Source: an uncultured Actinomycetota bacterium (GTDB taxonomy: Bacteria; Actinomycetota; UBA4738; HRBIN12). Taken from it: a DNA stretch of 64,000 bases. Location: positions 333,104 through 397,103 of the forward strand of contig CAWIUW010000015.1 of NCBI GenBank assembly GCA_963839395.1, in the 5' to 3' direction. How positions within the stretch are numbered: the first letter of the stretch is position 1; every line of letters begins with the position of its first letter. The notes below the pieces were generated by a model that was not told where the DNA came from, did not search any database, and saw nothing but the letters and a program-made list of their open reading frames with translations. Of this stretch, positions 1-64,000 are shown in pieces. The position numbers and the translations under genes are program-made.

Positions 1-529
1 GGCCGCCATCGACGTCGCCGACGAGGATCAGGAGGATCCCTTGGGTATGGATCGCCATCGCTATCAGGTCCGGGTCGCGGAAACGCCGGCTCAACTCCAC
101 CGCTCGCTCGACGAGGTCTTGCGCCCGGGCCAGGTCGCCGCTGTAGCGGGCGACGGTCGCCTCCACGATCAACAGGAACCCATGACCAGCGCCCTCGGGC
201 ACGTCCTCGGCGTGCCGCCGGGCCTTCATCAACCAGCCGGCTCCCACCGCGGGGTCGCCTCGGGTGAAGTGATCGATGCTCAGGCGTGCTGCCATCGTGG
301 CCGCGTGCTCGGCATCGCCGCCCGCGACGGAAGCGGCGTAGGCGCGCTGCCGCGCCGCGGTCGATTCGTCTGTCTTCGAGAGCCACCACGCCGCATCGGC
401 GAAGGCTTCCAGGTCGTGGGGCGATAGTTCGGATGGATCCACCGCGGCGAGCTCATCGTAGGCCTCGGCCCACGACTCCCGCGCGACGGCATCTCGGCCC
501 CGTTCGATGTCAGCCGTGCGCTCTGCCAC
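1..529 (-). CDS. hypothetical helical-repeat (TPR-like) protein, N-terminal part; gene runs off the window start
   Basis: The minus-strand frame is open from 559 down to position 1, with diverse composition (..DLEAFADAAWWLSKTDEST..GWLMKARRHAEDV..LIAMAIHTQGILL). The first GTG is at 529. The overlapping plus ORF 41..427 has R/G/P-rich antisense-type composition. Confidence 0.4.
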   Translation of the reverse strand, partial: MAERTADIERGRDAVARESWAEAYDELAAVDPSELSPHDLEAFADAAWWLSKTDESTAARQRAYAASVAGGDAEHAATMAARLSIDHFTRGDPAVGAGWLMKARRHAEDVPEGAGHGFLLIVEATVARYSGDLARAQDLVERAVELSRRFRDPDLIAMAIHTQGILLILVGDVDGG

Positions 530-761
530 GCGCCATTCCCCCTCGATGGTGTTGCGGCTCTAGCTTAGGCGGAGCCAGCGGGCGGTTCCGAGACCGTCGA
601 GCGATGCCCCGTGGAGCGCAGGATCCGAGCGTCGCAGCCTCCGCCCGGCCGGAGGTACGCTTCTCGCTCCGTCAGGGAGCGCGTCCGCGTCCTGGACCTC
701 CGGCTCTCGCCAGGAAGAGGTGCTGGGGTTGGAGCCTCGCAGGAGCCGATGGACTACAAGG

Positions 762-3185
762 ATGAGTGAGGCTCCGCGACTCCGGAACTGGCGAACCGAC
801 CTGGTCATGTCGATCGCCCTGGGGGTCGCGTACTACCTAGCTGCCCAACTCAGCCTCCGACTCGCCCTCGTGGGGGAGAACATCACTCCGCTCTGGCCTC
901 CCACGGGGATCGCGCTGGTGGGGTTCCTCCTCCGCGGCCGGCGCCTGTGGCCGGGTGTGGCGATCGCTGCGTTCGCCGTCAACCTTCCGATCAGCACCTC
1001 GGGGGTGGCGGCCGCCGTGACGGCGGTCGGGAACACGCTCGCCCCGCTGGCGGCCGCCACCCTGCTGTTGCGCGTGGGATTCCGCCCCCAGCTGGACCGT
1101 CTCCGTGACGCGCTCGCGATCGTGTTCCTCGCCGCGTTGGGAGCCACCATCATCAGCGCCACGGTCGGCGCCACGACGCTGCTGGTCTCGGATGCCATCG
1201 AAGCGAGGGAGTTCTGGGGGGCCTGGTCGGTCTGGTGGGCGGGAGACGCGATGGGGATCCTCGTGGTGGCGCCGTTCCTCCTGACGCTGACGATGATCCG
1301 CTCGCATCCGGTCCCACGAGGGTGGAAGGCCGTGGAAGCGATCGCGCTCGTCGCTCGTGCTGGTCGGGATCTCGACCCTCATCGTCGTGACGGAGCTCCC
1401 GATCCCGTTCCTGCTCTTCCCGGTGCTGGGGTGGGCAGCGTGGCGTTTCCAGCAGCCCGGCGCGGCCCCCGCCGCCCTCGTCGTCTCGCTGTTCGCGACC
1501 TGGGCGGCCGTGGAGAAACGGGGGATCTTCGCCGGCCAGACGCTCTGGGAGCAGATGTTCACGCTCCAGGCGTTCAACGCCACGGTCGCGTTCATGTCCT
1601 TCTTCTTCGCGGCGGTCGTGGGCGAACGCCTCCGATCCCGGCGGGCGCTCGAGGAAGCGGCGGCAGACCTCGAGGAGCGCGTCGAGGTGCGCACGACAGA
1701 ACTCATGATCGCGAACGAGCGTCTGGCGGAGTCGCAGGAGCTCTCGCATCTCGGTTCGTGGGATTGGGACGTGGCGACGGGCGACGTGAACTGGTCCCAA
1801 CGAGATGTACCGGATCCACGGTCTGCGACCCGATTCCCCGATCACGTTCGAGCGCGTCGTCGAGTTCGCGGTGCCCGAGGATCGAGCCCGTATCCAGGCG
1901 AACGTGACGCATGCGATCGAGGAGCGGAGGGAGGTCATCCCGGACATCGAGTATCGGATCGTCCGTGAAGACGGCAGTCACGCGCGTCCTCTACGGGAAG
2001 GGGCGCGCCATCCGATCCACCGACGGTGCCGTGACACGGATGGTCGGGACGGTCCAAGACGTCACCGAGCGACGTGAGTTGGAGCGAGAGCATCGGATCG
2101 CCGACACGCTCCAGCAGGCGTTGCTTCCCGAGCGGCTCCCGCAGCTCGTCGGGATCGGTCTCGCCGCCCGGTACGTGCCCGCCGAAGAGGGCGCGGCTGC
2201 CGGCGGAGACTGGTACGACGTGATCGAGCTCCCCGACGGCCGCGTCGCCCTCGTGATCGGCGACGTCGCAGGCCACGGCACGGAGGCGGCGAGCGTCATG
2301 GGGCAGGTGCGGATGGCCGTGCGCGCCTTCAGCCTCGAGGGGCATCCCCCGAGGTTCGTGGTCGAGCGCGTGCACGACCTCCTGCGGTCCCTCTACGAAG
2401 GCGAGCAGATGGTGACGATGCTGTACCTCGTCGTGGACCCCACGACGTGGGAGGCCACGATGGTGAACGCCGGGCATCCGCCGCCTCTGTTGCTCGATGC
2501 GGCCGGCGGTGCGACCTATCTCGCGGGTCCGACCGGGTTGCCCGTCGGCCTGAACTGGAGCCTTCCGTACGAGGAATCCACGGCCCTGCTCCGGCCCGGA
2601 GCGACGCTCGTGTTGTTCACCGACGGCCTCGTCGACCGCCGAGACGTCGCCGTCGAGCAGGGCCTGGAACGACTCCTCGAGGCCGCAACGAACGGGGCCG
2701 GTGCAGACATCGATGACCTCTGCGGAGGGTTGCTCGAGACCTTGGTCCCCGCCGACGCCTCCGATGACGTCGCGATCCTCGCCGCTCGGTTCGATGCCGT
2801 TCAGGAGCGGCTCGTCCTGCACATCCCGGCGGACCCCGCGAAGCTCCGAGCCGTCCGTCGCAACATCGGCAGGTGGCTCTCCGGCCATGACGTGCCGCAG
2901 CAGGATGCGGACGACATCCTGCTTGCCAGCTCGGAAGCATGTGCGAACTCGATCGAGCACGCCTACGGTCCGGGTGAAGGATCCGTGGACATCGAGGCGA
3001 TCGCCCAGAACGGTGAGATCACGATCATCGTCCGTGACACGGGTCGATGGAGAGCGGCGCGCAACGGAGACCGGGGCCGAGGGTTGCCGCTCATCGAAGC
3101 GTGCATGGATTCATGCGACTTCACCCGCGGTCACGAAGGGACCGAGCTGCGCATGCGACGACGGGTCCCCAGGGCCACCGGATGA
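762..3185 (+). pseudogene. MASE1-PAS-PP2C (SpoIIE/RsbU-type) phosphatase-HATPase (RsbW-like) sensor, broken by three +1 frame shifts (near 1350, 1800 and 1972); may be assembly indels
   Basis: Four consecutive ORFs in frames 0/1/2/0 translate to a contiguous MASE1 membrane domain (ITPLWPPTGIALVGFLL..), a PAS domain (LGSWDWDVATGDVNWSQ / MYRIHGL..PEDRARI), a PP2C domain (GGDWYDVIELPDGRVALVIGDVAGHG) and a HATPase_c domain (GRGLPLIEACMDS). An AAGGA sits upstream of the ATG at 762. Confidence 0.7.
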
Positions 3186-3550
3186 GCGATCTCGCCACGA
3201 TCGTCTTCGATCGACACGACGACATCGTGGTCGGCGCCCTGTCGGGCGAGATCGACCTGTCCAACGCGATGGAGCTCGAAGGCGTGATCTCCGATGCCGT
3301 GCCCAACACCGTGCGGGGTCTGGTACTGGACCTTTCAGGACTCACCTACCTCGACAGCGCGGGGGTTCGATCGTTGATCTCGCTGGCCGGAAGGCTGCGG
3401 TGGCGAGGCCAGGAGCTCGTGCTCGCCGCGCCACCGGACGCTCGGTGCCGGCGCGTGCTGTCGCTGGCTGGGGTCGGCACCACGATCCCGATCGAAGCCA
3501 CCTTGCCTGAAGCGCGGTCCCAACTCCGCGATCGCGAGCCTCCCACGTAG
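3182..3550 (+). CDS. STAS-domain anti-sigma factor antagonist (SpoIIAA/RsbV-like)
   Basis: MSDLATIVFDRHDDIVVGALSGEIDLSNAMELE..LDLSGLTYLDSAGVRSLI. The start ATG overlaps the upstream stop (ATGA). Confidence 0.8.
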   Translation: MSDLATIVFDRHDDIVVGALSGEIDLSNAMELEGVISDAVPNTVRGLVLDLSGLTYLDSAGVRSLISLAGRLRWRGQELVLAAPPDARCRRVLSLAGVGTTIPIEATLPEARSQLRDREPPT

Positions 3551-3623
3551 GTCGGCGAGGGGCGCGACACGAGCCCTTCTCGGAACGATGCGATGATGCC
3601 CCCTCGAACCATGGGAGGTCACC

Positions 3624-4427
3624 GTGCCCTTCGCGCGGAACGATCTGGACGCTGCTCGCGTGTACTTCGAGGACGATGGCGGAGATGGCGTCCCCGTCGC
3701 GATCCTGGGCGGCTTCCTCGACCCGGTCGACCTCGTCCGAGGCGCTCCGATCGCCAGGTCGTTGCAGGAGCTCCCCGATGAATTCCGCCTGATCTACATC
3801 GATCATCGAGGGCACGGTCGAAGCGACAAGCCCCACGCGGATCGGGCTTACGTGATGCCCATACGGGTAGGAGATGTGGTGGCCGTCCTCGACGACCTCG
3901 GCATCGAGCGATCGCACTTCATCGGCATCTCCTGGGGCGCGAGACTTTGCTTCGGGATCGCGGAACATGCGCCCGAGCGGATCCACTCCCTGGTGACGAT
4001 CGGGCAGCAGCCCTACGCGATCGACCCGGACGGCCCGCTCGCCAGCATCGTCTCGGAGGCGTTTGCCGCCTCGAGGGAGCAGGGGATCGGAGCGCTCGTC
4101 GAGGCGTTCGAGGCGATCGCCGGACGGTATCCGGACGCCGTCCGGGAGACCTACCTCGCGTGCGACGCGGCTGCGATGCGGGCCGCGTGGCGCTCCGCGA
4201 TGGATGAGGGAGCGGTGAGCGAAGACCTCGGTTCATGGGACGTCCGCTGTCTGATCTGCGTCGGCCAGGACGACCGTGACTTCTTCGAGCAGGCGAAGCG
4301 GGCGGCGGAGGAGATCCGGAACGCGGAGTTCCTTCCGATCGGAGACACCGACCATCTGGGTGTGGACACGGCTGCGATCGATCCCGTGCTCCCCGCGGTC
4401 CTTCGCACCCTGCGCGAGACGAACTGA
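3624..4427 (+). CDS. alpha/beta-hydrolase fold protein
   Basis: 267-aa ORF with a GISWGA nucleophile-elbow-like motif and hydrolase-fold composition. Confidence 0.75.
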   Translation: MPFARNDLDAARVYFEDDGGDGVPVAILGGFLDPVDLVRGAPIARSLQELPDEFRLIYIDHRGHGRSDKPHADRAYVMPIRVGDVVAVLDDLGIERSHFIGISWGARLCFGIAEHAPERIHSLVTIGQQPYAIDPDGPLASIVSEAFAASREQGIGALVEAFEAIAGRYPDAVRETYLACDAAAMRAAWRSAMDEGAVSEDLGSWDVRCLICVGQDDRDFFEQAKRAAEEIRNAEFLPIGDTDHLGVDTAAIDPVLPAVLRTLRETN

Positions 4428-4431
4428 CTCG

Positions 4432-4516
4432 TGCGAGAGGGGGGATTCGAACCCCCACGCCCTTTCGGGCACCGGCTCCTAAGGCCGGCGCGTCTGCCGG
4501 GTTCCGCCACTCTCGC
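4432..4516 (-). tRNA. tRNA-Leu (anticodon UAG), type II with long variable arm
   Basis: Cloverleaf folded by hand. Acceptor GCGAGAG/CTCTCGC, anticodon loop CTTAGGA, 15-nt variable arm, T-arm GGGGGTTCGAATCCCCC. No encoded CCA. Confidence 0.85.
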
Positions 4517-4566
4517 GCCAACCAAGGGTAGACCCTCGTGGACGGCGAAGCCCGCCGCGCGACATC

Positions 4567-5352
4567 ATGAACGCGATGCCACGCCGCCTCCTGCTCTTCG
4601 CCGTGACGGCCACCCTGGCCGCATGTGGGGGAGGAGCGACGGCGCCGGCGGACGTGACCCCACCGGCGGTCGCGACACCACGCTCCCGGCCGAGGCCGCC
4701 CGCCGATTTCCAGGCGTCCAGGCTGCTCGCGCGCGGCGGGACGCTCGTCGCCCTCGCGCGCGAGTCGGTACTCGGGATCCATGCGGCGCCGGGGACGGAA
4801 CGTCCGTACATGGGCCTCGACGCCGCGAATCCATGGGGGCAGCCCCTCCGGCTCCTCGTGGTCCGCGGCGCGAACGACGAGGACGGCGACGTTTGGCTCC
4901 GCATCCAGCTCCCGATCTGGCCGAACGGCCAGGCGGGCTGGGTCGCCGCCTCCGACGTGCGACTCGCCGAGGCCGACGAACGCGTCGTCGTCGATCTCTC
5001 CGAGCGGAGGCTCGTGAGGCTCCGCGAGGGCAAACCGGTCGCCCGCGTCGAGGTCGCCATCGGTTCGGCCGCGACGCCCACTCCGCCCGGGCGCTACTTC
5101 GTATGGGCGAAGGTCCGGACCGACCGCCCCTCCGGACCGTACGGGAGCTTCATCCTCGGGCTCTCCGGGTTCTCCGAAGAGATCGAGCCGTGGACGGAGT
5201 GGCCAGGTCAGCCGCGACTCGCGATCCACGGGACCGACGACCCGGCCGATGCGGGACACGCCGTGAGCAAAGGGTGCGTGCGTGTCCTGAACTCACTGCT
5301 CGGAGGGCTTCGCGACGTGCCGATGGGGACTCCCGTCCTCATCCAGCCGTAG
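4567..5352 (+). CDS. L,D-transpeptidase (YkuD domain) lipoprotein
   Basis: Signal peptide with lipobox (TLAACGGG). C-terminal HGT..S.GCVR catalytic motif. Confidence 0.8.
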   Translation: MNAMPRRLLLFAVTATLAACGGGATAPADVTPPAVATPRSRPRPPADFQASRLLARGGTLVALARESVLGIHAAPGTERPYMGLDAANPWGQPLRLLVVRGANDEDGDVWLRIQLPIWPNGQAGWVAASDVRLAEADERVVVDLSERRLVRLREGKPVARVEVAIGSAATPTPPGRYFVWAKVRTDRPSGPYGSFILGLSGFSEEIEPWTEWPGQPRLAIHGTDDPADAGHAVSKGCVRVLNSLLGGLRDVPMGTPVLIQP

Positions 5353-5399
5353 ACGCCAGCCTCCCGACGCAACTCCTCCGAGGGTCGTCCCTCCTCCAC

Positions 5400-5449
5400 T
5401 TGACACCTGATTCGAGGCACGGTAGTTTACCGTCTAGTTATTTAACTAG
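5400..5449 (+). promoter_or_regulatory. putative sigma-70-type promoter (TTGACA-17-TAGTTT) followed by a 16-bp perfect palindrome CTAGTTATTTAACTAG, a likely ArsR-family operator
   Basis: AT-rich island in a GC-rich background, immediately upstream of the AGGAGG RBS of the ArsR gene. ArsR/SmtB repressors bind inverted repeats that overlap their own promoters. Confidence 0.45.
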
Positions 5450-5457
5450 GAGGTTGA

Positions 5458-5859
5458 GTGGTCACACAGTCGGATCGGCTCGATCGCACGTTCGCCGCAC
5501 TTTCGGATCCCACGCGGCGAGCGATCCTCGGCCGTCTCGCCACAGGTGAGGCCTCCGTCACCGAGCTGGCGGAGCCGTTCGACATGAGCATGCCGGCGGT
5601 CTCGAAGCACTTCAAGGTGCTCGAGCGGGCCGGGCTCATCGTGCGCGGGCGGCAGCGGCAGTGGCGGCCCGCCCGACTCGAAGCCGAGCCGCTCAAAGAG
5701 GTCGCCGACTGGACCGAGCGGTACCGGCGCTTCTGGGAGGAGCGCTACGACCGGTTGGACGACTACCTGGAAGAGCTCCAGGGACGAGGAAAGGGCCCAA
5801 CGGCCCAAGGAAAGGCCAAAGGAAAGGGAAAGGGGAAGAACGATGAGCGCAAGCGATAG
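5458..5859 (+). CDS. ArsR/SmtB-family transcriptional regulator
   Basis: Winged-helix motif LSDPTRRAILGRLATGEASVTELAEPFDMSMPAVSKHFKVLERAGLI. AGGAGG RBS. Confidence 0.85.
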   Translation: MVTQSDRLDRTFAALSDPTRRAILGRLATGEASVTELAEPFDMSMPAVSKHFKVLERAGLIVRGRQRQWRPARLEAEPLKEVADWTERYRRFWEERYDRLDDYLEELQGRGKGPTAQGKAKGKGKGKNDERKR

Positions 5860-6337
5860 GAACCAGCTCGTGACGACGACTCCGTCGGATCGGGAGATCG
5901 TGATGACCCGGGTCTTCGACGCACCGCGCGACCTCGTGTTCGAGGCGCACACCTCGTGCGAACACATGTCGAAGTGGTGGGGCCCGAGGAAGTACGAGGT
6001 CGTGGACTGCGACATCGACTTCCGCCCGGGAGGCGCGTGGCGGGTCGTGCACCGGGGTCCCGACGGCGGAGAGATCACGTTCTTCGGTGAGTACCTCGAG
6101 ATCGTCCGGCCAGAACGCATCGTCTGGACGTTCGGGTTCGACGACAACCCCGGCGGTCCGGAGACCTACACGTTCGAGGAGCATGACGGCAAGACCACGG
6201 TGACGAGTAGCGCGGTCTTCCCTTCGAAGGAGATGCGAGACGAGGTGCTCGGGTCCGGGATGGAGTCCGGAGCCATCGAGACGTACGAGCGGCTGGATGA
6301 GTACCTCGAGGTCCTCCGGGGGCGCCCGACGAGCTGA
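5843..6337 (+). CDS. SRPBCC / AHSA1 (activator of Hsp90 ATPase homolog)-domain protein
   Basis: 164 aa. ArsR-AHSA1 gene pairs are common. The start overlaps the ArsR stop. Confidence 0.75.
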   Translation: MSASDRNQLVTTTPSDREIVMTRVFDAPRDLVFEAHTSCEHMSKWWGPRKYEVVDCDIDFRPGGAWRVVHRGPDGGEITFFGEYLEIVRPERIVWTFGFDDNPGGPETYTFEEHDGKTTVTSSAVFPSKEMRDEVLGSGMESGAIETYERLDEYLEVLRGRPTS

Positions 6338-6427
6338 CGAGAGGCTCGGGAGAACGCGCCACTGCCTAGCGCGGCATGGCACGGAGGAGTCCGGGCCGGC
6401 CATCCCCGGACGGTTATCGTTCGCACC

Positions 6428-9400
6428 ATGACGCGCTGCGCCGCCTGCGGGGCGGGCAACCCCGAGGGCGCGAGGTTCTGCAATGCCTGCGGAGAGCGCT
6501 TGGATGCGCCCCCCGCGTCCGGAACGCAGTCCGGCGAACGACGCGTGGTCACGATGCTCTTCTGCGACGTACGCGGATCGACCGCGATGGCTGAGGAGCT
6601 CGACCCCGAGGAGTGGACCGACGTCATGAACGAGGCGTTCGCCCACCTCATCGCGCCGGTCGTTCGACACGAGGGCACGGTGGCCCGTCTCATGGGCGAC
6701 GCGATCCTCGCCTTCTTCGGTGCGCCCACCGCCCACGAGGACGACCCGCAGCGCGCGGTGATGGCAGGGCTCGAGATCGTCGCCTCGATCGCCGCGCTCC
6801 GCGAGAAGGTCGCCCGGGAGCGAGGGCTCGACCTGAACGTCCGCGTCGGTATCAACACCGGCCCTGTCGTCGTGGGCGACGTGGGCTCGGAGCTGAAACA
6901 GGAGTACTCGGCGATGGGTGACGCCGTGAACGTCGCCGCCCGCATGGAGCAGACCGCGGAGCCCGGCTCCGTGCAGATCACGGAGGACACCTACCGGCTC
7001 ATCGCCGACCTCTTCGAGGTGGAGGCGCTGGGCGGCGTCGAGCTCAAGGGGAAACGCCGTCCCGTGGAGTCCTATCGGGTGCTCGGTCGCCTGGACGCTC
7101 CGTGGACCGTTCGCGCTGCTCGGCGCCTTGACGCGCCGCTCGTGGGACGTGAAGACGAGATGCGCGTGATCCGCGCCGCCCTCGAGGGCGCTCGCGAGGA
7201 TCGCGGACGCGTGCTGCTCCTGTGCGGCGACCCCGGTCTGGGCAAGAGCCGGTTGATCGAAGAGGCCAACGCGATCTGGTCGGAGCTGGAGCCCGGCGAC
7301 GATCGCCGCTGGGATTTCTGGCGGTGCGTCCCCTACGACTCGATGCAGCCGTACGCGCAATACCGCCGACTGATCAGCGAGCGCGCCGGCGTCAGGGAGA
7401 CGGACGCGGCCGAGACGGTGCGGATGAAGATCGCGGACCTGATGCGGGCGATCGCTCTCCCGGGTTGGGAAGAGACGAGCACACGGGTCGCGCGGGCGCT
7501 CCTCGGTGTGGAGCTGCCGGACGAGCCGCCGCTGGAAGGCGAGGAGTTCCAGCGAAAGGCCACGGAGCTCGTCGTCGGCTCGACGGTCGCCCAGGGGGGA
7601 CGACGCCTGATCGTCTTCGAGGACCTGCACTGGTGCGACCATGCCTCGCTCGACCTGGTCCGGGCGACGACCGAGCTGGTCGTGGACGCGCCGATCGTCG
7701 TCCTGATCTCGTTCCGTCCCGACCGCGAGGCCGTCTCGTGGGGGTTGCGCGAGTGGGTCGAAACCGATCTGGCGGAGCACGCGATCGTGCTCGACCTGGA
7801 GCCGCTCACGGCGGGGGAGAGCGACGAGCTCATCGGCGCCTTCCTCCCGGTCCCGGGGATGACCGAGGAAGACCGCCGCCGGATCCTCGGCAAGACGGAG
7901 GGCAACCCCCTTTTCCTCCAGGAGGTGGCGCGGGCGCTGATCGACGGCGGCCTCGTCGAGCGCGCGAACGGCGGGTGGCGGATGACCGGGGACGCGGCGG
8001 AGATCGCGATCCCCGACACGATCCAGAGCCTGATCACGGTCGGTCTGGACCGGCTGCCCGGGACGGCTCGCGGGACCGTGCAGACGGCCGCCGTGATCGG
8101 TCGGACCTTCGCCGAGGAGCTGCTGGTCGCCGTGGTCGGCCGGCCGGAGGTCCGCGAGGATCTGGACGAGCTGGTGCGCCGCGACCTGATCCGGGTGTCG
8201 GAGGACGGCGTGCAGGGCGAGTTCACGTTCCGGCACGCACTCACGCAGGAAGCCGCGTACGGCACGCTCCTGGCGAAGCATCGGAAGGCCACGCACCGCC
8301 GGGTCGCGGAGGTGCTCGAAGAGACCGCCCGAGAGCGCCTCGAGGAGGTCGCGCCGCTGCTCGTCCGGCACTTCTCCGAGGCCGGCGAGGACGAGCCGAC
8401 CCTCACCTACTCGGCGATGGCCGGAGACGCCGCGGCGCGCCTCCACGCGAACGCCGAAGCCGAGGCCCACTACCGAACGGGGATCGACGTGGCGCGCCGG
8501 ATCGAAGCGCCGCCGTCGCTCCTCCGGACGATGTACGAGCGGCGGGGCAGCGCGCTGGAGCTGCTCGGGCGCTACGACGACGCGATCGCGAACTACGAGG
8601 AGATGCAGGCCGAGGCCGTGACGCGAGGTGACGAGGCGATGGAGCTGGCCGCCAGCTCGATGATCGCGCTCCTGTACTCGACGGCGACGCCGAAGTTCGA
8701 TCCGCCGCTGGGACGTCGACTGTCGGAAGAGGCGGTCGTGATGGCGCGCCGGATCGGGGACCGTGCAGCCGAGGCGCGTGCCCTCTGGAACATCGTGGTG
8801 GCGAACGTCTACGGCGGAGGAGACGCTTCCCGAGCTGTGGAGGCGGGCGAGGCCTCCCTGGCGATCGCGCGCGAGCTGGGCGAGCGCGAACAGGTCGCGT
8901 TCACCCTGAACGATGTGACCCGTGCGTACATGTCGCGCGGCGACTTCACGACGGCTGCCGAACGCCTGGCCGAGGCACGTGAACTCTGGGAAGAGCTCGA
9001 TAACCGCCCGATGCTCGGCGAGAATCTCACGGTCGGCAGCGCGATGCACATGCTCCACGGCGACTTCGAGGCCGCGCTCGCCGACGCGGGACACGCCGCC
9101 GAGATCTCCGCCTCGATCGACAACGCGTGGGGTGAGTCGCACGCCCTGATCACGGTCTACCGCGTCGAGCTCGAGCTCGGGCGTCTCGGAGCGGCGATGG
9201 ACACGATCGAACGAAGCATGGAGCTCGGAGAGCGGGGTGGCTTCGCCTACGCGGGGATCGCCACGCGAGCCGATCTGGGGCGGCTGATCGCCTATCTCGG
9301 AGACGGTGAACGGGGCCTCGCCCTGGCCGACGAGTCGATCGAGGTCGCGCTCGAGCGCGTTCCTCCGGCTGCTTCCATCTCGCACGTTGCGCGCGCGAAC

Positions 9401-9934
9401 GCGTTGATCGCGCTCGGCAGGCTCGGGGAGGCGCACCCGCCTCTGGACCAGGTGGACCTGATGATGCTCCCCGAGCCCGATCGGACGTTCCTGATGGTCG
9501 CGTGGCACACGACGCGTTCGCGCCTCGCGCTGGAGGAGGGCGACGTCGACGAGTCGGAGGCGATCGCTCGGGGGCTCCTCGTCGATCTCAGGAAGAACGG
9601 AGTTCGGGTCCTCCAGTCCGAGGCGCTCGTCGCTCTCGCGCGCGCCCATATGGCGGCGGGACGGGACGAGGAGGCTGGCGCCGAGCTCGCTGAGGCGATC
9701 GAGCTCGCGGAGGAGCTGGGCGAACGCCGCGTGCTCTGGGAGGCACTCGCATGCTCCGCCGATCTTCACACCCGGAGAGGAGCCGAGCCGGAGGCGGCCG
9801 ATCTCCGTCGCCGAGCGCGCGCGATCGTCGGGGAGATCGCGGCAGGGGTGTCCGACCCGGAGCTCCGCCGACGATTCCTCGCTCGAGACGACGTCCGCGA
9901 CCTGGAAGACCGCTCCAGATTCGAGGAGCGCTAG
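6428..9934 (+). CDS. multidomain regulator: N-terminal zinc ribbon + class III adenylate/guanylate cyclase + AAA/STAND NTPase + TPR repeats
   Basis: [19 protein letters not shown] zinc ribbon. Cyclase motifs [43 protein letters not shown]-loop [10 protein letters not shown]. Long TPR-like C-terminus. 1168 aa. Confidence 0.85.
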
Positions 9935-10791
9935 ACGAAGAGCGGCGTCAGGGAGCGGCGCCGCACCAGTTGCTCCATGCGCTCGTCGCTCGGGCGCTCG
10001 CCGGCGGACCGCTCGGCTGCCGCCAGCACGTGCGGCAGGAGCTGCACGTCGCCGACCGTGTTGAGGAACACGCCCTCACGGCTGAGCACCCAGTGGACCG
10101 CCAGGTCGATATCTGCCGGATCGGTCAGCGGCTCGTACCACGTGGACGCGGTCTGCGGACGACCGTCCCAGGGCGCGAGCGCGATCGACTTGATCGTCTG
10201 TACGGCGACCCCGCGCTCCGCGCACATCGTGGCCAGGGCCTCGAACTCCGCCGCGTAGCGTCCGTCCTGCAGCTGGCGGAAGTTGTAGGGGAGCAGCACC
10301 GAGTCGAACGCGAACCGCTCGAGTGCGCGGCGGTGCATGGCCGCGATCGAGAGCCCATGCCCGGTGACGCCGATGAAGCGAACGATCCCCTCTTGTCGGG
10401 CTTCGACGGCTGCCTCCAGCGCGCCACCCTCGCGCAATGCGAACTCCCACTCGATGACGTCGACGAGGTTGTGCAGCTGAAGCAGATCGATGTGATCGAC
10501 ACCCAACCGCTCGAGTGACCGGTGGAGGTCCTCTTTCGCGCTCTTGTAGTCCCGTCCATCCGTCTTTGTGGCGAGGAAGAACTCGTTCGGGTGCCTCTTG
10601 AGCCACGACGCGATCCGCAGCTCGGAATCGCCGTAGGAAGCGGCGGTGTCGATGTGATTCACGCCGTGCTCGAGGAGGAGATCGAGCGTCTGCTCGGCGT
10701 CCGCGTGCGAAACGTCGCTCAGCGCCGCTGCACCGAAGATCGTACGGGTGCTCTCGTGGCCGGTGCCACCGAACGGCGCTTTCGCGATCAC
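9931..10791 (-). CDS. aldo/keto reductase family oxidoreductase
   Basis: 286 aa, typical AKR composition ([25 protein letters not shown]). Confidence 0.8.
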
Positions 10792-10807
10792 ATCGTGAGC
10801 CTATCCG

Positions 10808-11488
10808 TCACCTCACGGTGGGTGCTCGTTGGGTCAGGTATGCCTCGAGACGATCCGCCAGCTCCTTCGGACGGCTGAGAGCGGGGGTGTGTCCGCCGTC
10901 GATCTCGTCCGGCGTGATGCCCAAGCGCTCCTGGGCGACACGGCGGAGGAAGGAGGCCGGGAACACGCGGTCGTCTCGACAGAGCAGGACCCGTACGGGC
11001 ACCTCAGGCCACGCCTCGAGCGGGAGTGGCTCGTGCATGCGAGCCTCGGACTGCGCCCGTCCCCTCCTCAGCGCCTCGGACGCCAATCCCGGCGGCACAT
11101 CCTGATAGAACCACGCGATCTCGTCGTCGTAGCGATCGTGGACTTCCTCTTCGTACCTCGTGTTCCTCCAGTAGTCCGCGGGTGCCTCTCCGGGAGCGGG
11201 GATCATCGGTGCGACCAAGACGAGCAGGTCCACCGCGACGCGATCGCAGACGAGCGGAGCGGTGAAGCCACCCATCGACTGCGCGACCACGACCAGATCC
11301 GTCCGGATGCCGATCGAGTCGATCACGGCGTCGGCATACTCGGGCATCCCGGCCGCGTCGTCTTCACACGGAAGATCTGGGGCGACGGTGTCGTGGCCTC
11401 GCGCGCGCAGCTCGGCCTCCACCAGGTGCCAATACCAACCGACATCGCCGGCGCCGTGTATCAGGACGAACGTGGCCATCGTCGTCAT
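10808..11488 (-). CDS. alpha/beta-hydrolase fold protein
   Basis: MATFVLIHGAGDVGWYW..VVVAQSMGG nucleophile elbow. Confidence 0.75.
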   Translation of the reverse strand: MTTMATFVLIHGAGDVGWYWHLVEAELRARGHDTVAPDLPCEDDAAGMPEYADAVIDSIGIRTDLVVVAQSMGGFTAPLVCDRVAVDLLVLVAPMIPAPGEAPADYWRNTRYEEEVHDRYDDEIAWFYQDVPPGLASEALRRGRAQSEARMHEPLPLEAWPEVPVRVLLCRDDRVFPASFLRRVAQERLGITPDEIDGGHTPALSRPKELADRLEAYLTQRAPTVR

Positions 11489-11501
11489 GCGACCTCTCGA
11501 G

Positions 11502-11546
11502 TGGGCCCTCGGGGGACTCGAACCCCGAACCTCCGGATCAAGAGTC
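11502..11546 (-). repeat. degenerate copy of the 3' half of tRNA-Lys (anticodon arm through acceptor end), about 41/45 identity to the intact gene 650 bp away
   Basis: gtgggccctcgggggactcgaaccccgaacctccggatcaagagtcc versus tgggcccccggggactcgaaccccgaacctgcggattaagagtcc at 12159-12203. Confidence 0.6.
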
Positions 11547-11712
11547 CCAGAAACGGCGTTCGGAACAGTCCTGGTCTATCTGGGTCTCTTCCATTCCAGT
11601 AGGTCAGGATGTCCGTCGGCCGACCACCAACCCGGAACGTCCGGGAGCGGTTGTACCTTCACCGATGGACGGGCCGCTGCCGGTCTGGTGACGCCGAGTC
11701 TCGGAGGACGCG

Positions 11713-12126
11713 ATGAAGATGAAGGGACAACTGAACGTGAAGACCCCGGCCGAATACATCGCCGCCGTGGACGACAAGCGCCGGTCCGACATAGCGGCCC
11801 TCGATGCGCTGATCCGCAAGCACGCGCCGAAGCTCGAGCCGGTCATCATGGGCGGCATGCTCGGCTACGGGCCATTCCACTACCGCTACGCGAGCGGCCG
11901 CGAGGGCGACGCCTGCAAGCTCGCGATCGCCAGCAACGCCTCGTACATCTCGCTGTACTGCTTCGCCTCCGACGCGAAGGGCTACGTCGCCGAGCGGTAC
12001 GTCGATCGGCTCCCGAAGGCCGGCATCGGCAAGACCTGCGTGATGATCAAGAAGCTCGCGGACCTCGACGAGAAGGCGCTCGTGGCGCTCATCAAGGAGA
12101 CCGCGAAGATGGGCCTCGTCGCCTGA
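11713..12126 (+). CDS. DUF1801 (YdhG-like) domain protein
   Basis: 137 aa with good codon bias. N-terminal KTPAEYIAAVDDKRRSDIAALDALIRKHAPK is typical of the family. Confidence 0.65.
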   Translation: MKMKGQLNVKTPAEYIAAVDDKRRSDIAALDALIRKHAPKLEPVIMGGMLGYGPFHYRYASGREGDACKLAIASNASYISLYCFASDAKGYVAERYVDRLPKAGIGKTCVMIKKLADLDEKALVALIKETAKMGLVA

Positions 12127-12155
12127 GCCCGAGCGACGTCGGAGCGGCGGTCATG

Positions 12156-12232
12156 TGGTGGGCCCCCGGGGACTCGAACCCCGAACCTGCGGATTAAGAG
12201 TCCGTTGCTCTGCCGGATTGAGCTAGAGGCCC
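12156..12232 (-). tRNA. tRNA-Lys (anticodon CUU), with encoded CCA
   Basis: GGGCCTCTAGCTCAATCCGGCAGAGCAACGGACTCTTAATCCGCAGGTTCGGGGTTCGAGTCCCCGGGGGCCCACCA folded by hand. Confidence 0.9.
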
Positions 12233-12368
12233 GCGGCAGTCTAGCAACCGTCGGGCGTCACCGGGCTCGCGAGGCCATGTTTGCTCGCATCCCAGAATGG
12301 GGATATCTGGCGCGACGGAACGCTGATGCCGCCATGGAGGCGGCCGCATAGCGAAGGAGGCGTTCACC

Positions 12369-12542
12369 GTGAGCATGACGCCAGAGCATCACCACCACGA
12401 TGAGGCAACCCCGGTCCGCGACCCCGAGGGCGGAAGCGGCCTCGTGGGATACGCGGCGATCAAGTACATCGCGATCGTCGCGATCGTGATCGCGATCCTG
12501 GTCTTCCTGGGGTGGTACCTGATCCCCGCGTTGACCGACTGA
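12369..12542 (+). CDS. small (57 aa) His-rich single-pass membrane protein, hypothetical
   Basis: GAAGGAGG RBS 7 nt upstream of GTG. VSMTPEHHHHDEATPVRDPEGGSGLVGYAAIKYIAIVAIVIAILVFLGWYLIPALTD. Followed by a strong hairpin. Below the 60-aa ORF-track cutoff. Confidence 0.4.
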   Translation: MSMTPEHHHHDEATPVRDPEGGSGLVGYAAIKYIAIVAIVIAILVFLGWYLIPALTD

Positions 12543-12576
12543 CCGAAGCCGGCCGACCGGAACGACGAGAACGTGA

Positions 12577-12613
12577 GAGGCGGCCGCGGCCCCGAAGGGG
12601 CCGCGGCCGCCTC
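12577..12613. terminator. perfect 17-bp GC-rich stem with GAA loop; candidate intrinsic terminator (possibly bidirectional)
   Basis: GAGGCGGCCGCGGCCCC-GAA-GGGGCCGCGGCCGCCTC, followed by GTCTCTC. Lies between the small ORF (+) and tRNA-His (-). Confidence 0.5.
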
Positions 12614-12622
12614 GTCTCTCAG

Positions 12623-12697
12623 GGTGACCGAGGGGACTTGAACCCCCAGCCTCCAGGACCACAACCTGGCGCTCTAACCAGTTGAGCTACGGCCACC
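12623..12697 (-). tRNA. tRNA-His (anticodon GUG) with extra 5' G(-1)
   Basis: GGTGGCCGTAGCTCAACTGGTTAGAGCGCCAGGTTGTGGTCCTGGAGGCTGGGGGTTCAAGTCCCCTCGGTCACC. Confidence 0.9.
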
Positions 12698-12763
12698 ACG
12701 TGCTGCACCAAGCGTACCGGATGCGACCCGGCGGGTTGCCTCGGAAAGCCTGGTCGGGCATCA

Positions 12764-12779
12764 TTGAACGGCCGTTCAA
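12764..12779. promoter_or_regulatory. 16-bp perfect palindrome TTGAACGGCCGTTCAA 20 bp upstream of the aminotransferase start; candidate operator shared with 62158-62173
   Basis: The identical 14-bp core TGAACGGCCGTTCA recurs upstream of the saccharopine dehydrogenase-like gene at 62158. Confidence 0.4.
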
Positions 12780-12799
12780 ACAAGCGAGCCATCCCGGGG

Positions 12800-14185
12800 G
12801 TGGACGACCTGGCAACCAAGGAGACGATCGACTTCGACCTCGAGCTGGTCGACCGCTTGATCGCCGAGGAAGAAGCGTCGCTCGAGCCGAAGCACCGGGC
12901 CTCGATCGAGTACCGCGACGTGGCCGCGCGACATGTCGCCGGCGGGGTCGCGTCCTCGTGGCAGGCCTCGCCCCCACATGCGGTCTTCATCGACAGGGGA
13001 GCGGGCAGTCACATCTGGGACCTCGACGGGAACGAATACGTCGACTATCACCTCGGGTACGGCGCCATGATCGTCGGACACGCGCACCCCAAGGTCGTCG
13101 AGGCGATCGAGAAACGGGCCCGCCTCGGGACGCACTTCGCCCAGCCGACCGCTCAACTCCACGAGATCGGCGAGAACGTCGCGGAACGGTTCGGTCTGCC
13201 GCTCTGGCGGTTCTGCAACTCCGGCACGGAGGCGACACTCGAGGCGGTCCGGTTGATGCGGGCGAACACCGGCAGGGACATGATCGTGAAGATCGAAGGG
13301 ACCTACCACGGTCACCATGACTCGCTGATGTTCTCCGTCGCGCCGGACCCGGAGCTGATCGGCCCGCGCGAGCATCCCGTCACGGTGCCGCAGGCGATGG
13401 GGATCCCGCAGGCTTTCGCCGATCTGGTGCGTGTCGTGCCGTTCAACGACCTGGCCGAGGCCGAGCGGGCGTTCGCGGAGAACGACGGTCGTGTCGCCGG
13501 GATGATCGTGGAGCCGGCGATGATGAACTGCGGCGTCGTGCTGCCGCAGCCCGGCTACCTGGAGGGACTGCGCGAGCTCTGTCACCGACACGGGGCCTAC
13601 CTCGCCTTCGATGAGGTGAAGACCGGGGGGACGATCGCGTGGGGTGGCGCCGTGGAGGCGTTCGGCGTCCAGCCCGACATCGTCACGCTCGCGAAGGCGT
13701 TCGGCGGCGGTGTCCCGTGCGGGGCGATCGGCGCGACCGAGGAGCTCTTCGGGCCGGTCCTTCGAGGCGACCACGACATCGCCGGGACGTTCAACGGGAA
13801 CCCGCTCACGATGGCCGCGGCGAAGGCGACCTTGCTCGAGGTCCTCACACCCGATGCCTACGCGCGTCTGCACGAGGTCGACCGGGCGCTGAAGGACGGC
13901 CTCCGACCGATCATCGACCGGTATCGGCTCCCCGCGTACGTGACGGGGATCGGCGCGAAGGGCTCGGTCACGTACTCCCCGACGGAGGTCCGCGAATACC
14001 GGGACACGATCGGGATCGACGAGCGGATCAGCTACCTGGCGTGGCTGATCCAGCAGAACCGAGGCGTGTTCAAGGCGCCGTGGGCGAAGCAGGAGACCTG
14101 GACGCTCTCGGTCGCCCACTCCGACGACGATGCCCAGCGCTACGTCGACAACTTCGAGGAGTTCGCGGCCGCCGTCGCGAGCTGA
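12800..14185 (+). CDS. class III (PLP-dependent) aminotransferase, GSA-aminomutase/omega-aminotransferase-like, paralog 1
   Basis: HLGYGAMIVGHAHPKVVEAI, NSGTEATLEAVRLMR, DEVKTGG..(PLP lysine region), FNGNPLTMAAA. The start could be GTG 12800 or TTG 12764. Confidence 0.85.
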   Translation: MDDLATKETIDFDLELVDRLIAEEEASLEPKHRASIEYRDVAARHVAGGVASSWQASPPHAVFIDRGAGSHIWDLDGNEYVDYHLGYGAMIVGHAHPKVVEAIEKRARLGTHFAQPTAQLHEIGENVAERFGLPLWRFCNSGTEATLEAVRLMRANTGRDMIVKIEGTYHGHHDSLMFSVAPDPELIGPREHPVTVPQAMGIPQAFADLVRVVPFNDLAEAERAFAENDGRVAGMIVEPAMMNCGVVLPQPGYLEGLRELCHRHGAYLAFDEVKTGGTIAWGGAVEAFGVQPDIVTLAKAFGGGVPCGAIGATEELFGPVLRGDHDIAGTFNGNPLTMAAAKATLLEVLTPDAYARLHEVDRALKDGLRPIIDRYRLPAYVTGIGAKGSVTYSPTEVREYRDTIGIDERISYLAWLIQQNRGVFKAPWAKQETWTLSVAHSDDDAQRYVDNFEEFAAAVAS

Positions 14186-14198
14186 GAAGCTTCGCTCC

Positions 14199-15101
14199 GT
14201 GGGCGAGCGCTGGCTGCAGGTCGAACTGGAGGACGGCCGCTCGCTCGAGGCCGTGGTCCAGGGCGCCTCTGAGGGGACGCTCCTCATCTTCCATCACGGG
14301 AGTCCCGGCTCCGCTCAGCCGTTCGCTCCTTTCGACGAGGCGGCCGCCGAACGGGGTATCACGATCGCGTTCCCGTCTCGCGCCGGCTTCGGCGGATCGA
14401 GCAGGCAGGAGGGAAGGACGGTGGCGAGCGCGGCGGCGGACGCCGCCGCGCTCGCCGACCACCTCGGCCACGAGCGGTTCCTCACGGCCGGTTGGTCGGG
14501 CGGCGGCCCGCACGCTCTCGCTTGCGCGGCACTGCTCCCGGACCGCGTGCAGGCCGCCGCGACCATCGCCGGCGTCGCTCCGTACGACGCCGAGGGGCTG
14601 GACTGGACCGCCGGGATGGGCGAGGACAACCAGGTCGAGTACCCGACCGCGGCCCGTGACCCCGACGAGCTGCTCCGGTGGATGGAACCGCACGTAGAGG
14701 CGATGGCGACGATCGAGGCGGGGCAGATCGTCGCCGAGTGGCGGTCGCTGTTGTCGGGCGTCGATGTCGAACAGGTGACCGGCCAGTTCGGCGACAACTT
14801 CGCCGCCTCTTTGCGCTCGGCTTTCCGCAACGGGCCGTGGGGCTGGTACGACGACGACCTGGCATTCGTCCGCGATTGGGGCTTCGATGTGTCGAAGATC
14901 GGGATTCCCGTCTCGATCTGGCAGGGACGGCAGGACCTCATGGTGCCGATCACCCACGGCGAATGGCTGGCCGCGCATATCCCGGGTGCACGAGCCCACC
15001 TCCGTCCCGAGCACGGCCACCTGTCGCTCGGCATCGGCGCGTTCGGGGAGGTCCTCGACGAGCTCCTCCTCGCCGCAGGTCCGTCTACCATCGGGGCGTG
15101 A
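14199..15101 (+). CDS. alpha/beta-hydrolase fold protein
   Basis: GWSGGG nucleophile elbow. The GTG start at 14199 is preferred over the overlapping 14130. Confidence 0.7.
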   Translation: MGERWLQVELEDGRSLEAVVQGASEGTLLIFHHGSPGSAQPFAPFDEAAAERGITIAFPSRAGFGGSSRQEGRTVASAAADAAALADHLGHERFLTAGWSGGGPHALACAALLPDRVQAAATIAGVAPYDAEGLDWTAGMGEDNQVEYPTAARDPDELLRWMEPHVEAMATIEAGQIVAEWRSLLSGVDVEQVTGQFGDNFAASLRSAFRNGPWGWYDDDLAFVRDWGFDVSKIGIPVSIWQGRQDLMVPITHGEWLAAHIPGARAHLRPEHGHLSLGIGAFGEVLDELLLAAGPSTIGA

Positions 15102-15577
15102 GTCCGTCGCAGCCCGAGGTCCGCAAGAAGGCCGAGCACCTCGACGCACGGCTCCGGCCGTTCCTCTCCCGCATCGGCGTGCCGGCACTCAGGATCTCCA
15201 TCGGGATCGTGTTCCTCTGGTTCGGGCTCCTGAAGATCTTCGACGTCTCGCCCGTCTCGGAGCTCGTCGCGAAGACGATCTACTGGTTCGACCCGGACGT
15301 CGTCGTCCCGGCGCTAGGCGTGTTCGAGGTCTTCGTCGGCGTCTGCCTGATCGCGGGCCGGCTGATGCGGATCGTGCTGCCCCTCCTCGTCCTGCAGATG
15401 GCGGGCACGTTCCTCGTGCTGGTGATGCACCCGGACGTCGCGTTCCGCGACGGCAACCCGTTGCTGCTCACGGTCGAGGGCGAGTTCGTGATCAAGAACC
15501 TCGTGCTGCTCTCCGCCGCCCTCGTGATCGGCTCACGTCTCGCGCCGATCGGTGAGGGCGGCACGGGCAGCGCCTGA
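15098..15577 (+). CDS. DUF417 (YkgB/RclC-like) membrane protein
   Basis: ALRISIGIVFLWFGLLKIF..TVEGEFVIKNLVLLSAALVIG is typical of DUF417. The GTG overlaps the upstream stop (GTGA). Confidence 0.7.
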   Translation: MSPSQPEVRKKAEHLDARLRPFLSRIGVPALRISIGIVFLWFGLLKIFDVSPVSELVAKTIYWFDPDVVVPALGVFEVFVGVCLIAGRLMRIVLPLLVLQMAGTFLVLVMHPDVAFRDGNPLLLTVEGEFVIKNLVLLSAALVIGSRLAPIGEGGTGSA

Positions 15578-15605
15578 GTCGGCGGACGTCGTAGGCTCCA
15601 CATCC

Positions 15606-16988
15606 ATGGATACCGCCAGGACCGTCGACGTCGACCTCGACTGGGTCGAGGAGCTGACGAAGCGGGAGACCGAGGCGCTCGATCGCAAGCACGCCAGGTC
15701 GCTCTCGTACCGAGAGGAAGCGAAGCGGTTCCTTCCCGGCGGCGTGTCCTCCTCGTGGCAGTCGTGGCCGCCGCATCCGATCTACGTGCGGCGCGGTGAG
15801 GGTTCGCACGTGTGGGACATCGACGGCAACGAGTACGTCGACCTCCACAACGGCTACGGCGTGATGGTCATGGGGCACGCGCATCCCAAGGTGGTCGAGG
15901 CCGTCCAGCGGCGCGTCGCGGAAGGAACGCACTTCGCGCAGCCGACGGAGGAGGCGCTCCCGGTCGCGGAGAACCTCGCCGAGCGGTATCGCCTCCCGCA
16001 ATGGCGCTTCGGCAACTCCGGCACCGAGGCGACGCTCGATGCCTGCCGGATCTCCCGCGCGCTGACCGGTCGGTCGAGGATCCTGAAGATCGAGGGCACC
16101 TACCACGGTCATCACGACTCGCTGATGGTGAGCGTGTTCCCGTCGGAGGAGAAGGCCGGCCCGCGCGAGCACCCCGTCGCCGTTCCCCAGACGCTGGGCC
16201 TCCCGAAGGAGTTCGTCGATCTCGTGGTCAACGTGCCGTTCAACGATCTCGAGGCGGCGAAGGAGGCGTTCGCCGAGCACGCGGGGGAGTTCGCCTGCAT
16301 GATCGTGGAGCCCGCGATGACCAACTGCGGGCTGGTGCTACCGGATCCCGGCTACCTCGCCGGACTGAAGGACCTCTGTCGGACCGACGGGGCCCTGTTC
16401 GTGTTCGATGAGGTGAAGACGGGGTTCACGCTCGCGTGGGGCGGCGCCGTCGAGGCGTTCGGCGTCGTGCCAGACCTGATCTGCTTGGCGAAGGCGCTCG
16501 GGGCCGGTCTTCCCTGTGGGGCGATCGGTGGCACCGACGAGGCGATGGGCATGGTGATCAGCGGCGAGCTCGATCAGCAGGGAACGTTCAACGGCAACCC
16601 GCTCACGATGGCCGCCGCGAGGGCAAACCTTCTCGAGGTGCTCACGCCGGAGGCGTACGCGCGGTTCGACGAGCTGAACGCGATCCTCGCGCGCTCCGAG
16701 CAGGTCTGCCGTGACCAGGGACTCCCGGCGAACGCGAAGGTGCTCGGCGCGAAGGGCTCGGTCGAGTTCCGGCGCGAGCCGATCCACGAGTACCGGGACC
16801 TCTGGGACATCGACGACCGGGTGCCGCAGCTCGCGTGGCTCTGGCAGCTGAACCGTGGTGTGTTCAAGTCCCCCGGCTCGAAGTGGGAGAGCTGGACGAC
16901 GTCGATCGTCCATTCCGACGACGACGTGCAGCGCTACGTCGACAACCTCGAGGAGTTCGCCGCCACGGTCACCAACCCGGCTGCCTGA
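15606..16988 (+). CDS. class III aminotransferase, paralog 2 (about 65% identical to the 12800 gene by eye)
   Basis: The same motif set as paralog 1 (GHAHPKVVEAV, NSGTEATLDA, DEVKTGF, FNGNPLTMAAA). Confidence 0.85.
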   Translation: MDTARTVDVDLDWVEELTKRETEALDRKHARSLSYREEAKRFLPGGVSSSWQSWPPHPIYVRRGEGSHVWDIDGNEYVDLHNGYGVMVMGHAHPKVVEAVQRRVAEGTHFAQPTEEALPVAENLAERYRLPQWRFGNSGTEATLDACRISRALTGRSRILKIEGTYHGHHDSLMVSVFPSEEKAGPREHPVAVPQTLGLPKEFVDLVVNVPFNDLEAAKEAFAEHAGEFACMIVEPAMTNCGLVLPDPGYLAGLKDLCRTDGALFVFDEVKTGFTLAWGGAVEAFGVVPDLICLAKALGAGLPCGAIGGTDEAMGMVISGELDQQGTFNGNPLTMAAARANLLEVLTPEAYARFDELNAILARSEQVCRDQGLPANAKVLGAKGSVEFRREPIHEYRDLWDIDDRVPQLAWLWQLNRGVFKSPGSKWESWTTSIVHSDDDVQRYVDNLEEFAATVTNPAA

Positions 16989-17076
16989 TCCGACCGAGTC
17001 GAAACGATCGAAGGTCCGTGACGCTCGAGGGGCGGCCCTTCTGGGCCGCCCCTCGTGTCCGTTCGATGCCGCCGAT

Positions 17077-19918
17077 CTAGGGGAGGGCCACCGACCAGGC
17101 ACCCCGGCCGTGCGTGGCCGCGTAGAGCACCCGGCCCGCGTCCGACGTGTCGATCGTGAGGCCGTATGTGGCGACCGGCGGAAGCCCGGCGGCTGCCTCG
17201 ACCCACACGTTGCTGCCGTCCTCGAGTCGCAGGACGCTGAAGTCCGTCGACACGTAGACGTCACCCGTCTGGTCGTCGAACGCCACGTCGGTGATCGGCT
17301 GGTCGCCGATGTTGGCACTGATGTCCGTCCAGGTCGCGTTGCCCGTGCCCGGATGGAACGTCACCTCGAACACATGACCCGGCTGGCCGGGTGTGTACGC
17401 CTCGTACCCGGAGAACGAGATGAACGCGTGGTTCGAGTTCGTCGGGTCGATGGAGATCCCGCTCACGAACCGCTCGGGCTGTGCGGCCGAATCGATCCTC
17501 CGGTAGCTCACCTGCTGCCGGGGCGCGTTCGCGTTCTTCGAGACGAACACGCGACCGACCCGGGTCCCGGCCCAGAGCGTGCCGGTGTCGCCGCCGGACC
17601 GCTCGACCGCCACGACGTAGTTCCCGAGCTTGTCGCGGCCGTAGAACGTCGACGTCAGGTTCCCGCTCGTGCCCGAACCGATCGGCTTCCAGTTCCCGCA
17701 GGCGTGCTGGAAGGTGCCCGTGTACTCGTTGCAGGTCTCCTCGAGGAAGGCCTGCTCGCCACCGTTGTTCGAGGTGCGCCAGACGCTCTCCATCCCGGTG
17801 AACATCGCACCGCCCACGACCGGATCGGTGATGAGAGGCACGTAGAACGATCGCTGCTCGTTGCTCTTCTGGAGCGGGTCCCCGATCCAGTTCCAGCTGC
17901 CGGGAGCCCCGTCGTCGAAGCTCACGTCGGGGGTCGCGTCGAAGTAGGTGTGGACGCGGATCGAGGTGTCCTCGGCTCCGTAGCCCGACTGGCCGCCGTC
18001 TCCGTCGATCGTCTCCAACCATTCGGGGCTGCCGGAGAAGAGCCAGGTGCCGTTGTCCTGCGTGCCACCCATCAGGTCGTTGGTGGGGTCCTCCGGGTTC
18101 ACGGACAGGCTCTGGAACTGGATCGTGGCGAGCCCGTCGTTCAGCGTGGTCAGCAGCTGGGGCACCGCGCTGAGCCAGTTCTCGCAGTCCGTCAGGTCCG
18201 CACCCTCGATCGGCCTCGAGGCGCACTCGCCAGTGTCGTCCACGTAGGTCCCGTTCGTGCGGATCACGCCGCCGTCTGACCCGACGATCGCGATGTTGGG
18301 GTTGGACGCGAAGACGATCGCGTGCTGGTCGGGGTGCATGCCGAGCGGCGGGTTCTGCGCGTCGTTCGTCATGTCGGTGAACGAGACGCCCGCATCGGTC
18401 GAGCGCATCACCGCGCGCCCGTTCGACCGGCCGTTGCCACCGAACACCGGCAGCTCGTCGTAGTTCATCGCGCCGCCGATCCAGACCGTGTTGGGTTGCC
18501 CCGGCGGCGACTCCACGAACATGTCGTACCCGCACTGGAAATGGCAGAAGAAGTACGAGCCGAAGCCGTCGGTGCCGTTCGCCGGGTTGGACAGCAGCGT
18601 CCAGCCACCGTTCGTGCCCCCCGTGAGCAGGTCACCGGCGGGCACGTTGGCGTCGTCGGTGCGCCAGAGGACCGAGTAGCCCAGGTCGTCCGACGAGTCG
18701 CCCAAGTAGATGCGCGTGTCGGACCCCAGGTCGACCAGGTCGAACTCCGTCCGGTCACCGAACGTGTCGGCCGGGTGGAACGTCTGGAAGACCTGGCGGA
18801 ATTGCGTCGTCCCTTCGTTCGCGGGTGACCGACGCCACAGCCCGTAGCCGAACAACGCGACGTAGACCGTCTCCGGGTCGTTCGGGTCGAGCAGGATCCT
18901 GTTCACGCCACCCTGGAACCAGTCCACGCCTCCGGAAGCGGGTGCCGGGTTCGGGTCACGCGAGAAGACGAGGTCGAACGTCGCGCCGCCGTCGGTCGTC
19001 TCGTACAGACCGAGGGTGGGCGCGTCCGGCGGGGTCCTCCGACCGCCGTTGGCCGAGGAGGAGCCGTGACGCGCCACGGCAGTGCCGATGAAGTAGTGGT
19101 CGGGGTCGGTCGGGTCGATCGCGATCGAACCGATCGAGCGGTCCCTCGCGATCGGCACGCTCGCCGGCACCAGGGTCCACGGGCCCCCGTCGGTCGACGT
19201 GAAGAGGCCGACACCGGCCTCCGAGTCGCCCGAGCCGTTGGGTTCGCCCGTTCCCGCGAAGATCCTGTTCGGGTCGTTCGGGTCGACCGCGAGGGAGCCG
19301 ATCGAGTTCGACGTGATCCCCGCGTCGAGCGGTTGCCAGGCGGGCTCGGCTGCGAGCGCGTCCGGCGCGTGCCACACGCCTCCGCCCGCCGCACCGACCC
19401 AGATCTCGCAGTCGCCCGGCACGCACGTCGGTGAGATCGCCATCGATGTCACGCGACCGGAGTTCTGTGTCGCTCGATCCGTGTAGGTCGCGATCGCAGG
19501 AACCGTCGGCGTCACGGGGCCGAGCTCTTGCCATCCGGCAACGAGCGGGGCGCTCAGACCGGTGCGTGCCGACGGGATCGCCGCGGCGGCGGCGATGGCC
19601 TTCTTGACTTGCTTGAAGCGGATCGTTGCCCGGGGGATCGCGCGGTTCTCGTAGGCCTCAGCGGCCGGACCCCCGAAGCGCTCGGCCTCGCCGCTCTCGC
19701 CGATCTTCTCGCGGACCACGAGGATCGGAAGTTGCCGGTCGCCGCGCAGCGCGATCTCGCGGAGACTCGCCTCCTCCTCGCCCTCGCCTCTCGCGCTCAC
19801 CCGCTCGGTTCTGGAACTGGCTGGGTGTGCTCGTGCTCCATATCACCACGGCGAGCAGCGTGAGCGCGGCGAGAACGGTGATGGCGGTCCGGACGTGGGT
19901 GCGGAGGCGCTTCGACAT
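17077..19918 (-). CDS. secreted BNR/Asp-box repeat protein (sialidase/glycosyl-hydrolase-like beta-propeller); signal peptide in a different frame from the body (apparent indel near 19810-19830)
   Basis: Repeated S-x-D-x-G-x-(T/S)-(W/F) motifs (FTSTDGGPWT, YETTDGGATF, MRSTDAGVSF). The N-terminal MSKRLRTHVRTAITVLAALTLLAVVIW signal peptide ORF (19918 downward) joins the 907-aa body only after a 1-nt shift. Confidence 0.7.
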
Positions 19919-20050
19919 GGGGGGTCCTCCCGAGGTCGTCTGGGGGTCTCACGCTAATGACGTGTCGGCGACCCCGCAACCCAGTCGGCGGACGCGGTCG
20001 GCGGCGACCGCGGGAGCTCTCGTCGCGACCTGCGTCGGTAGACTCGGGTT

Positions 20051-20545
20051 GTGGAGAGGCCGCAGGTCGGCGTGATCATGGGCTCCCGCTCCGACTGGGA
20101 GACGATGAAGCACTGCTGCGACACCCTCGAGGACCTCGGGGTGCGCTTCGAGACGAAGGTCGTGTCGGCTCACCGCACGCCCGAGCTCATGGTCGAGTAC
20201 GCGACGTCGGCCGCGGACCGCGGCTTGCGCGTGATCGTCGCGGGGGCGGGTGGCGCAGCGCACCTCCCCGGGATGACCGCGGCGAACACCCACCTTCCCG
20301 TCCTCGGCGTCCCGATCGAGTCGAAGGCGCTGAAGGGGATGGACTCGCTCCTGTCGATCGTGCAGATGCCGGCGGGCGTGCCGGTCGGCACGCTCGCGAT
20401 CGGCGTGAGCGGGGCGGTGAACGCGGGACTGCTCGCCGCCGAGATCGTCGCGCTCGCGGACGAGCACGTCCGCGAGCAGCTCCTGAAGTTCCGTGAGGTC
20501 CAGACGGAGAGCGTGGTAGCCCATCCCGATCCCGACGAGCGGTGA
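20051..20545 (+). CDS. purE: N5-carboxyaminoimidazole ribonucleotide mutase
   Basis: [25 protein letters not shown], a canonical PurE. Confidence 0.9.
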
Positions 20546-21642
20546 CGCTCGTCGGGATCGTTGGCGGCGGCCAGCTCGGCATGATGCTGGCCGAGGCGGG
20601 AGCCCGCATCGGGATCGAGTGCCTCACGTTGGATCCCGCGCCGGACTCGCCGGCGTCCCGCGTCGCTCCGGCGATCGTGGGTACCTACGACGACGAGGGC
20701 GCTCTGGCCGAGCTTGCCGCCGCCGCAGACGTCGTCACCTACGAGTTCGAGAACGTCCCGGTCGCGTCGGCGCGATTCCTCGCGGAGCGAGTCGACGTGT
20801 TCCCGCCGCCCGAGTCATTGGAGTTCGCCCAGGACCGGGTGCTCGAGAAGACCTTGTTCGAAGCGGTCGGCCTGGCCGTGGCCCCGTTCTCGGCCGTGTC
20901 CTCCCGCGATGAACTGGCCGAAGCGCTCGAGGTGATCGGCGTGCCGAGCGTGCTGAAGACCCGGCGACTCGGCTACGACGGGAAGGGGCAGGCCCGCTTG
21001 GCGAGCGTGGACGTGGCGGATGATGCATGGCTCGCCGTCGGGGAGGTGCCCTCGATCCTCGAGTCGTTCGTGCCCTTCGAACGCGAACTGTCGATCCTCG
21101 GGGTGCGCGGCCGCGACGGTCGTGCGGCGTTCTATCCACTCGTTGAGAACGTCCATCGCGATGGGATCCTCCGCGTCTCCACCGCGCCGGCCCTCGGGGT
21201 GACCGCGGAGCTCCAGGCCACGGCGGAGCGCTACGCGCTCGCGGTGATGGAGCGGCTCGGCCACGTCGGCGTCCTCGCGATCGAGCTGTTCCAGGTGGGG
21301 GAGGACCTCTTCGGCAACGAGATGGCCCCCCGCGTCCACAACTCCGGTCACTGGACGATCGAGGGCGCGGCGACGTCCCAGTTCGAGAACCATCTGCGGG
21401 CGATCTGCGGGATCGAGCTCGGTCCGACGTCCCTTTCGGCCTACAGCGGCATGGTGAACATCATCGGCTGGGTCCCGCCGGAGAGCTCGTTCGAGCTCGG
21501 ACCCCAGGTTCACCTTCACCTGTACGGCAAGGAATCTCGCCCGGGACGCAAGCTGGGACACGTTACCGTCATCGGACCCGACGCGGATACCCGTGATCGG
21601 GTATTAGGGAGGGTCACCCGAACGGCCGACAACCATTCATAG
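20542..21642 (+). CDS. purK: N5-carboxyaminoimidazole ribonucleotide synthase
   Basis: ATP-grasp fold. The GTGA overlap with purE is typical of the purEK operon. Confidence 0.9.
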
Positions 21643-21912
21643 ATGGCATACCTCACCTGCCCCGACTGCCGGATGCCCTCCCCAGTGGAGGACAGCGCGA
21701 TCTCCTACCGCTGCTTCTCGTGTGCGGCGGACATCAGGTTCGAGGCGTGCCACAAGTGCGAGTACCCACAGGCGATCCCCTCGCGCTGGTTCGGCGCCTT
21801 CACGTGCGGCAAGTGCGAGACGAAGGTGGACATCCCACGGCAGCGTCTCTACAGCACCTCGGTCAAGGCTCGCTTCGTGAAGGGCTACGGCCACACGTAT
21901 CCGCGCTTCTAG
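21643..21912 (+). CDS. small double zinc-ribbon protein (four CxxC pairs), hypothetical
   Basis: 89 aa. CPDC..CFSC..CHKC..CGKC. Good GC3 codon bias. The ATG lies directly after the purK stop. Confidence 0.55.
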   Translation: MAYLTCPDCRMPSPVEDSAISYRCFSCAADIRFEACHKCEYPQAIPSRWFGAFTCGKCETKVDIPRQRLYSTSVKARFVKGYGHTYPRF

Positions 21913-21924
21913 TGCGCCGACGCC

Positions 21925-22107
21925 TCAGCTCTTGGCGGGCTTGCCGGCTCGCTCGCCGTCGCTTCCGCCGGGCGCGGGCTTCGGGCAGACCTGATGTTTC
22001 GCCCTCTGGTCCGCACTGGACCAGAGGATGCGATCGCCCGGCCTGATGTCCCCGCCACACCGCAAGCACTTGGTCGCGTAGCTCGCCGTGCGTTGAAAGA
22101 CCGCCAC
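21925..22107 (-). CDS. small Cys-containing protein (CLRCGG..HQVC), hypothetical
   Basis: 60 aa. A GTG start sits 5 nt downstream of AAGGGGGA. In tandem downstream of the Lys-rich gene. Confidence 0.35.
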   Translation of the reverse strand: MAVFQRTASYATKCLRCGGDIRPGDRILWSSADQRAKHQVCPKPAPGGSDGERAGKPAKS

Positions 22108-22187
22108 CGGTTCCCCCTTCGCGCTCAGCCTATCGTCATCGGGTCGCCGACGGGTGAGCGTCCTGCGGATCGAAGGAGCGGCACGGG

Positions 22188-22493
22188 CTACTTGCCGTTC
22201 GCCTTCCCGGTCCTCTCGGAGACGGCCTTCACTGCCTCCTTGGAGACGGTCTTCACCGCCGCGGTCACGGCCTTCGCGGCTGTCTTCGTCGCCGTCTTCG
22301 TCTCTCCCTCTTTCTCCACGACGTCGAGGATCTTCTTCAGCTTGCTGTGCGCCTTCTTCCCGGTCTGCCCGGTCTTCGCGCTGACGACGATCGGCGGGAG
22401 ATCGGCACCGTCGAAGACGAGCGTGATGTCGTTGGAGTTCTCGACGATCTGGACCTGGAAGCGCGCGGTCCGTTTACCTGCCTTCTTCTTCAT
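22188..22493 (-). CDS. small basic protein with Lys/Ala-rich (histone H1/Hlp-like) C-terminal tail, hypothetical nucleoid-associated protein
   Basis: AGGAGG RBS 6 nt upstream of ATG. Excellent codon bias. The tail is TKTATKTAAKAVTAAVKTVSKEAVKAVSERTGKANGK. Confidence 0.7.
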   Translation of the reverse strand: MKKKAGKRTARFQVQIVENSNDITLVFDGADLPPIVVSAKTGQTGKKAHSKLKKILDVVEKEGETKTATKTAAKAVTAAVKTVSKEAVKAVSERTGKANGK

Positions 22494-22582
22494 CTGCAGC
22501 CTCCTCTGATCCTCAACCTAGTCACTTGAGCGCCGCTCGTCAGAGATCTCGCTCGGTCAGCTACTTCAGGGCGCTCGTCACG

Positions 22583-22655
22583 CGCGCCGGGCAGGATTCG
22601 AACCTGCGACCTGAGGATTAGAAGTCCCCTGCTCTATCCCCTGAGCTACCGGCGC
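22583..22655 (-). tRNA. tRNA-Arg (anticodon UCU)
   Basis: GCGCCGGTAGCTCAGGGGATAGAGCAGGGGACTTCTAATCCTCAGGTCGCAGGTTCGAATCCTGCCCGGCGCG. Confidence 0.9.
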
Positions 22656-22709
22656 CGACGTCAAGCGTACGCGGAGCGAGCGGGTCTGGGTTAGATGAGC
22701 TGGGAGAAC

Positions 22710-23024
22710 CTAGGAGGCGTAGCCCGCCTTCTGTCGCACGAGCTCCTGGAGTCCGATCACGCTCGGAGACTCGATCCTCTCGGCATCCCGAAGGAGTGCC
22801 CGAAGGGACCCGAACCGTGTCCTCGCCCCGACCCTCGCCGAGTTGGTCAATTGTCTGACCTGGTCGAGTCGAACGACGGCCATGTCACCTCGCTGTTCGA
22901 TCTCGATCGAGCCAACGTCCGACCAATGTTCGATCGTCGCGACATCCACGTCGACCAATCGAGCAGCTGCCTCGACCGTCACCGACGCGTACTTGCCCAA
23001 GGTTCGTTCGAATCCATCCGTCAT
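22710..23024 (-). CDS. excisionase/MerR-superfamily helix-turn-helix DNA-binding protein
   Basis: VTVEAAARLVDVDVATIEHWSDVGSIEIEQRGDMAVVRLDQV fits the excisionase-family HTH pattern. Codon usage is slightly less GC3-biased than its neighbours. Confidence 0.5.
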   Translation of the reverse strand: MTDGFERTLGKYASVTVEAAARLVDVDVATIEHWSDVGSIEIEQRGDMAVVRLDQVRQLTNSARVGARTRFGSLRALLRDAERIESPSVIGLQELVRQKAGYAS

Positions 23025-23325
23025 GGCCGAACCATAGGGCAGGGGCGACCGGCACCACATCGGCCTTCGGGTCATCCTTCCCACCCGCCGGATGCCAGCG
23101 CGGGTAGCTCAACGTGGCCATGCCCGGACGGGGAAACGCAGCGCGTCGTGCGATGACGGGGTCGAAAAGCGGGTGACGGGGATCGGAATCCGCATCACCA
23201 GTTTGGACGGTGAGCCCATGCGACATCCTCGGCTGACCGCTCGGACGATGGCTCATCAGCGAGGTGTACAGTCCCGGCCGTGCGCGAGAGCTACGGCACG
23301 AAGTTGGACCGGCGGGGTCGTTGCC

Positions 23326-23961
23326 GTGAGCGATGAGCAGTTCCTCAACAGCTATCACAACGCGAGTACGCCTCCATCACCGGACGTGCCCGCCGACCTG
23401 GCGAACTTCATGCTCGCCGCGGATCCGGTCCTCGCGCAGGCGGCCGAACTTGCGAGGGTGATCACCCGTTCGCATCAGGGCGCCGCGACACACCTGATCG
23501 GCGAAGGGTGGGCGCACGCTCGGAAGTACTTCTCGCTCTCGGAGAAGTACGCCTCGTGGGCCGACTATCACTCGCCTGCGAAAGGTGTCGGGATCCACGC
23601 ATACGCCCACAAGGTGGACCGGCCGCTGCGACTGACGGATGAAGAGCTGCGGGCGCATCCCGAGTGGCGAAACTTCGGCGACGAGGTCGACGATCATCCC
23701 CCGATGCGGGGCTGGTTGGCGGTCCCGCTGATCGGAGCCGACGGCGAGAACTACGGCTTCATCCAGGCATCCGACCGGCTGGATGGGGACTTCACCGAAC
23801 AAGACGAAGCCAACCTCGCGAGGCTGGCGACCCTCACTGCAACCGCGCTCGACGCGTTGGCCCAGGTCCACCTACCGGAGTACCGGGCGAAGATCGCTTC
23901 TGCGCCTCCGAACGATCCGAACCTCGGCAAGGGGGAGCGAGGCCGCATCCGGGCTGGATGA
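23326..23961 (+). CDS. GAF-domain protein
   Basis: GWLAVPLIGADGENYGFIQASDRLDGDFTEQDEANLARLA. GTG start at 23326. Confidence 0.6.
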   Translation: MSDEQFLNSYHNASTPPSPDVPADLANFMLAADPVLAQAAELARVITRSHQGAATHLIGEGWAHARKYFSLSEKYASWADYHSPAKGVGIHAYAHKVDRPLRLTDEELRAHPEWRNFGDEVDDHPPMRGWLAVPLIGADGENYGFIQASDRLDGDFTEQDEANLARLATLTATALDALAQVHLPEYRAKIASAPPNDPNLGKGERGRIRAG

Positions 23962-24054
23962 GACTGGGAAACGGGGCGGATCGACGGGAACCGATGGCAA
24001 TGGTGAGCCCAGCCAAAGGGAGCCGTGACCCGCGGAGATGGCGCTGACGTGAAG

Positions 24055-24128
<74 letters not shown>

Positions 24129-24172
24129 CATCGCAGCCTAGCAAGGCTCCCGTCGCAGTTCGGGCCGGCAGG

Positions 24173-24601
24173 TCAGGGAGCCAGCCACGAGAAGGGCTCG
24201 CCGGGCACGTTCCGCAGGACCCAGAACAGTCCGAACGCGACCCCGATCGCCCAGCTAGCCCACCGAGGGGCGCTCCGGACATGGGGAGGATGCCGCCCAC
24301 CGATCCCCGCGAGGCCCACCGACAGCCACGCGGCGACCAGCATCGGGACGAAGAGCACCGTCATCAGGTTGAAGTCGATGGCGGATCGAAGGTCGGCGTG
24401 CAGCAAGGCATGGAGACACCTCAGCGTGCCGCACCCGGGGCAGTACAGGCCGGTCGCCGCGTAGAAAGGACAGACGGGGAAGGCCGTCGCTTCGCTGGGA
24501 TCGACCACGTGGAGCACGACGGCGAACGCGAGGCCGCCGACGAAGAGCGTCGCGTCTCGAACACGAGAGGGTGCGAGCGCGGATAGACCTCCGGGATCCA
24601 T
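24173..24601 (-). CDS. DUF2752-family membrane protein
   Basis: CPFYAATGLYCPGCGTLRC motif plus hydrophobic helices. AGGAG RBS 7 nt upstream. Confidence 0.7.
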   Translation of the reverse strand: MDPGGLSALAPSRVRDATLFVGGLAFAVVLHVVDPSEATAFPVCPFYAATGLYCPGCGTLRCLHALLHADLRSAIDFNLMTVLFVPMLVAAWLSVGLAGIGGRHPPHVRSAPRWASWAIGVAFGLFWVLRNVPGEPFSWLAP

Positions 24602-24609
24602 GCCGGCTC

Positions 24610-25062
24610 CTACGTGAACGTTGGGGAGCTGTTCGTCCCGACGGATCCAGCGACCACGGCGATCCCGACGAGGATCCCGCCCACCGCGCTGATGATGCAC
24701 CACATCTTGGCCTTGCCGGAGGAATCCATCGCGCCGGCGACGTCGCCCACCGCGAGCTTGTTGCTGACCTGCGTCGCGTAGACGATCGCGACGATGCCCG
24801 TCGGGAGGAAACAGAGGAGCGTCACGAGGATCGCCCACACGAGGTAGGTCGGAACGGAAGCAGCAGGGGTCGCCGGCGTCCGTGGGAAGGGAGTGGCGAG
24901 TCCCTGACCGGGCATCGGAGGAGCGGGAGGGAGCCCGGACTCATCGGCCGGTGGTGGGTTCTGCGATCGCTCCCAGGTCTGACCGATGTCGTTCCAACGG
25001 AGCCACGTCCCATCGGGCTGTTGCTGCCACCAGAGGCCGTTCCTGAAGACCGGTTCGCTCAC
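24610..25062 (-). CDS. CD225/dispanin (IFITM-like) family membrane protein with Pro-rich N-terminus
   Basis: LVWAILVTLLCFLPTGIVAIVYATQVSNKLAVGDVAGAMDSSGKAKMWCIISAVGGIL. GGAGGAAGGAG RBS upstream of the GTG at 25062. Confidence 0.7.
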   Translation of the reverse strand: MSEPVFRNGLWWQQQPDGTWLRWNDIGQTWERSQNPPPADESGLPPAPPMPGQGLATPFPRTPATPAASVPTYLVWAILVTLLCFLPTGIVAIVYATQVSNKLAVGDVAGAMDSSGKAKMWCIISAVGGILVGIAVVAGSVGTNSSPTFT

Positions 25063-25167
25063 GAAGCGCTCCTTCCTCCCTTCATGCGTGGGATGCGGAC
25101 TGGCTGACCGTACACCCCGGGTGGAGCTCATCCGCGAGCTCGAGGACGAGACTGCGATACTCCGCCG

Positions 25168-26040
25168 ATGGAGGTCGGGTTCCGGCTCGTCGACGCGTTC
25201 ACGGAGACACCGTTCCAGGGCAATCGGTTGTGCGTGGTGCCGGAGACGCCTGATGGATTCTCCACCGAGCAGATGCGGATGCTCGCCCTCGAGACGAACT
25301 TCTCCGAGACCACATTCGTGACCGAAGCGCGTCCCGACGGGTACCGGATGCGGATCTTCACGCCGGACGCCGAGCTTCCGTTCGCCGGGCATCCGACGAT
25401 CGGGACCGCGTTCACGCTCGCGAGCGAGGGGAGAACGTCGCCGGACACCGTGCAGACGACCGCGCTCGGCGAGGTGCCGGTGGAAGTGGACCTTCAGCGG
25501 AGCTTCGCGTGGATGACGCAGCAGCGCCCCGTCCTCGGGCCTGAGTTCGCCGACCGCCGCGTGGTGGCGGACGCGGCGGGGCTCGAGGCGGACGACCTCG
25601 ATCCCGAATTGCCGATGCAGGTCATCACGACCGGACTCGCGCCGTTGCTCGTGCCGATCCGAGATGAGGAGACGCTTCGGCGAGCCGAGCGATACGAGCC
25701 CGCGTGCCGGCGGGCGACCGCCGCATCCGGAGGAGAATGTCTCTACCTGTTCACCGTTCGGAGCGATGGCGACGTCATGGCCAGGATGTTCGATGCGAGT
25801 TTCGGCGTCGGCGAGGATCCCGCCACCGGCTCCGCCGCGGGTCCGCTCGGCGTCTACCTCGCATCCCGCGGCCTCGCCGGCATGCCGGGGGACGCGATCG
25901 TCGCCCAAGGGGAGATGGTGGGCCGGCCGAGCTTCCTGCACCTGGACGTCAGGCCCGACGGCGACTCGTGGAGCGTTCGCGTCGGCGGGGGCGTGCAGAT
26001 CGTGGGCGAAGGCGTGTTCCGCGTCGCCGACGAGACCTAG
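25168..26040 (+). CDS. PhzF-family phenazine-biosynthesis-like isomerase
   Basis: 290 aa, typical PhzF/DAP-epimerase-like fold signatures (FTETPFQGNRLCVV, FAGHPTIGTA). Confidence 0.8.
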   Translation: MEVGFRLVDAFTETPFQGNRLCVVPETPDGFSTEQMRMLALETNFSETTFVTEARPDGYRMRIFTPDAELPFAGHPTIGTAFTLASEGRTSPDTVQTTALGEVPVEVDLQRSFAWMTQQRPVLGPEFADRRVVADAAGLEADDLDPELPMQVITTGLAPLLVPIRDEETLRRAERYEPACRRATAASGGECLYLFTVRSDGDVMARMFDASFGVGEDPATGSAAGPLGVYLASRGLAGMPGDAIVAQGEMVGRPSFLHLDVRPDGDSWSVRVGGGVQIVGEGVFRVADET

Positions 26041-26435
26041 ACCGCCATGCACATCAGGATCGGCTCGGTCACCGTGTCCGTGTCGCCCTGGTCGACCTTG
26101 ACGGTGAGCTGTTCGGCGATCCCGGGCTCGAAGGGAGCCGAGCTCGCGTAGACCGGCGTTTCATTGAGGAAGGTCGCGCGCCCGGCGCCCGCCGTCACGT
26201 TGCACTCCACGAGCGAAGGCTGGTTGCCGAGGTTCGTGACCGTGAAGGTGAAGCACGCGGGGGTCCCCTCACCGACCGGGCAATCGATCCCCTCGGCCTC
26301 GCCTACGTCGAAGCGGGGTGGCGTGTCGCCCCGGAGCTGCAGGGCGACCAGGATCGCGAACGCCGCGAGGGCGAGGAGGAGGAGGAGGGACAGGACGTAG
26401 CTCGAAAGGTTCCGCGTCCCCGGCCGCGCGCCCAT
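26037..26435 (-). CDS. secreted/membrane-anchored hypothetical protein
   Basis: N-terminal signal/anchor LSSYVLSLLLLLALAAFAILVAL. Good codon bias. Confidence 0.5.
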   Translation of the reverse strand: MGARPGTRNLSSYVLSLLLLLALAAFAILVALQLRGDTPPRFDVGEAEGIDCPVGEGTPACFTFTVTNLGNQPSLVECNVTAGAGRATFLNETPVYASSAPFEPGIAEQLTVKVDQGDTDTVTEPILMCMAV

Positions 26436-26472
26436 GGGACCACGGTACCCGGACGTAGAATCCCGTTACAAG

Positions 26473-26546
26473 CGGGGCGTAGCGCAGCCTGGCAGCGCAC
26501 GTGCTTTGGGAGCACGAGGTCGCGGGTTCGAATCCCGCCGCCCCGA
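26473..26546 (+). tRNA. tRNA-Pro (anticodon UGG)
   Basis: CGGGGCGTAGCGCAGCCTGGCAGCGCACGTGCTTTGGGAGCACGAGGTCGCGGGTTCGAATCCCGCCGCCCCGA. Confidence 0.9.
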
Positions 26547-26549
26547 CCG

Positions 26550-27680
26550 CTATCGGTTCGGTCCTCGCCCGTACTTCGTCATGATCTCCAGTAGCCGGTC
26601 ATGGGGGAGCGCGTGGGCGGTGATGCCGTCGCGGCCGACCATCGTGTCGGCCGCGACGAGCGCGTTCAGGATCGCCTCCTCGGTGGATTCGATCGCGCCC
26701 CAGAACAGGGGCGTGATCGATGCGTCCGGGACCATGTCGACCGCGAGCGGTCCCTCCGGGTTCGCCGTCTTGTCGCTCTTCATCCGACCGGCGTTCGCCG
26801 TGGAGAACGAAAGGAAGATGTCCCCGCTCGAGTTGCCACCTCCGCCGCCGACCCGAGCGATGCCGAGGGCGACGCGCTGTGCCATGCGATCGAGCTGATG
26901 CGGGAGGAGCGGCGCGTCGGTGGCCAGGATCACGATGATGGATCCCTCGGCCGCCTTGCCGAGCTCCTCCTCCTGGTCCCACGCCGAGGGCAACTCGTCG
27001 GTCGGGATCTCCTCGCCGACGTGGACGCCGTCCACCATGAGCCGCGCCCGGTCGCCGTGGTTGGCCTGCACGAGGACCCCGACGGTCCAACTGCGTTCCC
27101 GGCCCTCGATCACACGGGATGCGGTTCCGGTGCCTCCTTTGAAGTCGTGGCAGATCATGCCCGTGCCGCCGCCGACGCCGCCTTCGGCTACCGGTCCGCT
27201 CCTCGCCGCTTCGATCGCCTCGAAGAGATGCTCGGCGCGGACGTGCATCCCGTTGATGTCGTTGAGGGCGCCGTCGTAGGTCTCGCCCACCACCGGCAGG
27301 CTCCAGAACGCACCTGGGTGTGGCGTGTGCTCGACCTCGTACGTGACGATGGCGTCCCGCACCACCCCGACGCTGTGCGTGTTCGTGATCGCGATCGGCG
27401 TGGTGAGGCAGCCCGACTCGCGGACCCACTCCAGCCCGGTCATCTCCCCGTTGCCGTTCAGGGTGTGGGTGCCGGCGAAGAGGGGCTCGGCGCCGATCCC
27501 GGGATGCGGAACGATCGCGGTCACGCCGGTGCGGATCGGACCGGTGCCGACCTGCAGTGGTCCGTCTCCCTCGATCAGCGTCGTCATCCCGACGGTCACA
27601 CCGTCGACGTCGGTGATCGCGTTCAGCGGCCCCGGCGGCAGGAGCCCGACGCGGAGTCCCAGGTCGCGGAAACGCGTCAT
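26550..27680 (-). CDS. peptidase S58 (DmpA/L-aminopeptidase D-Ala-esterase/amidase) family
   Basis: 376 aa with Gly-rich Ntn-hydrolase composition typical of the family. Confidence 0.75.
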   Translation of the reverse strand: MTRFRDLGLRVGLLPPGPLNAITDVDGVTVGMTTLIEGDGPLQVGTGPIRTGVTAIVPHPGIGAEPLFAGTHTLNGNGEMTGLEWVRESGCLTTPIAITNTHSVGVVRDAIVTYEVEHTPHPGAFWSLPVVGETYDGALNDINGMHVRAEHLFEAIEAARSGPVAEGGVGGGTGMICHDFKGGTGTASRVIEGRERSWTVGVLVQANHGDRARLMVDGVHVGEEIPTDELPSAWDQEEELGKAAEGSIIVILATDAPLLPHQLDRMAQRVALGIARVGGGGGNSSGDIFLSFSTANAGRMKSDKTANPEGPLAVDMVPDASITPLFWGAIESTEEAILNALVAADTMVGRDGITAHALPHDRLLEIMTKYGRGPNR

Positions 27681-27690
27681 CGCGCGAACC

Positions 27691-27999
27691 CTACAGGAGG
27701 GCTCGCGCGACGGCGGTGACCGTCGCGGCGACGACCACGACGACGAGTGGCGGAGCCTTGAAGCCGACGGCGACGCCTCCGGCCGCCACCCCCAGCGCGC
27801 GCTCGTCGAGGACGAGCGCGCGCCCGTCGGCGAACGTGCTGGTCGCCACCAGGGCGGCGAGCAGCGCCGGTGCGAGGAGGACGATCACCCTGTCGAGCTT
27901 CGGAGGTAGCGGTCGACCTCCCAGCAGCACCGGCCCCGCGCCCTTGATCGCGATCGTCGCCGTTCCGACGAGCACCACGACCCACCACGCTTCGCTCAT
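27691..27999 (-). CDS. azlD: branched-chain amino acid transport protein AzlD
   Basis: 102-aa hydrophobic protein. 4-bp overlap with upstream azlC. Confidence 0.75.
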   Translation of the reverse strand: MSEAWWVVVLVGTATIAIKGAGPVLLGGRPLPPKLDRVIVLLAPALLAALVATSTFADGRALVLDERALGVAAGGVAVGFKAPPLVVVVVAATVTAVARALL

Positions 28000-28715
28000 G
28001 CTCGCCGCCACCCGATCAGGCACGCGAGTCCTGCCGCGATGATCGGCACGCCCGCCGGCGCGACCGGCGTGAGCGCCAGCGCGATGGCGGCGCCGAGCAA
28101 CGCCGCGGTCTTCGCACGTGGGCGATCCAGGTTGGGCCACAGGAGCGCCAGGAACAGCGCCGGGAAGGCCGCGTCCAGTCCGAGCCTGGTGGGGTCCCCG
28201 ATCAGGTCGCCGAAGAGCACGCCGACCGCGGTGCCGCCGACCCATGCCGCGTAGAGCACGAGTCCGCCACCGACGATGATCTTGGGGTCGTGGCCCCCGC
28301 GACCGTCTGCCGAGAGTGCCCACGTCTCGTCGACGACGAGCTGGGCGCGGAGGAACCGTGACCACCATGGTCCGGTGAGGGACGGCGCCACGCTCAGGCC
28401 GATCGGGGCGTAGCGCGCGTTCAGCAGGACGGCGGCGACCACGGCGGCCGCCAGCGTGCCGCCGGTGCTGAGGATCGAGGCGGAGGCGAACTGCGCCGAG
28501 CCCGCGAACGTCGTCGCGGACATCACGATCGGCGCGATCGCCCCCATCGTCGGGCGGGCGAGGACCCCGAAGGAGATCCCGAAGCCCAGGACCGCGATCG
28601 AGAAGGGCGCAACCTTCCGGGCACCGTGGGCGAAGCTGTAGGAGCCGCCGGGCTCGTCCATGGGTTGGCGGACCCTAACAGCGACCCGACCGTAGGCTGC
28701 GTCCTTGATGGACAT
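27996..28715 (-). CDS. azlC: branched-chain amino acid permease AzlC
   Basis: Multi-TM AzlC-type sequence. GAGGAGGA RBS upstream of the ATG at 28715. Confidence 0.8.
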   Translation of the reverse strand: MSIKDAAYGRVAVRVRQPMDEPGGSYSFAHGARKVAPFSIAVLGFGISFGVLARPTMGAIAPIVMSATTFAGSAQFASASILSTGGTLAAAVVAAVLLNARYAPIGLSVAPSLTGPWWSRFLRAQLVVDETWALSADGRGGHDPKIIVGGGLVLYAAWVGGTAVGVLFGDLIGDPTRLGLDAAFPALFLALLWPNLDRPRAKTAALLGAAIALALTPVAPAGVPIIAAGLACLIGWRRA

Positions 28716-29172
28716 CTCCTCCTCGGTGCCGGATCTGCCCGGCGACGTCGCGGCGCGCATGCTCGATGGCCTGCCGGAGCCGGGCGACTACTCGGTCCAC
28801 GTCAAGCCGCTCCGGTATCGCGATCGTCCACATCTGGCGGCGTGGACGGACTTCCAGGACCGTTCGATCACCCTTCAGTTGCCGCAGCCCTTCTATCCGT
28901 TCGGAGAGATCGTTCCCTACGGCGCGAAGCGGAGGAGCAGCGGGAAGGGGACACGACCCCGCTTCATCTGGCTGACCGAGGGCATCACGTTCCGCACGCA
29001 CGAGGAGGTGCTGCGGTTCTCGTATTGCCACGAATGGATGCACTGGTGGCTCAAGGAAGTGCGAGGAACCGCGTCGGCGGCCGAGACCACGTGCGACCGC
29101 TTCGCCTTGCTCAACTACCGGCGTCAGATGGTGACAGAGGCGGACGCCGTCGCGGCGCTGAGGAGAACGTAG
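28705..29172 (+). CDS. small putative zinc metallohydrolase (HEWMH = HExxH motif), family uncertain (DUF45/SprT-like?)
   Basis: 155 aa with good codon bias. YCHEWMHWWL motif. The 5' end overlaps the azlC start head-to-head. Confidence 0.5.
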   Translation: MMDISSSVPDLPGDVAARMLDGLPEPGDYSVHVKPLRYRDRPHLAAWTDFQDRSITLQLPQPFYPFGEIVPYGAKRRSSGKGTRPRFIWLTEGITFRTHEEVLRFSYCHEWMHWWLKEVRGTASAAETTCDRFALLNYRRQMVTEADAVAALRRT

Positions 29173-29233
29173 GTACACGAACGCCTCGATGCGGCCTCCG
29201 ACGCTCGTTCTCCGCTCGCCGGCGGAGGGGACT

Positions 29234-29968
29234 TCAGGTGGACACCGAACGGCTGGCGACGGGTTCTTCGAGGACGCGGCAGGGGATGTCCTCCTCGACG
29301 ATCTTGCCGTCGAGCGCATAGACCTTGAGCGCGCGACCTCCCGGCTCCGATGTGACCGCTTCGACGACCTCGCCCTGAGGCGTGAACCGGATGGCGACAC
29401 GGTTCCAGGAGGCGTAGCCCATCTCGAGAGAACCTTCCAGGAGCGCCGCGTGGAAGATCGGGCGACGCTGGTCCTCGGCGTCGTAGTGCGGGCAGTAGCT
29501 GCCCTTGATCATCCCGAGCCCCTCGTGGAGCAGCTGAAGGGTGGGGCCGTAGGAGTCGGTGGTGCCGCCCTCGAACCAACACAGCCCCCCCGCGCTGCCT
29601 CCGGTGAGCACGGCGCCACGGTCGAGCGCTTGGAACAGAAGCCGATCGACGCCCTGCCGTTTCCACACGTCGAGCATGTTCGCGGTGTTGCCACCGCCGA
29701 CGTGGATGACGTCCGCGCCGAGCACGATGTCGGTGAGATCGTCCTCGTTGCGGTGGAACAGCCTGAGGTGGCGGGGGCGACACCGTCCGGAGTGGAAGGC
29801 CTCGTAGAACGAGACGATGTAGCTCGCGTCGTCTCCCGTCGCGGTGGGCAGGAAGAGCACCACGGGATCGTCCTTGCCGGTGAGCTCCAGGACGTAGTCG
29901 TGGAGCGGGTCGTTGCGCCGGTCCATCACGGCCTTCCCCGCGCCCATCGGAACGATGTGTCCGGTCAT
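29234..29968 (-). CDS. peptidase S51 (dipeptidase E / cyanophycinase-like)
   Basis: LTGGSAGGLCWFEGGTTDS nucleophile region. 244 aa. Confidence 0.8.
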   Translation of the reverse strand: MTGHIVPMGAGKAVMDRRNDPLHDYVLELTGKDDPVVLFLPTATGDDASYIVSFYEAFHSGRCRPRHLRLFHRNEDDLTDIVLGADVIHVGGGNTANMLDVWKRQGVDRLLFQALDRGAVLTGGSAGGLCWFEGGTTDSYGPTLQLLHEGLGMIKGSYCPHYDAEDQRRPIFHAALLEGSLEMGYASWNRVAIRFTPQGEVVEAVTSEPGGRALKVYALDGKIVEEDIPCRVLEEPVASRSVST

Positions 29969-30031
29969 CGTGCCTGACCTCCTTCGGTCCAGTCCTGTTC
30001 CACACCGATCGGGTATCGACCGATCATCTCT

Positions 30032-30649
30032 TCACGAGTCGATCCCTTCATCTTGGTCCGACGGGTGCAGTGAGTCGGCGGATGCGCCCGCGAGCTCCGC
30101 CCAGCGATAGCAGCGTGTCACGTGGTCCAGCACCAGACCGCAGGCTTGCATGAACGCGTAGCACACGGTCGGTCCGACGAACTTGAACCCGCGACGCTTG
30201 AGGTCCTTCGACATCGCCTTCGACTCCGGCGTCTCGGCGGGGATCTCGCCCAGCCTCCGGAACCGGTTCACCTTCGGGATGCCGCCGACGAACGACCAGA
30301 GGTAGGAGTCCAGGGAACCGTCCTCTTCCTGGACCCGAAGCACGGCTCGCGCGTTGTTGAGCGTCGACTCGATCTTCATCCGGTTCCGAACGATCGAGGG
30401 GTCCGACAGCAGCCGATCCACCCTCCTCGAGTCGAATCGCGCGACCTTCCCGGGATCGAAGCCGGAGAACGCGCGCCGGTAGCCCTCGCGCTTGTTGAGG
30501 ATCGTGGACCACGATAGTCCCGCCTGCGCGCCCTCGAGGGTGAGCATCTCGAACAGGTGACCGTCGTCGTGCACGGGCACGCCCCACTCCTCGTCGTGGT
30601 ACGCGAGGTAGACGGGGCTGTCGACGGGCGCCCACTCGCAGCGGTTCAC
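30032..30649 (-). CDS. tag: DNA-3-methyladenine glycosylase I
   Basis: RCEWAPVDSPVYLAYHDEEWGVPVHDD..GLSWSTIL, canonical Tag. Confidence 0.85.
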   Translation of the reverse strand: MNRCEWAPVDSPVYLAYHDEEWGVPVHDDGHLFEMLTLEGAQAGLSWSTILNKREGYRRAFSGFDPGKVARFDSRRVDRLLSDPSIVRNRMKIESTLNNARAVLRVQEEDGSLDSYLWSFVGGIPKVNRFRRLGEIPAETPESKAMSKDLKRRGFKFVGPTVCYAFMQACGLVLDHVTRCYRWAELAGASADSLHPSDQDEGIDS

Positions 30650-31401
30650 AGGCCCGAGAGGCGCCGCACCGCTTCCTCGTGCACGATCGGGTTGGACGTG
30701 AGGATGCTGGAGCCATCCGAGGGTTCCTCGCCGTCGAACGTGGTGACCCGGCCACCCGCCTCCTCGACGATCACGGTGATGCAGGCCCAATCCCAGATCC
30801 GAAGCGCCGGCTCCATCATCAGGTCGGCCGCCCCGCGCGCGATGAGCATGTGCCCCCAGAAGTCCCCGAACCCGCGGCTCCGGCGCGTGTCTCGCAAGAG
30901 GTCGAGGAACGTCTGTTCCCGCGGGCCACCGAGCCAGTCGTCGACGCTCGAGAAGAGCAGGAACGCGTCGTCCAGCTTCCGCTCGCTCGCATGGAGCTCT
31001 CGACCGTTCCATCGCGCTCCGCCTCCTCGGACCGCCTCGTACCGCTCGGCCAGTGCCGGCGCGCTCGCCATCCCGAGCACCGACCTGCCCTCGACCTGCA
31101 GAGCGAGCAATGTGGCCCAGATCGGCACGCCATCAGCGAAGTTCCTCGTGCCGTCGATCGGGTCCACGATCCAGACCCTTTCCCCGGCTCCTTCTCCATG
31201 CTCCTCGCCGGTTACGGCGTCGGTGGGGAAGCGGTCGGCGATCATCTCGCGGATCGCCGTCTCGACCTCGAGGTCGGCCTGGGTCACGGGTGTCAGGTCG
31301 ACCTTCTGCTTCACCTCGAACTCGCCGAGGAAATACGACATCGAGATCTCCGCGGCGCGATCGGCGAGCTCGTGCGCGAAGGACAGCTCCTGTTCGAACA
31401 C
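30646..31401 (-). CDS. inositol monophosphatase family protein (possibly histidinol-phosphatase HisN-type)
   Basis: WIVDPIDGT motif. Confidence 0.8.
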   Translation of the reverse strand: MFEQELSFAHELADRAAEISMSYFLGEFEVKQKVDLTPVTQADLEVETAIREMIADRFPTDAVTGEEHGEGAGERVWIVDPIDGTRNFADGVPIWATLLALQVEGRSVLGMASAPALAERYEAVRGGGARWNGRELHASERKLDDAFLLFSSVDDWLGGPREQTFLDLLRDTRRSRGFGDFWGHMLIARGAADLMMEPALRIWDWACITVIVEEAGGRVTTFDGEEPSDGSSILTSNPIVHEEAVRRLSGL

Positions 31402-31485
31402 GGCCCGACGCTACCAGCCGGGACGGGGCCGACCAGGTGCGTGCGGGCCGACGAAGACCCCACGTCGAGTAGCCTGGGTGTTCCC

Positions 31486-32814
31486 ATGGAAACGACCGTC
31501 GAGAACACCGAGCCGCACACCGTGAAGCTCACGATCGAGGTGCCCGAAGAGGAGTTCGACAAGGATCTCGATCGCACGTACCGGACGATCGCGAACCAGA
31601 TCAAGATCCCCGGTTTCCGCAAGGGGAAGGTGCCGAAGCAGATCATCGACACCCAGATCGGGAAAGACGCGATCCTGGAGGAGTTCGTGACATCGTCGGT
31701 ACCGACCTATTTCCGGAAGGCCGTCGCCGAGGAAGACCTGGCGCCGATCACCGATCCCGACATCGACGTGCAGCAGCTCGAGCCGGGGAAGCCGTTCGTC
31801 TTCTCCGCCACGGTCGAGGTTCGTCCCCGGCTGTCCTTCGAGGAATCGGATTACACCGGCGTCAGCGTCACGAAGCCGTCGGTCGATGTGTCGGATGAGG
31901 AGATCGACGATTGGCTCGAGCGACTGCGGGAGCGTTTCGCGGAGCTGGAACCCGTCGGTCGGCCCGTGCAGCAGGGCGACTTCGTGACCGTGGACCTCAC
32001 CGTGACCAAAGCCGGCGAGAAGGTCGAGCAAGCGTCCCGGGAGGACTACCTGTATCTCGTCGGTTCGGGCGAGGTGGGGGAGAAGCTCGACGTGGAGCTC
32101 GTCGGTGCCAAGCCCGGGGCGATCCTGAAGGTCTCAGACGCCCTCCCCGAGCGCTTCGGCGAGGAGCTCGGCGGTGCGGCGGTCGACATCACCGTGCTGG
32201 TCAAGGACGTGAAGGCCCGCAAGCTGCCCGAGGTCGACGACGAGCTCGCCAAGACGGCGTCGGAGTTCGACACCATCCAGCAGCTCCGCGACGATCTCCG
32301 TGAGCGGCTCACGCAGGTCAAGGAACGCGAGGCCGACGCGGCCCTCCGCGACCTGGTGCTCCAGGCGATGATCGACAAGGTCGACGTGGATCTCCCCGAA
32401 AGCCTGGTGAACGAAGAGACGGACCACCGGATCCATCACGCGCGGGAACAGGCCGAGCGCATGGGCGTGGGTCTGGAGAAGATGTTGGAGCTCCAGGGTT
32501 GGGATGAGGCGCGTCTGCGCGAGGATTCGCGCGAGCACGCGATCCGCGCGATCAAGAGCGACCTGGTCCTCGAAGGTATCGCCCGCAACGCTTCCCTGGA
32601 GGTCACGGCCGAGGAGATCGGCGCCGAGATCGCCGTCCTGGCACAGGCATACGAGCGGGAGCCGAAGGCGGTCGCGAAGGATCTCGAGCGCAGCGGTCAG
32701 GTCGTAACCCTGGCCGGGGATATCATCAGGACCAAGGCCCTCGACCTCCTGGTCGAACGTGCCGATGTCGATACGGAACAGCCAGAAGGAGCGCCAGAGG
32801 AGGCGAACCCATGA
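31486..32814 (+). CDS. tig: trigger factor
   Basis: N-terminal ribosome-binding domain GFRKGKVP signature. Precedes clpP-clpX. Confidence 0.9.
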
Positions 32815-33455
32815 TGGACGATCCCCAGAGCTATCTCGTGCCGGTCGTGGTCGAACAGACCAGCCGCGGCGAGCGTTCGTTCGATATCTACTCGCGCCTG
32901 CTGAAGGAACGGATCATCTTCCTGGGCACGCCGATCGACGATGCGGTCGCGAACCTCGTGATGGCGCAGATGCTGCACCTCGAGTCCGAGGATCCCGACA
33001 AGGACATCAACCTCTACATCAACTCACCGGGCGGCGACGTCGCTTCGGGGTTCGCGGTCTACGACACGATGCAGTACATCAAGCCGGACGTGACGACGAT
33101 CTGCATGGGTCAAGCCGCGTCGTTCGCAGCGTTCCTCTTGCTCGCAGGCGCGAAGGGCAAGCGCTTCATGCTCCCGCACGCGCGGGTCCTCCTGCACCAG
33201 CCACACGGAGGTACGCAGGGCCAGGCGGTGGACATCGAGATCCAGGCTCGCGAGATCCTGCGGTACCGCCAGCTGCTCGACGAGCTGATCGCGATGCACA
33301 CGGGGCAGGACGTCGAGAAGATCACGAAGGACACGGACCGTGACTTCATCCTCACGCCGGACCAGGCGAAGGACTACGGGATCATCGACGAGGTGCTCAG
33401 CAGCCGTCGTCAAATGCCCGCGGAGTTGACAGCGGCCGCCGCCGCGGGGGCGTAA
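32811..33455 (+). CDS. clpP: ATP-dependent Clp protease proteolytic subunit
   Basis: [11 protein letters not shown] (Ser), LLHQPHGG (His). Confidence 0.95.
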
Positions 33456-33585
33456 TATCTGAACCACGACCGGGCGATGCCCGGTCGTGGCGTTTGTAGG
33501 GAACAGCAGGAGTGGGCCCACCAGGGACGGGCTCACCAAAGGGACAGACCCACCGAGAGCGAAGAGAGAGGAAGGGCTCGGGCGG

Positions 33586-34869
33586 ATGGCGAAGTTCGGC
33601 GAGTCGGATCTGCTGAAGTGCTCCTTCTGCGGGAAGAGCCAGAAGCAGGTCAAGAAGCTGATCGCGGGTCCGGGCGTCTACATCTGTGACGAGTGCATCG
33701 ACCTCTGCAACGAGATCATCGAGGAGGAGCTCTCCGACACCGCCGAGCTGAAGCTCGACGAGCTCCCGAAGCCGGCCGAGATCTACGCGTTCCTCGACGA
33801 GTACGTCGTCGGACAGGACCAGGCCAAGAAGGTCATGTCCGTCGCCGTCTACAACCACTACAAGCGGATCCAGGTGGGGGCGAAGGATCAGGAGGTCGAG
33901 CTCCAGAAGTCGAACATCCTGATCCTCGGCCCGACGGGCTGTGGCAAGACCTACCTGGCCCAGACCCTGGCGCGGATGCTGAACGTCCCGTTCGCCATCG
34001 CCGACGCCACGGCCCTCACGGAGGCCGGCTACGTGGGCGAGGACGTCGAGAACATCCTGCTGAAGCTGATCCAGGCGGCCGACTACGACGTGAAGAAGGC
34101 CGAGACCGGGATCATCTACATCGACGAGATCGACAAGATCGCGCGGAAATCGGAGAACCCTTCGATCACGCGGGACGTGTCAGGTGAGGGCGTGCAGCAG
34201 GCGCTGCTGAAGATCCTCGAGGGGACGACGGCGTCCGTGCCGCCGCAGGGTGGCCGCAAGCACCCGCATCAGGAGTTCATCCAGATCGACACGACCAACG
34301 TGCTCTTCATCTGCGGTGGGGCGTTCGCCGGCCTGGACACGATCATCGAGAGCCGCATCGGTCGCAAGGGCGTGGGATTCGGTGCCGAGGTCATGAGCCA
34401 CCAGGACAAGGACCTCGGTGCGATCTTCGCTCAGGTGCTGCCGGAAGACCTGTTGAAGTACGGGCTGATCCCGGAGTTCGTCGGCCGGCTCCCGGTCCTC
34501 ACCAGCGTCAACAGCCTGGACGAATCGGCTCTCGTCGACATCCTCACCCAGCCGAAGAACGCGCTCGTGAAGCAGTACATGAAGTTCTTCGAGTTCGACG
34601 GGGTGGAGCTCGAGTTCACCGACGACGCGATGAAGGCGATCTCCGAGCAGGCGATCAAGCGGGGGACCGGCGCCCGAGGTCTGCGGGCGATCATGGAGGA
34701 GGTCCTGCTCAACGTGATGTACGAGCTCCCATCGCGTCAGGACGTCACGAAGTGCCTGGTCGACCGCGACGTGGTGTTGACCGGGGTGAACCCCACACTC
34801 GTGCCGCGAGCGAAGCAGGCGTCGAAGAAGCGCAGCGGCGGCGGCGAGCGCCAGGAGAAGACCGCCTAG
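33586..34869 (+). CDS. clpX: ATP-dependent Clp protease ATP-binding subunit ClpX
   Basis: CSFCGKS..CDEC zinc finger. Walker A GPTGCGKT. Confidence 0.95.
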
Positions 34870-34876
34870 CGCGGAC

Positions 34877-35296
34877 TCACTGCACCGGGTCGTGCTCGAC
34901 CCGACGGAGGCGCCCGCAGAGCTCCACGAGCAACGCTCGGCTGATCGACGGATATTCGTCCAGGAGTGGCAGGAACTGCCAGGACGTGAGTGCGAAGGTC
35001 GTGGTCGGCTCCTCCGCTTTCACGGTCGCGGACCTGGGTCGTCCGTCCAGCAGGGACATCTCGCCGAAGTAGGTGCCGGGCCCGAGCCGAGCGCGTTCAT
35101 GACCGTCGACGACCACCGAGACCTGGCCGTCCATGACGAGGTGGAATCCGGCCGCGCCGCCGTCCTGCTCGGCGACCACCTTCCCGGAGTCGAAGTGGAC
35201 CTCCTTGCCAACGGCGACGATCCGCTGGAGCTCCTTCTCGTCGAGACCGCGGAAGATGGCCACGGTGCGCAGCTTGTCGATCACGTCCTCGGCCAT
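34877..35296 (-). CDS. stand-alone cyclic-nucleotide-binding (cNMP/Crp-like) domain protein, no HTH
   Basis: FRGLDEKELQRI..GTYFGEMSLLDGRPRSATVKA. AGGAGGGG RBS. Confidence 0.75.
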   Translation of the reverse strand: MAEDVIDKLRTVAIFRGLDEKELQRIVAVGKEVHFDSGKVVAEQDGGAAGFHLVMDGQVSVVVDGHERARLGPGTYFGEMSLLDGRPRSATVKAEEPTTTFALTSWQFLPLLDEYPSISRALLVELCGRLRRVEHDPVQ

Positions 35297-35432
35297 GGCT
35301 TCCCCTCCTAGACGTGCTTGGCGAACGGTCGCCGGAGTATAGACATGCGATTCCGCTCGAGGGACCGCGCCGCTCGGTGCGGCCTGCATCCGCTCCCCGA
35401 GCGCCGGAAGTCGGGTCGATACACTCGAACGC

Positions 35433-38094
35433 ATGACCGCGTCCGACACGGAGATGGCCTCCCGCTACGACGCCGCCGCGGTCGAACCCCGGTGGGCGGA
35501 GACGTGGATCGAGCGCGGGTACTTCCACGCGCAGGTCCCCGAGGACCCTGCCGACGCGTACTGCATCGTCATCCCGCCTCCGAACGTGACCGGACGTCTC
35601 CACGTCGGTCACGCGCTGGGGCGCACGCTCGAGGATGTGTTGATCCGCCGAGCGCGGATGCGAGGGCTGCAGTCGCTCTGGGTCCCCGGGATGGATCACG
35701 CAGGCATCGCCACGCAGGTGGTGGTCGAACGCGAGCTTCGGAAAGAGGGGATCGAGCGGCGCGATCTCGGCCGTGAGGCGTTCGTCGAGCGGGTGTGGGC
35801 GTGGAAGGAACGGTACGGGGGCGAGATCATCGGCCAGCTCAAGCGGATGGGCGCGTCGCTCGACTGGGATCGCGAGCGGTTCACGATGGACGAGGGGCTC
35901 GTGCGGGCGGTCCGGGTCGCCTTCGTCCGATGGTACGAGCAAGGACTGATCTACCGCGGCGAGCGACTCGTCAACTGGTGTCCCACCGATCAGACCGGAC
36001 TGTCGGACTCCGAGATCGAGCACGAGGAGGTCGACGGAGAGCTCCTGACGTTCCGATATCCACTCTCGGACGGCACCGGCTACGTCGAGGTCGCGACGAC
36101 GCGGGTCGAGACGATGCTGGGCGACACCGGGATCGCGGTGCATCCCGACGACGCGCGGTATCGAGACCTCGTCGGGAAGACGGTGCGGCATCCGTTCGAC
36201 GGACGCGACCTGCCGATCGTCGCCGACGGTGCGGTCGATCCGGCCTTCGGCACCGGCGCCGTGAAGGTCACCCCCGCGCACGACCCCACCGACTTCGAGA
36301 TCGCGCAGCGCGCCGGGCTCCCGCTGCTGAACATCCTCGACGCGGAGGCGCGCATCAACGAGAACGCGGCCGAGGAGTTCTACGGGCTCGGTCGGTACGA
36401 CGCGCGGCAGGCGGTGCACGAGGAGCTCGAGAAGCTGGATCTCCTCGTGGCGGTGGAGCACCCCTACCGCCACTCGGTCGGCCATTGCTACCGATGCCAC
36501 AGCGAGATCGAGCCGTGGATGTCGGGACTCCAGTGGTTCGTCGCGGTGGACGGGCTGAAGGGCCCGGCGACCGAGGCGGCCGTGGACGGGCGGATCACCT
36601 TCTGGCCCGAGCGCTGGCGGAAGGCCTACGTGAGCTGGCTGGACGGTCTGCGCGACTGGAACATCTCGCGACAGCTCTGGTGGGGACACCGGATCCCCGC
36701 GTGGTACTGCCCGGACGGACATGTCACGGTGGCGCTCGAGGACCCGGACGCGTGTGCCACCTGCGGCGTCGCCGAGATCGAGCAGGACCCCGACGTCCTC
36801 GACACGTGGTTCTCTTCGCAGCTCTGGCCGTTCTCGACGCTCGGCTGGCCCGACGAGACGACGGAGCTCGAGGTCTTCTATCCGAACGCGGTGCTCGTGA
36901 CCGGCTACGAGATCCTCTACCTGTGGGTCGCGCGGATGATCATGTCGGGGATGTCGCTCGCCGGCGACATCCCGTTCCGCGACGTGGTGATCCACGGGCT
37001 GGTTCGTGACGCGCACGGGCGGAAGATGTCCAAGTCGCTGGGCAACGTGATCGACCCCGTCGAGATCCTCGATCTCTACGGGGCCGACGCCCTTCGGTTC
37101 TCGCTGGCGCGGCTCGCGACCGGCGGGCAGCAGGACATCCCGCTCTCGGTGGACTCGATCCAAGGCGGCCGCAACTTCGCGAACAAGATCTGGAACGCGG
37201 CGCGGCTCGTCCTCGAGGCGTTCCCGCGCGGTCGACCCGCAGCTGCCGCCGGAGGAACGGTTGACGGCGCCGCAGCGATGGCTCCTCGCGCGGCATCAGC
37301 GCTGCGTGGCCGAGGTGAACGCGTCGCTCGATCGATACGACTTCGCGGCGGCCGCGCAGGCCACGTATCGGTTCTTCTGGTCGGAGTACTGCGACTGGGG
37401 TCTCGAGATGGAGAAGGAGCGGCTCCGGTCGGAGGATGCGGTCGTCGCCGAGGATGCCGCGAACGTCCTCGCCTGGATCCTCGAGCGGACGCTGCGCCTC
37501 CTGCATCCGGTGATGCCGTTCGTGACCGAGGAGATCTGGCAGCGGTTCGGGATCGGCGAGACGATCGTCCGTGCGGCGTGGCCCGAAGCGGAGGAGCACG
37601 CCGGGCACGAAACCCTCGGGTCCGACCCGGAAGCGGCCTGGCCGTTCGTCGAAGAGCTGGTGACGACGGTCCGCCGATTCCGGAGCGAGCACGGGATCCC
37701 CTCCAAGACCCGGGTCGAGCTCCGGCTCGTCGGACGGGAGAGTGGGGCCGTTCGGTTCGCAGGCTTCGAGAGCGAGGTCAAGCGTCTGGCGGGCGTGTCC
37801 GAGATCTCGGTCGTCGGCGCGGGCGAGACGACAGGGGCGGCCCGACTGCTGGTGCAAGGGGAGACCGTGCTCGTGCCCGTCGGTGACCTGATCGACCTCG
37901 ACGCGGAGCGGGAGCGGCTCCGGAAGCGTCTCGAGGAAGCCGACTCGGGACGGGGACGGGCGGAGGCCAAGCTCGCCAACCCCGGCTTCCGCGACAAGGC
38001 GCCGGAGGACGTGGTGCTCGGTGAGAAGTTGAAGGTCGAGCGTTTCGAGCGCGAGGCGGAGTCGCTCCGCGAACAGCTTGCCGAGCTCGGGTGA
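35433..38094 (+). CDS. valS: valyl-tRNA synthetase; reading frame interrupted by an apparent single-base insertion near 37225-37235 (likely a sequencing artefact)
   Basis: HIGH ([11 protein letters not shown]) and KMSKS motifs. The C-terminal anticodon-binding and coiled-coil part continues in frame +1 from 37261. Confidence 0.85.
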
Positions 38095-39380
38095 TGCGGT
38101 TCGAGGAAGCCGTCGCGCGGCTGGACCGGCGTCAGCCCGAGCACATGCCCGAGCCGAGCCTCGACAGGATCCGCGCGGTCTCGGGGCTGCTCGACGATCC
38201 GCAGCTCACCTATCCGACGATCCACGTCACCGGGACGAACGGGAAGACGACGATCGCACGAGCGGCGGCGGACATCGCCTGTGCGCACGGCGTGAAGGCC
38301 GGCCTCTTCACGTCCCCGCACCTTCGCACGGTGCGCGAGCGCTTGTCCGTGTGCGGCGTCGAGATCTCGGAGGTGGACTTCGCGGAGGAATGGGAGCACC
38401 TGGAGCCGTTCCTCGAGGTCGTCGACGGCCAAGAGCATGGGGAATCGACCTACTTCGAGGCCATCACCGCGCTCGCCTTCCTGTGGTTCGCTGACAAGCC
38501 CGTGGGCCTCGCCGTCGTCGAGGTGGGGATGGGCGGGGCCTGGGACGCGACGAACCTCGTCGCGGGTGACGTCGCCGTGATCGGCGAGATCGGCCTCGAC
38601 CATCCGGAACTGGGCTCGACGGTGCACGAGGTGGCGACGGAGAAAGCGGGGATCATCAAGGCCGGCAGGACGGTCGTCGTGCGGGAGCAACCCGACGATG
38701 CCCTCAAGGTGATCGAGGCTCGGGCGAGCGAGGTGGGCGCCACGGTCCTGCTGGAAGAGCGCGACTGGGAGGTGGAGGTTCGCCTGCCCGCCGTGGGCGG
38801 GCAGCAGTTCCGCGTTCGAGGCGTGGACGAGACCTACGACGACCTCTTCCTGCCGATGTTCGGTGAGCACGCCGTCCGGAACGTCGCCGCGGCGATCGTC
38901 GCCGTCGAGTCCGTATTGGGGCACGCGCTCGACCCGGACGTCACCAGGCCCGCGATCGATGCGCTCCGGATCCCCGGACGCCTCGAGGTGATCACGCGCG
39001 CGCCGCTGATCGTGCTGGACGGGGCTCACAATCCGGCGGGCGCCGAGGCGCTCGGGCGCACGCTCGCCGAGGCGTTCACCTGGTCGCGTATGCACGTCGT
39101 CCTCGCCGTGTCATCGAACAAGGACATCGACGGCGTGATCGCAGCGCTCGCGCCGATCGCCGACCTCTGGTACCCGGCGCGGAACGAGAGCGCCCGCAGC
39201 TTCCCGCCGGAGCATGTCGCCGAGCGCGTCGCCGCCGCCGACGGCCGCGTCGCGGATCTCGGGACGGTGGAGGAGGCGCTGGCGGCGGCCCGCGACGCGG
39301 CCGCCCCGGACGACCTCATCCTCGTCACGGGCTCTCTATACACTGTGGCCGACGCCCGACGGGCGCTGGGAGGATCCTGA
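38091..39380 (+). CDS. folC: bifunctional folylpolyglutamate synthase/dihydrofolate synthase
   Basis: HVTGTNGKTT P-loop. Overlaps the valS stop. Confidence 0.9.
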   Translation: MMRFEEAVARLDRRQPEHMPEPSLDRIRAVSGLLDDPQLTYPTIHVTGTNGKTTIARAAADIACAHGVKAGLFTSPHLRTVRERLSVCGVEISEVDFAEEWEHLEPFLEVVDGQEHGESTYFEAITALAFLWFADKPVGLAVVEVGMGGAWDATNLVAGDVAVIGEIGLDHPELGSTVHEVATEKAGIIKAGRTVVVREQPDDALKVIEARASEVGATVLLEERDWEVEVRLPAVGGQQFRVRGVDETYDDLFLPMFGEHAVRNVAAAIVAVESVLGHALDPDVTRPAIDALRIPGRLEVITRAPLIVLDGAHNPAGAEALGRTLAEAFTWSRMHVVLAVSSNKDIDGVIAALAPIADLWYPARNESARSFPPEHVAERVAAADGRVADLGTVEEALAAARDAAAPDDLILVTGSLYTVADARRALGGS

Positions 39381-39384
39381 GCAG

Positions 39385-39792
39385 GTGGCTACGGAATCGA
39401 CGCTGCTCATCGTCAAGCCGGACGGCGTTCGCCGTCGGCTGATCGGCGAGGTCCTTCGCCGTGTGGAGGAAGCGGGTCTCACGATCGAGGGCCTCCGGAT
39501 GGAGACGATCGATCTGGGGACGGCCGAGGAGCACTACGGCGAGCATCGCGACAAGCCGTTCTTCGGCGAGCTCGTCGCCTTCATCACCGGCGGACCGGTC
39601 GTGGTGGCGAAGGTTACGGGCGACAACGCCATCGCCGCCTGGCGAGACCTGATGGGCCCCACGGACCCCGCGGACGCGCCACCCGGCACGATCCGCGGTG
39701 ACTTCGCGGAGATCATCAGCGAGAACGTCGTGCACGGCAGCGACTCTCCGGAGTCGGCCGCCCGAGAGCTGAAGCTCTTCTTCGCCGAGTAG
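39385..39792 (+). CDS. ndk: nucleoside diphosphate kinase
   Basis: TLLIVKPDGV..NVVHGSDS active-site His region. Confidence 0.9.
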   Translation: MATESTLLIVKPDGVRRRLIGEVLRRVEEAGLTIEGLRMETIDLGTAEEHYGEHRDKPFFGELVAFITGGPVVVAKVTGDNAIAAWRDLMGPTDPADAPPGTIRGDFAEIISENVVHGSDSPESAARELKLFFAE

Positions 39793-39797
39793 GCGCG

Positions 39798-41447
39798 GTG
39801 GCCGGGCTCCAGGAGGCCTTCGAGGGCGTCGGCGCGAGTCTCGAGCATCACCTGACGGCATCGCACGCCGCAGGGGCTGCACTGGCGGTCACCGATCGCG
39901 AGGAGATCCTGGGCGTCGTCGTGCGCGGGATGGCCGACGTCGCGTCGGCCGCTCCCGTCCGGCCGGAGACACGCTTCCAGATCGGCTCGATCTCGAAGTC
40001 GTTCGCCGCGATCGTCGCCATGCAGGAGGTCGACGCCGGGCGGCTCGACCTCCACGCCTCGGTGAACGAGGTCCTTCCGTGGTTGCATCTCCCGGAACCT
40101 TTCGGTCCGATCACGATGCATCACCTCCTGACGCACACCTCCGGTCTCCAGGCCGGGATGGAGGATGCACCGGGATTCGCGGGCGCGTTGCAGATCCTCC
40201 GCACCCAACCGGCAACGGCGCCACCCGGCGCGCGGTTCTACTACTCGAACGACGGGTACAAGATCGTCGGGGCGATGCTCGAGGACCTCACCGGTCAACC
40301 GATCCACGAGCTCATCCGTGACCGGCTCCTCGAACCGCTCGGCATGACGGCGTCGGTGGCAGCGATCACCGACGACATCTGGACCGATCACGCCACCGGC
40401 TACGAGCCGATGCTCACCGACCGCCCTGCACAGCTCCGGCACCCGCTCGTTCCCGCTCCGCGGATCGTCTCCAACACGGCCGACGGATCGATCGTGTCCA
40501 ACGTGGTCGACATGAGCGCGTACGCCCGGTTCCTCCTCGCGAGAGGCGACCGGCCCGATGGGCGCGGCGGGCGGATCCTCTCGGAAGACGGCTTCGCGCG
40601 GCTGATGGGGAGCGCAGTGGATGACGGTGAGCACGGCCGATACGGATACGGGCTCTGGGAAGAGGAGGTTGACGGGCATACGTGGTTCGGTCACACCGGC
40701 GGCATGGTCGGCTACACGGCGACGACGATCGTGATCGAGAACGAGGGCCTGGGCTGCGTGTTGCTCCAGAACGGCGGGGGCGGCCGTCAGCTCGTCGTCG
40801 CCGCGGCGTTGGCGGCCGTGCGGGCGGTCCTGGCGGGTGAGGCTCTGCCGGCGCCGTGGGCGCCACCCGCCGCCACGACGATCCCGGCAGCGGAACACTT
40901 CGTCGGCACGTATGTCGGTGACGACGGCCGGTCGCTCGAGGTGAAGGAGGAGGAGGGCGGCCTCGCGATCACGATCGGGTCGGTCACCGCCCGTCTCGAG
41001 CGGGATCCGCTGCTCCGGGACCCAGGAGCCACGTTCCTCGTCGTCCATCCGGCGCTCGAGCGGTTCCCGCTCGAGTTCGAGCGTGACGAGGCGGGCCGGG
41101 TCGTCGGCGTGTTCCACGGCGGTACGTGGTTCCGCGGCGAGAGGTACGACGGAGGGGAAGCCGAGCCGCTGCACGATGCGTTACGCCCACATGTGGGGTT
41201 CTATCGGACCGACGATCCGTGGTACCCCGTGCTCCGGATCGTCGAGCGCCGGGGGCGGTTGACCATCATCTGGCCGCACGATCCGACCGGTGAGGACGGC
41301 GGCGAGCTCGTCCCGCTGGACGACGGCTCCTTCGCGATCGGCGACCCTGCGCTCCCGAGGCGTGTGCGATTCGAGGGAGACGTCCGGGGGCAGACGGCGG
41401 TGACCGTGGTCAACGGCGGCCGTTGGTATCGATCGTTCGAGCCGTGA
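39798..41447 (+). CDS. serine hydrolase, beta-lactamase/transpeptidase-like (class C/esterase family)
   Basis: SISKSF (SxxK) motif. 549 aa. Confidence 0.8.
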   Translation: MAGLQEAFEGVGASLEHHLTASHAAGAALAVTDREEILGVVVRGMADVASAAPVRPETRFQIGSISKSFAAIVAMQEVDAGRLDLHASVNEVLPWLHLPEPFGPITMHHLLTHTSGLQAGMEDAPGFAGALQILRTQPATAPPGARFYYSNDGYKIVGAMLEDLTGQPIHELIRDRLLEPLGMTASVAAITDDIWTDHATGYEPMLTDRPAQLRHPLVPAPRIVSNTADGSIVSNVVDMSAYARFLLARGDRPDGRGGRILSEDGFARLMGSAVDDGEHGRYGYGLWEEEVDGHTWFGHTGGMVGYTATTIVIENEGLGCVLLQNGGGGRQLVVAAALAAVRAVLAGEALPAPWAPPAATTIPAAEHFVGTYVGDDGRSLEVKEEEGGLAITIGSVTARLERDPLLRDPGATFLVVHPALERFPLEFERDEAGRVVGVFHGGTWFRGERYDGGEAEPLHDALRPHVGFYRTDDPWYPVLRIVERRGRLTIIWPHDPTGEDGGELVPLDDGSFAIGDPALPRRVRFEGDVRGQTAVTVVNGGRWYRSFEP

Positions 41448-41463
41448 TCGAGCGAGCGTTCTT

Positions 41464-42741
41464 TCAGGCGACCCGGCGGAAGGCCACGCACGCGTTCTGC
41501 CCACCGAACCCGAAGGAATTGGACAGCGCCAGCGTGACGTCGAGCGTCCGCGCCTCGTTCGGGACGTAGTCGAGGTCGCAGTCGGGGTCGGGCGTCTCGT
41601 AATGGATCGTCGGTGGCACCACGCCGCGGTCGATCGCGAGCGCGCACACTGCCCCCTCCACGGCTCCGGCGGCGCCGAGCATGTGGCCGGTCATCGACTT
41701 CGTCGACGAGATCGCGATGCGATGCGCGATCTCGTCGCCGAGCACGGTCTTGATCGCGACCGTTTCGCTCGCGTCGTTCAACGGCGTGGAGGTGCCGTGC
41801 GCGTTCACGTACTGGACGGCGCCCGGCTCCTCGCCGGCGTCTTCGAGCGCCCATCTCATCGCGAGCGCGGCGCCCGAGCCCTTCGGGTCCGGCGCGGTGA
41901 TGTGGTGGGCGTCGTCGGACATGCCGTAGCCGGCCACCTCACAGTAGATCCGCGCGCCCCGGGCCTTCGCGTGCTCCTCCGACTCGAGGATCAGCGCCGC
42001 CGCGCCCTCCGACAGCACGAACCCGTTGCGCTTCGCGTCGAACGGCCGTGAGGCGGTCTCGGGGTCGGGGTTCTTCGTGAGCGCGGTCATCTGTGCGAAG
42101 GCCGCGACGGTCAGCGGGAGCGTGGCCGACTCCGACCCGCCCGAGATGCAGACGTCCAGGTAGCCGTCCCGGATCAGCCGCATCCCCTCGCCGATCGCAT
42201 GGTTCGAGGAGGCGCAGGCAGACACCGTGCAGTAGTTCGGCCCCGTGAACCCGAACTTCATGGCGAGGTGTCCCGCGGCCGCGTTGGCCATGAGCGCCGG
42301 CACCATGAACGGCGAGACCCGGCCAGGGCCCTTCTCGAGAAGGACGGTGTGCTGGACCAGCAACGTCTCGATCCCGCCGATGCCGGTCCCGAACACGATG
42401 CCGCCCCGCTCCGACGGGACCTCAGGAGTCCCGGCGTCCTCCCAGGCGAGCTTCCCGGCAGCGATCGCGTAGTGCGAGAAGCGGTCGGTGCGCCGGATCT
42501 CCTTCGGGTCGAGCCATCTGGCGGGATCGAAGTCGTGCACGTCGCCGGCGACCTTCACGGGGAGGTCATCCGTGGGGAATCGGGCGATCTCGCGGACCCC
42601 ATTGCGACCGGTGATCAGGCCGGTCCAGAACTCCTCGACACCGGTTCCGACCGGCGTGACAGGCCCGATCCCGGTGATGACGACCTTCCGGCGTTCGGGG
42701 TCGCGCTGCTGTCGCCCCGCCTTCTGACCCGAGGCCATCAC
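41464..42741 (-). CDS. fabF: 3-oxoacyl-ACP synthase II
   Basis: KAS II Cys-His-His active-site context (SACASS, HGTSTP, GHMLGAAG). Confidence 0.9.
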   Translation of the reverse strand: MMASGQKAGRQQRDPERRKVVITGIGPVTPVGTGVEEFWTGLITGRNGVREIARFPTDDLPVKVAGDVHDFDPARWLDPKEIRRTDRFSHYAIAAGKLAWEDAGTPEVPSERGGIVFGTGIGGIETLLVQHTVLLEKGPGRVSPFMVPALMANAAAGHLAMKFGFTGPNYCTVSACASSNHAIGEGMRLIRDGYLDVCISGGSESATLPLTVAAFAQMTALTKNPDPETASRPFDAKRNGFVLSEGAAALILESEEHAKARGARIYCEVAGYGMSDDAHHITAPDPKGSGAALAMRWALEDAGEEPGAVQYVNAHGTSTPLNDASETVAIKTVLGDEIAHRIAISSTKSMTGHMLGAAGAVEGAVCALAIDRGVVPPTIHYETPDPDCDLDYVPNEARTLDVTLALSNSFGFGGQNACVAFRRVA

Positions 42742-42744
42742 GGG

Positions 42745-42993
42745 TTACGACACGCCGAGCTTCGTGGCGACGAGATCCACTGCCTGACCGACGGTCTTCA
42801 CGGACTCCATCTCGTCCTCGGGGATCTCGATGCTCCATTCCTCCTCGAGGGCAAGGACTGCCTCGACGAGGTCGAGTGAGTCGGCGTTCAGATCCTCGGC
42901 GAAACGTGCGTCCGGGACGACCTGTTGCTCGTCCACGGCGAGCTGTTCGGCGAGCACCTTCTTCACCCTCGTCTCGATCTCGGGTCGATCCAT
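42745..42993 (-). CDS. acpP: acyl carrier protein
   Basis: DLNADSLDLVE phosphopantetheine-attachment Ser motif. Confidence 0.9.
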   Translation of the reverse strand: MDRPEIETRVKKVLAEQLAVDEQQVVPDARFAEDLNADSLDLVEAVLALEEEWSIEIPEDEMESVKTVGQAVDLVATKLGVS

Positions 42994-43047
42994 ACCGTTC
43001 TCTCCTTCTCTCGTCCGCCGAGCCTATCGGCGGATGCCTGTGTGCGA

Positions 43048-43785
43048 CTAGGCGGTCAGTCCTCCGTCCACTGGGATCACCGCGCCGTTCATGTAGGACG
43101 CTTCTTCCGACATCAGGAAGCGGACGACAGCGGCCACCTCGTGCAGGGAGGCGGGGCGGCGCATCGGTGTCTGATCGATGTAGAACGCGCGCGCCTCGTC
43201 GGTCAGGTGCGCGGTCATCTCGGTCTCGAGCAGGCCCGGACAGAGCGCGTTCACCGTGATGCCCTTGGCGGCCACCTCGCGCGCGAGCGACTTCGTGAGA
43301 CCGAGCAGGCCTGCCTTCGTCGCCGCGTATACGGTCTGGCCGGCGTTGCCGTGGATCGCGACGGCGCTCGACATGTTCACGATCCGCCCCCAACGCTCGC
43401 GCAGCATGCTGCGGAGGGCGGCTCGCGAACACAGGAACGAGCCGCGGAGATTCGTTGTCATCGTGCGCTCGTACTCCTCCATGGAGTACTTGATCAAGAG
43501 TCCGTCGCGCGAGTAACCCGCGTTGTTCAGAAGTCCCGTGACGGGACCGACCTCGTCCGCCACGCGGCGGAACGCCTCTTGCACGCTCGACTCGTCCGTG
43601 ACGTCGAGGTACACGGCGAGGCCGGGCGTCCCCGCGGAGGCGAGGGACTCGACCGTTTCCTTCGCGTCCGCCTCGCGGGTGCGATAGCCGACGGCCACGG
43701 TCCACCCGGCGGCGGCGAGGCCCTCCGCGCACGCTCGGCCGATCCCGCGCGATCCGCCCGAGACGACTGCGACCTTCGAGGTCAC
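43048..43785 (-). CDS. fabG: 3-oxoacyl-ACP reductase
   Basis: SDR motifs VSGGSRGIG and YAATKAG. GTG start at 43785. Confidence 0.9.
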   Translation of the reverse strand: MTSKVAVVSGGSRGIGRACAEGLAAAGWTVAVGYRTREADAKETVESLASAGTPGLAVYLDVTDESSVQEAFRRVADEVGPVTGLLNNAGYSRDGLLIKYSMEEYERTMTTNLRGSFLCSRAALRSMLRERWGRIVNMSSAVAIHGNAGQTVYAATKAGLLGLTKSLAREVAAKGITVNALCPGLLETEMTAHLTDEARAFYIDQTPMRRPASLHEVAAVVRFLMSEEASYMNGAVIPVDGGLTA

Positions 43786-44783
43786 GCGGGCGGCCCCTGC
43801 ATCGTCCAGCGGATCAAGCTGGCACCCCAGGTGAGCCCGGCGCCGAACGACGTGAGCAGCACCAGGTCCCCCTCCTCGATCCGGCCCGCGTTCCACGCGC
43901 GCGAGAGCGCGATCGGGATCGAGGCGGCGCTGGTGTTGCCCACCTCGGCCACGTCCAGCACCGAGCGTTCGGCCGGCACCCCGAGACGGTCGGCGACCGC
44001 GATCATGATGCGGGCGTTCGCCTGGTGGGGGATCAAGAGGTCGACGTCCTCGGGCGTGTGTCCGGACTTCTCGAGGAGCTCGCGGCACGCGGCGGCCATC
44101 TCTGTGACGGCACGCTTGAAGACCTCGCGGCCTTTCGGCATGCGGATCGAGTGATCCCTCGCGTCGACGGTCTCGCGCGAGGCGGGCGTCCTGGTCCCGC
44201 CTGCGGGCATCATCAAGATGTCGGCCGCCGACCCGTCCGCGCCGAGGACGGTGCCTTCGATCCCGGGCCGGTCCGAAGCCTGCACGATCACCGCGCCCGC
44301 TCCGTCGCCGAACAGGATCGAGGTCGTCCTGTCCGTGAAGTCGAGGATCCTGCTGAAGATCTCCGCGCCGACCAGCAGGATCGTGTCTGCCATCCCAGCC
44401 TGCACGAACGCGGTGGCGCTCGCCATGCCATAGCTGAAGCCGGCGCAGGCGGCGTTCACGTCGAAGGCGGGGCACCGGATCCCCAGCTTCTCCTGCGCCC
44501 ACACGGCGGTGGCCGGGAACGGCGTGTCTCCGGTGACGGTTGCGACGACGATCAGGTCGAGCTGGTCCGGGGTGATGGCGGCCGTCTCCATCGCACCCCG
44601 AGCGGCTTCCACCACGAGATCGGAGGTGTCGACGTCGTCCTCCACGAAGTGGCGGGCCTCGATGCCGGTTCGGTCCCGGATCCACTCGTCGCTGGTCTCG
44701 ATCTTGTCCTCGAACCACGTGTTCGGAACCAGCCGAGGTGGGAGGGAGGACCCGACGCCTGAGATGGTGGCGCTCCTGGTCAC
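43782..44783 (-). CDS. fabH: 3-oxoacyl-ACP synthase III
   Basis: NAACAGF active-site Cys; C-terminal GAGLTWGA. Confidence 0.9.
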   Translation of the reverse strand: MTRSATISGVGSSLPPRLVPNTWFEDKIETSDEWIRDRTGIEARHFVEDDVDTSDLVVEAARGAMETAAITPDQLDLIVVATVTGDTPFPATAVWAQEKLGIRCPAFDVNAACAGFSYGMASATAFVQAGMADTILLVGAEIFSRILDFTDRTTSILFGDGAGAVIVQASDRPGIEGTVLGADGSAADILMMPAGGTRTPASRETVDARDHSIRMPKGREVFKRAVTEMAAACRELLEKSGHTPEDVDLLIPHQANARIMIAVADRLGVPAERSVLDVAEVGNTSAASIPIALSRAWNAGRIEEGDLVLLTSFGAGLTWGASLIRWTMQGPPA

Positions 44784-44824
44784 GGGCGCGAGTGTAGTCG
44801 GTCGAAGGCTCGCAGTCGGTCGCC

Positions 44825-45781
44825 TTAGGGCGTGCCCGACGCGGCGGCACGGGCGTCTTCCGGGGAGCCGATCGCGCGCGCCGCCGCGTCGGGCACGATC
44901 CGCTTCATCAGCTTGGTCAAGACGTCGCCGGGGCCGGCCTCGAGGAAGGACGTCGCCCCGGCGTCGGCGAGCGCTCGCACCGACGAGGCCCACCTCACCG
45001 GAGAGACCACGTGGCGCTTCAACAGCGACCGGAGCTCCTCGGGCTCAGATACGAGCGCGCCGGCGACGTTCTCGGCGATCGGGAACCGGGGCGGCGAGAA
45101 CGCGATCGCATCGATCCGTTCGTCGATCGCTGCACGCGCCGGCTCCATCAGCGGCGAGTGGAACGCGCCGGCGACATGCAACCGGACGGCGCGGACCTTG
45201 CGCTCCTTCGCGAGCACCTCGGCTCGCTCGATCGCGGGAACGGATCCCGAGATCACCGATTGCGCGGGGGAGTTCTCGTTCGCGACGACGAGCACGTCAT
45301 CACCGCGAACGTCGTCGCACAGCGTGGCCGCGTCCTCGGGACCCACGCCGAGGAGCGCCGTCATCGTTCCCGGTCGCTCCTCGCCGGCGCGCTGCATCGC
45401 GGCGCCGCGCACGACCACGAGGTCGAGCGCGTCGCTCAGCGAAACGACGTCGGCCGCCACGAGCGCGGCGAACTCACCGAGCGAATGTCCCGCGACACCC
45501 ACGAGCGGAAGGCCCTCGGCCTCCAGCACCCGGAACGCGGCGACGTCGCAGGCGAGCAGCGCCGGTTGCACGAACTCCGTGGTCTCGAGGGCGGATGCCT
45601 CATGGGCGCCGGCGACGACGTCTCGGCCCAGCGCCCCCGACGCTTCGTCCAGGATCGCCTTCGCGGCGGGGTGCGGCGTCCAGGGGTCCGCCATGCCTTT
45701 GAACTGCGATCCCTGTCCCGGGAACAGGGCCGAATGTCGCGTTCCTGTCCCACCGATCGCCGTTTCCCTCTCCGCCCGCAT
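44825..45781 (-). CDS. fabD: malonyl CoA-ACP transacylase
   Basis: FPGQGSQ, GHSLGE motifs. Confidence 0.9.
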
Positions 45782-45896
45782 CCCCTCAGGTTGCCACGAA
45801 GGAGCGAACGCTGTTCAATCAGGGCCGAACCGCATGGCCGAGAGGGTTCAAAGATCTTCTTCCCCCACGCCCCGACCACAGGGGACGGAGGGGGTA

Positions 45897-46919
45897 TTGG
45901 GGTTCCTTGGTCGCGACATGGCCGTTGACCTCGGGACGGCGAACACGCTGGTCTACGTGCGTGGGCGCGGAGTCGTCCTGAACGAGCCGTCAGTCGTCGC
46001 GATCAACACCCTTACCGGAGCCATCCTTGCCGTGGGAGCCGAGGCGAAGCGGATGATCGGCCGGACCCCCTCGCACATCCAGGCCGTTCGGCCGCTCAAG
46101 GACGGTGTGATCGCCGATTTCGACGTGACGGAGAAGATGTTGCGGTACTTCATCCAACGGGTCCACAAGCGCCGGCTCCTGGCGAAGCCTCGCGTGGTCG
46201 TCTGCGTTCCCTCGGGGATCACCGGCGTCGAGCAGCGTGCCGTCGAGGAGGCGACCATCGCCGCCGGAGCTCGTCGCGCCTACATCATCGAGGAGCCGAT
46301 GGCGGCTGCGATCGGCGCGGGACTTCCGATCCACGAGCCGACCGGGAACATGGTCGTCGACATCGGAGGCGGCACGACCGAGGTCGCCGTCATCTCGCTC
46401 GGCGGCATCGTCACGTCGACATCGATCCGCATCGGCGGCGACGAGTTGGACGAAGCGATCATCCAACACGTCAAGAAGGAGTACTCGCTCCTGCTCGGCG
46501 AACGGACCTCGGAGGCGATCAAGCTCGCGATCGCGTCGGTGTATCCGATGCCGGAGGAGCTCGTCGCCGAGATCAAGGGCCGAGACCTGGTCTCCGGCCT
46601 GCCCAAGACCATCACGATCGCCGCGGAGGAGATCCGCCGAGCGATCGAGGAGCCCGTGAACGCGATCATCGACGCCATCAAGACCACCTTGGACAGGACC
46701 CCGCCCGAGCTCGCGGCCGACATCATGGATCGCGGGATGGTGCTGACCGGAGGTGGAGCCCTGCTGCGCGGCTTGGACAAGCGCCTCCGCCACGAGACTG
46801 GGATGCCCGTGCATATCGCCGACAGGCCGCTCCAGGCGGTCGTGCTCGGGTCGGGCAAGTGCCTCGAGGAGTTCGAGGTTCTCCAGCGGGTGCTTGTGAC
46901 GTCGACCAATCGGCGGTAG
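45897..46919 (+). CDS. mreB: rod shape-determining protein MreB
   Basis: [11 protein letters not shown], actin-fold motifs. The start could be TTG 45897 or ATG 45918. Confidence 0.9.
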
Positions 46920-46928
46920 CTCGCCGTC

Positions 46929-47801
46929 GTGGCTATCCGGCAACGCACACGCTCCGCCCGGCTCCTCGTCGTCACCCTGGTGGCCGTCTCGCTGGCGATC
47001 ATCACGGTCGACTACCGAGCCGGCGAGGAAGGCCCGCTCGCCGCGGCCGGACGCTTCGCGACCAGCACCATCGCCCCGATGCAACGAGCGGTGTCCAACG
47101 TCGTGCAGCCGGTCAGCAACTTCTTCGGCAGCCTCGCGGAGCTCCCGTCGCTCTCTCGCAAGAACGGTGAGCTCCAGGCCCAGGTGGACGACCTGAAGAC
47201 GGTGCAGCAGCTGAACCAGGAGCTCACGCAGCGTATCGAGACCCTCGAACGACTCCTCGGCCTGCAGACGGTCACGTCACACGTGATCGCCGCACGGGTG
47301 ATCGGAAGCGGCGTCTCCAACTTCGAATGGGATGTCACGATCGACCGCGGTTCAGACGACGGGATCCAGCTGGACATGCCGGTCGTGACGGGCGCGTCCG
47401 ACGGCCCCCGCCTCGTGGGTCGGATCATCCGTGTGACGCCGATCTCCTCGGTCGTGCAGCTCATGATCGACCCGGACTTCGCCGTCGCGGGACGGCTGTC
47501 CACGTCGAAGGAATCGGGGCTCGTGACCGGCCGCGGCGAGGACGACATGCGCATGGCCCACTTGCGTCCGGGGATCGAAGTCAGCGAGACCGAGCCCGAG
47601 TCCGTCTTCACCGTCGGCTACGAGGTGAACGGCCAGCCCGGCCTGTATCCCGCCGGCATCCTCATCGGCACGGTCTCCCGCGCGTTCAGCGAGCCCGACG
47701 CCGTCGAGTCGGCCGTGACGATCCGCCCGGCCGTGGATTTCTCGACGCTCGAGTACGTGCTGGTGATGGCCCGTGACCGTGCGCAGGAGGGGTCTGCGTG
47801 A
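46929..47801 (+). CDS. mreC: rod shape-determining protein MreC
   Basis: N-terminal TM, coiled coil, beta domain. Sits in mreBCD order. Confidence 0.85.
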   Translation: MAIRQRTRSARLLVVTLVAVSLAIITVDYRAGEEGPLAAAGRFATSTIAPMQRAVSNVVQPVSNFFGSLAELPSLSRKNGELQAQVDDLKTVQQLNQELTQRIETLERLLGLQTVTSHVIAARVIGSGVSNFEWDVTIDRGSDDGIQLDMPVVTGASDGPRLVGRIIRVTPISSVVQLMIDPDFAVAGRLSTSKESGLVTGRGEDDMRMAHLRPGIEVSETEPESVFTVGYEVNGQPGLYPAGILIGTVSRAFSEPDAVESAVTIRPAVDFSTLEYVLVMARDRAQEGSA

Positions 47802-48304
47802 GGAGAGCCCTGGTTCTCTTCGTGGTCGTCGTGACCGCGCTGTTGCTGCAGACGACGGTCTTCCCGGAGCTCACCCTGCTGAACGTGAAGCCGGAACTGC
47901 TGTACATGGTCACGGTGATCTTCGCGCTGCTCCAGGGGCCGGCGGAGGGCGCGGTCGTCGGATTCGTCGGCGGACTCGCGCAGGACTTCATGCTCAACAT
48001 GCCGAAAGGGATCACGGCGCTCACGCTCACGATCCTCGGCTACACCGTCGGACTGGCTCGGCAATACATCGCGTCGCCGTCGCCTCTATTGCCCGCTTTC
48101 ATGGTCTTCATCGGGACGGCAGCCGGCGTCGCCTTCCATCAGGCGGTGGCCTTCCTCCTCGGAGAGCACGAAGGTCCCTTCAGCTACGTGGTGAAGGTCG
48201 TCCTCGTCACGGCCCTCTACGGTGCCGTGCTCACGCCGATCTTCTTCCCGATCCTCCGCCGCGCGGCGGCCGCGTCCCACGCCGGAAGGGTGGTGCGCTT
48301 CTAG
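47798..48304 (+). CDS. mreD: rod shape-determining protein MreD
   Basis: 168-aa polytopic membrane protein. 4-bp overlap with mreC. Confidence 0.8.
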   Translation: MRRALVLFVVVVTALLLQTTVFPELTLLNVKPELLYMVTVIFALLQGPAEGAVVGFVGGLAQDFMLNMPKGITALTLTILGYTVGLARQYIASPSPLLPAFMVFIGTAAGVAFHQAVAFLLGEHEGPFSYVVKVVLVTALYGAVLTPIFFPILRRAAAASHAGRVVRF

Positions 48305-50176
48305 ATGGAGCGTTCGGGTTCGAGGCTGAAGATCCTCGCGTTCGTCGTCGCGTTCATGTTCGTGGCGCTCTCGACGCGTCTGTGGTTCCTGCAGGTCCTC
48401 GCCGGGCCGCAACACGACCGCGACGCGCGCGACAACTCGCTCCGAACGGTCGCGACCGACGCGCTCCGCGGCGACATCGTGGACCGGCGAGGGAGGCGCC
48501 TCGTGCACAACAAGATCAGCCTCGAGGTTCGCATCAAACGCGACGAGCTCGGGGACGAGGCGGAGGCGACGCTCGCTCACCTCTCCGAGATCCTGGGCAT
48601 CCCTGCTCAAGATCTCGGCGAGGAGCTCGAGACCAAGCTCTACTACAGCTACCAGCCCGTCCCGGTCGCGGAGTTCGTCCCGGAGCAGGTCTTCTTCAAG
48701 GTCCGGGAGGAGCCGGAGAAGTTCCAAGGCGTCGAGGTCGTCGAGCAGAGCGTCCGCAGCTATCCGCAGGATTCCCTCGCGGCGCACCTCGTCGGATGGG
48801 TCGGCCAGATCAATGCCGAGGAGATCGACGATCCGAGGTTCGAGGGGTACGGGCCGTCGGACCTGGTCGGCAAGGCAGGGATCGAGGCCACCTACGAGCG
48901 GTGGCTCAGGGGCACGCCCGGGGAGGAGCGGTTCCTCGTCAACTCGGACGGAGAGGTCCTCCGCGAGTTCGATCCGAAGCCGGCCGAGCCGGGGCACGAC
49001 CTGCGGCTGTCGCTCGACCTCGACGTCCAACGGATCGTCGAGGACGAGCTCGACGCCGGGATCCAGCGAGCGCGGACCGTCTTCGACCAGAGCAGCGGAC
49101 AGAACCTGGCGGCGAATGCGGGAGCCGTCGTGGTGCTCGATCCGAACACGGGCGGGATCGTGGCCATGGCGTCCTGGCCCACCTTCCGCCCGTCCTGGTT
49201 CGTGAAGGGCCTGACGGAGGCGCAGCGCTTCCATCTGTTCGAGAGCCGACTCGCGCCGATGCTCAGCCGCGCGACGCAGATCACCTACGGCCCCGGGTCG
49301 ACGTTCAAACCCTTCGTCGCGCTCGCGGCGATGAAGGAAGGGCTCGCGACGGTGGATCGGTACTACGACTGTCCCGCCGAGTACGTCCATCCGGGAGACG
49401 AGTCGGGCACCGTGTTCACCAACTGGGACGGCACGGCCGGCGGTTCTCTGTCGATCGCCCAGGGCCTCAAGGTTTCGTGCGACACGCAGTACTACAAGTG
49501 GGGGAGCGACTTCTACTTCCGTGACGCGCAGACGAACAAGCAGGAGCTCCAGCGGCGAATGAAGCAGTGGGGCTTCGGGCGGACGACCGAGGTCGATCTG
49601 CCGGCGGAGGCAGCCGGGACCGTTCCGGACCTGAAGTACGTGACCGAGCATCGCGCTCGCTACCCGGACGGCTGGATCCCGGGTATCGACATCCTGCTCG
49701 CGATCGGCTCGGGGGAGATGAAGGCGACGCCGCTGCAGGTGGCACAGGCGTACGCGGCGATCGCGAGTGGCAAGCTGTGCCAACCGCACCTGGTCTCGAG
49801 GATCGAGGACGGCGAGGGAGGCGTGGCGAGGAAGATCGGGGGCCACTGCCGGCGCGTCCCCTACACGGACGCGGAGCTCAACTACATCCGTGAGGCGCTC
49901 AGGAGCGTTACGACGGGCGGGACCGCGTCAGCGGTGTTCGCCGCCTGCCCCCTCGACGTCGCCGGGAAGACCGGGACCGCCGAGCGACCACCGTTCCAGG
50001 ATACGTCGTGGTTCGCCGGCATCGTGCCCGCGCAGGATCCGAAGTACGTGGTGGTCGCCACCGTGGAGCAGGGAGGCTTCGGCGCGGAGACGGCGGCACC
50101 GATCGTCCGCAACATCATGAGCAGGATCTACCGAACGCCATGCGAGGGGCCGGCGCTCGGGGAGGCCGAGGACTGA
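48305..50176 (+). CDS. mrdA: penicillin-binding protein 2 (elongasome transpeptidase)
   Basis: Transpeptidase domain STFK (SxxK), SxN, KTG. 623 aa. Confidence 0.9.
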   Translation: MERSGSRLKILAFVVAFMFVALSTRLWFLQVLAGPQHDRDARDNSLRTVATDALRGDIVDRRGRRLVHNKISLEVRIKRDELGDEAEATLAHLSEILGIPAQDLGEELETKLYYSYQPVPVAEFVPEQVFFKVREEPEKFQGVEVVEQSVRSYPQDSLAAHLVGWVGQINAEEIDDPRFEGYGPSDLVGKAGIEATYERWLRGTPGEERFLVNSDGEVLREFDPKPAEPGHDLRLSLDLDVQRIVEDELDAGIQRARTVFDQSSGQNLAANAGAVVVLDPNTGGIVAMASWPTFRPSWFVKGLTEAQRFHLFESRLAPMLSRATQITYGPGSTFKPFVALAAMKEGLATVDRYYDCPAEYVHPGDESGTVFTNWDGTAGGSLSIAQGLKVSCDTQYYKWGSDFYFRDAQTNKQELQRRMKQWGFGRTTEVDLPAEAAGTVPDLKYVTEHRARYPDGWIPGIDILLAIGSGEMKATPLQVAQAYAAIASGKLCQPHLVSRIEDGEGGVARKIGGHCRRVPYTDAELNYIREALRSVTTGGTASAVFAACPLDVAGKTGTAERPPFQDTSWFAGIVPAQDPKYVVVATVEQGGFGAETAAPIVRNIMSRIYRTPCEGPALGEAED

Positions 50177-51318
50177 TGGACCTCGTTGCCGGGCGTGTGT
50201 ATGCCGACGAGCGCCGGCCGATCCGCCATATCGACGGTTTCCTCCTCCTGGTGACGGCGATCCTGCTCTTCCTCGGATTCTTCCTCCTGTACTCCGCGAC
50301 GAACCAGACGCTCCGTCAGGATCGGTTGGATCCGTTCCTTCGCGTCAACAAGCAGATGGTGACGGCCGCGATCGGGGTCGTGTTCATCCTCGTGACGGCG
50401 ACTTTCGACTACCGCTTCCTGAAGGTCTACGCCGGGTTCATCTACGCCGGCATCGTGGTGGCGCTGCTCCTGGTTCGCGTCCCGTTCCTGGGCTCGTCGC
50501 AGGCCGGCGCCCAGCGCTGGTTCGAGGTGGCAGGTTTCCAGATCACGCCGTCGGAGTTCGCCAAGATCGGCTTGATCATCATGCTCGCGGCGAGCCTCGC
50601 GGAGATGAGGCATGCCCTGCCCACGATCCAGGACGTGATCCGGCTGTGCGGCCTCGTGCTCCTTCCGCTCCTGCTTGTGTTCACGCAGCCCGACATCGGC
50701 ACGTCGATCGTCATGATCACGATCGCCGCCGGGATGTTCCTGGTCGCGGGCGTGAGCGGCCGGCATCTCGCGGCACTGGTCGTCATCTGTCTGATACTCA
50801 TCGCGGCCGCGTTCCAGCTGGGTGTGATCAAGGAGTACCAGCTGGACCGTCTCCGGGCCTTCCTGGATCGAGAGAACACGCCCGCGGATGTTCGGTACAA
50901 CCTCGACCAGGCGGAGATCGCCGTCGGCAGCGGTGGGTTGTTCGGCCAGGGGTTCCTCCACGGGCGCCAGACGACGCTCGACTACGTGCCCGAACAGCAC
51001 ACCGACTTCATCTTCACGGTTGCCGGGGAGGAGTTCGGGTTCGTCGGCGCCGTGTTCGTCCTCACGCTCTACGCCCTGCTGCTCTGGAGATCGATCCGGA
51101 TCGCGTTCCTGTCGAAGGATCCGTTCGGGACCTATCTCGCCACCGGTGTCGCCATCATGTTCGCGGTGCAGATGTTCGTGAACATCGGCATGGTGATCGG
51201 GATCATGCCGATCACGGGGATCCCACTGCCTTTCCTGTCCTACGGCGGGAGCTCGATGCTGGCGAGCTGTCTCGGGGTGGGGATCCTGCTCAACGTGCAC
51301 ATGCGGCGCTTCAAGTAG
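50176..51318 (+). CDS. rodA: peptidoglycan glycosyltransferase RodA (SEDS family)
   Basis: SEDS signature. ATG overlaps the mrdA stop (TGATG). Confidence 0.9.
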   Translation: MDLVAGRVYADERRPIRHIDGFLLLVTAILLFLGFFLLYSATNQTLRQDRLDPFLRVNKQMVTAAIGVVFILVTATFDYRFLKVYAGFIYAGIVVALLLVRVPFLGSSQAGAQRWFEVAGFQITPSEFAKIGLIIMLAASLAEMRHALPTIQDVIRLCGLVLLPLLLVFTQPDIGTSIVMITIAAGMFLVAGVSGRHLAALVVICLILIAAAFQLGVIKEYQLDRLRAFLDRENTPADVRYNLDQAEIAVGSGGLFGQGFLHGRQTTLDYVPEQHTDFIFTVAGEEFGFVGAVFVLTLYALLLWRSIRIAFLSKDPFGTYLATGVAIMFAVQMFVNIGMVIGIMPITGIPLPFLSYGGSSMLASCLGVGILLNVHMRRFK

Positions 51319-51354
51319 GCCGTCGTCCCCAGGTGAGCCGAAGCCCCGTCGAAG

Positions 51355-52554
51355 TTACGAGAACTCGGCGGCGAAGGGACTCATCGAGACCCGCCAGAGG
51401 AAGACCGAGCCGTGCGGGCCGGTATGTTCGAGCGTGACATCTCCATCCATCGCACGCGCGGACATCCGAGCCACCGTCAGCCCCAGACCGACGCCCTGGT
51501 GCGTTCGGGTGTGGAGCTCCTCGGCCTGCTCAAGCGGCTCGAAGATCCGCTCGAGCGCGTCGTCCGCGACACCGGGTCCCTGGTCGATGACCCGTACCTC
51601 GATCCCGGTCGGCGATTCGGTGATCCGAACGATGACCTCCACCATCTCGTCCGAGAACTCGAGGCCGTTCTCGACGAGTTCCTCGAGGATCCGAAGAGCC
51701 GCCACCCGGTTGAGGGTCGCGAGCATCGGCCGGCCGGGAGTCTCGATCCGCACGCGGGGCGAGAGCCTCGCGATCTCCTCCGCGACGTCGATCACGTCCG
51801 TGTATTCCGTGAGCCCCGCCTCCACCACCCCTTCGAGGCGCGAGACCAGACGGGCGAGTCCCTGCGCACGCATCACGAGCGCACTCAGCATCTCGACCTG
51901 TTGGTCGGGCGTGCCGGTCCCTTTGGACAGCGTCTGGGCCATGCCGAGGATCACGGTCACCGGCGTCCGGAGCTCGTGGCCCAGCCGGCTCACGAGCTCG
52001 TGACGCCGGGCGGCACGCTCAAGCAGCGCCTCCTGCGCGAGCTCGAGCTGGCGAGCGCGGCGCCGCTCTCGCTCGAGGGCCTCGGTGAGCTCGCCGATCA
52101 CACGCGGCGTGACCTCGGGGGAGATCACGCCGCCGCCGGCAGCCGCCTGCCTGATCGCATGGAAGATCTCGTCGCTGTCGGAGTCCTTCAGCACGTAGCA
52201 GGAGGCGCCGGCGACGAGCATCTCCCGGACGGCGTCCTGATCGTCCACCCCCGTCAGCGCCACGATGCCCACCTCGGGGAACGTGGACTTGAGCTGGCGG
52301 GTGGCCTCGATCCCGTTCATCTCCGGCATGCGGACATCCATCAGAACCACATCTGGGTCCGTTGATCGGACGAGATCGACGGCATCGGCCCCGCTCGCTG
52401 CGGTCCCCACGACGAGAAGCTCCTCTGTGCCCAGGAGCGAAGTGAGTGTCTCCCTGAACCCGGGATTGTCATCCACGACGGCAACTCGGATCTGGGGACG
52501 GGTGGTAGGAGCGACCGGGAGAGTCTCGAGCGCCATCACACGTAGTGTCGGCAC
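51355..52554 (-). CDS. hybrid response regulator-histidine kinase (N-terminal REC, then HisKA, then HATPase)
   Basis: REC D-box VVLMDVRMPEMNG. H-box LGHELRTPV. HATPase G-boxes. Confidence 0.8.
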   Translation of the reverse strand: MPTLRVMALETLPVAPTTRPQIRVAVVDDNPGFRETLTSLLGTEELLVVGTAASGADAVDLVRSTDPDVVLMDVRMPEMNGIEATRQLKSTFPEVGIVALTGVDDQDAVREMLVAGASCYVLKDSDSDEIFHAIRQAAAGGGVISPEVTPRVIGELTEALERERRRARQLELAQEALLERAARRHELVSRLGHELRTPVTVILGMAQTLSKGTGTPDQQVEMLSALVMRAQGLARLVSRLEGVVEAGLTEYTDVIDVAEEIARLSPRVRIETPGRPMLATLNRVAALRILEELVENGLEFSDEMVEVIVRITESPTGIEVRVIDQGPGVADDALERIFEPLEQAEELHTRTHQGVGLGLTVARMSARAMDGDVTLEHTGPHGSVFLWRVSMSPFAAEFS

Positions 52555-53039
52555 CCAGGTCTCCCTCCCGGTATCCCACGCCTGCCGGGTTCCCTCGGGG
52601 GGACGCGGAACGTGTTCTCCTAGCTAAGAAGGACTAGCTCACAACGAGCATGCCTCTTGGATGGGGGGACGCCGATAGGTACATCCCCCAGCTCGATCCC
52701 GATGGTCCGGACCTCGGCTCCCTTCTGAGACCCCGGGGACTGTTATCCTTGTCACACAGACGTGCCCCACCCGGGCCGGCAGCCGACTCGCGCCGCCCGA
52801 GATGGGGGAAGAAGCGAGTTGAGGTGGCGCGCGACGCCGCGGGCGGTCCGAAAGAGAGGATCGCCAGGCAGGCGGCGCGGCCCGGACAGGAACGAACGGT
52901 TGTACGAGCAGGTCTTCAGCCCGGCAGACGGCGGATGCCGCTGCGCGGGTGACGGAACGTTCATCGCAAGAGACCGCGCACCCGCAGCCGGCCGTGCTGT
53001 ATCCGGATCGCCCCCTCGCTCCGAGCGAAGGGAGTAACG
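52555..53039 (+). promoter_or_regulatory. long (about 480 nt) non-coding leader upstream of rne; candidate autoregulatory 5' UTR
   Basis: No convincing ORF. RNase E genes typically carry long structured leaders. Confidence 0.35.
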
Positions 53040-55103
53040 ATGGATCGAGAGACCGAGGCCGCTGCGCCGCAGGCGCCGGCAGGGAACGGACTCCCCCCGA
53101 TCTTCCAACGGCCGACCTACCCCTCGGGTGAACCGGCAACGCGCGCCCCAGAGCGCGCGCCGGAACCTGAGAGGGCGCCGCAACCTGAGAGGCCGCCGCA
53201 AAGGGAGAAAGCACTCGAAAGGGACAGGGCGCCGAGGCGCAAGCCCACGGCGCCGGATCGGCCGAGCGACGGCATCGCCGACGGCCGATCCGACGAAAGC
53301 GCGAAAGAGGATGGCGGCGAGCCCACGGGCTCGTCGACGTCCCGCAGACGCAGTCGTGGCGGGCGCGGCCGAGGAGGCCGCGGCCGAGGTGGCGGCTCCG
53401 GATCGGGTTCGTCCGGCACCGCGTCGTCCCAGGTGGACGCCCCCGAACGAACCACTCGCGGACGTTCGTCCGAACCGGACACAGAGGACGGGCTCGACGC
53501 CGAGCAGCGGCGCCGCCAAGGAGGACGTGGCAGAGGGAGCCGGAGCAGCGCCGCCCCAAAGGAGCCCGCGCAGACCGCCGCCGGTCAGCGCGACGACGCC
53601 CAGCCCGATGAGGCCGACGGTGCCGGGACCGGCACCGGGACCTCGAAGAGGCGAGGTCGTCGTGGCGGTCGCGGCCGCAAGAAGTCCGGCGATACCGTCG
53701 GCACGGAGACGCCGGCGCAGCCGGAGCGCTCGCGCGGCCCCAAGACCCTCGAGGAGCAGGTGGCCTCCGGCGGACCGACCCGCGGACTCCGTTCTCGCAC
53801 GCTCCGAGGCCGCGGGCGGCGTCAGCGGGAACCACAGATCACGCCGCCTCGGATCACCGACAAGCTCATGGTCATCACCGAGCACGGAGATCGGGACCAG
53901 ATCGCCGTGCTCGAAGAGAACGTGCTCGTGCAGCACTACGTCACGCGACGCGGTGCGCATTCGATGGTGGGCAACGTCTACCTCGGCCGGATCCAGAACG
54001 TGTTGCCGGGGATGGAAGCCGCGTTCGTCGACATCGGCCGCGGACGCAACGGCGTGCTCTACGCCGGTGAGGTCAACTACTCGCCTGAAGACCTGGACGG
54101 CGGGCGGCCGCCGAGGATCGAGCAGGTGCTGAAGTCCGGCCAGGCCGTCATGGTGCAGGTCACGAAGGACCCCATGGGAGGCAAAGGAGCCCGACTCACG
54201 GCACAGATCTCCCTCCCGGGTCGCTTCCTCGTCCTCGCGCCCGACCAGGACGTCTCGGGGATCTCGCGACGGCTCTCGGACGAGGCCCGCAAGCGGCTGA
54301 AGGCGATCCTGAACAAGGTGAAGCCAAAGGAGCACGGGGTGATCGTCCGCACGGCCGCCGAGGGTGCCTCCGAGGAAGAGATCACCCAGGACCTGCAACG
54401 ACTCATCGCGCTGTGGGAGCAGATCCAGAAGTCCTCGAAGCGCGCCAAGGCGCCCGCGGAGCTCTACGAGGAGCCGGAGCTCACCGTCCGTGTAGTGCGC
54501 GACCTGTTCACCGACGAGGAGTTCCGAGGTCTCGTGACCGACTCCGAGCGGATCTACGACAAGGTGATGGAGTACGTGCGCGACGTCGCGCCGGATCTCG
54601 AGTCGAAGGTCACGCTCCATCGCGGACCTCTGTCCGCCTTCGAGGAGCACCGGATCGTCGAGCAGATCCACAAGGCGCTCGACCGGAAGGTGTGGCTGCC
54701 CTCCGGGGGCTACCTGATCATCGAGCAGACCGAGGCGATGACGATCGTCGACGTGAACACCGGCAAGGCCGTCGGGAAGACGAACCTCGAGGAGACGGTG
54801 CTCACGACGAACCTGGAGGCCGCCCGTGAGGTCGCCCGCCAGCTTCGTCTGCGGGACATCGGCGGCATCATCGTGATCGACTTCATCGACCTGCTGCTGG
54901 AACAGAACAAGCGGAAGGTCGAGGACACGATGCGCGAGGCCCTCGCGATCGACAAGACGAGGTCGCAGGTCTTCGAGATCGGCCCGCTGGGGATCATGCA
55001 GATCACCCGCAAGCGGGTCTCCGGCGGCCTGGTCGACTCGTTCTCGGAGACCTGCCCCACGTGCGAGGGGCGGGGCATCATCGTCAACTACGACGCGAGC
55101 TGA
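53040..55103 (+). CDS. rne: ribonuclease E/G, actinobacterial type with Arg/Gly-rich N-terminal low-complexity region
   Basis: S1 domain and catalytic core (DVNTGK, FIDLL). C-terminal Zn-link CPTCEGRG. Confidence 0.9.
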   Translation: MDRETEAAAPQAPAGNGLPPIFQRPTYPSGEPATRAPERAPEPERAPQPERPPQREKALERDRAPRRKPTAPDRPSDGIADGRSDESAKEDGGEPTGSSTSRRRSRGGRGRGGRGRGGGSGSGSSGTASSQVDAPERTTRGRSSEPDTEDGLDAEQRRRQGGRGRGSRSSAAPKEPAQTAAGQRDDAQPDEADGAGTGTGTSKRRGRRGGRGRKKSGDTVGTETPAQPERSRGPKTLEEQVASGGPTRGLRSRTLRGRGRRQREPQITPPRITDKLMVITEHGDRDQIAVLEENVLVQHYVTRRGAHSMVGNVYLGRIQNVLPGMEAAFVDIGRGRNGVLYAGEVNYSPEDLDGGRPPRIEQVLKSGQAVMVQVTKDPMGGKGARLTAQISLPGRFLVLAPDQDVSGISRRLSDEARKRLKAILNKVKPKEHGVIVRTAAEGASEEEITQDLQRLIALWEQIQKSSKRAKAPAELYEEPELTVRVVRDLFTDEEFRGLVTDSERIYDKVMEYVRDVAPDLESKVTLHRGPLSAFEEHRIVEQIHKALDRKVWLPSGGYLIIEQTEAMTIVDVNTGKAVGKTNLEETVLTTNLEAAREVARQLRLRDIGGIIVIDFIDLLLEQNKRKVEDTMREALAIDKTRSQVFEIGPLGIMQITRKRVSGGLVDSFSETCPTCEGRGIIVNYDAS

Positions 55104-55137
55104 TCGGGAATCCCGAGGGACGAGAGAGGAACCAACC

Positions 55138-55515
55138 ATGTACGCGGTGATCAAGACGGGCGGCAAGCAGCACAAGGTGCAGGCCGGCGACGTGATCGAG
55201 GTGGAGAAGCTGGTCGCCGACGGCGAGACGGTGGAGTTCCACCCGCTGCTCGTCGTCGACGACGACGGCAAGACCATCGTCGGTGCCGAGGCGGCCAAGG
55301 CGGTCGTGATCGCGAAGCCCTTGGGCGAGAAGAAGGGCGAGAAGGTCAAGGTCTTCAAGTACCGGCCCAAGTCGGGATACGCGAGGAAAGCGGGACACCG
55401 TCAGCTCGTCACGATGCTCGAGATCACCGAGGTGAAGCTCCCGGCCCGCCGCGCGAGCTCACAGAAGAAGGACGCACAGAAGGATGACGCCGATGCCGCA
55501 GCGTCGTCCGACTAG
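55138..55515 (+). CDS. rplU: 50S ribosomal protein L21
   Basis: MYAVIKTGGKQHKV. Confidence 0.95.
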   Translation: MYAVIKTGGKQHKVQAGDVIEVEKLVADGETVEFHPLLVVDDDGKTIVGAEAAKAVVIAKPLGEKKGEKVKVFKYRPKSGYARKAGHRQLVTMLEITEVKLPARRASSQKKDAQKDDADAAASSD

Positions 55516-55534
55516 CTGGTAGCCTCGAGCGACC

Positions 55535-55789
55535 ATGGCACACAAGAAGGGTGGCGGCTCGTCCCGGAACGGTCGGGACTCGACCTCGAAGCGATTGGGG
55601 GTCAAGGCGTTCGGCGGGGAGTCGGTCTCCGCCGGCTCGGTCATCGTGCGCCAACGCGGGACCAGGATCCACCCCGGTGAGGGTGTCGGCAAGGGTGGGG
55701 ACGACACGCTGTTCGCCTTGCGCGCCGGCACGATCGAGTTCCACGAGTCGCGGGGCCGCAAGTACGCGTCGGTCCTCGCCGACGGCTAG
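55535..55789 (+). CDS. rpmA: 50S ribosomal protein L27
   Basis: [16 protein letters not shown]. Confidence 0.95.
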
Positions 55790-56262
55790 GGCCGTCCGGC
55801 TCGCTCCGTCACCGCATCCGCCCACGCACGAACCACGTGTTTCGACGTCGCGCTCGTCGATCTCAGATAGCCGAGGTTCATCCGCGCGATCTGCCGTTTC
55901 GACGGTGTGGCGCGCGTGAACTGCCCGAGAGGTCCGCGCGGTTCGATCGTCGCCGACCTGGGCACAGCTTCCAGTGGCGGGGGTTGTGAGAAGTAGAAGG
56001 CGGTCTTCCGATCCTCCTCGTCCTTGCGCCAGTCGACGATCAGGACGGGTGACCCCCTGATCCTCTTCGCGCGGCGGATCGAGCCGTAGTCGAACCGTAC
56101 GTCCACCCCGCTCTTCCGTTCGACGAACTCCAGGCCGCTTCCTCCCAAGGTGAGGGTCCCTCGCACCTCGTGCGCCTTCGTTCCGGCGCCGAGGTGCACC
56201 ATCCAGACCTCCACCGGTTTGACCACGTGCCAATCTTCGTCCCTCGCACCGCTGTCGACCAC
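55786..56262 (-). CDS. hypothetical protein (possible PH/GRAM-like fold)
   Basis: 158-aa ORF with acceptable codon bias, on the strand opposite the rplU-rpmA-obg cluster. Confidence 0.4.
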
Positions 56263-56276
56263 CTAGGCTGTTCGGG

Positions 56277-57536
56277 ATGACGTTCGTGGACGAGGTCGAT
56301 GTGGAGGTGCGCGCCGGTCGCGGCGGCGACGGCTCCGCCGCCATGGGCAGCGAGCCTTACAAGCCGAAAGGAGGCCCGGACGGCGGGGACGGCGGCCGAG
56401 GCGGCGACGTCGTGTTCCGGGCATCCCGCAACCTCCACGATCTGGCGTGGTTCGCGGACCACCCGCACCTCCGGGCCGAGCCCGGGACCCCGGGCGGCCG
56501 GGCCCGCCGCGACGGAGCGAAGGGGAAAGACCTCGTGATCACGGTCCCGAACGGCACGGTGGTGTTCGACGAGCAAGGGCTCCTGGCCGACCTGGTGGGC
56601 GAGGGGGCGGAGGCCGTCGTCGCCCGCGGAGGCCGCGGCGGGCGTGGCAACGTGCGGTTCGCGGGCCCCAAGAATCGGATGCCCAAGACCGCCGAAGCCG
56701 GGGAGGAGGGTGAGGATCGCCGGCTGCAGCTGGAGCTCCGGACGGTCGCCGACGTCGGCCTCGTCGGGCTGCCGAACGCGGGGAAGTCCACGCTCCTTTC
56801 CCGGCTGACGGCGGCGAGGCCCAAGATCGCCGACTACCCGTTCACGACGCTCACACCCAACCTGGGCGTCGCGGAGGCGGGCGGTGAGCGGTTCGTGGTC
56901 GCCGACATCCCCGGGCTGGTCGAGGGCGCGCACCGAGGGAAGGGGCTCGGCCATCGGTTCCTGCGACACATCACGCGCTGCCGAGCGCTCGTCCTGGTCG
57001 TCGATCTCTCTTCCGCGGATCCGTCCCACGATCTGGACACGCTTCGCCAGGAGCTCGGCGCCTACGACGCCGACCTCGCCGACCGACGTTCGCTCGTCGT
57101 CGGGACCAAAGCGGACCTGGTCGAGGATCCGCAGGCGGCAGCGGACACGATCCGGTCGCTGCCGGTGTCGGCCGTGACGGGAGAGGGGCTCGATCTCCTC
57201 GCCGCGCAGCTCGACACGATGTCTCGTCAGGTGGCCGCCGAGCAGCCTCCTCGGACCCCATACGTCGTGCTCCGCCCGGGGAGGCCGCGATTCACCGTGG
57301 CGCGGGAGAACGGCGGCTGGCGCGTGGCCGGACGCAACGTCGAACGGTGGGTTCGGGAGGCGGATCTCGACGACGAACGGCAGCTCACGCGCCTCCAGCG
57401 CCGACTGATCAAGGAGGGAGTCGAGCGGCAGTTGACCAAGGCGGGTGCGCGCCGCGGCGACGAGATCCGCATCTCCGACCGCGCCTTCGAGTTCCTCCCG
57501 GGAGACGACCTTCCGGCGGAGCATGGGGAAGCGTGA
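56277..57536 (+). CDS. obg: GTPase Obg/CgtA
   Basis: Obg fold Gly-rich N-terminus. G1 GLPNAGKST. G3 DIPGL. Confidence 0.95.
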   Translation: MTFVDEVDVEVRAGRGGDGSAAMGSEPYKPKGGPDGGDGGRGGDVVFRASRNLHDLAWFADHPHLRAEPGTPGGRARRDGAKGKDLVITVPNGTVVFDEQGLLADLVGEGAEAVVARGGRGGRGNVRFAGPKNRMPKTAEAGEEGEDRRLQLELRTVADVGLVGLPNAGKSTLLSRLTAARPKIADYPFTTLTPNLGVAEAGGERFVVADIPGLVEGAHRGKGLGHRFLRHITRCRALVLVVDLSSADPSHDLDTLRQELGAYDADLADRRSLVVGTKADLVEDPQAAADTIRSLPVSAVTGEGLDLLAAQLDTMSRQVAAEQPPRTPYVVLRPGRPRFTVARENGGWRVAGRNVERWVREADLDDERQLTRLQRRLIKEGVERQLTKAGARRGDEIRISDRAFEFLPGDDLPAEHGEA

Positions 57537-57571
57537 CCCCAGGATCATGAGCCCAAGATGAGCCCAAGATC

Positions 57572-58024
57572 ATGAGCATGGACACCGACGGCCTGCTCGC
57601 CGACGAGGAGCGGGGCTGGCTCGAGCTCACCGAGGTCTTCGGCGACGTGCCGCCCGACCGGTTCGATGAGCCGTCCGTCACGAAGGAAGGGTGGTCGCCG
57701 AAGGACGTCATGTACCACGTGGCCGCGTGGGCCGATGAAGCTGCCAAGGTCCTCGGGCGGATCGCCGCCGGCACGCATCGGGAGAGCGATCCCGACACGC
57801 AGGCCCTGAACGATGAGTGGTTCGAGGCGGGGCGGGGGCTCGAGGACGACATCGTCCGGATGCGTTTCGCGAAAGGCCGTGTGGCGATGCGCCAGGCCTT
57901 CTCCAAGCTCGCCGAGGTCGATGCGAACGCCTGGGAATGGTTCGAGGAATCGGGTCCCAGGCACTATGAGGAACATCTGCCCGATCTGCGCGCCTTCCTG
58001 GAGCGGAGCACCGACCGGCCGTAG
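57572..58024 (+). CDS. DinB/ClbS-like four-helix-bundle family protein (hypothetical)
   Basis: 150 aa. WSPKDVMYHVAAW motif context. Confidence 0.55.
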   Translation: MSMDTDGLLADEERGWLELTEVFGDVPPDRFDEPSVTKEGWSPKDVMYHVAAWADEAAKVLGRIAAGTHRESDPDTQALNDEWFEAGRGLEDDIVRMRFAKGRVAMRQAFSKLAEVDANAWEWFEESGPRHYEEHLPDLRAFLERSTDRP

Positions 58025-58033
58025 GATTCGCAT

Positions 58034-58621
58034 GTGGGACGACGCCTGGGGGTGATGGGCGGGACGTTCGATCCGATCCATTACGGCCACCTCGTGACGG
58101 CAGAGGAAGCGCTCGAGCAGTTCGAGCTCGAGGGCGTGCTCTTCGTTCCGACCGGCCGGCCCTGGATGAAGGAGCACGAGGTCGTGTCTCCCGCCGAGGA
58201 CCGCTACCTGATGACGGTCATCGCGACGGCGAGCAACCCCTTGTTCTCCGTGTCGCGGATCGAGGTGGACGGTGACGGACCCACGTACACCGTGGAGACG
58301 CTCCGCTCGTTGAAGGGAGAGCTCGACGCCGAGCTGTTCTTCATCACGGGCGCCGACGCGATCCTCGAGATGATCCAGTGGAAGCAGGCGGGTGAGCTGT
58401 TCGAGCTCGCTCGGTTCATCGCGGCGACACGGCCGGGATACGACATGGCCGGCTTCGAGGTGCCCGGCGCGGCGAAGGACGCGGTCACGGTGATGAACAT
58501 CCCGGCGCTCGCGATCTCCTCCACCGACATCCGGGCCCGCGTGAAGGCCGGCGGCCCCATCCGATACCTCGTGCCCGAGGGCGTGAAGAGCTACATCGAG
58601 AAGGCCGGGTTGTACCGGTGA
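58034..58621 (+). CDS. nadD: nicotinate-nucleotide adenylyltransferase
   Basis: GGTFDPIHYGH (HxGH). Confidence 0.9.
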   Translation: MGRRLGVMGGTFDPIHYGHLVTAEEALEQFELEGVLFVPTGRPWMKEHEVVSPAEDRYLMTVIATASNPLFSVSRIEVDGDGPTYTVETLRSLKGELDAELFFITGADAILEMIQWKQAGELFELARFIAATRPGYDMAGFEVPGAAKDAVTVMNIPALAISSTDIRARVKAGGPIRYLVPEGVKSYIEKAGLYR

Positions 58622-59688
58622 CGGCCGCGACCCGGGTCTCTCGGGGCGCGACCGTGCGGCGTCGCCGAGCCGCGGCGGTCGTCGCGGGCGTGGTCCTCGT
58701 GGCCGCCGGCGCGTACGGCGTCTCGCGGCTCGGCGACGCCGCGGGCGGGGGACCCACCGACCCGAACGACGACGTGCGCCCGGCGAGCGCCTCCGAGCTC
58801 CTCGTCCTGCAAGTGACTGGCACGGACGACCCGCTGCTCGCGGTGATCGGAGCCGCTCAGGACGGGAGGCGGCCCGCGTTCTTCAGCGTGCCGTTCGATC
58901 TGACGCTCACGGTGCCGGGGCAGGGAGAGGCGATGGCGGCGGAGGTTGCCGGTCTGGACGCCGAAACGGTTCGCGTCGCGGTCTCCAACACGTTCGGAGC
59001 CTGGGCGAAGCATGTCGCGGTGATGGACCTGGACGGGCTCGCCGCCGTGATCGATCGAAGCGGGGGCATCCGCGTGCGGGTGCCCGGGTTCTACGTCACC
59101 GACGCCGGGAACCTGGGTCCGGGCCCCGACCGGTTGAGCGGAGAGCAGGTCGGGGCGCTGCTCCGCCTCGAGGAGGAAGGGGGCGAGGCACGCTGGGCCT
59201 CGGTCGTGCAGGCGCTCCTCCGCGGGCGGATCCGTCTCGGCCAGGACGACCTGGCCGAGACGGACGGGGTCGGGGGGGTACGCCGCGTGCTGAGGGGCGC
59301 ACGCGGCGCCGCCATCGCCTCGTTCCCCACCCTGTCGGTGGCGGGAAGCCTCACCGTGCCCATGCAGCCCGATCTCGATCGGCAGGTCGCTCGGCTGTTC
59401 GGGGTGGCGAGCCCCGTTCCGGTGATCGTGGAGAACGGGGTCGGCGCGCCCGGTCTCGGGCAAGATGTCGCTGCGGTGCTGCTTCCCCTCGGGTTCCGCG
59501 TGGTCCTGTCGCAGAACGCCGACCTGTTCGGGTATGCGCGAACGCGCGTGGTCGCGAACAGCGACCAGGCCATCGCGGATGCCCGGCGGATCCAGGATGC
59601 GCTCGGGGTCGGGCGTGTCCGCGTCTCGCAGGTACCATCGGGTATCGGAGACATCACGATCATCGTGGGGGAGGACTTCGCCGGGTGA
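58618..59688 (+). CDS. LytR-CpsA-Psr (LCP) family protein with LytR_C domain
   Basis: N-terminal TM anchor. Located between nadD and rsfS, as in many actinobacteria. Confidence 0.75.
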   Translation: MTAATRVSRGATVRRRRAAAVVAGVVLVAAGAYGVSRLGDAAGGGPTDPNDDVRPASASELLVLQVTGTDDPLLAVIGAAQDGRRPAFFSVPFDLTLTVPGQGEAMAAEVAGLDAETVRVAVSNTFGAWAKHVAVMDLDGLAAVIDRSGGIRVRVPGFYVTDAGNLGPGPDRLSGEQVGALLRLEEEGGEARWASVVQALLRGRIRLGQDDLAETDGVGGVRRVLRGARGAAIASFPTLSVAGSLTVPMQPDLDRQVARLFGVASPVPVIVENGVGAPGLGQDVAAVLLPLGFRVVLSQNADLFGYARTRVVANSDQAIADARRIQDALGVGRVRVSQVPSGIGDITIIVGEDFAG

Positions 59689-60095
59689 GGGGTACGGACC
59701 AGCAGCGGGGAGGCGGGCGGATCCCGCCGAGCCGCGACACGGCCGCCGCCGCCGCCCGAGCCGCCTCGTCGAAGCAAGCCCAAGATGTCGTCGTCCTCGA
59801 CGTGAGCACGCTCATCGTGATCACGGACCATTTCGTGATCTGCACGGCCACGTCCACGCGCCAGATCAAGTCGGTCGTGGACGAGATCGAGCGCGCCCTC
59901 CGCGAGCACCTCGACGTCCGCCCTGCACGGCGGGAGGGCGAAGGGGACGCCGGCTGGTGGCTACTCGACTACATCGACGTGGTGGTCCACGTGTTCGGGC
60001 CCGAGGAGCGCGCCTTCTACGACCTCGAACGGCTCTGGCGCGACGCTCCCCGGCTCGACTGGGAGGAGCCTGACGCGGTTTCCTCCGCGCGCTGA
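59685..60095 (+). CDS. rsfS: ribosome silencing factor RsfS (Iojap)
   Basis: VVLDVSTLIVITDHFVICTATSTRQ..DVVVHVF. Confidence 0.85.
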   Translation: MRGTDQQRGGGRIPPSRDTAAAAARAASSKQAQDVVVLDVSTLIVITDHFVICTATSTRQIKSVVDEIERALREHLDVRPARREGEGDAGWWLLDYIDVVVHVFGPEERAFYDLERLWRDAPRLDWEEPDAVSSAR

Positions 60096-60102
60096 GCGAG
60101 TC

Positions 60103-60588
60103 TCAGAACGGCTTCAGAACCATCAGCGCGACGACGATCCCCACCACCACGACCTCGTAGGTCCGGGCGAACGCGACCCATGGATCGCGGAACGCGGCCG
60201 TCAGCTCCGGTGTGACCGTCCCGCGTGCGCGCGAGTCGGCGAGTGCGGCCTCGAACACACGACCGCGCGGGAGGAAGATCAGCGGGACGAGGGCGATGAT
60301 CGACACGTAGAGCACCAAAGACACGAGGAGCCAGTACGCACCGTCTGCGAACAGCGGTCGGTCCTGCGCCCACATCGCGAGCAGACCGAGCACGAGGACA
60401 GCCGCGGAGCCCGGGATCACGATCTTCTCGAATCGGTCGGCCGCAGGAAGGAGCGTGTCGATCTCGGCGATGTCATCAGTGCGACGCGCGAGACCCAGAA
60501 CGATCCACCGGCCTAGCAAGCCGCCGACGAACAGGAACGCGGTCGCGACGTGAAGGAAGACGACGAAAGTGGCAAGCGATACGTCCAT
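60103..60588 (-). CDS. hypothetical integral membrane protein (4-5 TM)
   Basis: 161-aa hydrophobic ORF with good codon bias. Confidence 0.55.
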   Translation of the reverse strand: MDVSLATFVVFLHVATAFLFVGGLLGRWIVLGLARRTDDIAEIDTLLPAADRFEKIVIPGSAAVLVLGLLAMWAQDRPLFADGAYWLLVSLVLYVSIIALVPLIFLPRGRVFEAALADSRARGTVTPELTAAFRDPWVAFARTYEVVVVGIVVALMVLKPF

Positions 60589-60615
60589 CCCGGGTCCCGT
60601 AGACTAGCCCCCTCG

Positions 60616-60688
60616 GGGCCCATAGCTCAGCTGGTAGAGCGCTTGGCTGGCAGCCAAGAGGTCAGGGGTTCGAATCCCCTTGGGTCCA
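60616..60688 (+). tRNA. tRNA-Ala (anticodon GGC) with G3:U70
   Basis: GGGCCCATAGCTCAGCTGGTAGAGCGCTTGGCTGGCAGCCAAGAGGTCAGGGGTTCGAATCCCCTTGGGTCCA. Confidence 0.9.
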
Positions 60689-61239
60689 CATCCGCAGGTC
60701 AGGGGTGGTATCGGCATGCGCGGGGCGGGAAGCGAACTACATCGCGCATCGTCGCCGGCGGGCCGCGTGCCGTGGCGACAGTCGGGGCGATCCAACGGCT
60801 CGGCTACCGAGATGGGCGCTGCCTGCCCGCTCGAGAGTCGTCGTCAAGTTCTACTCGAGCGTGCCGCCCCTGTTCACGCGTCGGGCGAGATGGTTCATCG
60901 CCCGCTCGTCGCGGTCCCCGTCAGCCCAGAACAGCCAGCGTTGGCACCCATCCGTATAGTCCGGAAGCGCCCGGATCGCGAGAGCTGTGTTCGTTGGTAC
61001 TCCGTCGATCGATCGCGCGACGTACTCGGCGTTGCGCGCCACAACAGGACCGAGGAGGGCGCGTCGGACTGGTGCCTCGCAGCATGGGGCGTCCGGTTTG
61101 ACAGGCAAGACCTCGGGGGGCTAGCTTCGGCGATGAGAAGTCGCTGGGGCCTTCGGGTTCCGGCGGCTTCTCACTTTCTCCGGTCGCTTCGGCGGCGGTG
61201 CCTGGTTGCTCGACGGTTCACGTCTAGCGAGCCCCGCTC

Positions 61240-61824
61240 CTAACCGGCAGTGGACCGTTTCCAGTCCTGATACCCGATCCAGACGAAGAAGGGCAGCACG
61301 GAGATCAACATGACCACCAGGAGGCCTATGAACCCGCCTGGCTCGGGGGTCGGCTGGTATCGAACGGGACTTCTCATCACGGTGGTCGGAGCGGGCGCTA
61401 CCGAGGGCGTCACCGGATCGGATGACCCAGGGGATACTGTTGGCTGACCGGGGAGCTCCGCCGATGGTTGATGGTTCGTCGCAGATGCTCCCTCCTCGTT
61501 CTCCTCGATCAGCGAGAGCCGGCTCCGCACCGTCGCTCGATCCGACGTCCGCGGGTCCGACGCGGTCGATCCCGACCCGGACCCCGCAGCCGTGGCTGGT
61601 GTCGGCGAGGGCAGCGGCGTCACCGTTCGTACTGGGGATGGCGACGGCGTCCCCGAGGGGGATGGCTGCGGCGTCTCCGACGGACTGGGATCTGGACTCG
61701 GCGACGGCGTCTCCGATGGCGAGGGGGACGGCTTGGCGAGCTCGCTTCCGTCGGCGGCAAGAGCTGGAGCCGCTACCGCGAGCAGCAAAGACGCAACGGC
61801 CGTGATGAACTGCTTCTTCACCAA
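61240..61824 (-). CDS. secreted Pro/Ser-rich surface protein with signal peptide and C-terminal hydrophobic anchor
   Basis: MVKKQFITAVASLLLAVAAPALA signal. PSPSETPSPSPDPSPSETPQPSPSGTPSPSP repeats. C-terminal TPEPGGFIGLLVVMLISVLPFFVWIGYQDWKRS. Confidence 0.6.
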   Translation of the reverse strand: MVKKQFITAVASLLLAVAAPALAADGSELAKPSPSPSETPSPSPDPSPSETPQPSPSGTPSPSPVRTVTPLPSPTPATAAGSGSGSTASDPRTSDRATVRSRLSLIEENEEGASATNHQPSAELPGQPTVSPGSSDPVTPSVAPAPTTVMRSPVRYQPTPEPGGFIGLLVVMLISVLPFFVWIGYQDWKRSTAG

Positions 61825-62157
61825 ACCTCCAGACCGGCTGCCCGCGCCAGGACCACCCTACCCTCTTGTTTCCTGACCGCCCCCAACTGAAACGTGGCTC
61901 GCCACGAAGGCTCGGGAGGGACAGGCGCTCGCATCCGGCGGAGTCGTCTACCACGCACTGAATCCTGATCCTTGATGGCCGGGATGATGAGGGTGGGATC
62001 GGCGCAGATGACAGCGGATCGCTGCGCAGCGGTCCTCGTCACGTCGACGCGCGGCGGCCGGAAGTGAGGCGCAGGCGACACGATCGTCTTCGTCCTGGAT
62101 GAGGAACGAGACCCGGACGCGATCGCTCGCCTCGCCGATGCCGTGAGCTGAACGCCT

Positions 62158-62173
62158 CCTGAACGGCCGTTCA
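62158..62173. promoter_or_regulatory. 16-bp perfect palindrome CTGAACGGCCGTTCAG 22 bp upstream of the start codon; second copy of the 12764 motif
   Basis: Identical 14-bp core TGAACGGCCGTTCA. An extra half-site CTGAACG lies 10 bp upstream. Confidence 0.4.
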
Positions 62174-62195
62174 GGGCGTCGGTACACTCGGCGAC

Positions 62196-63413
62196 ATGAG
62201 GATCCTGGTCGTGGGCTCGGGTGGGGTGGGATCGGCGTTCGCGCCGATCGCGGCTCGACGTGAGTTCTACGAGCACATCGTCTTCGCCGACTACGACGAA
62301 GGCCGTGCCCATCGCGTCGTCGACCGCTACGGCGACGGCCGCTTCTCGGCCGCGCGCGTGGACGCGAGCGATGCCGCCGCCGTCGCCGAGCTGGCTCGCT
62401 CCACCGGGTCCGACACGATCGTGAACGCCGTCGACCCGCGTTTCGTGATGCCGATCTTCGAGGGAGCGTTCGATGCCGGCGCCACCTATCTCGACATGGC
62501 GATGTCGCTCTCGAAGCCGCATCCCGAGAAGCCGGAAGAACTGCCCGGGGTCAAGCTGGGTGACGAGCAGTTCGCCGCGGCCGGTCGATGGGAGGAGCGG
62601 GGTCTCCTTGCCCTGGTCGGTGTCGGGGTCGAGCCAGGCATGTCGGACGTGTTCGCGCGATACGCCGCCGACGAGCTGTTCGACACGATCGACGAGATCG
62701 GTGTCCGAGACGGAGCGAACCTCGAGGTGGAGGGGTACGAGTTCGCGCCGAGCTTCTCGATCTGGACCACGATCGAGGAGTGCCTGAACCCCCCGGTGAT
62801 CTGGGAGAAGGACCGGGGCTGGTTCACGACCCCGTCCTTCAGCGAGCCCGAGGTCTTCACGTTCCCCGAGGGGATCGGTCCGATCGAATGCGTGAACGTC
62901 GAGCACGAGGAGGTGTTGCTCGTCCCTCGCTGGATCGATTGTCGTCGCGTGACCTTCAAGTACGGGCTGGGCGACGAGTTCATCGACGTGCTGAAGACCC
63001 TCCGCAAGCTCGGGCTGGACCGCACCGAGAGGCTGCGCGTGGACGGGGTGGAAGTGTCGCCCCGGGACGTCGTCGCAGCCGCTCTGCCCGACCCGATGAC
63101 CCTGGGGGACAAGATGACCGGCAGGACCTGCGCGGGGACGTGGGTGACCGGGACGGGCGCGGACGGCGGGCAGCGGGAGGTCTACCTCTACCACGTGGTC
63201 GACAACGAAGAGACCTGGTCGCGGGACGGCGCGCAGGCGGTGGTCTGGCAGACCGCCCTCAACCCGCTGATCGCGCTGGAGCTGCTCGCGACCGGCGTCT
63301 GGTCGGGCGCGGGCGTCCTGGGCCCGGAGGCCTTCGAGGCTCGCCCCTTCCTGGACCTGCTCGGTGACTACGGGTCACCCTGGGGCATCGAGGAGCGTTC
63401 GGTGAGCCGATAG
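62196..63413 (+). CDS. saccharopine dehydrogenase-like NAD(P)-binding oxidoreductase
   Basis: MRILVVGSGGVGSAF Rossmann motif. 405 aa. Confidence 0.8.
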   Translation: MRILVVGSGGVGSAFAPIAARREFYEHIVFADYDEGRAHRVVDRYGDGRFSAARVDASDAAAVAELARSTGSDTIVNAVDPRFVMPIFEGAFDAGATYLDMAMSLSKPHPEKPEELPGVKLGDEQFAAAGRWEERGLLALVGVGVEPGMSDVFARYAADELFDTIDEIGVRDGANLEVEGYEFAPSFSIWTTIEECLNPPVIWEKDRGWFTTPSFSEPEVFTFPEGIGPIECVNVEHEEVLLVPRWIDCRRVTFKYGLGDEFIDVLKTLRKLGLDRTERLRVDGVEVSPRDVVAAALPDPMTLGDKMTGRTCAGTWVTGTGADGGQREVYLYHVVDNEETWSRDGAQAVVWQTALNPLIALELLATGVWSGAGVLGPEAFEARPFLDLLGDYGSPWGIEERSVSR

Positions 63414-63452
63414 GGACCGAAGAAGGATCCGGCCGCCCCCTGCGCTCTCCTC

Positions 63453-64000
63453 ATGTCAGCCGGCACTCCGACCGATGACCTGAGCATGACTTCTGTCCCG
63501 GTCGCGACCCTCTTCGAAGCCGCCCTCGGCCGGCTCTCGGACGTGCTCACGCCCGGTTCGTTCCTGGAGGCGACCCCCGAGTCGCTCGTGGTCGCCGAGA
63601 CGGACGGCGAGATCATCTACGCGAACGCTGCGTGCGAGCGGCTCACCGGCTTCGATCGAGGGCGAGCTCCTCGGGCGGCAGGTGGCGGCGCTTCTCGCAA
63701 CCGATCTCGCCGCTCATCCGACGGGCTCGTCGTTCGAGTCCACGTGTACGCGCCGTGACGGCGATGAGCTCCCCGTGGAGGTCCACGTGGGGAGGATCGA
63801 GGCCGCCACGCCTCTCCTGGTGGTCACCCTCCGCGACCGCACCGAGCTCGAGGCGGGCCGGACGGCGCGCTTCGAAGCCGAGGCCAAATACCGGGCGCTG
63901 GTCGAGCACATCCCGGCGGTCGTCTACCTCGACCCCGTGGATGAAGACTCCGAGTCGATCTACGTGAGCCCCCAGGTCGTGGAGCTGCTCGGGATCAGCC
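63453..64000 (+). CDS. PAS-domain sensor protein (partial, continues past window end); frame slips near 63655-63665
   Basis: ..ESLVVAETDGEIIYANAACERLTGFDRG then frame +2: ELLGRQVAALLATDLAAHPTGSSFESTCTRRDGDELPVEVHVGRIEA. A second PAS-like segment starts near 63900. Confidence 0.6.

Follow-up and report, generated by a model that had tools for sequence, protein, structure and literature searches.

A conserved two-gene module pairs bacterial CD225/dispanin proteins with DUF2752 membrane proteins

Introduction

Dispanins, which include the IFITMs, PRRT1/2, TRARG1 and others, take part in antiviral immunity and synaptic function and are relevant to disease, and the animal members of the group are thought to derive from bacteria. 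In IFITMs, cysteine acylation is carried out by DHHC enzymes of eukaryotes; to our knowledge bacteria lack these enzymes. At the sequence level, a dispanin has been defined by a K/R-rich loop of about 25 amino acids located between two hydrophobic helices and carrying a G-D and an A-x6-A motif (Sallman Almen 2012, PMC3282796). In the same work it was presented as a puzzle that bacteria keep the C-C motif in the absence of protein S-palmitoylation (Sallman Almen et al. 2012, PMC3282796). At the structural level, the CD225 fold has been solved in PRRT1/SynDIG4, an auxiliary subunit that sits on CNIH2 and GluA1 in AMPA receptors. There, helix 1 is re-entrant and points a two-cysteine apex toward the centre of the bilayer, the G-D loop is cytosolic, and the long, tilted TM2 lies in a groove that GluA1 shares with CNIH2, a small four-helix protein (bioRxiv 10.64898/2026.06.24.734257). 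Regarding the bacterial members, the native function of IFITM homologues is unstudied, and their di-cysteine motif becomes acylated in human cells (Melvin et al. 2015, PMC4488726). The mycobacterial homologues used in that study are Actinomycetota CD225 proteins with the same domain plan as the protein described below; the experiments were carried out in human cells only and gene neighbours were not considered (PMC4488726).

Here we analyse a locus in which a CD225/dispanin gene is followed by a gene of the DUF2752 family, within a 64-kb stretch of DNA that is referred to throughout as the window. That bacterial CD225 proteins and DUF2752 are functionally uncharacterised, as the initial annotation of this DNA had stated, is borne out by the literature (PMC4488726); no mention of DUF2752 or PF10825 was found in the literature searched, and no mention of bacterial gene neighbours was found in the dispanin/IFITM literature searched. 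The novelty resides in a conserved, unstudied DUF2752 partner for bacterial dispanins, in a module that is real and widespread. The window locus is an ordinary member of it, and the interest lies in the module itself.

The gene pair

Direct reading of the minus strand gives a CD225/dispanin gene followed, after an 8-nt spacer, by the DUF2752 gene (Table 1). The arrangement previously proposed, with a CD225 gene that has its own ribosome-binding site and ends 8 nt before the DUF2752 gene, whose AGGAG overlaps the preceding stop codon, proved base-exact. As the two genes are co-directional and nearly abut each other, co-transcription and translational coupling are very probable. Each family is represented by one copy in the whole window, which has a GC content of 68%. 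The homologues include a CD225 protein (P0121) that is 100% identical, with 150 aa, and a DUF2752 protein (P0001) that is 97% identical, with 142 aa; both start codons are supported, because homologues match in length and N-terminus. A search of NCBIfam with both proteins produced nothing beyond the Pfam assignments.

Table 1. Positions of the genes, expression signals and protein regions of the pair, in window coordinates
Feature	Position	Strand	Description and basis
Shine-Dalgarno-like GGGAGGAAGGAG	25080-25069	-	6 nt before the CD225 GTG start; read from sequence
CD225/dispanin gene	25062..24610	-	GTG start 25062, TAG stop 24612-24610, 150 aa; ORF, translation and Pfam
W-rich N-terminal motif VFRNGLWWQQQPDGTWLRWNDIGQTWERS, residues 5-33	25050..24964	-	kept in close relatives
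Pro-rich linker, residues 35-69	24960..24856	-	predicted disordered; translation and AlphaFold2 pLDDT
CD225 domain, residues 71-135	24852..24658	-	helix 1 with Cys apex, G106-D107 and A111-x6-A118 loop, helix 2
C84 codon (Cys apex of helix 1)	24813-24811	-	in the CD225 domain
AGGAG Shine-Dalgarno of DUF2752	24611-24607	-	overlaps the CD225 TAG; 5 nt before the ATG
Intergenic spacer GAGCCGGC, 8 nt	24609-24602	-	between the CD225 stop and the DUF2752 ATG
DUF2752 gene	24601..24173	-	ATG 24601, TGA 24175-24173, 142 aa; ORF, translation and Pfam
Cys/His loop of DUF2752, residues 44-68	24472..24398	-	C44-P-F, T50-G, C54-P-G-C57-G, R61, H64, H68

The CD225/dispanin protein

The first product of the pair, for which 129 homologues were found in the homologue search, matches Pfam PF04505 (CD225) with E = 1.2e-25 and 89.9 bits (cut-off 27.1); the match aligns residues 71-135 with positions 3-67 of the 68 in the model. 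The dispanin layout is present in this protein: a K/R-rich loop bearing both G-D and A-x6-A connects two hydrophobic helices. Across 142 partner CD225 proteins, that is, those encoded beside a DUF2752 gene, C84 is invariant (142/142) and G106, D107, A111 and A118 are near-invariant. The residue that follows C84 is a second cysteine in 119 of the 142, forming the CC pair, and phenylalanine (CF) in the window protein; a third cysteine, at the start of TM2 (helix 2), is found in 72. The loop between the helices carries on average 3.4 K+R residues, and these charge counts put it inside.

Comparison with known dispanins indicates that the description of the protein as IFITM-like holds at the family level only, where the Pfam family, the G-D loop and the cysteine or di-cysteine motif of hydrophobic domain 1 are shared. 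The window protein nevertheless differs from IFITM3 and the other vertebrate IFITMs in having CF instead of CC, and in lacking both an endocytic motif and an interferon context, and antiviral activity is not inferable from the resemblance. By sequence the closest solved relative is PRRT1: the CD225 family profile aligns with human PRRT1/SynDIG4 (chain 9zks_M) over the entire domain with E = 1.1e-17. The two have in common the homologous CD225 domain, a Pro-rich N-terminus that is cytoplasmic in PRRT1, a helix 1 split at the conserved Cys apex, as predicted for the window protein, the G-D loop and a long TM2, the element by which PRRT1 docks small multi-TM partners. In contrast, DUF2752 is unrelated to CNIH2 or to glutamate receptors, and the bacterial pairing is a genomic observation. 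In the AlphaFold2 model of the window protein helix 1 is broken at 84-85, a prediction of low confidence (pLDDT 45-74 at the break, pTM 0.31). A Foldseek search with this model returned no significant match, and any match would be meaningless because of the low confidence of the underlying model.

The Pro-rich N-terminus noted in the initial annotation is present as a linker, with pLDDT values of 41-61 across residues 41-70 and below 50 across residues 54-71. Ahead of it lies a W-rich motif that did not figure in that description, for which AlphaFold2 predicts a small four-stranded beta-sheet (strands at residues 5-7, 10-14, 20-24 and 29-33; pLDDT 75-83) and a Pfam search gave no match.

The DUF2752 protein

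The second product covers the full 49-position model of Pfam PF10825 (DUF2752) with E = 8.1e-17 and 61.5 bits against a cut-off of 27, and 368 homologues of it were found. The family is large: clustered at 50% identity, it comprises 15,871 clusters at a threshold of E <= 1e-3 and 5,503 at E <= 1e-10, and nearly all members are single-domain proteins of 120-190 aa. Extra domains in the longer ones were ruled out, the extensions being just low-complexity sequence. AlphaFold2 models the window protein with a pLDDT of 81 and a pTM of 0.73, placing helices at residues 4-32, 45-50, 55-67, 71-77, 79-101 and 113-130, among which three are predicted to span the membrane (approximately residues 4-32, 79-101 and 113-130).

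The family has a conserved Cys/His loop between the first two membrane helices. Its pattern, C-x9-CPGCG-x2-R-x2-H-x3-H, is near-invariant in an alignment of 135 DUF2752 sequences, as are the wider signature C-P-F ... T-G-x-x-C-P-G-C-G-x-x-R ... H ... N-P and the C-terminal R-N-x-P ... L-A-P, both of which are present in the window protein. The CxxC that had been recognised earlier is C54-P-G-C57, and it is preceded by a third conserved cysteine, C44. Residues C54, P55, C57, G58, N78 and R130 are invariant in the 135 sequences, the invariance of C54 and C57 being partly imposed by the motif that seeded the forward survey (see below) and holding also in the CD225-seeded set. Of the other conserved positions, C44 is found in 134 sequences, T50 and R61 in 133 each, N131 in 132, H64 in 124 and H68 in 110. 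Conservation extends to 26 DUF2752 proteins encoded without a CD225 partner, all of which keep C44, C54, C57, R61, N78 and R130, and in which T50, N131, H64 and H68 are conserved almost as often as in paired members.

Concerning topology, mean K+R counts fall from 2.95 for the N-terminus (15 aa) through 2.25 for the Cys loop (45 aa) and 2.13 for the second loop (10 aa) to 1.13 for the C-terminal tail. By the positive-inside rule this distribution suggests an orientation with the N-terminus in, the Cys loop out, the second loop in and the C-terminus out, so that the Cys loop would be exposed on the outer face of the membrane. In this predicted arrangement DUF2752 would resemble DsbB, VKOR and CcdA/DsbD, which are small polytopic proteins of the inner membrane whose essential CxxC or Cys pair lies close to the outer face; its own invariant CPGC is predicted to begin a helix, within the loop assigned to the outside. 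No homology or shared fold with DsbB, VKOR or CcdA was found, nor any relative of solved structure, nor any similarity in sequence or fold to known acyltransferases or thiol oxidoreductases. Compared in particular with the DHHC S-acyltransferases, whose motif sits in a zinc-binding, Cys-rich domain facing the cytoplasm, DUF2752 has neither the DHHC motif nor Pfam similarity, and its Cys loop is predicted on the outer rather than the cytoplasmic side.

Conservation of the pairing

Whether the two families are associated in other genomes was surveyed in both directions. The scans were seeded with the motifs TG[LR][YHA]CPGCG for DUF2752 and C[FC]LP[TFG]GI[VA]A for CD225, and the best 80 matches were kept in each; the percentages consequently describe the subfamilies nearest the window proteins. 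For the forward survey, one genome per species was scanned with a diverse DUF2752 alignment, which provided 80 loci, all ORFs of which were scanned with a CD225 HMM built from the hits of the homologue search. These loci belong, among others, to Actinomycetota, Chloroflexota, Cyanobacteria, Acidobacteriota, Nitrospirota, Planctomycetota, Verrucomicrobiota/Lentisphaerota/Kiritimatiellia, Bacteroidota, Bacillota, Myxococcota, Desulfobacterota and Gammaproteobacteria.

A CD225 ORF was present at 58 of the 79 informative species-level loci among these best 80 matches. Within 300 nt of the DUF2752 gene it was found at 57 of the 80, against an expectation of no more than 0.24 loci (binomial P ~1e-124, a value that ignores phylogenetic relatedness, each locus coming from a different species). 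When the distal flank of the loci was scanned with the same HMM, no CD225 was detected in 605 kb. All 66 CD225 hits at the best 80 matches share the strand of DUF2752, 61 of them upstream and 5 downstream, and the end of the nearest upstream CD225 gene lies 11-201 nt from the start of the DUF2752 HMM match. The reverse survey was performed on metagenome contigs seeded with CD225, counting loci whose downstream sequence extends for 550 nt or more. A DUF2752 gene followed directly and on the same strand at 53 of 65 such loci among the best 80 matches, and at 40 of 45 CD225 clusters once near-duplicates were collapsed at 90% identity. Over 109 pairs the two genes lie a median of 13 nt apart and 85% of the gaps measure 60 nt or less, both figures being upper bounds that assume the most downstream possible DUF2752 start. 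Independent gene calls with precomputed Pfam labels gave the same result: the genes are separated by at most 3 nt in Streptomyces rimosus, in Dokdonella immobilis, where the dispanin is a Zn-ribbon-CD225 protein, and in a further case involving a GYF_2-CD225 protein.

Both the pair and its gene order are conserved over many bacterial phyla, whatever the N-terminal domain of the dispanin, and the conserved pairing that the initial annotation had put forward as a conjecture stands on statistical association in both directions. Given this recurrence across more than 12 bacterial lineages, the CD225 and DUF2752 proteins almost certainly function together. The association is not universal, as about a quarter (~27%) of the DUF2752 loci have no CD225 neighbour and ~11% of the CD225 clusters have no DUF2752, and the CD225 gene of Frankia torreyi has no DUF2752 partner in the independent gene calls. 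Neither is it strictly one to one, since in some loci a single DUF2752 gene is accompanied by 2 to 6 tandem CD225 genes (six at L148, two at several others).

Apparent fusions of the two proteins, retrieved with a consensus fused query, were rejected. All three (P0241, P0247 and P0308) are singletons and represent assembly or frameshift artefacts: in two of them the CD225 sequence turns mid-domain into Arg-rich out-of-frame text, and the third is a read-through of the spacer. The contig of P0308 also has a fragmented GMP synthase gene, indicating an indel-prone assembly.

Gene neighbourhood and mobile elements

The pair is a chromosomal, self-contained two-gene module that is independent of its neighbours. 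No third gene common to all pair loci was found. Genes for a Fur-like protein, a Zn-ribbon-DUF4190 protein and a Zn-ribbon membrane protein were considered for this place and discarded, as they recur in one acidobacterial lineage only, with 78-100% identity. The 150 flanking ORFs collected from 80 species fall into 97 Pfam families that are mostly housekeeping, and contain no lipid or defence theme; an apparent link to lipid enzymes (patatin, PLA1, GDSL lipase and squalene-hopene cyclase neighbours) disappeared in this survey. In a locus near-identical to that of the window, the pair is surrounded by genes for a DmpA-type peptidase, PhzF, a GAF protein and purK/purE. The GC profile is flat and free of anomalies.

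The loci that have DUF2752 and no CD225 deserve separate mention. In actinobacteria, such genes are located in the trp region, together with DUF4190, DUF6704 and trpC. In 5 of 22 CD225-less loci the adjoining gene, in the place that CD225 would occupy beside DUF2752, encodes a small protein in which a Pro/Gly-rich N-terminus precedes two hydrophobic helices. This protein is assigned to DUF4190 at L012, L064, L066 and L075 (at L012 weakly, under the Pfam cut-off) and to TM2 at L016. Both are Pfam families separate from CD225, and at each of the five loci the protein has a cysteine in a hydrophobic helix. No such two-helix small-protein neighbour was found at six Pyrinomonadaceae loci.

A phage-related role, which the initial annotation had raised as a possibility, receives no support from these data, which are neutral on the membrane-remodelling or envelope-stress role proposed alongside it. 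Neither protein has a match in PADLOC or PHROGs, and neither family was found in IMG/VR viral contigs. The DUF2752 consensus matched 2 of 50,697 phage records, both small unannotated virome fragments, and 4 of 72,556 plasmid records, all of them replicons of actinobacteria, non-mobilizable and 0.29 to 11.85 Mb in size. The flanks are of housekeeping character, and a link to phages or mobile elements is left without support.

Possible functions of the module

The explanation that we favour, and to which we would give an even chance, is that the two products associate in the cytoplasmic membrane as a translationally coupled complex, with the dispanin docking on DUF2752. The CD225 N-terminus and the G-D loop would be cytoplasmic and the first helix re-entrant, with its Cys apex toward the centre of the bilayer, all by homology with the solved PRRT1. 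Following the precedent of PRRT1 TM2, the long second helix would dock against the three-helix bundle of DUF2752. The latter would supply an outward-facing site of three cysteines and two histidines with Arg and Asn (C-x9-CPGCG-x2-R-x2-H-x3-H, N78 and R130-N131), suited perhaps to metal binding or to thiol/redox chemistry, and the module would serve housekeeping membrane or envelope physiology rather than phage defence. The predicted break of helix 1 at 84-85, the homology to PRRT1, the three-TM model of DUF2752 and the gene order with its short gaps argue for such a complex. Against it stand the prediction that the conserved parts of the two proteins face opposite sides of the membrane and the low confidence of the CD225 structural model. 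In addition, the existence of unpaired DUF2752 genes and of tandem CD225 genes makes a one-to-many relation, such as that of an enzyme or chaperone, fit better than a strict 1:1 complex.

In a different account, DUF2752 would be an enzyme or maturation factor acting on the cysteines of the dispanin apex by S-lipidation, by formation or isomerisation of disulfides or by metal loading, with no simple 1:1 complex. The conservation of C84, of the CC pair and of the third cysteine among the partner proteins is in agreement with this notion, all the more as the apex positions are those at which IFITMs carry S-palmitoylated cysteines and as the conservation of the bacterial CC pair is a stated open question (PMC3282796). 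The invariant set of DUF2752, with three Cys, two His, two Arg and two Asn, looks enzyme-like and is kept in the unpaired proteins, up to six tandem CD225 genes can accompany one DUF2752, and the alternative neighbours DUF4190 and TM2 likewise bear a cysteine in a hydrophobic helix. The geometry is adverse, however, given that the Cys loop is predicted outside while the Cys apex of the dispanin enters from the inner leaflet, and DUF2752 has no similarity to known acyltransferases or thiol oxidoreductases. Moreover, we know of no bacterial S-acylation of this kind, and the covariation of F85 (CD225) with C62 (DUF2752), statistically strong as it is, has a single clade as its source. On balance we consider this account unlikely, although it retains some weight. 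Its more specific form, in which DUF2752 would be an unrecognised membrane enzyme or thiol/metal cofactor protein that serves the Cys apex of dispanins and also the DUF4190/TM2 hairpins, is distinctly improbable. Were it true, it would constitute a bacterial counterpart, with a different catalyst, of the cysteine modification that IFITMs need in order to function; the persistence of the C-C motif in bacteria without DHHC palmitoyltransferases would be accounted for, and the ancestral biochemistry of the dispanin fold would be revealed.

Two further possibilities have to be considered. The proteins might act independently, as co-expressed small membrane proteins whose operon reflects a common condition of need, and the ~27% of DUF2752 genes and ~11% of sampled CD225 clusters that lack the other nearby, as well as the unpaired CD225 of Frankia, would be accommodated by such a situation. 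Nonetheless, a fixed order and strand with near-zero gaps, in more than 12 lineages and in unrelated neighbourhoods, is the pattern of coupled products, and we give independent action little credence. Least convincing of all is an anti-phage or anti-fusion defence module, imagined by analogy with the restriction of viral membrane fusion by IFITMs. The family-level homology to IFITMs and the moderate restriction of influenza virus by mycobacterial IFITMs in human cells (PMC4488726) could be cited in its favour. The lack of matches in PADLOC, PHROGs and IMG/VR, the negligible matches to phages and to plasmids that are not mobile, and housekeeping neighbours with neither a defence island nor a GC anomaly make it a very remote prospect. 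Persistence through different phyla, in settings as stable as the actinobacterial trp region, is also unlike the patchy distribution of defence genes, and membrane fusion is not the route by which most phages enter the cell.

A partner gene retained in most of the sampled lineages provides the first concrete handle on the ancestral function of dispanins. The pairing bears on the question of why palmitoylation-site cysteines persist without S-palmitoylation (PMC3282796), for which it offers a concrete candidate explanation. At the same time DUF2752, a family of about 15,900 clusters at 50% identity for which no literature was found, gains a functional context. Tractable organisms that bear the pair are found among Streptomyces, Cellulomonas, Lysobacter and the flavobacteria.

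Arrangement and covariation of the two partners

The number of dispanins that accompany a DUF2752 protein is not fixed. Six CD225 ORFs lie beside one DUF2752 gene in locus L148, and two CD225 ORFs share a single DUF2752 in L018, L048, L056, L074, L119, L126, L152 and L159. This one-to-many arrangement of tandem paralogues fits better with DUF2752 acting as a shared modifier or chaperone of dispanins than with a strict 1:1 complex. At the residue level, loss of the second cysteine at the apex of dispanin helix 1 (C85F) goes together with an additional cysteine gained by DUF2752 (A62C), in 11 of 18 pairs versus 3 of 89 (Fisher P = 3e-8). Since every C85F/A62C case comes from the window's own clade (the window pair and those of L081-L091), this covariation effectively represents one event. 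The apparent CD225-DUF2752 fusion P0308 has been discounted, because GMP synthase is called as three fragments on the same contig, which indicates frequent indel errors in the long-read assembly behind it.

The W-rich N-terminal motif of the window's dispanin (VFRNGLWWQQQPDGTWLRWNDIGQTWERS) had no match in a Pfam search; its predicted structure is a small beta-sheet of four strands (pLDDT 75-83). In other DUF2752-paired dispanins its position is taken by zinc-ribbon or GYF_2 domains.

Features with coordinates in the window and in other records
Feature	Location	Strand	Remark
W-rich motif	window 24964-25050	-	CD225 residues 5-33; kept in close relatives
tRNA-Gly(TCC)	window 24054-24125	-	
tRNA-Arg(TCT)	window 22582-22655	-	flanks region
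tRNA-Pro(TGG)	window 26473-26548	+	flanks region, other side
101-aa ORF (MKKKAGKRTARFQVQIVENSNDITLVFDG...)	window 22188-22493	-	Lys/Ala/Thr-rich; adjoins tRNA-Arg
DnaJ-CD225 protein	L165 4993-6210	-	405 aa; Frankia torreyi
GMP synthase fragments	L162 7054-8555		contig with P0308
DUF2752-like H1	MT839860.1 3049-3348		'Bacteriophage sp.' contig
DUF2752-like H2	MT836841.1 5116-5208		'Bacteriophage sp.' contig

Genomic settings

DUF2752 without CD225 is housed in the trp-operon region of L064, L066, L071 and L075 (Streptosporangiales, Streptomyces and an uncultured Actinomycetota MAG), among genes for a Trp-associated membrane protein, a DUF6704 mini-protein, a DUF4190 protein and trpC/trpB. An enlarged cluster is found in one acidobacterial lineage and a Binatia MAG (L004, L010, L019, L022 from the latter, L024, L033 and the related metagenome loci L092-L101). 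It comprises genes for a membrane protein that bears a zinc ribbon (-) and a zinc-ribbon-DUF4190 protein whose tail is pilin-like (+), CD225 and DUF2752 themselves, in some cases another zinc-ribbon-DUF4190 gene, and a Fur-family regulator (-). The neighbourhood of the Frankia DnaJ-CD225 protein includes an unpaired CD225 gene as well as an MsrP/MsrQ-like pair (Oxidored_molyb and Ni_hydr_CYTB).

The two DUF2752-like matches in phage records fall on unannotated 7-8 kb contigs from human faecal viromes, and they may reflect bacterial contamination or rare carriage.

Around the window's gene pair, tRNA-Gly(TCC) may be co-transcribed with DUF2752, given that it follows the DUF2752 stop on the same strand at a distance of only 48 nt; the window holds seven tRNAs in total. 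The surroundings of the Lys/Ala/Thr-rich ORF are otherwise 62-66% GC.
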